This document shows positions 1 to 28,827 of a stretch of 28,827 nt of DNA, piece by piece. A model generated the notes under the pieces. That model did not search any database, had not been told where the DNA came from, and saw only the letters and a program-made list of their open reading frames with translations. Positions within the stretch are counted from its first letter, which is position 1, and each line of letters opens with the position of its first letter. The stretch is from an uncultured Candidatus Saccharibacteria bacterium (lineage in GTDB: Bacteria; Patescibacteriota; Saccharimonadia; Saccharimonadales; UBA4665): positions 1 through 28,827 of the forward strand of contig CAYVOS010000001.1 in assembly GCA_964453515.1 (NCBI GenBank). The letters are read 5' to 3'. The position numbers and the translations under genes are program-made.

Positions 1-10
1 AAGGGGGACT

Positions 11-461
11 ATGAATCAAGAGACTAGCCCCACCACGCAAGAATGACCATTTGACGTAGAAGAACAGACCTTTGGTCTGGCATACAGTAGAGCTCATTTT
101 GACGAAGTACCGGTAGGACTGTTGTACCGTCGTGAAACTCAGATGGTCGTTACGCTCAGGTTTTCCCTGGACGCCAAAGAACCAACGGATTGGACCTTTT
201 CGCGTCGATCACTTGTGTGGGGATACTTTGAAACAAGTGGTGGAGCCGAAGTCCAAGTGGATCCCTGGGAAGACAATATCCTGCTTATTAAGCTAAATCT
301 CCAAAAAGCTGCTAAAACACGAATCGTTTTCCCGCTAGAAAGTGTTCAAACCTTTTTTAGATCATTCGTATAAAACTGTTCCAACAAGAGATGAAGCAGA
401 TCTTGTAGCGGGCGCCCTCGACGACTGGCGCGAAGATCATATGGCAGTCATACCGGCTTAA
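11..461 (+). pseudogene. SsgA-like (SALP) cell-division regulator gene with one nonsense codon and one +1 frameshift
   Basis: ATG at 11 follows AAGGGGG and is in frame with track ORF 122..373, but TGA falls at 44-46. The translation VPVGLLY..VVTLRF..PTDWTFSRRSL..G..SGGAEVQVDP matches the SsgA-family pattern I recall. Removing one T from the T6 run at 353-358 gives FLDHSYKTVPTRDE, the typical SALP C-terminal segment, and ends at TAA 459-461, overlapping the lepA stop in TTAA. Reconstructed length is 149 aa. Confidence 0.75.
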
Positions 462-2236
462 GCCCGTTTGAGCATCACTGTAAACGCTTCGGCAGGAATG
501 TCTATTTTGCCGAAATGCTTCATACGGGCCTTGCCACGTTTCTGTTTAGCGAGTAGCTTCTTTTTCCGTGAGACATCGCCACCATACAAATAGCCGGTGA
601 CATCTTTTCGGTACGCGGACAGGTCCTCACGGGCAATAAATTTGCCACCAATCGCCGCCTGCAAAGCGACTTGGAAGTTCTGTCGCGGTATGACCTCTTT
701 AAGTTTTTCAACAGTTGTTCGCCCTAAGCTCATAGATTCTGAACGGTGTACCATAATACTTAAGACGTCAACCTTCTCTCCAGCTACGTAAAAATCTAAG
801 CGAACTAAATCTTCAGTCCGGTAGTCCGCTAGCTCATAGTTAAACGAGCCGTAACCGCTCGTGAGACTTTTTAACTGGTCGTAAAAATCCGTGAGTAAGT
901 TTGCCAGCGGCGCCTCAAAGGTTACTACCGCCCGGGTGTCGACGTAACTTAAATTCTTATGCACGCCGCGTTTGCCCGCAATTAATTGAATGATCGCACC
1001 AACGTAATCTTGCGGCGCAACAATTTCACCCTTAATCCATGGCTCACGAATTTCAGCTATCTTGGAAGGATCGGGCAAATCCGAGGCACTCTTAATGTCC
1101 AGTTCATCCCCGTTATTCATCACCACATGGTAATCGGTAGACGGGTTCGTAACGATCAACTCCAGGTTGTATTCCCGTTCCAAACGTTCACGAACGATAT
1201 CCATGTGGAGTAACCCTAAAAAGCCGATACGTACACCGGATCCAAGTACAGGTGAATTCTCCGGCTCAAACTGCAGGGCCGAATCGCTGAGTGACAGTTT
1301 CTCGATTGCCTCTTTCAGTTCTTGGTAAAATTCGTTACTCTCCGGAAAAAAGCCGGCATACACGAATGGTTTGACGTCCTGGTAACCGGGCAACGCCACC
1401 GACGCAGGTTGTTTAGCTAATGTCACAGTATCGCCGACCCGGGCTTCTCGAGTACTCTTCAAGTTCGTAACGATGTAACCAATTTCACCTGTCCCCAGAA
1501 CGGAATTCGGCGACATGTCAGGCTTGAGGCTACCAACTTCCAGGGCGATACCTTTTGCGCTGCTTGCTATCATCTGGATGTTATCGTTCTTGCCAATCTT
1601 GCCGTCAACTGTTCGAATGTAGAGAATAACGCCCCGATAATCGTCATAGTAGCTGTCGAAAATAAGCGCTCTCGTCGGCGCGTCGTGTTTCCCTGCAGGC
1701 GATGGAACGTCGCGCACGATGCGTTCCAGAACCTGATCGACGCCCTGCCCGGTCTTTGCGGAAATATGCAGGATATCTTCCGGCTTGCAGCCCAACAAGC
1801 TGACAACTTCTGCGCTGACTTTTTCAACATCAGCTGCCGGTAGGTCAATCTTGTTTAACACCGGAATAATTGTCAGATCGGCAGCAATGGCCGAGTACAC
1901 ATTCGCAAGCGTTTGCGCTTGCAATCCCTGCGTCGCATCGACAACCAGAATGGCGCCCTCGCAGGCTTCAAGACTCCGGGATACCTCATAGCTAAAATCG
2001 ACATGTCCGGGCGTATCAATTAAGTTGAGCTCATAGTCTTTGTACGCCATACGCACCGGCTGCAGCTTGATGGTGATGCCGCGCTCGCGCTCCAAATCCA
2101 TGCGATCGAGCAACTGCTCGCGCATATCACGTTTCTCAACGGTCCCAGTGAGTTCAAGCAGGCGATCGGCAAGCGTTGACTTGCCATGATCAATGTGCGC
2201 AATAATACAAAAATTTCTAATACGATCTTCGGCCAT
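458..2236 (-). CDS. lepA: Translation elongation factor 4 (LepA)
   Basis: AHIDHGKSTLADR, DTPGH and NKID GTPase motifs; RERGITIK; LepA C-terminal RKDV..GGDVSRKKKLL.KQKRGK.RMK; 592 aa. Confidence 0.98.
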   Translation of the reverse strand: MAEDRIRNFCIIAHIDHGKSTLADRLLELTGTVEKRDMREQLLDRMDLERERGITIKLQPVRMAYKDYELNLIDTPGHVDFSYEVSRSLEACEGAILVVDATQGLQAQTLANVYSAIAADLTIIPVLNKIDLPAADVEKVSAEVVSLLGCKPEDILHISAKTGQGVDQVLERIVRDVPSPAGKHDAPTRALIFDSYYDDYRGVILYIRTVDGKIGKNDNIQMIASSAKGIALEVGSLKPDMSPNSVLGTGEIGYIVTNLKSTREARVGDTVTLAKQPASVALPGYQDVKPFVYAGFFPESNEFYQELKEAIEKLSLSDSALQFEPENSPVLGSGVRIGFLGLLHMDIVRERLEREYNLELIVTNPSTDYHVVMNNGDELDIKSASDLPDPSKIAEIREPWIKGEIVAPQDYVGAIIQLIAGKRGVHKNLSYVDTRAVVTFEAPLANLLTDFYDQLKSLTSGYGSFNYELADYRTEDLVRLDFYVAGEKVDVLSIMVHRSESMSLGRTTVEKLKEVIPRQNFQVALQAAIGGKFIAREDLSAYRKDVTGYLYGGDVSRKKKLLAKQKRGKARMKHFGKIDIPAEAFTVMLKRA

Positions 2237-2280
2237 TTACTCCAGATTATATCAGAGGTGACCCCAAGAAGCTATTAGCC

Positions 2281-3885
2281 CTAATACTGAATGCTTATCG
2301 GCTTCAAAACGAGTTGTTTAACGCGCTTGAACAACGGCTCAACTTCCTCCAGGCCAAAGAGCGCCGAGACGCCCACATGCACACCGCCTACAATCAAGGC
2401 AATGAGAAGTAGCTTTGTCCCCAACGTCGTAATACCGCGGTCGTTAATGCCGAGCGGGAATAAAGAGGCAACGGTTGAGCCAGCAACGACGGTAAAGCCG
2501 GTAACTGAAATAATCCTACCGAGTCCACCAAAGAATGTCATGTCGAGCAACTTATGGTCACGGTAGATCATGATCGCAAACAAAATAAATACCTCAACCA
2601 TCGACACGATCGACTGCGCGAGCGCCAGTCCAACTACCCCATACTCTGTGGGGCGCGATAGACTGATGGCGAGGAAAACATTAAGACCAATGGTAAAAAT
2701 CGAGACAAAGAGCGGTGTTTTGGTATCTTTTTGGGCATAGTACCAACGTGAAACAATAGTGTAAATGGTGCGGAAAAGGATCGAGACCGTCAAGAATCCG
2801 AAGATGACAGCAATTTCTGGTTCGTTGCTACCAAAGATAATGCGCGCTAGGTAGCCACGGGCGAAGTAAGATACTACTACGATCGGCATTGTAATCCATA
2901 TCATGGCCCGCAAGATGCGTAAAAAATCACGGCGGAAGAGGTCTGGGCGCCCCTGGCTTAACCGCTGGTTCAACCGCGGAAATGCTGCGGTTGAAATTGC
3001 CGTCCCAATCAAGAGAATCGGGGCAGTTTGCATGGTATAGGCATAGTTATAAAAGCTAATAAAGCTCTGACCCAAATGACTCGCGATATTCGTCTCAACG
3101 ATGTTCTCGATTTGATCAATGCCCTGGTCAAGCGAACGTGGCGGTAGGTTGTATAAAATAGAGCGGAAATCCTTAGATCGCCACGTAATCTTCGGGTGCC
3201 AATGGAATTTGGTGCCATAGAGACCTATGGCAACGACCGCTAGTTGCAGGACGCCGCCAGCAAGTGCCCCGATACCCAGCCCTACTAGCCCGATGTTGTG
3301 CCGGAAGATGAGAATACTTGCAATAATTGACGCATTATAAAAAAACGGTGCAATGGCGTAAAAGAAAAAACGGCCCATTGTTTGTTGCGTCGCCGTCAGT
3401 ACGCCGGAAAGTGTAAATAACAGTGGGTTGAGCGCAATGAGACGCATGATAACAACCGCGTTATGCAGCTGTGCTGGCGTGAGGTGCGGCGCAACCACGT
3501 AGTGGACGAGGGGTTCGGCAAATACAAAAATAATTACCGCGACAGCACTCATGACGATGGCCAGCAGGTTCATCAGGCTCGCGGAAAGTTCCCACATACC
3601 TTTGCGGTCACCTTTTTGCAAACGATCAGTTAAGACAGGCATGAATGCTACCCCCAGTGCACCGGCAGCGAGCGTAAAGAAGAAGAAATCCGGAATGTTA
3701 AAGGCAGCGAAGTAAGCATCAGTACTCTGTGGTCCAGTACTCGGAAAGTTAGCACTAACCATTTTGGTGCGCAGAAAACCAAGTACTTGACCAAGCAATG
3801 ATGAACCAATCAACAAGGTTGCAACAGCGCTGAACGGTACTCGCTTGGGACGTTTCAACTTCTTAGTATTCGCAATAGAATTCAT
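2281..3885 (-). CDS. murJ: Lipid II flippase MurJ (MviN)
   Basis: 534 aa with many hydrophobic helices; MviN-type segments SQVLG-like GQVLGFLR, DAYFAAFNIPDFF, and YYAQKDTKTP. Confidence 0.9.
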   Translation of the reverse strand: MNSIANTKKLKRPKRVPFSAVATLLIGSSLLGQVLGFLRTKMVSANFPSTGPQSTDAYFAAFNIPDFFFFTLAAGALGVAFMPVLTDRLQKGDRKGMWELSASLMNLLAIVMSAVAVIIFVFAEPLVHYVVAPHLTPAQLHNAVVIMRLIALNPLLFTLSGVLTATQQTMGRFFFYAIAPFFYNASIIASILIFRHNIGLVGLGIGALAGGVLQLAVVAIGLYGTKFHWHPKITWRSKDFRSILYNLPPRSLDQGIDQIENIVETNIASHLGQSFISFYNYAYTMQTAPILLIGTAISTAAFPRLNQRLSQGRPDLFRRDFLRILRAMIWITMPIVVVSYFARGYLARIIFGSNEPEIAVIFGFLTVSILFRTIYTIVSRWYYAQKDTKTPLFVSIFTIGLNVFLAISLSRPTEYGVVGLALAQSIVSMVEVFILFAIMIYRDHKLLDMTFFGGLGRIISVTGFTVVAGSTVASLFPLGINDRGITTLGTKLLLIALIVGGVHVGVSALFGLEEVEPLFKRVKQLVLKPISIQY

Positions 3886-3937
3886 TAGTCATTTCCAGTA
3901 TAAAGCAGCCACCAGCCTACGAAAAGATAGATAATTG

Positions 3938-6691
3938 CTACTTCAGGTGCACGACACCCGCATCTTCAAATTCCTGAGGCTGAGTGGACGGCGTGTTAGT
4001 TTTTAGTGCCGGTTTAGCTGGCGTTTCCGCACGTTTCGGCTCAGCTTTAGACTTTGGCGTCGATGGCTCCGATTGCATTGCAATAGTTTCAGGTTGCATG
4101 CCAGCGGCGCCCTTACGCTTACGGCGGCGTTTCCGTTTTGGCTTTTCGACCGAGGGCTCAGCCGACTTAACGACGGCTTCTGTCGTTGAAGCAGAGATAG
4201 CACCATGACTAATGACCCGCTCTATAGCCGCATGCGCTAGCGATGATATGTTCGGCAAACGCTTTGGATGTGGCACAGGGTCAGCTGGCGACGTGGGCCC
4301 AGTTGGAGTCTCAACTTTTTCCGGTAAGGTAGCTGGTTGTGATAAGGCAGGCTTCGCCCGTTTAACTTCTTCTGGCGGTTGGTATTGAGCAGCGGGTTTG
4401 CCAATATCCAGGTAGCGTTCATCGACGTAATGTTCAACAACTTCCCGGCTTGATGCGTACAACGCACGACTATGCTCAACGATATAGTTACTTTCATCGC
4501 CTTCTTGCGTGGGCAGATTCAAAGAGATTGCGGAAAAAGCCGGAACTTTTTCACCTTCGATAGTCATGCTGATAATAAAGTGGCGGTTGTGCATATGGAT
4601 CAAGTCATGTTCTTCAAAGCGCGGTTCCACGTATTTGAGCATCGTGCGAGCATCATCGGCACTCGTACGGAACGCGATGATCGAACCGACGTTACCAAAA
4701 ACGGCGTCTTTCACCTCAAGCGGCATCTGGGCTATATACTGGTTCGCAACCGTTAGATTCAGTCCATACTTCCGGGCCTCGGACAGAATAGTCGCAAACG
4801 AATCGGTCGCAAAGTTTTGGAACTCGTCGACGTACAGATAAAACGGTTCGCGCGCACCAGCGGAGATATCCGCCCGGCTCATGGCCGCGAGCTGGATCTT
4901 AGTAACGAGCAATGCGCCGAGCAGACTTGCGTTGTCTTCGCCGACAAGGCCGCGTGACAGATTTACGATGAGAATCTTCCGCTCATCCATAATTTGGCGG
5001 ACATTAAAGCTGCTCTTCGGTTGCCCGATAATATTTCGCACAAGCGGATTGGCGGTAAACGCGCCTACCTTGTTAAGCACCGGCGCGACGGCTTCCGCTG
5101 CAAACTTATCGTTCCAGCTGGCAAATTCAACGGTCCAGAAATTTCGCACGACTGGATCTTGGACGTACTTCAGTACTTCCTGGCGAAACTTCTTTTCAGT
5201 CAGCAACCGGGTAATGTCAAGCATGGTCGCTTCTGGATAATCGAGCAGCGCCAGCAAGGAGTATCGAAGAATATACTCCAACCGGGGTCCCCAGCTCTCA
5301 AACATTCGCTTCAATACCCCGATCAGCTCCGAGCACGTGTGGGTTTTGAGTTTAGGATCGTTCACTTCCATGGGATTGAACGACATGGGAAAATCGGTGT
5401 CCGCCGGGTTGAAGTAAATAACGTCCTCAGCCCGCTGCGAGGGTATACGCTTTAGAATATTCAGTGCGTAATCACCGTGCGGATCAACAACCGCAAAGCC
5501 GTACGGGCTATATATATCCGAGATAGTCATAAGCTCCAACAAACCGGATTTACCAACCCCGGTTTGTCCAATGATATACATATGTCTACCACGATCCAGA
5601 CGTGGTAATCCGAACATGGCGTTATGACCCCGGAAATTCGTCGTTCCGATTGGACTTAAATCTTCACGGTATTCATTCGTGACAATGGGCAGATTAGCCG
5701 GCGGTTCGCCCGTTTGCGAACTAGCCCAGAGAATATATGGGGTCTCTACGGTGGTGTGAGGCAGATGGTAGAGCGTCGCAACTTCTTCAATGTTCAAGAT
5801 GTAACCCGAGTGATTGAAGGCACGCGAGCGATAATGAGCTACCAAAAACTGATCTTCAATGATTCGCTTGGTTCCAAACCCATTGAGGTAAGTAGTGTTG
5901 AACTGTTTATAGCTCGCAATGATCGATTGCATACGCAATTTTGCAACCTGCACATTCGCATTCCCCTTATATACCACCCGAACCTGGCACTCAAATGCCA
6001 ACTTCTGACTTTTCTCTTCAGCTCCGGAGGCCCGCAATTGTTCGTATTCGGCAAGCTTGGCCGGCGCATTAGTCGTTTCCGGTGGTGCCCAGAGCAGCTT
6101 CACTAATCCCGAAGCAGTCGTTTTCGAGCCGCCCTTCAGACCTGCCAGATACTTCTCGCTTTTTTGGTGCCAATGCTGAGTGGCTGGTTTAATGAGCATC
6201 TGCACCCAAGCCTCCTCGTCATCTTCGAACATTGCGAGCGTGGCCGTAATTGCAGCCAAGGGGTCAACCTCAAAACTCTGGAATGTTTTGATCGGCAGTA
6301 CGTCACTATGAATTAGTTTCAGCTCCGCGATCAAGGTGGTATCAAAGTGCTGGGCAGCGTTCATCGTGTAATCCGGTACCTCGGAAATCTGGACGCTCGG
6401 ATATTGGGCGTAGATCTGTTCCTCAACGAAACTTGTCAGATATTTCGGCACCCAAACGTAAAAACCGATACGTTTCTTAATTACCGCAATTTCAAAACTC
6501 AAACGCTCCCGTTTGAATGCCGGTTTGAACAAGCCGGCATTCGGTTCAGGCATCGTTAAAAGTCCCTGCAGGCTGGCGAACATCTGCTCGGCAGCGAGCT
6601 CCTTTTTGTCATTGGTGCGCGGAACTTGCAAGAGCAGAACCACGCCTTCGTCAGAAGAGTCCGATTCGTTATCTAACGATTTTCTTGCCAT
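3938..6691 (-). CDS. VirD4/TraG-like (type IV coupling protein/HerA-FtsK class) P-loop ATPase with an N-terminal extra domain and a low-complexity C-terminal tail
   Basis: Walker A GQTGVGKS, VDPHGD, Walker B LYVDEFQNF, SEARKY..L.VANQY and FGNVGSIIAFR. No evident N-terminal TM helix. Pro/Lys/Glu-rich tail. Confidence 0.85.
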   Translation of the reverse strand: MARKSLDNESDSSDEGVVLLLQVPRTNDKKELAAEQMFASLQGLLTMPEPNAGLFKPAFKRERLSFEIAVIKKRIGFYVWVPKYLTSFVEEQIYAQYPSVQISEVPDYTMNAAQHFDTTLIAELKLIHSDVLPIKTFQSFEVDPLAAITATLAMFEDDEEAWVQMLIKPATQHWHQKSEKYLAGLKGGSKTTASGLVKLLWAPPETTNAPAKLAEYEQLRASGAEEKSQKLAFECQVRVVYKGNANVQVAKLRMQSIIASYKQFNTTYLNGFGTKRIIEDQFLVAHYRSRAFNHSGYILNIEEVATLYHLPHTTVETPYILWASSQTGEPPANLPIVTNEYREDLSPIGTTNFRGHNAMFGLPRLDRGRHMYIIGQTGVGKSGLLELMTISDIYSPYGFAVVDPHGDYALNILKRIPSQRAEDVIYFNPADTDFPMSFNPMEVNDPKLKTHTCSELIGVLKRMFESWGPRLEYILRYSLLALLDYPEATMLDITRLLTEKKFRQEVLKYVQDPVVRNFWTVEFASWNDKFAAEAVAPVLNKVGAFTANPLVRNIIGQPKSSFNVRQIMDERKILIVNLSRGLVGEDNASLLGALLVTKIQLAAMSRADISAGAREPFYLYVDEFQNFATDSFATILSEARKYGLNLTVANQYIAQMPLEVKDAVFGNVGSIIAFRTSADDARTMLKYVEPRFEEHDLIHMHNRHFIISMTIEGEKVPAFSAISLNLPTQEGDESNYIVEHSRALYASSREVVEHYVDERYLDIGKPAAQYQPPEEVKRAKPALSQPATLPEKVETPTGPTSPADPVPHPKRLPNISSLAHAAIERVISHGAISASTTEAVVKSAEPSVEKPKRKRRRKRKGAAGMQPETIAMQSEPSTPKSKAEPKRAETPAKPALKTNTPSTQPQEFEDAGVVHLK

Positions 6692-6719
6692 ATGTAAAGC
6701 GTGCCTACCCTGAAGAATT

Positions 6720-6752
6720 GATGAGAATAAATTACTATTCTATTCTCTCATC
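6720..6752 (-). terminator. Imperfect hairpin downstream of ftsH, possible terminator
   Basis: GATGAGAATA(6720-6729) and TATTCTCTCATC(6741-6752) form an inverted repeat with a 2-nt bulge; the U-tract is weak. Confidence 0.3.
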
Positions 6753-6772
6753 TTTCGCTTTTGAAATACAGA

Positions 6773-8644
6773 TTAGTATAGCGAAGCTACTTTTGGCAAA
6801 GACGAACCGTCAAAGAGTTTCTTTACCTCTTCCGCGTCCACGGTTTCTTTTTCAAGCAAACGATCTTTAAGTGCTTCAATTTTAGGAAGATTCGCCTTAA
6901 TGACATGCCGAGCTCGGTTGGCGGCTTCGGTAATCAGGTTTTCAACTTCATCATCGATCACCTTAGCAGTCTCATCCGAATATTCACGCTCGTGCACCAG
7001 ACGTTCCATCATGATACCTTCATCCATTTTGAAGACTTGGTCACGCAGCTTCTGGCCCATACCTTGGTTGACCACCATGTCCCGTGCGAGAGCCGCAGCC
7101 TGCTGAAGGTCGCTGCCAGCACCGGTCGTAACATGGTCCTTGCCATAGACTACTTCTTCAGCAATACGTCCTCCCAATGCCCGGGCAAGCATATCCTTAA
7201 ACTGGACGATTGAGGTGTACGTACGGTCTTCCGGTGGGATGAACCACGTAACACCGCCAGTACCGCCACGGGGGATAATGGTCACTTTGTGCACCAGGTC
7301 ACTGTCAGGTAAGACATGCCCGACAATCGCATGGCCCGCTTCATGATACGCGCTCAGTTCCTTCTCTTTATCGTTCATAACCTTACTCTTGCGCTCCGGC
7401 CCGATTGCAACACGCTCAAAGGCTTCAGTAACGTCAGCGTTGGAAATTTCCTGGTGATTATTGCGTGCCGCGATAATCGCCGACTCGTTTGCGATATTTG
7501 CGAGATCAGCGCCAGACGAACCAGCTGACTTAGCAGCCAGCGAATCAAGATCTACATCCTTAGCAACCGGTTTCTTTTCGAAGTGTACTTTCAGAATCGC
7601 CTCACGATCTTTACGGTCTGGCAAGCCGATATTCACCCGCCGGTCGAAACGGCCTGGGCGAAGTAATGCCGGATCAAGAACATCGGCACGGTTGGTAGCT
7701 GCAAGTACAATCACGTTCTGCCCCTGCTCAAAGCCATCCATTTCAACCAAAATCTGGTTTAAGGTCTGTTCACGTTCGTCATGACCACCGCCCATACCGC
7801 TTCCGCGTCGACGGCCTACGGCGTCAATTTCATCAATGAAGATAATGCATGGAGCGTTCTTCTTCGCTTTCGCGAATAGATCACGAACTCGTGAAGCACC
7901 GACTCCGACGAACATCTCAACGAATTCTGAACCTGAAATGCTGAAGAACGGAACATTAGCTTCACCGGCAACGGCACGCGCTAACATAGTCTTACCAGTC
8001 CCCGGAGGCCCGACCAGCAATACGCCTTTCGGAATGCGGGCACCAACACTTGCGAACTTCTTTGGGAACTTCAGGAATTCAACGACCTCCTGAAGATCCT
8101 GCTTTGCTTCAGCGCTACCGGCAACGTCACCGAAATCTACTTTGTTCTTTTCGTTGCCATACAGGCGGGCCCGGCTCTTACCAAAGCTTAGTGCCTGATT
8201 CCCCTGTCCCTGAGCACTGCGAATCATAAAGATGAACAGCGCGCCAATGATCAGGACAGGTAGGATGTATTCCAGGCCGATTGTCGCTAAGGTCGTACCC
8301 GTACTTGACTGAGACTTGTACTGAATGGTGACTTTCGAGAAATTGAAGCCCACTTGTTTCAGGCCGGTATTTGGGTCGGTGTACGTCTTCAAGGTTGCTG
8401 TATTGTCACCTTTTTTGGTTATGTCCAGCTCATTGCCATTAACCACGATCTTACTGTACGCACCGGCATTAGCTTGTGATATAGCTTGCGTAATCGGAAT
8501 TTCTGTCAGTGAACCTGACTGCCCATAGGCTGTAAAGATAATAAGTACCAACAAAACGATTAACGCGATAAAGCCCGCGCTCCGAAAGCCGCGATTATTT
8601 CTTCCACCCTTTGACTGATTCCCTCTGAACGGTTTCTTATCCAT
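6773..8644 (-). CDS. ftsH: ATP-dependent zinc metalloprotease FtsH
   Basis: Two N-terminal TM segments, Walker A GPPGTGKT, Walker [32 protein letters not shown], Zn motif HEAGH. Confidence 0.98.
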
Positions 8645-8679
8645 ATAAAAATCATTATACAGGCATGAAATAATTTTGC

Positions 8680-9576
8680 CTAGCGCTCACGTAACGTGAG
8701 TGCCAATATATCTTTTTTTACCTGAATGACATGCGTGGCATCAACATCGACACGCTTACCAGGCAGATAGGTTTTAGCAGCTGTCGTAATACGCTCAATT
8801 GTTTTTTTATCAAAAGTACGGATCTCATGAACCCGCAGCCAGGCAGCAATGAGTTCCCTACTAACCTCGTGCGACAGCATTACAAATTCGCGCCGGTTAA
8901 GGGTATCGATTGAAGGTTGCAGCGACAAATGGTTCGCCAGCATCGCATCGATCTCAGCATTAGCGCCCGCCGTCGCAACAATCAGGCGGCGAAGCTGTTC
9001 ACGGGATTCGGCATCGAAGTGCGGCATCAGTTTATGACGTATGTAGTTACGCAAGTAAACCGTACTCTCGTTGGTACGGTCTTCATGCCAGGCTAAACCC
9101 TGGCCTTTTGCGTACGCGATAATGTCCTGCTTTGGAATAGCAATCAACGGTCGTATAAGACCATCAGTATTCTTAAGCGAGCTCAATCCCTTACGTCCGG
9201 TTCCCCGAAGCATATTTAGGATAGCGGTTTCTAACATGTCATCTTCGTGATGGGCTGTCATGATTGCCTTCGCGTCTGCGGCCTTCATTACTCTGCGCAA
9301 AAACTCATAACGCGCCTCTCGGGCCACTGCCTCACTGGCATGTGGGCCCAAATTCCCTTCTTTGTACACAAACGGCAAACCGTAGCGCTTAGCAAGCTCA
9401 TGTACAAACAGCCGGTCATCACCAGACTCCTCACGAATACCATGGTCAAAGTGTGCAACCACTAATTTGAGTTTGGTCAGCTGCTGCAGCAGCGCCAACA
9501 GTACAACAGAGTCCACACCACCACTAACGGCAACTACATAGGTGCCTGGGTCTACCGAGAGTCTTATCTCACGCAT
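8680..9576 (-). CDS. tilS: tRNA(Ile)-lysidine synthase, short form
   Basis: PP-loop SGGVDS, AHFDHGIR, EAVAREARY, TAHHEDDMLET, W.ED.TN..YLRN.IR; 298 aa. Sits 35 nt upstream of ftsH. Confidence 0.93.
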   Translation of the reverse strand: MREIRLSVDPGTYVVAVSGGVDSVVLLALLQQLTKLKLVVAHFDHGIREESGDDRLFVHELAKRYGLPFVYKEGNLGPHASEAVAREARYEFLRRVMKAADAKAIMTAHHEDDMLETAILNMLRGTGRKGLSSLKNTDGLIRPLIAIPKQDIIAYAKGQGLAWHEDRTNESTVYLRNYIRHKLMPHFDAESREQLRRLIVATAGANAEIDAMLANHLSLQPSIDTLNRREFVMLSHEVSRELIAAWLRVHEIRTFDKKTIERITTAAKTYLPGKRVDVDATHVIQVKKDILALTLRER

Positions 9577-9578
9577 AT

Positions 9579-9587
9579 TGCTATAAT
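9579..9587 (+). promoter_or_regulatory. Extended -10 promoter (TG-C-TATAAT) upstream of the Ham1-like remnant
   Basis: TGCTATAAT at 9579-9587, 16 nt before the ATG at 9604. Confidence 0.5.
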
Positions 9588-9603
9588 CTTATCAGTTAGT
9601 AAT

Positions 9604-9810
9604 ATGAAGAGTAATTGCATTGGCGAAGAAATTATCTACGTAACTGGAAATACTGAGAAATTTAATATTGATAATGCTACCTGCCAGGCTCTGGACGTAA
9701 CGCTCGTTCAACGAAAAGCTGACATCGATGAAATTTAGTTCGAAGATAATGAAACTTGAGTCTCAAAACCCCCACATAAGCTGGTAAGCCAGTGACCAAT
9801 CCCCGGACTA
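9604..9810 (+). pseudogene. 5' remnant of a Ham1/RdgB-like non-canonical purine NTP pyrophosphatase
   Basis: MKSNCIGEEIIYVTGNTEKF...LVQRKADIDEI* resembles the Ham1 N-terminus (F.TGN..K ... D.DEIQ). TAG at 9736-9738 sits where Gln is expected. Downstream GKPV and IPGL fragments lie in different frames. Not in the ORF track. Confidence 0.55.
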
Positions 9811-9832
9811 AAGTCTGGGACTCTTCGGCGCT

Positions 9833-10154
9833 AGAGTAGAAAAGAATGCCGCCATTTGCGACCAGCAGACAAAGTGCGTCAAGCGCAGCTTTGCCATTCG
9901 ACAGTCCAGATTGGCCGCCAAAACTTCATGAATATGTCAAAAATGAAGCTGATGGCCGTAAGTAGTACCGTCAGGAAGGCGACGATCTGTGCTACCTGCG
10001 TGCTGCGCCGCTTTGACGAATCAAGCCGAAGTTCGGGTCGATTAAGCTCTAACTTCTTAAGCCTGATGCAAAGAAACCAAATACCGGCACCGTTACGAGC
10101 AACGCAGCCAAACCATCTAAGCCTACATACTTTAAGCTGACAAGCATTGTCAAA
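9833..10154 (-). pseudogene. Remnant of a multi-pass membrane protein gene (possibly DUF5671-like), twice frameshifted
   Basis: Three consecutive frames join into LAALLVTVPVFGF / LCIRLKKLELNRPELRLDSSKRRSTQVAQIVAFLTVLLTAISFIFDIFMKF / GGQSGLSNGKAALDALCLLVANGGILFY, giving three TM-like segments. Shifts fall near 10070-10080 and in the A4 run at 9920-9923. The family name is from recall only. Confidence 0.5.
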
Positions 10155-10210
10155 TAACGCTACGTGATATTGCCCACCCGCTTTCATGGGCTAGTCACCA
10201 CTAAAATCAG

Positions 10211-10239
10211 TAGCCAACAGATAGAAAACATGGTATATT
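10211..10239 (+). promoter_or_regulatory. Probable sigma70 promoter of the tRNA
   Basis: TAGCCA-17 nt-TATATT with TG at the extended -10 position, 14 nt upstream of the tRNA 5' end. Confidence 0.5.
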
Positions 10240-10253
10240 CTCTAGCTGTACGT

Positions 10254-10330
10254 GGCAGGGTAGCTCAGCTGGTTAGAGCACAGGACTCATAAGCCTGGGG
10301 TCGCGAGTTCGAGTCTCGCCCCTGCTACCA
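10254..10330 (+). tRNA. tRNA with CAT anticodon, most likely elongator tRNA-Met (Ile2 not excluded)
   Basis: 77 nt cloverleaf: acceptor GGCAGGG/CCCTGCT, D-arm AGCTCAGCTGGTTAGAGC, loop CTCATAA, T-arm GCGAG-TTCGAGT-CTCGC, discriminator A and encoded CCA. It lacks the C1:A72 mismatch and the three G-C anticodon-stem pairs of initiators. Confidence 0.95.
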
Positions 10331-10346
10331 ATACGACAGATGAAAT

Positions 10347-10378
10347 CGAGCCTATAGATTACTTAGGCTCGTTTTTTT
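10347..10378 (+). terminator. Intrinsic terminator between the convergent tRNA and methyltransferase genes
   Basis: CGAGCCTA/TAGGCTCG 8-bp stem with a 9-nt loop, followed by T7. Confidence 0.8.
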
Positions 10379-10389
10379 CTGTTAACTCT

Positions 10390-11421
10390 TTATGCCCACT
10401 GCTCTAGAAATTGTTTCTCAGATTTCTTTACAAATGCCGGCGTTCCCAGCAGGGCGTGCTGCGAAAGATCAGGCGAATATTTGCTTGCCGGCGTCACTCG
10501 CCCAAACGCTTCTGCAACCGCTCGTATATGATGCGGCGCTGCACCGCAGCAAAGTCCGATGTAGTTTATGCCAAGATCATTCGCTTGTTTCGCAAATACA
10601 GCCGTTTCATGCCGAGTACACAAGAATCGATCCAACCCCAACGTGTAAGCACTTTGGCCGTTTTCGTCCTTCAGGAATTGAAAAGATGGTTGTTGGGGTG
10701 TTGTATGATATGGTACTGGTATGGCAGCAATGGGACCGTCGACGGCATCACGAAGGGCACGGACGAGCGGCAGAAGCGTTTCCGGGCCCCGCCCGCAATT
10801 GAAGCCTACGACATCGGCACCATTATCTCTGAGTATTTTACAGGCTTTGATCCAATCGTATCCGTCTTTACTCTTCTCGTAGATCGGGGTGAAATTAATG
10901 ACCGCTGGCAAGTTATGTTGCTTTATGACTTCCAGCGCGATCAAAGCTTCGTCGAGATACTCAATGGTTTCCGCGAGTATGAAGTCCACACCAGCCTCAT
11001 TCGCCCATGCAACTTGCTCGGTATACTGTTTGCGCACTTCACGGGCACTTTTGTACTTGTTTGCGAGGTCGTAAGCCCAAGTATTACAAATATTACCCGC
11101 CACAAGTGATCCATGTTTTTTGCCCACCCTTGTGGCAATTTGGAGAGCACTCCGATTCATGCGTTCCAACTCGCCTTCCCTGCCAATCGCCTTTAGTTTT
11201 TCTCTATGCGCGTAATAGGTTAAGGCCACTACAATATCGCTACCGGCGCGTACGAATTCTTCATGCAGTTGCAAGACCGCTTCAGGGTGATCAACAACCA
11301 CCTCCGGAACATACGCACCAGCCTTAATATAGCCACGGCGCTCCAATTCAAAGATATAGCCTTCCGCACATAAGACTGGTCCGTTTTGTAATTTTTCTAG
11401 GAGCCCAACGTTCGAACCCAT
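10390..11421 (-). CDS. Homocysteine S-methyltransferase family protein, betaine-homocysteine methyltransferase (BHMT)-like
   Basis: ELERRGYIKAGAYVPEVVVDHPEAVLQLHEEFVRAGSD resembles the BHMT N-terminus. Zn-binding cysteines in GFNC and GLCCG; 343 aa. Preceded by a SAM riboswitch. Confidence 0.88.
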   Translation of the reverse strand: MGSNVGLLEKLQNGPVLCAEGYIFELERRGYIKAGAYVPEVVVDHPEAVLQLHEEFVRAGSDIVVALTYYAHREKLKAIGREGELERMNRSALQIATRVGKKHGSLVAGNICNTWAYDLANKYKSAREVRKQYTEQVAWANEAGVDFILAETIEYLDEALIALEVIKQHNLPAVINFTPIYEKSKDGYDWIKACKILRDNGADVVGFNCGRGPETLLPLVRALRDAVDGPIAAIPVPYHTTPQQPSFQFLKDENGQSAYTLGLDRFLCTRHETAVFAKQANDLGINYIGLCCGAAPHHIRAVAEAFGRVTPASKYSPDLSQHALLGTPAFVKKSEKQFLEQWA

Positions 11422-11465
11422 AAAAAATATCCTTTCTGCTTTTCTAGCGAGCGAGAAGGATATTT
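11422..11465 (-). terminator. Riboswitch expression platform: terminator and SD-sequestering hairpin
   Basis: AAATATCCTT/AAGGATATTT 10-bp stem contains the AAAGGA SD and is followed by U residues, then the ATG at 11421. Confidence 0.7.
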
Positions 11466-11480
11466 GACGTAATCAACTAT

Positions 11481-11590
11481 CATATCTTCCCCGCTGGCAA
11501 TATAGCGGGCTAGATGGAGCACCAACACTCTTCTTAGAGCAGGTTGCTGGCAGGTCACTGAACTAGATCTCTCGCTGCACTCTTTATATT
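11481..11590 (-). ncRNA. SAM-I (S-box) riboswitch aptamer
   Basis: Minus strand reads AUAUAAAGAG-UGCAG-CGAGAGAUCUAGUUCAGUGAC-CUGC-CAGCAACC..GGUGCU-CCAUCUAG-CCCGCU..AGCGGG-GAAGAUAU. This gives P2 with a kink-turn, P3 core GCAACC/GGUGC, pseudoknot CUAG/CUAG, P4 and P1, upstream of a methionine-pathway gene. Confidence 0.85.
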
Positions 11591-11611
11591 TTTAATTGTT
11601 AATGCAATTCA

Positions 11612-11640
11612 ATTGTACGCGCAGCAGCTTGCATAGGCAA
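11612..11640 (-). promoter_or_regulatory. Probable sigma70 promoter for the riboswitch-methyltransferase transcript
   Basis: TTGCCT-17 nt-TACAAT on the minus strand, about 20 nt upstream of the aptamer. Confidence 0.55.
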
Positions 11641-11648
11641 CTGCGCTA

Positions 11649-12869
11649 CTAATTATCCAGCGCCTGGACGTAAGCATCAATCTGTGTGTAATCATTAATG
11701 CCTGTCGCAGGGATGAGAGCATCTTCTCTGGATGGCGTGTAGTAGTTAGTGAGTAAATCGACACCCTTTTGGCCATTGTAATTGGCTTGATTTAGGCTGG
11801 CTGACTGGATGCTCGCTGCCGGGATTTTCTTCATGATGGTGTAGAGACGTCGTACATTACCAAGCGATAAATCTGTCTGGACATTATTGCCCATGGTGTC
11901 AAAGAGCTTTCCCATCCGTATAGGATTCGCAATAACACCGAGCGTCATCGCCTTCCTCTCTAAGGCAACTAGCATCATGCGCTGGTCGGCTGTTCGCTGG
12001 AAGTCATATTGTTCGAATCCGATTGGTACGCCGTACTGCGAGGGATCACCACGAGCCCGTGCCAAGTCTAACGCCTGCTCGCCATTTAAGGTGTGGCCCC
12101 CGTTTGTCAAATTAACCAGCGGCCCGCCCGTCACAAAATCGCGGTTCGGGTCATACAGTTCACCGTCGGGGCTATTGATCGTTACCGTAATGCCACCAAC
12201 CGCGTTAACTGCATCCCGTACAGCAGCATAATTAATGAGTGCATAGTAATCGATCAGGACACCAAATTTCTGCGATATCACTTCTTCGAGCAAGCCCATG
12301 CCCCCGGCTGCATAGCCCGGCTGGCTAAAGTTCTCTGACTGGCCGTCAGGGTAAGCTTCGTTGATCTTGGCATAGCCAAAACCTGGAATATGCACATACA
12401 GGTCACGCGGAATACTCAACATATACGCCGTGTGGTTTTTGGTATTAATACTGACCAGCATAATGGAGTCAGTTAAGCTGGCCCCCTGGTGTCCGGGATC
12501 ATCGGCTGAGTTGCCGGCAATTAAGATATTTACCCGCCCGGTGTTCTCTCCTTTCAGATGCGTCGGAAAGAATAAGCTGAACAACCCACCCCAACCGAAG
12601 ACCCGCACGGCATTATCCGCGAACTCATAGCCAACCCAACCGCCATAACCCATGCCGGCAACCAGAAGCAATATGAGAATCGATATAATCGATTTCCGAA
12701 TCTTATGCATTTTCGGCCGTTCTTCGGGAATTTGCTGTTGCATGAGCTGCCGTGACCGCATTCGCCGTGTAGGCGCACCGGAAAACAGCGGATTTGGTAA
12801 CGAACGATGCAGTTCGTAGGGGCTGATATCCGCTTGGACGTATTGTTTGGTAGCTTTAGATTTTCGCAT
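11649..12869 (-). CDS. LytR-CpsA-Psr (LCP) family glycopolymer transferase
   Basis: Single N-terminal TM helix, then NILIAG..D, TDSIMLVSI, SIPRDL, KINEAY, L.LARAR, DFQRTADQR. Confidence 0.9.
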   Translation of the reverse strand: MRKSKATKQYVQADISPYELHRSLPNPLFSGAPTRRMRSRQLMQQQIPEERPKMHKIRKSIISILILLLVAGMGYGGWVGYEFADNAVRVFGWGGLFSLFFPTHLKGENTGRVNILIAGNSADDPGHQGASLTDSIMLVSINTKNHTAYMLSIPRDLYVHIPGFGYAKINEAYPDGQSENFSQPGYAAGGMGLLEEVISQKFGVLIDYYALINYAAVRDAVNAVGGITVTINSPDGELYDPNRDFVTGGPLVNLTNGGHTLNGEQALDLARARGDPSQYGVPIGFEQYDFQRTADQRMMLVALERKAMTLGVIANPIRMGKLFDTMGNNVQTDLSLGNVRRLYTIMKKIPAASIQSASLNQANYNGQKGVDLLTNYYTPSREDALIPATGINDYTQIDAYVQALDN

Positions 12870-12950
12870 AGTGTTACCTTACGTCAGGTTTCAATGCTAC
12901 CTAAATAATACTAGACATGGTCAGGATATGTTGGAGAAATATCAATAACG

Positions 12951-12986
12951 TAAAAAGCTCAAGGGGTTACTTCCTTGAGCTTTTTA
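12951..12986. terminator. Bidirectional intrinsic terminator
   Basis: Perfect 14-bp inverted repeat TAAAAAGCTCAAGG / CCTTGAGCTTTTTA with an 8-nt loop; T5 tract on both strands. Confidence 0.8.
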
Positions 12987-13028
12987 GCAGCGCGCTTAAA
13001 TCTGGTGACTGGTTATATCACGGTTATC

Positions 13029-13121
13029 TTACAAAGATTTAAGTAAACTATCGATTTGTAAAATTCGTGCATTAGTCGTAGGAATAAATTCAAACGACAA
13101 ACTATGTTTCTTTTTGGACAT
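13029..13121 (-). CDS. Candidate 30-aa small protein (MSKKKHSLSFEFIPTTNARILQIDSLLKSL)
   Basis: AAAAGGAG SD 11 nt upstream of the ATG; lies between a consensus promoter (13209-13236) and the terminator (12951-12986). No recognisable homology. Confidence 0.35.
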   Translation of the reverse strand: MSKKKHSLSFEFIPTTNARILQIDSLLKSL

Positions 13122-13208
13122 AAACTACGCCACTCCTTTTTTGTATCTATTTATATGAATTTTTAAGATAGTGATTGTTTGTTTTATCAGCTGTTAAAAC
13201 TGATTTAT

Positions 13209-13236
13209 ATTATACATAAGTTTGCTATTTTGTCAA
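13209..13236 (-). promoter_or_regulatory. Consensus sigma70 promoter
   Basis: TTGACA-16 nt-TATAAT on the minus strand (plus strand ATTATA 13209-13214, TGTCAA 13231-13236). Confidence 0.7.
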
Positions 13237-13253
13237 GTTTTATGCTTGTGCTA

Positions 13254-13361
13254 TTAGCTATGCATGATATACACGATGGCCAGTAAGATAATCGCGCAAA
13301 TGACCACTACGAGTGCTTCTAGCGCTGTGAAGCCCGCTTCCTGTTTTGATAGTTGCCGCAT
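13254..13361 (-). CDS. 35-aa type IV prepilin-like micro-protein (class III signal peptide only)
   Basis: MRQLSKQEAG/FTALEALVVVICAIILLAIVYIMHS*: polar leader, G-1, F+1, E+5 and a 20-residue hydrophobic helix. AAGGGTGG lies 9 nt upstream. Below the ORF-track cutoff. Confidence 0.65.
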   Translation of the reverse strand: MRQLSKQEAGFTALEALVVVICAIILLAIVYIMHS

Positions 13362-13479
13362 ATGCAGATTCCACCCTTGCTGTTTTGAATTAATAATAAC
13401 ACCAGTAATATATTCTGTGACTCCGAAAGTTGTTATACTTAAATCAAGTTAAGCATTACAGGGATATGGCCATAGCAGT

Positions 13480-14337
13480 ATGAAACTTAAGAGCCCGGTT
13501 GTTACGAGCCTGCTTCGTTTTCGCCTACCGCAAACAAAAGTTTGGTTACTGTCACTGTCATTCGCAGGACTGCTTTTTCCCGCTACCGCTTCAGCCGTCA
13601 GCGTGATCTCCCAAGGCTTTACGACCACCGACGCTGTGCGTATCGGTTCAATCGTCAGTCTCTTGGATAACTCGTCCGACAAAGTACAAGCGACCAATAC
13701 GAGTAACGTAACAAATATGCTCGGCGTCGTGATTGACAACAGTGACACCCTCATTACACTCGATAGCAGCAAATCCAACCAGGTGCAGGTTGCAACCAGC
13801 GGCATCGTCGAAGCGTTGGTATCAAATATTAATGGCACCATTGCCCAGAACGATGAGATTACCGGTTCGCCAATAGCCGGCGTTGGTATGAAGGCCACCG
13901 ACAATGCGCGAGTCGTTGGCGTCGCGCAGGAGGCACTTAACAGTACCGACGGCACAACACAAACTTACAAAGACAGCCATGGACAGACACACAATGTCCT
14001 GATAGGTGAAATCCCCATTCAGGTTAATGTCGCCTACTACTTCAAGCAACCCTCAAAGACCATTATCCCGTCAGCCGTGCAGTATATCGCGAATGCGCTC
14101 GCAGGAAAAACAGTCAGTCCGGTGCCGATTTTAGTTAGTATCGCAATTTTTATCATTACGCTTATCGTTGTTGTTAGTATAATCTACTCAATGATACGTA
14201 GCAGTATTATTTCGGTGGGGCGAAACCCCATGGCGCAAAGCGCTATCTACCGAGGCATCGTACAGATGTCGGTATTGGTACTTGGCATTTTGTCCGTTGG
14301 ATTGGTTTCTATATATTTAGTACTGACGAAGTTATAG
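13480..14337 (+). CDS. Membrane protein: signal peptide, beta-rich domain and a C-terminal ATP-synthase c-subunit-like hairpin with no ion-binding carboxylate
   Basis: Ala-x-Ala signal (TASA), beta-rich middle (GVV..VQVATSG.V...NG.I...D.ITGSP.AGVGMKA..VVGVA), then TM-GRNPMAQSAI-TM (RNP at 14221-14229). No Asp or Glu in the hairpin. Occupies the atpE position of the operon. Confidence 0.7.
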   Translation: MKLKSPVVTSLLRFRLPQTKVWLLSLSFAGLLFPATASAVSVISQGFTTTDAVRIGSIVSLLDNSSDKVQATNTSNVTNMLGVVIDNSDTLITLDSSKSNQVQVATSGIVEALVSNINGTIAQNDEITGSPIAGVGMKATDNARVVGVAQEALNSTDGTTQTYKDSHGQTHNVLIGEIPIQVNVAYYFKQPSKTIIPSAVQYIANALAGKTVSPVPILVSIAIFIITLIVVVSIIYSMIRSSIISVGRNPMAQSAIYRGIVQMSVLVLGILSVGLVSIYLVLTKL

Positions 14338-14351
14338 GTGAGGTATAGCAC

Positions 14352-14957
14352 ATGCTTGAAGTTCTTCTAATTATCACATGTATCGCCATCGGCGCCCTGG
14401 CTGTCATTGCTGCGCAACATGCACTGGCACATTTCCGCCCTCAGCAGCACGATGCCGAGCACACACACGCACACACCGCACCACAAGGTGGCCATTTGCC
14501 GCCAGCCGTTCGCGAGCAGTTACTGGCAGATGCAAAAAAGGACTTTGAACGAGTGTTACGCCAATCTGCGCTTGAACTGTCACAGGATCTGCAAAGCACT
14601 GCCACCGAGATTAAGCAGAAGGTGCAGGAACTTGGTACCGATGCAGTAGCTAAAGAACTTGAGAATTACCGAGCCAAAATAGCAGAGCTGCAACAGCAGA
14701 CCGAAACGACGGTTGACACGATGCACCAGGAGATTACGGGCCATCAGGAGAACCTAAAGGCCAAGATGGCCGAAGCCGTAGAGGCCGAGAAACAACACAT
14801 GATTGAGCAAATGGACACAAAGCTGGCCGACGCCGTCACCTCCTTCTTAACGGAAACCCTGCAGCATGACGTTGATCTCGGTGCGCAAACAACGTATATA
14901 ACCAAAATGCTGGATGAGCACAAAGCCGAGCTGGCTAAAGGAGTCACCGGTGATTAA
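14352..14957 (+). CDS. Peripheral-stalk (subunit b-like) protein
   Basis: N-terminal TM helix, His-rich linker, long A/E/K/Q-rich helical coiled-coil; atpF position; GAGGT SD. Confidence 0.55.
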   Translation: MLEVLLIITCIAIGALAVIAAQHALAHFRPQQHDAEHTHAHTAPQGGHLPPAVREQLLADAKKDFERVLRQSALELSQDLQSTATEIKQKVQELGTDAVAKELENYRAKIAELQQQTETTVDTMHQEITGHQENLKAKMAEAVEAEKQHMIEQMDTKLADAVTSFLTETLQHDVDLGAQTTYITKMLDEHKAELAKGVTGD

Positions 14958-15438
14958 GTTTAAGCTTGACGAAAGCATCTCATCCTTGCAGGATCTGCGA
15001 GGTTTAGTGTTAGAGATTCACGAATACCAGCGCTGGTTTTCGCATAATGCCATTAAGAAAAAAATTCACATCCCCAGCAAATCCAAACCACCCGAGCTCT
15101 CCCCAGCAGCAAAGTCAGTCTTACGCGAATGGTGCGCAGGAAAAGATTTGACCATTAAAATGCTGGATGAATTGATTAAGACTCTCGAAGCATACGGGCG
15201 TAATGCACCGTCTATGTCCATTACCCTTGCAGCGTTGCCGAGCTCAGGTATGAAGAAAATACTCGTCGGCTGGTGCAGAGACAACATATCTCCGAACGTT
15301 ATGGTAGATTTTCAGTTTAACTCTACACTGCTAGGTGGTTTAGTTGTGAGAAGCGGTAGCCACATCTTTGATTGGTCGTTCCGTCGCCAAATCTTGGCAG
15401 AACGAAACAAGTTCCCGGAGGTGTTGCGTCGTGTTTGA
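14950..15438 (+). CDS. F1 subunit delta/OSCP-like protein
   Basis: C-terminal VDFQFNSTLLGGLVVRSGSHIFDWSFRRQI matches the delta C-terminal motif. Start GTG 14950 chosen for the AAAGGAG SD (track start 14914). The N-terminal half is divergent. Confidence 0.75.
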   Translation: MIKFKLDESISSLQDLRGLVLEIHEYQRWFSHNAIKKKIHIPSKSKPPELSPAAKSVLREWCAGKDLTIKMLDELIKTLEAYGRNAPSMSITLAALPSSGMKKILVGWCRDNISPNVMVDFQFNSTLLGGLVVRSGSHIFDWSFRRQILAERNKFPEVLRRV

Positions 15439-17053
15439 TAACCAAAAATTTCAGCAGCTCGTCGAAAAAGACAATCTAACCGGTAATGTCGTATCTACCA
15501 ATAGTTTTATTGTGGAAGTAAAGGGGCTAGAAGGAGTACGAATCGGCTCAAAATTTCTATTTGAAGACGGCCAACTCGGGCTGGTCCGTGAAGCGTATGG
15601 TGATCGCGTCATTCTTTTTAACATCGATACCGAACGTATTCAGCCGGGCACACTCGCCGTTGTAGAAGACGATATGCTCAGCGTACCCGTTGGTAAGGGT
15701 CTAGTCGGGCGCGTCGTAACCCCCCTGGGCGTTCCACTTGACGGCAAGGGCGCTGTTCACGCGACAGAAAAATCGGGAATTTTTAACCCAGCTCCCGGGA
15801 TTATGGCCCGGAATGTGTTGAATGAGCAGCTGGAAAGTGGCGTCACCGCTGTCGATATGTTTTTCCCGGTCGTACTTGGTCAACGTATCGCCATCCTGGG
15901 TGATAGTAAAGCCGGTAAGAGTACCTTCTTGAGCCAATTATCCGCTTCACAGGAAGGGAAAGATCGTGTCGTCGTCTATGTCCTCATTGGCAAGCGTAAA
16001 GTCGATGTCGAGCGGCTATTGTCCGGGCTGCGCGGCTCCGGCGCTATCGAACACACCATCGTCGTACAAGCTGATATCTTCGATTCCTTGACTCAATCCT
16101 ACCTTGCCCCATACGCTGCCTGCGCTATGGCTGAGTACCTATGGTACAAAGGCCAGGACGTTATTATTATATACGACGATCTTTCCAGCCACGCTGAAGC
16201 ATACCGGCAACTTTCATTGTTGCAGGAAATTGACCCAGGTCGTGACTCATATCCAGGTGACATGTTCTACGCACACTCAAGCCTTTTGGAACGTGCCGGC
16301 AAACTAAAGACAAACAATAAGACGCTTACCTCTTTGCCGGTCGTGCTAACCCCCAACGATGACGTTACCGCCTTCCTGCCAACCACCATTATGTCCATTA
16401 CCGATGGTCAAATTATCTTCGATCTTGGGCTCTTCCGCTCCGGCATCCGTCCCGCGGTTAACGCTGGTCTTTCAGTTTCTCGTGTTGGTGGTCAGGCGCA
16501 AACCAAGCGGCAAAAGCAGCTAACGAGCGGCCTCTTCCAACGACTGGCAAATTTCCACCAGGCGGAGGAGTTTTCGCACTTCGGTTCAAGTCTTTCTAAG
16601 GATGCCACTATTGATTTAAAGCTCGGGCGGCAGATTTATGACGCGCTATCGCAAACACCCGAACAACTGCTGAGTTTGTCTCAGCAGCAACTCCTCGCTG
16701 AAACAATCCTCTTGGGTAAGGGTGAGGCAGTAATAGATATGCCCGGCCTCAAAGAAGCAGTTAAAAAAGAGGCCAAGGTCATTAAAGAGGAAAAAGATTA
16801 TGACCGCATTGAAGCACAGCTGTTTAAGAAGTTCTGTAAGATGCCGCCAACCGGTGAGAAATTAGGTGATAAACCTGTCGGGAATGAACCACCCACGGCA
16901 GGCGAACCCACTGACCAGAAACCATCCGATACTAAAGATGCGGGGGATGGTGAAAAACCTTCTGAGACCACAGAAGAAAAACCTGCAGAGCCCAAGGATG
17001 CAACGCCGGATAAAAAGTCTGCGGAGAAGGAGAAGGCTCATGCGTCGTCCTAG
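15431..17053 (+). CDS. atpA: F1-type ATPase subunit alpha, divergent
   Basis: GRVVTPLG.PLDG, SGVTAVD, GQRIAILGDSKAGKS, YDDLS.HA.AYRQLSLL..PGR..YPGD.FY.HS.LLERA, SITDGQI, GIRPAVNAGLSVSRVGG. Start GTG 15431 with GGAGGT SD (track start 15368). About 70-aa acidic/Pro-rich tail. Confidence 0.92.
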   Translation: MFDNQKFQQLVEKDNLTGNVVSTNSFIVEVKGLEGVRIGSKFLFEDGQLGLVREAYGDRVILFNIDTERIQPGTLAVVEDDMLSVPVGKGLVGRVVTPLGVPLDGKGAVHATEKSGIFNPAPGIMARNVLNEQLESGVTAVDMFFPVVLGQRIAILGDSKAGKSTFLSQLSASQEGKDRVVVYVLIGKRKVDVERLLSGLRGSGAIEHTIVVQADIFDSLTQSYLAPYAACAMAEYLWYKGQDVIIIYDDLSSHAEAYRQLSLLQEIDPGRDSYPGDMFYAHSSLLERAGKLKTNNKTLTSLPVVLTPNDDVTAFLPTTIMSITDGQIIFDLGLFRSGIRPAVNAGLSVSRVGGQAQTKRQKQLTSGLFQRLANFHQAEEFSHFGSSLSKDATIDLKLGRQIYDALSQTPEQLLSLSQQQLLAETILLGKGEAVIDMPGLKEAVKKEAKVIKEEKDYDRIEAQLFKKFCKMPPTGEKLGDKPVGNEPPTAGEPTDQKPSDTKDAGDGEKPSETTEEKPAEPKDATPDKKSAEKEKAHASS

Positions 17054-17900
17054 CCAAATTGAAAAAGATGCGATGCAGATCACTACGGTAGAGGATTTGA
17101 CGGGGGTATTTGAAAGTATCGCAAGTACGCAGGTTGCCAAAGTGAAAGGCAAGGTGGAACTGTCCAAGCAATTCTTTCAGCTACTCTGGAAACGCTATAC
17201 ATCAATCCGTATTGACCCGAGTATGCGTATTACCAACCGTGATCTTGGTGAAGGATCAAACAAAACGATGTTTATCATTATCTCAGCAGAAGCAGGTCTG
17301 TCTGGTGATATTGACCAGCGTTTGATTGAGTCGATGCTGCAAGCATATGATCCCAAAACCACTGATATTATTGTTCTCGGCACCCACGGCGCCACTCAAT
17401 TACGCCAGCGCAGCATCCCGTATGTAAAGTTCTTCCAGGTGCCAGAGACCGACCGCTACATCGACGTAAGCCCGGTCATCAATTCGGCTAAAGGTTACAC
17501 CAGCATCATTGTCTATTACGAAGAGTACGTATCCCTTGGAGTCCAGGAAATTAAAACGATCGACCTAGTCGCCAGTATGCGTGAAATGAGTGAAGACGCT
17601 GAGGAAGATACGATGACTGCTGAGGACACAATTTTCGAGCCTTCTCTGGATCTGATTGCAGACGAAATGGAGCTTACTATGATGACACTCGCGCTGAGTC
17701 AGTCAATTTTGGAATCAGGACTGGCCCAGGCAGCTAGTCGATTTAACGCTATGGCTGTCGCAAAAAAACGGGCAGGCGAACTACTGGGAGATTACGAAAT
17801 GGAATATCACCGCGCAAAACGCTCTGAAAGCGACCGTCGCCTTCGCGAAGTTATGGTGAGTATTAAGAAGAAAAAACAACACGCGAGGGCCAACTCATGA
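17040..17900 (+). CDS. atpG: F1-type ATPase subunit gamma, divergent
   Basis: IT.VEDLT.VFE.IA, IIISAEAGLSG, ASRF.AM..A..RA.EL...Y...Y.RA; position between alpha and beta. Start ATG 17040 with AAGGAG SD (track start 16866). Confidence 0.85.
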   Translation: MRRPSQIEKDAMQITTVEDLTGVFESIASTQVAKVKGKVELSKQFFQLLWKRYTSIRIDPSMRITNRDLGEGSNKTMFIIISAEAGLSGDIDQRLIESMLQAYDPKTTDIIVLGTHGATQLRQRSIPYVKFFQVPETDRYIDVSPVINSAKGYTSIIVYYEEYVSLGVQEIKTIDLVASMREMSEDAEEDTMTAEDTIFEPSLDLIADEMELTMMTLALSQSILESGLAQAASRFNAMAVAKKRAGELLGDYEMEYHRAKRSESDRRLREVMVSIKKKKQHARANS

Positions 17901-19432
17901 GTATCAAATCACATCTGCACCACCGATCAAAGCCGACAACGAAACCTAGCACAGCATCTATTGGTTTCGCTAATGAGCACGTCGGTATTATTGCATCCCT
18001 GCGCGGCCTGATGGTGGAGGTACAAATCCTAGAGGCATGTCCAGAAGAAAAAGAACTCTTGATCGTCAATGAATACCCCGAGGTATTTTTAGAGGTCAGC
18101 TATTTCCGCGGCGATGCAGCCGTATGCATTAATCTCACGAACAACCAGATGCTCCGTTGTGGTCAAAAAGTTAGCCGCAGCCACCGTAAGGTATCGATCC
18201 CGGTAGGACAAAAGACGATGGGCCGAGTTTTCAATGCACTTGGGGAACCGCTTGACGAAGCACCCGCAGTCACCGATAATACCCGCCCAATTGCCGAGCC
18301 AACGGGAACAAAAAGCTACCGTAATAGCCAAAAACTTGAACTTCTGGAGACGGGACTTAAGGTTATTGACTTCCTAACCCCATTCGTGAAGGGTCGCAAG
18401 GTCGGTGTCATTGGCGGTGCCGGTGTTGGTAAAACAGTGCTTACTATGGAGATGATCCATAACGTCACTCGAAATAAAGACAGCCTCTCTATCTATTGCG
18501 GTGTCGGCGAACGTATCCGTGAGGGTAACGAGCTCTACGAAACCCTGAAAGACACCGACGTACTCAAAAACACAGTCATGTACTTCGGGCAAATGGACTC
18601 TACCGCCGCTATAAGATCTATGGTTGCCCCAGCAGCCGCTACCGCAGCAGAATATTTCCGGGATGAGGAAGGCCGGGATATTCTATTCTTCGTTGACAAC
18701 ATATACCGTCATATTCAAGCATTAACCGAACTTTCCACTAACTTAGGGCTGATTCCTTCGGAGGGTGGCTACTCGCCCCTGGTATTCTCTGAATTGCGTC
18801 GGCTGCAGGATCGGCTAAGCTCGACCGAGCATGGTACCGTTACTTCCGTGCAAGCCGTCTATGTTCCCGCCGACGACTTAACTGACCCGGCAGTGCAAGC
18901 TATTTCACAGCAGCTCGACTCGGTACTTGTGCTTTCACGTTCTATCGCAGAGCAGGGGATCCGACCTGCTGTCGATCTCTTGAAGACAACCTCTTCCCTT
19001 CTTACCCCGCAGATCGTTGGCCAACGTCACTATGAACTGGCAGGTCGCGTACAGGCCATCATGCAAAAATATGATTCACTGAAGAATATTATTGCCATCG
19101 TCGGTGAAAACGAACTTTCACCGGTTGACCGAGCCGACTACCAAAATGCTAAAAAACTGATTCAGTTCTTTAACCAAGATTTCTCAGTTGCCGAGAAGTT
19201 TAGTGGCCGGCCAGGCGAATACTACACGCTTGAACAAACACTGGATGGCATTGAAGCGATTATCGGTGTTAAAGCCGTAACTGATAGCTCTACTCCAGTC
19301 CCCGCAAAAGCAGATGTAGCTCCTCCTAAAGCAAAGCCGTCAGACACTTCACCGAAGCCGGTAGAAGACAAGACTAAAAGTGATAAAGAAGAGCACAAGC
19401 ACGGACTCTTAGATGCCTTCCACCACCACTAA
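17897..19432 (+). CDS. atpD: F1-type ATPase subunit beta, divergent
   Basis: GRVFNALGEPLD, ETGLKVID, Walker A GGAGVGKT, catalytic GVGERIREG, FVDNIYR, VQAVYVPADDLTDPA; ATGA overlap with gamma; low-complexity tail. Confidence 0.95.
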   Translation: MSIKSHLHHRSKPTTKPSTASIGFANEHVGIIASLRGLMVEVQILEACPEEKELLIVNEYPEVFLEVSYFRGDAAVCINLTNNQMLRCGQKVSRSHRKVSIPVGQKTMGRVFNALGEPLDEAPAVTDNTRPIAEPTGTKSYRNSQKLELLETGLKVIDFLTPFVKGRKVGVIGGAGVGKTVLTMEMIHNVTRNKDSLSIYCGVGERIREGNELYETLKDTDVLKNTVMYFGQMDSTAAIRSMVAPAAATAAEYFRDEEGRDILFFVDNIYRHIQALTELSTNLGLIPSEGGYSPLVFSELRRLQDRLSSTEHGTVTSVQAVYVPADDLTDPAVQAISQQLDSVLVLSRSIAEQGIRPAVDLLKTTSSLLTPQIVGQRHYELAGRVQAIMQKYDSLKNIIAIVGENELSPVDRADYQNAKKLIQFFNQDFSVAEKFSGRPGEYYTLEQTLDGIEAIIGVKAVTDSSTPVPAKADVAPPKAKPSDTSPKPVEDKTKSDKEEHKHGLLDAFHHH

Positions 19433-19682
19433 AATAGTACTTACGGTTATTGCAAGAGCACCTTTTCATGTCTATTACGAGGGTGAGGCTCTAGCAGTAT
19501 CGGCCACTAATGCCGTGGGGCCGTTCGATATCTTGCCAGGTCATGCCGACTTTTTCTCTATACTCGACCCTGGCAATGTTGCCATTCTGACTGACCCCAG
19601 TACGGAGCCAATGACCTTCGAAATAACTAACGGGATCGTTGCCGTTCGCAACGACGAAGTAATGCTCTTCATCAATATATAG
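19413..19682 (+). CDS. atpC: F1-type ATPase subunit epsilon, beta-sandwich domain only
   Basis: 89 aa; GPFDILPGHADF motif and ITNGIVAV..DEV; no C-terminal helical hairpin; last gene of the operon. Confidence 0.8.
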   Translation: MPSTTTKIVLTVIARAPFHVYYEGEALAVSATNAVGPFDILPGHADFFSILDPGNVAILTDPSTEPMTFEITNGIVAVRNDEVMLFINI

Positions 19683-19684
19683 AC

Positions 19685-20722
19685 TTACTGCTCAACAATG
19701 TAGTCAAATTCGTGACCGCCTTGAGTGATTGAACTTACGCCAATATCAAAGCCGCCTGTACTCGGGTCTACGTAAACGTTGTCAGCACCCGGTCCTACTG
19801 CTGTTACAACTACTTTGGGTATGTTGCTGTAACCGCTACGGAATGCCACATATGCCACCGTAGCACCCCCATTACAGCTAGAACCAGCCCCCACATTTAC
19901 ATCGACAGTACCTGCCGCATCGTTACCACTTATCGAAACGGTTCCATTCTGGCCTATACAGGATGAATTACCCGGCGAAACACCAGGAGCAGATCCCTGG
20001 GTAATCACGTGGCCGCCAAAGGTTAGGCCATAATCGGATACCAAACTACTCGTATGGAGACTCCCAACCGCCAACGTTCCGCCCACAGCTAGATTCCCCG
20101 ATATGTTTTCACCACCCTGCACCGTTAACAATTGCGAAAGTGTAGTTGGCCCCTGGAAATTGCTTGTGCCGGTAACTGTTAATTGACTTCTGACATTTAA
20201 ATTAGAAACTGTCCCGTTGCCATTTACGTTTAACTGTTGTAATGACGTATTGCCAGCTTGTAGTTGTGTAATATTTGCATTACTGACGGTTAATGCCTTA
20301 TTCAGGTTCAAAACTCCGCCCACACTTACATTGCCTGCTACCTGTAGGTCTCCGTTAAATATTGCGTTAGGGTTTACGGTTAACACTATGCCGGAATCGC
20401 CAACGGGATTTTGGTTCACGCCTATCTTATTCAAGGCCGCTTGGCTAATCGTAACCTGACCCTGCGCCTGCTGAATCTTCTTATCCTGTCCTTTAATAAT
20501 GAACGCGATGACAGCGACGTTCACGCCAAGAATTAAGATGACCACCGCAAGTCCGATAAAAGTAGCCCTATGGCTCGGGCGGTACGAACCACGTCGAATA
20601 CGCTTCGGTGAAGCCTCTCGTTTTGGCGTCGCATCTATCGCAGATGGATTTTTGGCCAATTCATCGCGTTTCGCGTTTAGCGATTCTGGTGCTGGCGCCT
20701 GATCTTTAGATGGATCGTCCAT
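19685..20722 (-). CDS. Membrane-anchored (N-in) beta-rich fibre/adhesin-like protein
   Basis: Charged N-terminus, one TM helix (TFIGLAVVILILGVNVAVIAFII), repeated L.V.G.. strands (GDLQVAGNVSVGG, GNLAVGGTLAVG), C-terminal domain with a Cys pair. Confidence 0.6.
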   Translation of the reverse strand: MDDPSKDQAPAPESLNAKRDELAKNPSAIDATPKREASPKRIRRGSYRPSHRATFIGLAVVILILGVNVAVIAFIIKGQDKKIQQAQGQVTISQAALNKIGVNQNPVGDSGIVLTVNPNAIFNGDLQVAGNVSVGGVLNLNKALTVSNANITQLQAGNTSLQQLNVNGNGTVSNLNVRSQLTVTGTSNFQGPTTLSQLLTVQGGENISGNLAVGGTLAVGSLHTSSLVSDYGLTFGGHVITQGSAPGVSPGNSSCIGQNGTVSISGNDAAGTVDVNVGAGSSCNGGATVAYVAFRSGYSNIPKVVVTAVGPGADNVYVDPSTGGFDIGVSSITQGGHEFDYIVEQ

Positions 20723-20749
20723 CTCCCCTTACCCTATTATTTCTCTGTT

Positions 20750-20779
20750 ATTATAGCGCTTACGCTGAAGCATGAGCAA
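20750..20779 (-). promoter_or_regulatory. Probable promoter of the 19685..20722 gene
   Basis: TTGCTC-18 nt-TATAAT on the minus strand, 27 nt upstream of the ATG at 20722. Confidence 0.5.
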
Positions 20780-20850
20780 ATCTTTAGTCCTAATCGAATA
20801 TGAGCGTTAGCAATTTGCAAAATAAGCGTTTTTCGACAAGAATTATATGT

Positions 20851-21612
20851 ATGAAGCAGTGGCTTGGGAGACTAGTAGCCTTGTTCGTGGTATTTGCTGT
20901 AAGCAGTGGATTAATTATTGGTACCGCTTATGCTGATTCCTCATCGTCTGCTCACTATACTATACAAAACTCGGAGGTGGGCGGAGGTGGCATCGGCACA
21001 TCCAGTTCACCTAACTTCCAGTCAGTACTATCGACCGCCGACAATGCAGTCAGTAGTGGCAGCAGTGACCCCTCTTCAACCAATTATTCGGTAGCAGCCG
21101 GGTCGGTTACACCGCATACTCCGACCCTTTCAATTGCAATTCTGAACAGTAACACAACCTTTAACACCATGTTTAGCCCGACTACTACATCTACTGCCGC
21201 CGCACAGTTTTCTGTAGAAGACTACACAAGCTATGGCTATGTAGTGCAGATCGTTGGCAATACCCCCACCAACGGCTCCCATTCTATTCCTGCCATGAGC
21301 AACGGGAGTGGTGGCCCAACTACACCGTCAACCGGCTATGAACAATTTGGTATTAATCTTGTAGCCAACACATCGCCAAGCGTCGGCTCGAACCCGAGCT
21401 ATGGACAATTCGGCGCAACCACTGCCAAGCCAGAACCAAACTATGATACGGCGAATAATTTTCTTTACTCCAGCGGTGACTCGATTGCTTCATCACCAAA
21501 AAGCTCCGGACTAATCACATACACTATTAGCTATGTGGTTGATGTGAGCGACCTGACACCGGGGGGGCAGTACACCAGCAACCAGTCCATCATTTGTACC
21601 GGTACTTACTAG
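20851..21612 (+). CDS. Secreted WxL-like surface protein (short paralogue)
   Basis: Signal peptide ending TAYA; Ser/Thr-rich; shares FSP..., GY...., FG.NL and G.YT....IC..TY segments with the next two genes. Start 20851 preferred over track start 20800. Confidence 0.65.
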   Translation: MKQWLGRLVALFVVFAVSSGLIIGTAYADSSSSAHYTIQNSEVGGGGIGTSSSPNFQSVLSTADNAVSSGSSDPSSTNYSVAAGSVTPHTPTLSIAILNSNTTFNTMFSPTTTSTAAAQFSVEDYTSYGYVVQIVGNTPTNGSHSIPAMSNGSGGPTTPSTGYEQFGINLVANTSPSVGSNPSYGQFGATTAKPEPNYDTANNFLYSSGDSIASSPKSSGLITYTISYVVDVSDLTPGGQYTSNQSIICTGTY

Positions 21613-21684
21613 GGTTTAGATAGGTATAACAGGGCATGAGCTATGTTTTCAAAAATACCTGTGGATAACCGTTTTGATATACTG

Positions 21685-21714
21685 TTGACCGCACAATAAA
21701 GCTTGTGCTAAACT
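21685..21714 (+). promoter_or_regulatory. Probable promoter of the 21754 gene
   Basis: TTGACC-18 nt-TAAACT with TG extension, embedded in GCTTGTGCT. Confidence 0.55.
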
Positions 21715-21753
21715 TCGGTCAGTATCTAAAAAAATAAAGACTTAAAAATAAAA

Positions 21754-23070
21754 ATGGTTCGGAAAGTAAATATTAACAGATTCTTGAGCGGATTAGGCGC
21801 CTTGGTTTTAGTAATTGGCCTAGTAGCACAAGCAGTATTCCCTCAACTGGCACACGCGATACCTGCCCAGCAAATTACCAACCGTAGCCTTCTACTTGAA
21901 CCGGGCGCAACAGCCGGTGGTTCGCTGGCAGGCGGTACCGTAAACCATAAGTTTACTTTCACATTGAATGACACGACCGACAGCCTTGGCTCAATCGCCT
22001 TTCAGTACTGTACTACCGCTACGGCAGTTGCAGGCGGCATTGGATGCGTTGCACCAATAGGTGTTAGTACATCCGGTGTCACCCTTGGAGTGGTGTCTGG
22101 AGCTACCGGATGGGGTGCGCCGACCGCCGAAAAAGGATGGGATGATGCTGGCGATACAGTGTATAACGGTGTCTTACTTACGAGAACTGCAGCAGCTCTA
22201 GGTGCTGTGACTAACGTTACCATTGAACTTGATAACATAGTTAACCCAACCGCCGTAAACCAGACCTTCTTTGTACGAATCTGGACATTGACCGCAACAA
22301 CCGTTACTTATACCCCTGCGACCGGTGCGCCACTTATTGCCGCAGACACCAACGACGCTGGAACCGTTGCCGCCTCGACTGCATCTCCAATCCAACTCAC
22401 CGGGACGATGCCCGAATCACTCGTCTTTTGTACCGGTGCGACTATAGCCATCAGTACCACCACCACCTTGCCAGATTGCACAACAGCTACCAGCGGTAGC
22501 ATTAGCTTTAACCAGCTGTTTAGCCCTAACAGTACCTCATGGGCGACCTCGCAAATGGCCGCAAGTACGAACGCTGGTAAGGGGTACCAAATTACGCTCG
22601 CTGGGCAGACCATGAAATCGGGGACAAATTCAATTGCCGCCATTGGAGCGACCGCAACGAAGAGCATACCTGGGACTGCGCAGTTTGGCTTGAACTTAAT
22701 TGATGATAAAAACCCAACAGCCCCAATTGTAACTGACCCAACAATTGGTACCGGTTCAGCTAACCCCATTACCTACTGGAATGGAGACGCAGCCGGTACG
22801 GGTGGAGCTATCAATCCTGCTTCAAATGGCACCAGTTTCTACGCACTCCCCAACACTGGGTTCAATGGAGCTGGCGACCCCAACAACTATCCTACTTACT
22901 CGTTTAGCAGCACTGGGGTCAATACCGTAGCGGAGAGTAACTACGGCGGTACGCTCAGCCCAACGAACAGCCAACGGTATACTTCAACTTACATCGTTAA
23001 CGTCCCAGGTAACCAACCTGCCGGTACCTACACCACAACATTAACCTACATCTGTACGGCAACATATTAG
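21754..23070 (+). CDS. Secreted WxL-like surface protein, paralogue 1
   Basis: Signal peptide ending LAHA; Thr/Gly/Ala-rich beta protein; ends NQPAGTYTTTLTYICTATY, similar to the WxL G.Y...LTW.L terminal strand. Confidence 0.7.
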   Translation: MVRKVNINRFLSGLGALVLVIGLVAQAVFPQLAHAIPAQQITNRSLLLEPGATAGGSLAGGTVNHKFTFTLNDTTDSLGSIAFQYCTTATAVAGGIGCVAPIGVSTSGVTLGVVSGATGWGAPTAEKGWDDAGDTVYNGVLLTRTAAALGAVTNVTIELDNIVNPTAVNQTFFVRIWTLTATTVTYTPATGAPLIAADTNDAGTVAASTASPIQLTGTMPESLVFCTGATIAISTTTTLPDCTTATSGSISFNQLFSPNSTSWATSQMAASTNAGKGYQITLAGQTMKSGTNSIAAIGATATKSIPGTAQFGLNLIDDKNPTAPIVTDPTIGTGSANPITYWNGDAAGTGGAINPASNGTSFYALPNTGFNGAGDPNNYPTYSFSSTGVNTVAESNYGGTLSPTNSQRYTSTYIVNVPGNQPAGTYTTTLTYICTATY

Positions 23071-23104
23071 GAGAGATTTCCACAGCAACCTTACTGATAA
23101 TGCT

Positions 23105-23134
23105 TTGACGCGGGCTTTAAGCTCATGCTAATAT
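23105..23134 (+). promoter_or_regulatory. Probable promoter of the 23141 gene, possibly giving a leaderless transcript
   Basis: TTGACG-18 nt-TAATAT with TG extension, embedded in GCTCATGCT; the ATG follows 6 nt after the -10 and has no SD. Confidence 0.55.
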
Positions 23135-23140
23135 TCACGC

Positions 23141-24370
23141 ATGACTGTGAGTATGAAGCGTGCGCCTTTTTTGGTTGCAACTACTTCTTTGGTAGCAATA
23201 ACCCTGGTATTCTCACTGCTAGCTGGTATCGCCTATGCATCTGGTCAGATTACAAATCGTAGCCTTACCTTGCAAAACGGTGTCACAGATGGCGGTTCAA
23301 AACCAAGTGGTGTCGTTAAACACCTCTTTACATTCACCTTACCCGTTTCAGCCGCCGGACAATCAATTGTTTTTAAGTACTGCACCACGGCAGACATCGA
23401 CGCCGGCGGTACCTGTACTGCGCCACATGGCCTTGATACCGTGACAAGCACAACGCTGGGAGCTGCGACAGGTGATGCAACGGGAGCAACATTAGTAAAT
23501 ACGACTCAAGCTGCGCCACTTGTTAATCTGGGGACAGCCGTAACACCTGCTGGCACGACTGTGTCTACCGTTCAGCTAGCTAGCGTCAAGAACCCGGACG
23601 GCACTGACTGTACTACAACCACCAGCTGTACGTTCTATGTTAACATTCAGTTCTGGAGTGCAACCGGTGGCACCGGAACACTACTTTCTTCCGGTACTGT
23701 AGCGGCAACAGTCAACCCTCAAATAACGCTTACGGGGACGATGCCTGAATCACTCATCTTCTGTACTGGTGGCACCATTTCTAAGAATTCCAGTGGTATC
23801 CCAGACTGTACTACCGCTACAAGTGGTAGTGTCACATTCAATAAATTGTTCTCGCCAATAGGTACAGCCTTTGCAACCTCCCAATTAGCGGCCAGTACCA
23901 ACGCTACGCACGGTTACTCGATCACGGTCTCAGGACCACAACTTGCGAGCGGCACGAATTATATCCCCGGTGTCGGCGCCACGGCTAAGACCTCAACTAG
24001 TACTGTTGGTACAAGTGTCTTTGGTATGAATTTAGTCGCAGACACTGACGCCGCAGCTTCGACTCCAGCACTTTCACCTGCCAGCGCAAGTATTACACCC
24101 GTATCTGATGGTGTTAACTATTGGGGTATCGCACAAGCGAACTTTAACACGAGCAGTAGCTATGCATTCGCTGATTCTGGTCCTACCGGAGGCACACTTA
24201 CCCTCAACAATATTGCTGCCAGTGACTACGGCGCCAGCGGTCCGACCGGTACTAGTGAACCAACTGAAGGCCAGATATACACAGCAACCTACATGGTCAA
24301 CGCCGCTGCAAACCAGCCTGCCGGTACGTACACAACCACACTAACGTACATCTGTACGGCTACCTACTAG
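23141..24370 (+). CDS. Secreted WxL-like surface protein, paralogue 2
   Basis: Signal peptide ending IAYA; shares QITNRSL, H.FTFTL, YCTTA, LTGTMPESL.FCTG, PDCTTATSGS and an identical 19-aa C-terminus with paralogue 1. Confidence 0.7.
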   Translation: MTVSMKRAPFLVATTSLVAITLVFSLLAGIAYASGQITNRSLTLQNGVTDGGSKPSGVVKHLFTFTLPVSAAGQSIVFKYCTTADIDAGGTCTAPHGLDTVTSTTLGAATGDATGATLVNTTQAAPLVNLGTAVTPAGTTVSTVQLASVKNPDGTDCTTTTSCTFYVNIQFWSATGGTGTLLSSGTVAATVNPQITLTGTMPESLIFCTGGTISKNSSGIPDCTTATSGSVTFNKLFSPIGTAFATSQLAASTNATHGYSITVSGPQLASGTNYIPGVGATAKTSTSTVGTSVFGMNLVADTDAAASTPALSPASASITPVSDGVNYWGIAQANFNTSSSYAFADSGPTGGTLTLNNIAASDYGASGPTGTSEPTEGQIYTATYMVNAAANQPAGTYTTTLTYICTATY

Positions 24371-24373
24371 AGC

Positions 24374-25414
24374 ATGAAGAAATATCTATCATATATCTCG
24401 GTTGGTCTTAGTTTACTCATTTTTCTCGTGGGTACTGATGCTCCTGGAGTTGCTGCAATCGTGCAAACGGCTGCAGCTACAAAAGGTCTTACGGCTGGAC
24501 AGGCACTTGAGATTGCACCGCCACTCATCACGCTGACCGCCAACCCTGGGCAAGTAATTAATACCACTATCCAGTTGCGTAACATTACGAGAACTAATCT
24601 TGAAGTCACTAACGAAATAGATGATTTTGTAGCTGCCGGTGAAGGTGGTACTCCAAAAATTTTAACCGGAAATGACAGTAATAACCCCTTTCAGTTAAAA
24701 CAATGGATCTCTCCGCTTCCTGCGTTCACATTGACCCCGAACCAGATACAGATGCTTCCTGTAGTCATACGGGTACCGAAAAACGCCTCACCCGGTGGCC
24801 ACTACGGTGTTATCCGGTTCACCGGCGTACCACCACAGCTAAAAGGAACTGGGGTTTCCCTGTCGGCTAGTTTGGGATCCTTGGTTCTATTGACCGTTAA
24901 TGGCGACCTTAAGCATCAGTTGTCTGTGACTGATTTTGCAGTAAGTCAGGATAACAAAGTAGGTAAGCTGTTTCAGTCAACGCCGTTGACGTTCATTGTG
25001 AAGCTGAAAGACAGTGGCAACATACAGGAAGAACCGGAAGGACAAATTGTTGTAACGGACATGTTCGGTAGGGCGGTAGCTAGCTCCACCATTAACGTAC
25101 CTCCGCGGAATGTGTTACCGGACAGTACACGCATGTTTACGGGACCTCTTGACCATTCCAATCTCGGCAATAGACAATTATTTGGCCTTTACCATGCAAA
25201 ATTAACTGCAAGATATGGTGTCGGCAATGGCCTCACTACCACTGCTATGACGACATTTTGGGTTATACCGTACAAGTTAATTGCCATAGTCATCTTCCTG
25301 CTTATCCTAGCATTCTTTGTGATCAAGTTCATGCTCAAGCAATACAAGAAGAAGATTATTAAACAAACTACGGGTCGCTCAGCTAAACAGTCAACCAAAC
25401 GACGCCGCATGTAG
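24374..25414 (+). CDS. DUF916/DUF3324-like (WxL-interacting-type) membrane-anchored protein
   Basis: Signal peptide; IAPPLITLTANPGQ..I.LRN, VP.NASPGGHYG.IRF and SG N..EP.G..V.D.FG segments; C-terminal TM helix with a strongly basic tail; directly after the WxL-like genes. Confidence 0.65.
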   Translation: MKKYLSYISVGLSLLIFLVGTDAPGVAAIVQTAAATKGLTAGQALEIAPPLITLTANPGQVINTTIQLRNITRTNLEVTNEIDDFVAAGEGGTPKILTGNDSNNPFQLKQWISPLPAFTLTPNQIQMLPVVIRVPKNASPGGHYGVIRFTGVPPQLKGTGVSLSASLGSLVLLTVNGDLKHQLSVTDFAVSQDNKVGKLFQSTPLTFIVKLKDSGNIQEEPEGQIVVTDMFGRAVASSTINVPPRNVLPDSTRMFTGPLDHSNLGNRQLFGLYHAKLTARYGVGNGLTTTAMTTFWVIPYKLIAIVIFLLILAFFVIKFMLKQYKKKIIKQTTGRSAKQSTKRRRM

Positions 25415-25451
25415 TCCTAATCAAAGAGTATGTAGGTGGTACAATAAGCAT

Positions 25452-28827: not shown

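Follow-up and report, generated by a model that had tools for sequence, protein, structure and literature searches.

Positions 11-461 of the window, by which we mean the whole 28,827-nt stretch of DNA analysed here, are very likely a pseudogene of recent age, derived from a gene for an SsgA-like protein (SALP) specific to a lineage of Saccharimonadales. The gene is disabled by a CGA>TGA change and an insertion in a T-run; its intact form would be SsgB-like, and the family would have come from actinomycetes. In textbooks, SALPs figure as "actinomycete-only" proteins of developmental cell division, and SsgB serves as a taxonomic marker for actinomycetes. They have been stated to be restricted to morphologically complex actinomycetes (PMC3814722, PMC2440963), and SsgB is the protein that brings FtsZ to the sites of future septa in Streptomyces (PMC8061694, PMC3814722). 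A full-text literature search pairing SsgA or SsgB with Saccharibacteria, TM7 or Patescibacteria returned nothing relevant, the single match for SsgB and Patescibacteria being an unrelated MAG announcement.

Family identity and predicted fold

The assignment of the region to the SALP family, as in the original prediction, is secure, because it follows from the Pfam score, from sequence matches to PDB entries and from fold matches. The main frame matches the Pfam SsgA family (PF04686) with 42.4-42.8 bits and an E-value of about 5e-11, the gathering cut-off being 25; the matched part of the profile, positions 1-87 of 98, corresponds to window 107-361. The two pieces of the window copy align head-to-tail and collinearly with intact SALPs and with the syntenic orthologue P0001, a 160-aa protein from a sister species and the one close relative returned by a search of 5.8 billion proteins (72% identity by BLASTP; 105/149 residues, or 70%, in a separate alignment). 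P0001 matches SsgB structures by sequence (6slc, E 1e-9; 3cm1, E 2e-8). When its AF2 (AlphaFold) model (pLDDT 91.2, pTM 0.81) was compared with the PDB by Foldseek, the top eight matches were all SsgB (3cm1, 6slc, 6suj; E about 1e-8, TM by target 0.73-0.81), and every match beyond SsgB had an E-value above 2e-3. The SsgB-type alpha+beta fold was established on this intact orthologue, not on the broken window copy. None of the NCBIfam equivalog cut-offs was reached by P0001, the best match being the SsgD model (55.7 bits against a cut-off of 185); by these scores, none of the named Streptomyces SALPs is its equivalog.

SsgB, the archetype of the SALPs, which directs FtsZ to sporulation septa, is in Streptomyces coelicolor (PDB 6SLC/6SUJ) and in Thermobifida fusca (PDB 3CM1), as here, a single-domain PF04686 protein of about 140-160 aa. 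It shares with the intact orthologue the predicted fold and the core motifs W-x-F-x-R-x-L and G-x-G-D/x-V-x-V-x-P, although identity over the structural alignment is only 24-29%. SsgB is found in Actinomycetota, whereas the present SALP belongs to Patescibacteria and lies between murF and lepA, a neighbourhood not given for ssgB in the cited papers. Of the conserved SALP core residues (DP[YF]A[VI]; W-x-F-x-R; G-x-G-D-V-x-V-x-P), the window copy retains the W, R, L, G and F columns. Unlike SsgB, it is broken, and the Pro and Ala of its DPxAV motif are replaced (P44>Q, A46>V); both residues are invariant in the 11-sequence alignment A3, and the Pro also in the 54-sequence alignment A5.

Structure of the broken gene

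The window begins at base 1 of contig C1 of the genome G000 (991 kb, 162 contigs, 84% complete), so that neither the promoter nor the murF gene upstream is contained in the contig. The features of the region are the following.

1..10, plus strand: 5' leader with a Shine-Dalgarno-like AAGGGGG; from the sequence, aligns with the orthologue's AGGGA leader
11..43, plus strand: SALP pseudogene codons 1-11 with the ATG start; from translation, collinear with P0001 residues 1-11
44..46, plus strand: premature stop TGA at codon 12, CGA (Arg) in the orthologue; from DNA alignment A2 and a Logan contig
47..352, plus strand: central coding remnant in the frame of ATG 11, SsgA domain core; Pfam PF04686 on 107-361, 42.4 bits
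353..358, plus strand: T6 run holding one inserted base compared with the orthologue (+1 frameshift); from alignment A2 and a Logan contig
357..461, plus strand: shifted-frame remnant of the C-terminal coding part with the C-terminal helices, ending in TAA 459-461; from translation and alignments
458..2236, minus strand: lepA, 592 aa, convergent; from the ORF list, Pfam GTP_EFTU and LepA_C, 95% identical to LepA of the orthologous locus
2281..3885, minus strand: murJ-type lipid II flippase gene, downstream of lepA; from the ORF, 90-96% identical to orthologues

By homology with the secondary structure of the orthologue model, the central remnant comprises strands 1-7, helix 1 and the start of helix 2. 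The frame of ATG 11, read past the TGA, runs to TAA 371-373, and a second frame, offset by one base, spans 342..461 and ends at TAA 459-461, both on the plus strand. With one T dropped, the two join into a 149-codon reading over window 11-461. This is the reconstruction proposed originally, and all its coordinates (ATG 11, TGA 44-46, T6 353-358, TAA 459-461) hold. The SALP stop TAA 459-461 overlaps the lepA stop as TTAA 458-461; this interlock had been offered in support of the reconstruction, and it is kept in the orthologue (L097: SALP 24-506, lepA 503-2281).

In the DNA alignment A2 with P0001, the TGA stands opposite CGA, and the T-run of the window (ACCTTTTTT) is one base longer than that of the orthologue (ACATTTTT), so that the gene is broken by a stop and a frameshift just as had been described. 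In addition, 33 nt are missing from the window, in frame, after position 451; the length of the SALP 3' tail differs among relatives. No ordinary ORF in the region is longer than 83 codons, the length of the one beginning at TTG 122, while the orthologues P0001-P0006 each have a single ORF of about 120-160 codons, which the window copy lacks. TTG 122 is also the next in-frame start after the TGA and lies, by homology with the P0001 model, within the second strand, and the frameshift falls within the helix formed by residues 109-122 of that model. As there is no earlier in-frame start, and given the frameshift, any product would be missing the first strands as well as both C-terminal helices, and formation of the SsgB fold would be impossible.

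No second SALP copy was found in G000 (84% complete), where the window gene gave the only match. A murF-like gene, 81% identical to the neighbour of the orthologue, lies at G000:C119:6-1253 on the minus strand (L185) and ends at the edge of contig C119. Contigs C119 and C1 are probably adjacent, the assembly being broken in the spacer of roughly 100 nt between murF and the SALP gene.

A conserved locus in a narrow clade

On the contigs carrying P0001, a MurF-like ligase gene is located upstream on the same strand, followed by the SALP gene, a convergent lepA with overlapping stops, and murJ beyond it. An exhaustive HMMER scan of 1.84 billion representatives yielded 389 SALP matches, only five of which were close (P0002-P0006, 36-53% identity). 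Four of these five relatives were looked up. The contigs of P0002 and P0003 have the full arrangement murF > SALP < lepA < murJ, and an intact orthologue beside lepA, the search for which had been proposed as a check, thus exists at the P0001 locus and at these two. The contigs of P0005 and P0006 are shorter than 2 kb and hold no more than a gene upstream and a fragment of a convergent gene downstream; where its DNA could be examined, the upstream gene is murF-like. At the loci of the clade, LepA is 91-97% and MurJ 90-96% identical to those of the window; the MurJ Pfam family was found on the orthologous genes in L180 and L181. In the tree, P0002-P0006 and the window copy form a clade with 100/100 support and a long stem.

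Hence, a narrow clade of Saccharimonadales has a single SALP of 156-162 aa between murF and lepA-murJ. Among 80 more distant Saccharimonadales lepA loci, no murF > SALP < lepA arrangement was found, and a SALP remnant downstream of lepA was present only at the locus of the genome G004; the arrangement is confined to the near relatives of the window. One further match to P0001, in Flavobacterium sp. UBA7680 (L178:2659-3291), was rejected, being a lipoprotein with the chance octapeptide QVEPWENN and not a SALP.

Selection and age of the loss

Between the window copy and P0001, dN/dS is 0.14 at dS 1.14, compared with 0.02 at dS 1.21 for lepA of the same loci. The value of 0.14 indicates purifying selection in both lines for most of their divergence and, as a consequence, a recent inactivation. 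Judged from these substitution patterns, the SALP was selected until recently and its loss is young. The signs of incipient decay in the window copy are weak. When amino acid changes were polarised with three outgroups, 22 fell on the window branch and nine on the P0001 branch (binomial p 0.03), an excess inseparable from the general rate of the lineage: for LepA the corresponding numbers are 15 and 10, and the SALP and LepA ratios are alike (Fisher p 0.41).

Within the clade, the SALP has a dN of 0.38-0.70, compared with 0.18-0.21 in murF and 0.04-0.05 in lepA, that is, SALP amino acids evolve at about 10 times the rate of lepA and 2-3 times that of murF. Synonymous sites are saturated in the clade (pS 0.72-0.84), and therefore statements on omega among its distant members are upper bounds only; the one computable pair has an omega of 0.25. 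On these comparisons, the clade SALP is old at the murF-lepA locus, constrained and fast-evolving, with purifying selection among distant members being weak at most.

Authenticity of the lesions and of the contig

Both lesions are genuine, on evidence that is good but not final. A Logan contig of run X1 matches window 251-670, including the T6 run, with 0 differences and 0 gaps, and a Logan contig of X3/X4 matches window 1-228, including the TGA, with 0 differences and extends 33 nt beyond the start of the contig. The runs are public mine-drainage data; X4 is probably X3 filed twice, and X1 may be the source sample of the MAG itself. The support comes from Logan contigs, not raw reads, at about 4x k-mer depth. 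Relative to an intact syntenic orthologue, the window copy carries lesions that are present in the DNA and unexplained by the genetic code, which is what defines a pseudogene.

It could be argued that the gene is intact in the organism and that the stop and the frameshift are errors of sequencing or assembly near a contig end and in a homopolymer. Indeed, the TGA is 44 nt from the contig start, the frameshift is within a homopolymer at a coverage of about 4x only, and a dN/dS of 0.14 is what would be expected of an intact gene. However, two differently built assemblies agree with the window letter for letter (X3/X4 over 1-228, X1 over 251-670), it is unlikely that a gene of 450 nt should hold two independent errors and the 1.8-kb lepA beside it not a single one, and the window copy also lacks two residues that are invariant in the family. 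We consider such errors improbable. Even less credit can be given to expression by recoding, with the TGA read through or reassigned and a programmed frameshift, or homopolymer phase variation, at the T-run. The T-run at the site of the shift is slippery, and some Patescibacteria (Gracilibacteria/SR1) reassign TGA, but in the window TGA terminates at least three other long ORFs, including two genes of the ATP-synthase operon, which makes recoding unlikely. Moreover, lepA, murJ and other conserved genes of the window are open under table 11, and none of the orthologous genes compared (five of five) needs recoding at either site. Finally, a T6 run offers little length for slipped-strand switching, which in any case would leave the nonsense codon in place.

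The remaining concern is that the SALP signal might be actinobacterial DNA, through contamination or a chimeric contig. It would agree with the description of SALPs as actinomycete-only (PMC3814722, PMC2440963) and with the position of the gene at a contig edge. Yet the stop codons of the SALP gene and lepA overlap, LepA is 79-95% identical to Saccharimonadales LepA, and the GC content of the SALP gene (0.466) fits the window (0.487) and not the SALP genes of Trebonia and Streptosporangiaceae (0.66-0.71). The SALP-lepA junction was also recovered from unrelated Logan, JGI and ENA assemblies, with the full arrangement including murF in three loci. In particular, the window LepA is 79-85% identical to that of some 80 genomes, nearly all of them Candidatus Saccharimonadales, Saccharibacteria or Patescibacteria; the matches include five rows labelled Nevskiaceae, Bacillota, Limnocylindrales and Burkholderiaceae, probably mislabelled bins, and a few labelled only "uncultured bacterium". 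Given the LepA identity, the matching GC content and the physical interlock with lepA, the contig is on sequence grounds saccharibacterial, as originally assumed, and not actinobacterial; contamination is excluded, and we assign it a negligible probability.

Distribution and origin of saccharibacterial SALPs

PF04686 was found in three of 41 near relatives and, patchily, in 11 of 401 sampled Saccharimonadia. Across Patescibacteria, two of 401 sampled genomes had it, the window's own and one of the same saccharibacterial family. A restriction of SALPs to morphologically complex actinomycetes does not hold given the saccharibacterial contig and the 11 Saccharimonadia. The saccharibacterial SALPs require at least three label changes on the tree and hence are not one group. 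The nearest rows to the window clade are the saccharibacterial copy of G427 and three proteins without a source label, with weak support.

Two SALPs of the same-genus genome G004 (isolate GZL_HY_2_bin.140; L002 and L004) and one of G126 (L006) fall within a Streptosporangiaceae/Treboniaceae clade (96/88 support). Like the window gene, they are SALPs in saccharibacterial genomes, but they are 60-76% identical to Streptosporangiaceae/Treboniaceae proteins and only about 27-34% to the window clade. Some saccharibacterial copies are thus, by similarity and tree position, clearly derived from actinomycetes.

The first G004 copy (L002:1417-1848 on G004:C45; the same as L098, JAICLK010000006.1) is 72-75% identical to Streptosporangiaceae/Trebonia SALPs. 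Its GC content is 0.676 against 0.524 for its flanks, and the flanking TauE-like gene has a 75%-identical homologue in another genome of the same genus that lacks the SALP, on a contig reaching beyond 389 kb. The donor-type GC content and a flank found without the SALP argue for a fresh transfer, and L002 looks like a very recent transfer from an actinomycete to a Saccharibacterium and, at the same time, a clue to the host. The actinomycete MAGs that match it best bear neighbouring accession numbers (JAICYD, JAICUO) and isolate names of a similar form, which suggests the same sampling campaign. The second G004 SALP (L004:1447-1914, minus strand, on G004:C24; the same as L077) is Trebonia-like, has 155 aa and a GC content of 0.491, and is convergent just downstream of lepA; on its other side lies a gene for a PrxQ-type peroxiredoxin in place of murF. 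In the free tree, L004 stands apart from the window clade, but a single origin of the two was not rejected (AU p 0.23).

As SALPs are common in actinomycetes and rare in Saccharimonadia, and as the G004 copy appears fresh, transfer from actinomycetes to Saccharibacteria is the likely direction for the family, inferred from its distribution and the L002-type copy. The proposal of a host-derived gene therefore stands in part: transfer is likely at the level of the family, while an actinomycete donor of the window clade itself is putative. Actinophage SALPs, for example those of Streptomyces phages, are likewise located outside actinomycete chromosomes and could be a vehicle of transfer, but there are no phage genes at the window locus. 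A phage origin was considered and rejected, as phage SALPs are no closer to the window clade and the only phage match to P0001, in Streptomyces phage Sham, is weak (E 2e-4, 35% over 57% of the query).

Several unusual SALP genes were also observed. A 1628-bp contig of a Saccharimonadia bin (L005, G142:C158) has two tandem SALP domains, one of them in a 377-codon open frame, which may reflect either a tandem duplication or DNA of an actinomycete placed in the wrong bin. A 3.2-kb Logan contig with a GC content of 0.49 carries two SALP genes (L188:1073-1483 and 2479-2835) among packed small ORFs and a radical-SAM-like gene; one of the two products, P0023, ranks with the closest outgroups to the window clade. 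P0050, of 855 aa, is a multi-repeat SALP with six SALP-like stretches.

Proposed history and function

Horizontal transfer would have brought the family from actinomycetes into Saccharimonadia, where one narrow Saccharimonadales clade has kept a SALP between murF and lepA-murJ. In the window lineage, the gene was disabled by a nonsense change (CGA>TGA) at codon 12 and by one base inserted in the T-run at about codon 116, the lineage having apparently dispensed with its SALP recently. By analogy with SsgB, the intact protein may be a positioning factor directed at FtsZ or at the septal wall in the symbiont's own division.

A part in the symbiont's own division or septal wall synthesis is the most likely role of the intact clade, in view of the location between the peptidoglycan genes murF and murJ, of no export signal being seen and of the presence of ftsA-ftsZ in the genome. 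The predicted complex of P0001 with the genome's own FtsZ (L189 1468-2820) scored 0.01, which is neutral on binding. The main alternative is that the intact members are effectors against the FtsZ or septation of an actinomycete host, and that the window copy died after a host switch had made the effector useless. Cultured Saccharibacteria live on Actinomycetota, and such a role would fit the repeated uptake of actinomycete SALPs by Saccharimonadia, the patchy presence (11/401) and the rapid evolution of the clade, whose dN is about 10 times that of lepA and 2-3 times that of murF. However, neither a signal peptide nor a neighbour linked to secretion was observed; the adjacent genes are murF, lepA and murJ. 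No positive selection was seen either: purifying selection in the clade is weak at most, with 0.25 for the computable pair and 0.14 for the window copy and P0001. On this evidence we regard an effector as unlikely and prefer a role in the symbiont's own division.

Implications

The window copy is a non-functional relic, and its value is that of a time-stamp of gene loss. The presence and turnover of SALPs in Saccharimonadia are of moderate interest. What the analysis adds is a SALP lineage that was retained under purifying selection at a fixed Saccharimonadales locus while synonymous sites became saturated, together with other Saccharimonadia that carry clearly actinomycete-type copies, one of which is still of actinomycete base composition. 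In addition, the only two matches in the 401-genome sample of Patescibacteria both belong to the saccharibacterial family of the window, whose lineage is now losing its SALP. Taken together, the retained clade, the actinomycete-type copies, the distribution and the loss show that the SALP family passes across the border between phyla that separates an epibiont from its usual hosts.

A broader and rather doubtful possibility is that Saccharimonadia have repeatedly captured the SsgB-type protein of their hosts, and that one such protein, fixed and fast-evolving between murF and lepA-murJ, positions the symbiont's own FtsZ or acts on host septation, its decay marking a change of host or of division mode. 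If so, the SALP decay in this mine-drainage lineage would mark such a change, and SALP type could predict the hosts of uncultured Saccharibacteria, for example Trebonia/Streptosporangiaceae for G004. The family offers a testable handle on how ultra-small epibionts place their division site and on the hosts of uncultured Saccharibacteria from soil and mines.

Follow-up and report, generated by a model that had tools for sequence, protein, structure and literature searches.

What does an F-type ATPase gene cluster do when it lacks a gene for subunit a and its c-like subunit seems unable to bind ions? The question is raised by positions 13480 to 19682 of the DNA analysed here (the window, 28,827 nucleotides), which belongs to a Saccharibacteria MAG from mine drainage. 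Seven closely packed genes of one orientation fill this region, and the ORF check recovered all seven on the plus strand. A preliminary description had read them as an F-type order running from a c-like protein to epsilon, with tight or overlapping junctions and without atpB; the ORF coordinates and the subunit identities obtained with Pfam and hhalign bear out this order.

Gene order and subunits of the cluster

The first gene, ORF1 (13480..14337, 285 aa), encodes a c-like hairpin protein and is followed after a 14-nt gap by a b-like peripheral-stalk subunit (14352..14957, 201 aa), the gene of which overlaps that of a delta (OSCP)-like subunit (14914..15438, 174 aa). The delta gene shares 8 nt with the gene of the alpha-like subunit (15431..17053, about 540 aa), a 19-nt gap leads to the gamma-like central-stalk subunit (17073..17900, 275 aa), and overlaps of 4 and 20 nt join gamma to the beta-like catalytic subunit (17897..19432, 511 aa) and beta to a short epsilon (19413..19682, 89 aa). 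Gamma starts at ATG 17073 and not at 16866. The start of alpha is most likely GTG 15431, preceded by GGAGG, rather than TTG 15368, from which the frame is open. The 610 nt on the 5' side of the cluster contain a minus-strand prepilin-like small ORF of 35 codons and one hairpin at 12951-12986.

No gene for subunit a (atpB, PF00119) was found in the cluster or elsewhere in the window, as had been claimed. The genome's only PF00119 match lies on a separate contig, C40, within a complete canonical atpBEFHAGDC operon, in which atpB is joined by a Glu-bearing atpE and a separate F1 set. The preliminary description had asked whether such a second operon exists and had named a split but ordinary atp operon as the reading that would overturn its view; because this complete canonical operon stands apart with its own F1 set, that reading does not apply. 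A third F1-like cluster, paralogous to the one in the window, is spread over two further contigs of the same MAG.

Both head subunits match PF00006, alpha with 222 bits and beta with 218 bits. On the NCBIfam models, alpha scores 389 bits for atpA (TIGR00962, cut-off 484) and beta 453 bits for atpD (TIGR01039, cut-off 463), both under the cut-offs; the canonical alpha and beta of the same genome reach 714 and 795 bits. The catalytic residues reported earlier, namely the P-loop and catalytic GER of beta and the arginine finger of alpha, are all in place: beta keeps GGAGVGKT, GERIREG and DNIYR, and alpha keeps the P-loop GDSKAGKS together with SRVGG. Beta has NELSPVD in place of DELSEED and ends in a tail rich in K and P, and in alpha, the N-terminal helix is shortened and roughly the last 80 aa form a tail rich in K, E and P.

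Gamma matches PF00231 with 91 bits (cut-off 39.9) and scores 70 bits on TIGR01146, under the cut-off of 194. Epsilon matches PF02823 with 41 bits over aa 16-84 and consists of the beta-sandwich domain alone, without the C-terminal helical (inhibitory, regulatory) domain; its canonical counterpart in this genome has 144 aa. Delta lies just above the PF00213 cut-off (22.4 against 22.3 bits), and its family profile aligns with canonical delta at hhalign 97.1% (E 4.8e-11). In the b-like protein, a single TM helix at the N-terminus is accompanied by a stretch rich in His and by a long helical region; its PF00430 match is weak (E 0.0034), and a profile of 22 cluster proteins aligns with 17 canonical b subunits at hhalign 87.7% (E 3.4e-6). 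Cross-controls between such profiles, for example b-like against delta, gave 0.1%. Judged from the encoded sequences, the cluster specifies a catalytically intact alpha3beta3-type head, a central stalk of gamma and short epsilon, and a b/delta peripheral stalk.

The c-like hairpin of ORF1 and its exported domain

ORF1 begins with a signal peptide (aa 1-39, ending ASA), which is followed by an exported beta domain (aa 42-187, approximately), a short helix (198-208) and a hairpin formed by helices 214-248 and 250-284 with the loop GRNP at 247-250. The AF2 model (pLDDT 87) supports this layout of domain and helices. The full-length protein has no Pfam match. Aligned with canonical c subunits, the hairpin gave hhalign 89.7% (E 1.9e-6, 65 columns) with RNP placed on RNP, and R248, N249 and P250 are invariant across 23 ORF1 relatives, as RNP is in canonical c. 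In canonical enzymes, gamma and epsilon dock on this cytoplasmic R-N-P loop. None of the 23 short-type members individually passes the Pfam ATP-synt_C cut-off (PF00137), and the GxGxG motif by which c helix 1 packs is absent from the short type; the hairpin of type-C relatives clears that cut-off with 26.5 and 28.9 against 24 bits. The hairpin model superposes on solved c subunits with an rmsd of 1.4-1.6 A over 69-71 residues, a structural match (Z about 10) that is not decisive, helical hairpins being a common fold.

The cluster had been described as lacking any ion-binding c subunit, and the missing carboxylate proved to be common to all relatives compared. Between R+16 and R+25, an acidic residue (D/E) occurs in 0 of 269 ORF1 relatives, and the window ORF1 has L at R+20. 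In contrast, all 19 canonical c subunits carry an acidic residue within this interval, at R+20 in 18 of them and at R+19 in the genome's own. In fold, the external domain of ORF1 resembles decoration and fibre-chaperone modules of phages (3gqh, Z 12.9; 8qsy, Z 11.9). According to these comparisons, the C-terminal two-helix hairpin, which stands at the place of atpE, is probably derived from subunit c. It has kept the RNP loop and lost the membrane carboxylate, and a phage-decoration-like exported domain precedes it at the N-terminus.

Distribution and relation to known ATPases

Alpha and beta trees, which the preliminary description had proposed, place the F1-like beta and alpha each in a separate clade, apart from the canonical subunits of Patescibacteria and E. 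coli; support is moderate (87/88 for beta and 84/67 for alpha) and the branches are long. These long branches, the faster evolution that they reflect and the scores under the family cut-offs would be expected of a decaying, functionless duplicate of the atp operon. However, all seven frames are intact, the catalytic residues are kept, the arrangement is conserved over classes of a phylum, and the ORF1 family counts 1,349 representatives at E <= 1e-30; decay is hardly credible.

The cluster type was found across Patescibacteria. In five genomes that are 94-100% complete, it is the sole F-type set, with zero matches to PF00119 (atpB) and PF00137 (atpE). This bears on whether the cluster could be a divergent but ordinary ATP synthase or ion pump, which borrows the canonical subunit a or uses an unrecognised ion path. 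The full F-type subunit order, the intact catalytic residues, the atpB elsewhere in the genome and one relative whose beta, at 488 bits, exceeds the NCBIfam cut-off of 463 for atpD would all suit such an enzyme. But the five near-complete genomes have no atpB or atpE, helix 2 has no carboxylate within its membrane part in any of the 269 relatives, the window alpha and beta remain under the equivalog cut-offs, and epsilon is without its regulatory domain, which leaves ion pumping very unlikely.

Synteny across Patescibacteria, another comparison suggested beforehand, ties ORF1 to the ATPase: of 20 loci from several classes, 13 have it directly 5' of the ATPase genes, exactly where atpE would stand. 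Among 21 Saccharimonadia and close relatives, two alpha/beta sets were present in 15/15 genomes with ORF1, and at most one set in 7/9 genomes without it. Solitary ORF1 paralogues adjoin giant surface proteins with no ATPase genes nearby, and three genomes (G063, G318, G233) have an ATPase cluster without an adjoining ORF1; because of both observations, ORF1 may have a role apart from the ATPase. Taken further, they would make ORF1 a mere neighbour, an independent surface-protein anchor, and leave the head, with b and delta, as an ATPase that is tethered to the membrane but has no rotor ring, such as a regulatory or futile one. Yet those three genomes still encode one ORF1 elsewhere, every sampled genome with a full-length ORF1 has an F1-like set, ORF1 takes the place of atpE in those 13 loci, and the gamma/epsilon-docking RNP loop has stayed invariant despite the loss of the ion site. 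We regard a mere neighbourhood as improbable.

From c to epsilon, the cluster has the subunits of canonical F1Fo (atpIBEFHAGDC) in unchanged order. The two also share a heteromeric head of alpha and beta with the P-loop, the catalytic Glu-Arg and the arginine finger, the b/delta stalk, and a c-type hairpin with its RNP loop, N-terminus outside and loop inside. The cluster differs in having no subunit a, no ion-binding carboxylate and no GxGxG in the hairpin, to which a signal peptide and an exported domain (about 150 aa) are fused, as well as in its truncated epsilon, its shortened alpha N-terminal helix, and alpha and beta that fall under the equivalog cut-offs and into their own clade; moreover, a true F1Fo operon is present alongside it in the same genome. 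N-ATPases (alternate F1Fo, atpDCQRBEFAG) are likewise second F-type operons beside canonical ones, but they retain subunit a together with a c ring that binds ions, mostly Na+, and have no separate delta. The alt_F1F0 cut-offs are far from reached (beta 416 against 752 bits on TIGR03305, alpha 337 against 750 on TIGR03324), and with a and ion-binding c missing as well we rejected N-ATPase membership.

The preliminary description had also pointed to mycoplasmas, in which a Type 3 'F1-like X0' ATPase is required for MIB-MIP antibody cleavage (PMC12994834) and a Type 2 G1-ATPase is linked to gliding of Mycoplasma mobile (PMC3369863, PMC8406192). As an analogy, this comparison stands. In both cases a host-dependent bacterium with a reduced genome carries, next to a genuine F1Fo, an extra F1-like set of seven genes; subunits resembling alpha, beta, gamma and epsilon are present without subunit a or an ion-binding c; one component combines an N-terminal signal peptide, an external part (large in mycoplasma) and two C-terminal TM helices; and the proposed role is to pass the energy of ATP across the membrane to surface proteins. 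As a family assignment, it fails. The mycoplasma cluster includes a protein with 12 TM helices and a small cytoplasmic one, no b or delta, and the order 12TM-small-gamma-epsilon-SP/2TM-alpha-beta (PMC12994834), whereas the present cluster has b and delta, the canonical order and no polytopic protein. The models MSC_0618/0619 and MMOB1660/1670 gave 242, 378, 305 and 348 bits against cut-offs of 520, 570, 600 and 850, and the cluster alpha and beta score lower on them than the genome's canonical subunits; the paralogous cluster and one distant relative are likewise under the cut-offs. With the NCBIfam models, no homology between ORF1 and the mycoplasma SP/2TM proteins was detected. Membership in the Type 2/3 group was rejected on these model scores, gene order and accessory subunits. 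We found no published description of an ion-blind F1-like cluster of this kind in the literature.

Surface-protein neighbours and the proposed motor

Fibre-like membrane proteins are conserved neighbours of the cluster. In the window, this place is taken by X8 (19685..20722, minus strand, 345 aa), a convergent gene whose stop codon lies 2 nt from that of epsilon. X8 has a charged N-terminus, one TM helix and a bactofilin-like beta-helical repeat region, which the charge distribution alone places, probably, outside the cell. Its homologues hold the same position behind both paralogous cluster types (L010, L011, L019, L066), and it has at least 738 relatives, some with PF04519. In related operons the ORF1-type hairpin is fused to surface proteins of 2,400-2,600 aa: it ends exported proteins of 2,568 aa in G383, upstream of b-delta-alpha-gamma-beta-epsilon, and of 2,424 aa in G005, upstream of b-delta-alpha-gamma in a locus that stops inside gamma. 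Operons of this type also encode an ABC ATPase and an FtsX-like permease, the genes of which separate those of the giant proteins from the ATPase genes.

Such surroundings, the constant linkage to exported fibre-like and giant proteins, the ABC ATPase and permease, and the fibre-chaperone/decoration fold of the ORF1 external domain, could also be those of an export or assembly ATPase, in which a FliI/FliJ-like head unfolds, exports or assembles the fibre or giant surface proteins, and ORF1 serves as dock or pore with no rotor. FliI-FliH-FliJ of flagella and T3SS does share a homologous P-loop fold, a stalk in the hexamer and a link to surface appendages. FliI, however, is a homohexamer with no alpha/beta pair, delta, b, epsilon or c-like partner, and the cluster combines a heteromeric alpha/beta head with the subunits gamma, epsilon, delta and b, encoded in the F-type order. 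Scores on the FliI and SctN models reach about half of those on the F1 models (beta 225 against 453 bits), and the ordinary signal peptides of ORF1 and the giant proteins suggest Sec export. To our knowledge, no protein is known to pass through the lumen of a c-type ring. An export function is unlikely on this evidence.

Our best explanation, which we consider more likely than not, is that the cluster encodes an accessory, ion-blind, ATP-hydrolysing F-type ('F1-like') motor at the cell surface and not an ATP synthase. The motor proposed in the preliminary description gains support from the separate canonical operon, the clade of its own, the missing carboxylate and the genomes without atpB and atpE; its rotation, ring and purpose are what we infer beyond these findings. 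The hairpins would assemble as a rotor ring beneath gamma and epsilon, and ATP hydrolysis by beta would turn or strain this ring against the b/delta stator. Each b contributes one TM helix with no visible anchor, which counts against a torque-bearing motor. Since there is no ion path, and a ring-type subunit that cannot bind ions carries an external domain, the energy would probably be delivered as mechanical work at the cell surface, reaching the ORF1 external domains and the neighbouring fibre-like surface proteins. Ion coupling would be handled separately by the canonical F1Fo enzyme of contig C40. Candidate roles are attachment, movement or surface remodelling of the epibiotic cell.

More speculatively, the cluster may represent an unrecognised class of rotary surface motor in Patescibacteria, a possibility that we put forward only tentatively. 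In such a motor, an F1 head would spin, by ATP hydrolysis alone, a c-derived ring with extracellular projections, the smallest being a crown of 150 aa and the largest bundles of 2,500-aa fibres. Epibiotic ultrasmall bacteria could use the motor to attach to their hosts, to move on them or to act on them mechanically, and it may share ancestry or logic with the gliding and antibody-release motors of mycoplasmas.

An F1-like cluster separate from the canonical ATP synthase operon

Seven genes fill positions 13480-19682 of the + strand, joined by small gaps or overlaps: ORF1 (13480-14337, 285 aa, no Pfam family), followed by genes for b-like, delta, alpha, gamma, beta and epsilon subunits. The most likely start codon of alpha is GTG 15431, preceded by GGAGG, which makes the gene overlap the delta stop; gamma begins with ATG 17073. 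Four subunits (alpha, beta, gamma and epsilon) score above their Pfam cut-offs, delta lies at its cut-off and the b match is weak. When we compared profiles of the two genes upstream of alpha in 22 related clusters with those from 17 canonical operons, the first matched canonical b (87.7%, E 3.4e-6) and the second canonical delta (97.1%, E 4.8e-11), and both cross-controls gave 0.1%. Beta retains GGAGVGKT, GERIREG and DNIYR, with NELSPVD at the DELSEED loop, and alpha retains the P-loop lysine and the SRVGG arginine finger. Judged from these sequences, the F1-type catalytic head encoded by the cluster is intact and both stalks are present.

Several features set these subunits apart. The NCBIfam equivalog scores of alpha (389, cut-off 484) and beta (453, cut-off 463) both fall below threshold, and the N-terminal helix of alpha is shorter than in E. 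coli alpha and in the canonical alpha of the metagenome-assembled genome (MAG). Both alpha (16810-17050) and beta (19270-19429) have a low-complexity C-terminal extension of 55-80 aa in which K, E, P, T and S are abundant, that of beta terminating in HHH; such tails are absent from the canonical subunits and are also present in the closest orthologous locus (L010). Epsilon has 89 aa and consists of the beta-sandwich only, compared with 144 aa in the canonical epsilon of the MAG. The helical domain of canonical F1 epsilon restrains hydrolysis, and the short epsilon, in which this domain is missing, would fit a hydrolysis-only machine.

The MAG, of which the window is contig C1, comprises 0.99 Mb in 162 contigs and is 84% complete; its placement in Saccharibacteria comes from related loci and protein names, and the sequencing runs that contain the locus are DNA runs only, from mine drainage and soil. 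The preliminary description had proposed a search for a separate canonical atp operon, and we found one complete on another contig (C40), in the order atpI-like, atpB, atpE, then atpF, H, A, G, D and C. Its atpB matches PF00119 with 150 bits, its atpE encodes 81 aa with the Glu, and on the NCBIfam equivalogs its alpha reaches 714 bits and its beta 795 bits. The genes at 13480-19682 could have been part of a split but ordinary operon, with atpB and atpE elsewhere; this reading was rejected because C40 carries its own full F1 set. The cluster contains no subunit a and is independent of the canonical enzyme.

A third, paralogous F1-like set (type B) lies on C78 (L065:1044-4628) and C79 (L066:38-2490), split by a contig break in or after alpha. 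C78 carries a cysteine desulfurase, an ORF1 paralogue, b-like, delta-like and an alpha that runs off the contig, and C79 carries gamma, beta, a 107-aa epsilon and a convergent gene like X8, the conserved neighbour of the window's epsilon. Because MAGs can be chimeric, the two paralogous clusters need not reside in one cell. That the window's cluster is a decaying duplicate was also considered and was rejected on conservation.

ORF1 carries a subunit c-like hairpin and an exported domain

In an AF2 model of ORF1, built on 23 relatives (pLDDT 87), a signal peptide is followed by a beta domain (aa 43-187) and a short helix; two long helices (214-248 and 250-284) then meet at GRNP. Because the positive charges of this hairpin sit in the loop, the modeled loop should be cytoplasmic with both ends outside, which is the topology of subunit c. 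Canonical Patescibacteria c subunits have a near-identical loop (..EAIGRNPEA..), and profile-profile comparison aligned the whole hairpin with the whole c subunit, RNP over RNP (89.7%, E 1.9e-6, 65 columns). Neither alignment shows any variation at R, N or P, and GRNP occurs in 264 of the 269 ORF1 family members. None of these 269 has an acidic residue between 16 and 25 positions after the loop Arg (R+16 to R+25), R+20 included; in the canonical c set Glu/Asp stands at R+20 in 18 of 19 sequences and at R+19 in the MAG's own c. The modeled hairpin superposes on solved c subunits over their full length at 1.4-1.6 A, although hairpins are a common fold and this match is weak alone. No short-type member passes the Pfam ATP-synt_C cut-off alone, ORF1 alone matched nothing in Pfam and NCBIfam, and scanning the 23 relatives gave sub-threshold matches only, to phage XM1 gp53 and cement families. 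A predicted complex of gamma, epsilon and four hairpin copies scored 0.12, the mark being 0.34, and was counted neither for nor against a contact. The position of atpE is occupied by a probably c-derived, carboxylate-free hairpin that retains the gamma/epsilon-docking loop and carries an exported domain.

The fold of the external domain is that of phage capsid decoration or cement proteins and of the C-terminal chaperone fragment of phi29 gp12 (Foldseek E down to 4e-5; VIA Z 12.9, 11.9 and 10.4), and it recurs within fibre-like and giant proteins of Patescibacteria. A fold of this phage-like kind suggests that the external domains may trimerise.

A sister arrangement (type C) emerged from scanning 41 genomes with Pfam ATP-synt_C: two proteins had a C-terminal match above cut-off, one of 2,424 aa (G005) and one of 629 aa with a signal peptide (G028). 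In G005 (L064) the operon runs hairpin-ended giant, second giant, ABC ATPase, FtsX-like permease, b, delta, alpha and gamma, the locus stopping within gamma. G383, from the same order as the window, has the same gene order; its hairpin protein measures 2,568 aa, and after gamma the operon goes on to beta and an epsilon of 85 aa (L091:7246-14952, L089). In both operons the hairpin protein begins with a signal peptide and ends with the c-like hairpin. The type C hairpins lack the carboxylate too, and their glycine-rich helix 1 is better retained.

As a separate observation on canonical c genes, several Patescibacteria have a 160-200 aa frame with two PF00137 matches, that is, a tandem-duplicated four-helix c (L041, L045, L050, L051, L056, L058 and L059, from G021, G035, G013, G022, G036, G008 and G002).

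Distribution, phylogeny and gene neighborhood

A search over 401 sampled Patescibacteria genomes found an ORF1 match in 110, about 47 of the matches being full-length proteins of 250-350 aa; in the remainder the external domain lies within proteins whose length ranges from 1,000 to more than 11,000 aa. Across 1.84 billion proteins the family profile recovered 1,349 representatives at E <= 1e-30, and the Atlas clusters of the family, mostly Saccharimonadota, are all annotated as hypothetical. Among 20 fetched full-length loci, ORF1 immediately precedes the b-like, delta, alpha, gamma, beta and epsilon genes in 13, other classes included, and is solitary beside giant surface proteins in 7. Three genomes (G063, G318 and G233) have a type B cluster without adjacent ORF1 and one ORF1 elsewhere. 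On one contig (G385:C2, L023/L024) a single F1-like cluster is flanked by two ORF1 paralogues, with three more membrane or exported proteins between the b-like gene and the second ORF1.

PF00006 matches number four in most Saccharimonadia (canonical plus F1-like), six in the window's MAG and two in many other lineages. Among the 21 closest genomes, two alpha/beta sets occurred in 15 of 15 with ORF1, and at most one set in 7 of 9 without it. The exceptions are G010, where the extra match is a canonical-type beta fragment at a contig end, and G383, where the extra set is the type C operon. Several families have alpha/beta of the low-scoring kind only. Neither PF00119 nor PF00137 was found in G126, G352, G378, G274 and G026 (94-100% complete, one a single contig); example loci of such atpB/atpE-less genomes with an F1-like set only are L027, L028, L025 and L026. 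At 488 bits, the G352 beta (L027) passes the NCBIfam atpD cut-off of 463 and would therefore be annotated as an ordinary ATP synthase subunit.

In a beta tree with alpha as outgroup, the 21 F1-like betas fall on one side of a branch (support 87/88, 100% of 200 bootstrap trees); outside this clade, on short branches, are the 15 canonical betas of Patescibacteria and that of E. coli. The alpha tree is concordant (84/67, 82% of bootstraps); there the two type C alphas group together in a separate starred clade at an unresolved position. It had been considered beforehand that the subunits might branch with canonical CPR ATP synthases, and both trees instead put the F1-like set in a clade of its own. 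Because the branches are long, a long-branch artefact may contribute to the joining of the deep F1-like lineages. Saccharimonadia hold two paralogous clades, type A (the window, L010 and L011) and type B (C78/C79, G063, G318, G087, G233 and G344).

The gene X8 (19685-20722), convergent on epsilon, encodes a single-pass protein with bactofilin-like beta-helical repeats and holds the same position after both cluster types. Beyond it lies a surface-protein gene block of six co-oriented genes (20800-28825, + strand), whose exported products range in length from 270 to more than 759 aa. None of the six has a Pfam match above the gathering cut-off; sub-threshold matches include the WxL-interacting PG-binding domain, PKD and Glucodextran_B. 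The gene divergent from ORF1 in other classes encodes a single-pass fibre-like protein of 630-930 aa. In the window, a divergent 35-codon sORF lies 118 nt upstream of ORF1 (13254-13361, - strand), in which a prepilin-type cleavage motif (..EAG/FTALE..) precedes a single hydrophobic helix and the stop codon. Further upstream on the - strand are genes for a LytR-CpsA-Psr family protein (11649-12869; PF03816, 104 bits) and a homocysteine S-methyltransferase (10390-11421; PF02574, 147 bits).

A candidate surface motor

Mycoplasmas provide one comparison. Their gliding is driven by a Type 2 F1-like ATPase, a Type 3 enzyme is required by the MIB-MIP antibody-cleavage system, and their clusters contain no b and no delta (PMC12994834; PMC3369863). 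The present cluster shares with them a common logic and a component with a signal peptide plus two transmembrane segments, but its gene order, its accessory subunits and its HMM membership differ from theirs; it is an analogue of Type 2/3 and not a member. By HMM scores, on which the comparison with mycoplasma Type 2/3 and N-ATPases rests, the cluster does not belong to the N-ATPases, nor does it match the FliI models. Our literature search found no description of this arrangement in Patescibacteria.

We suggest an ion-blind, ATP-hydrolysing F-type motor at the cell surface, in which ORF1 hairpins would form a rotor ring, ATP hydrolysis would turn it, and the work would be spent on the external domains and associated fibres. 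Such a motor would add a second, independent example to that of the mycoplasmas, in which a rotary ATP synthase has been converted into a mechanical device powered by ATP. Its probable rotor-derived subunit can be recognised and is fused to surface domains, which opens the idea of torque delivery outside the cell to testing. The reading of "ATP synthase" genes in Patescibacteria also changes: some lineages have the ion-blind type only and one such beta passes atpD, and metabolic reconstructions may therefore credit a proton-coupled enzyme that is absent. Finally, an energy source would be assigned to a large hypothetical-protein family and to many of the giant surface proteins in Patescibacteria.
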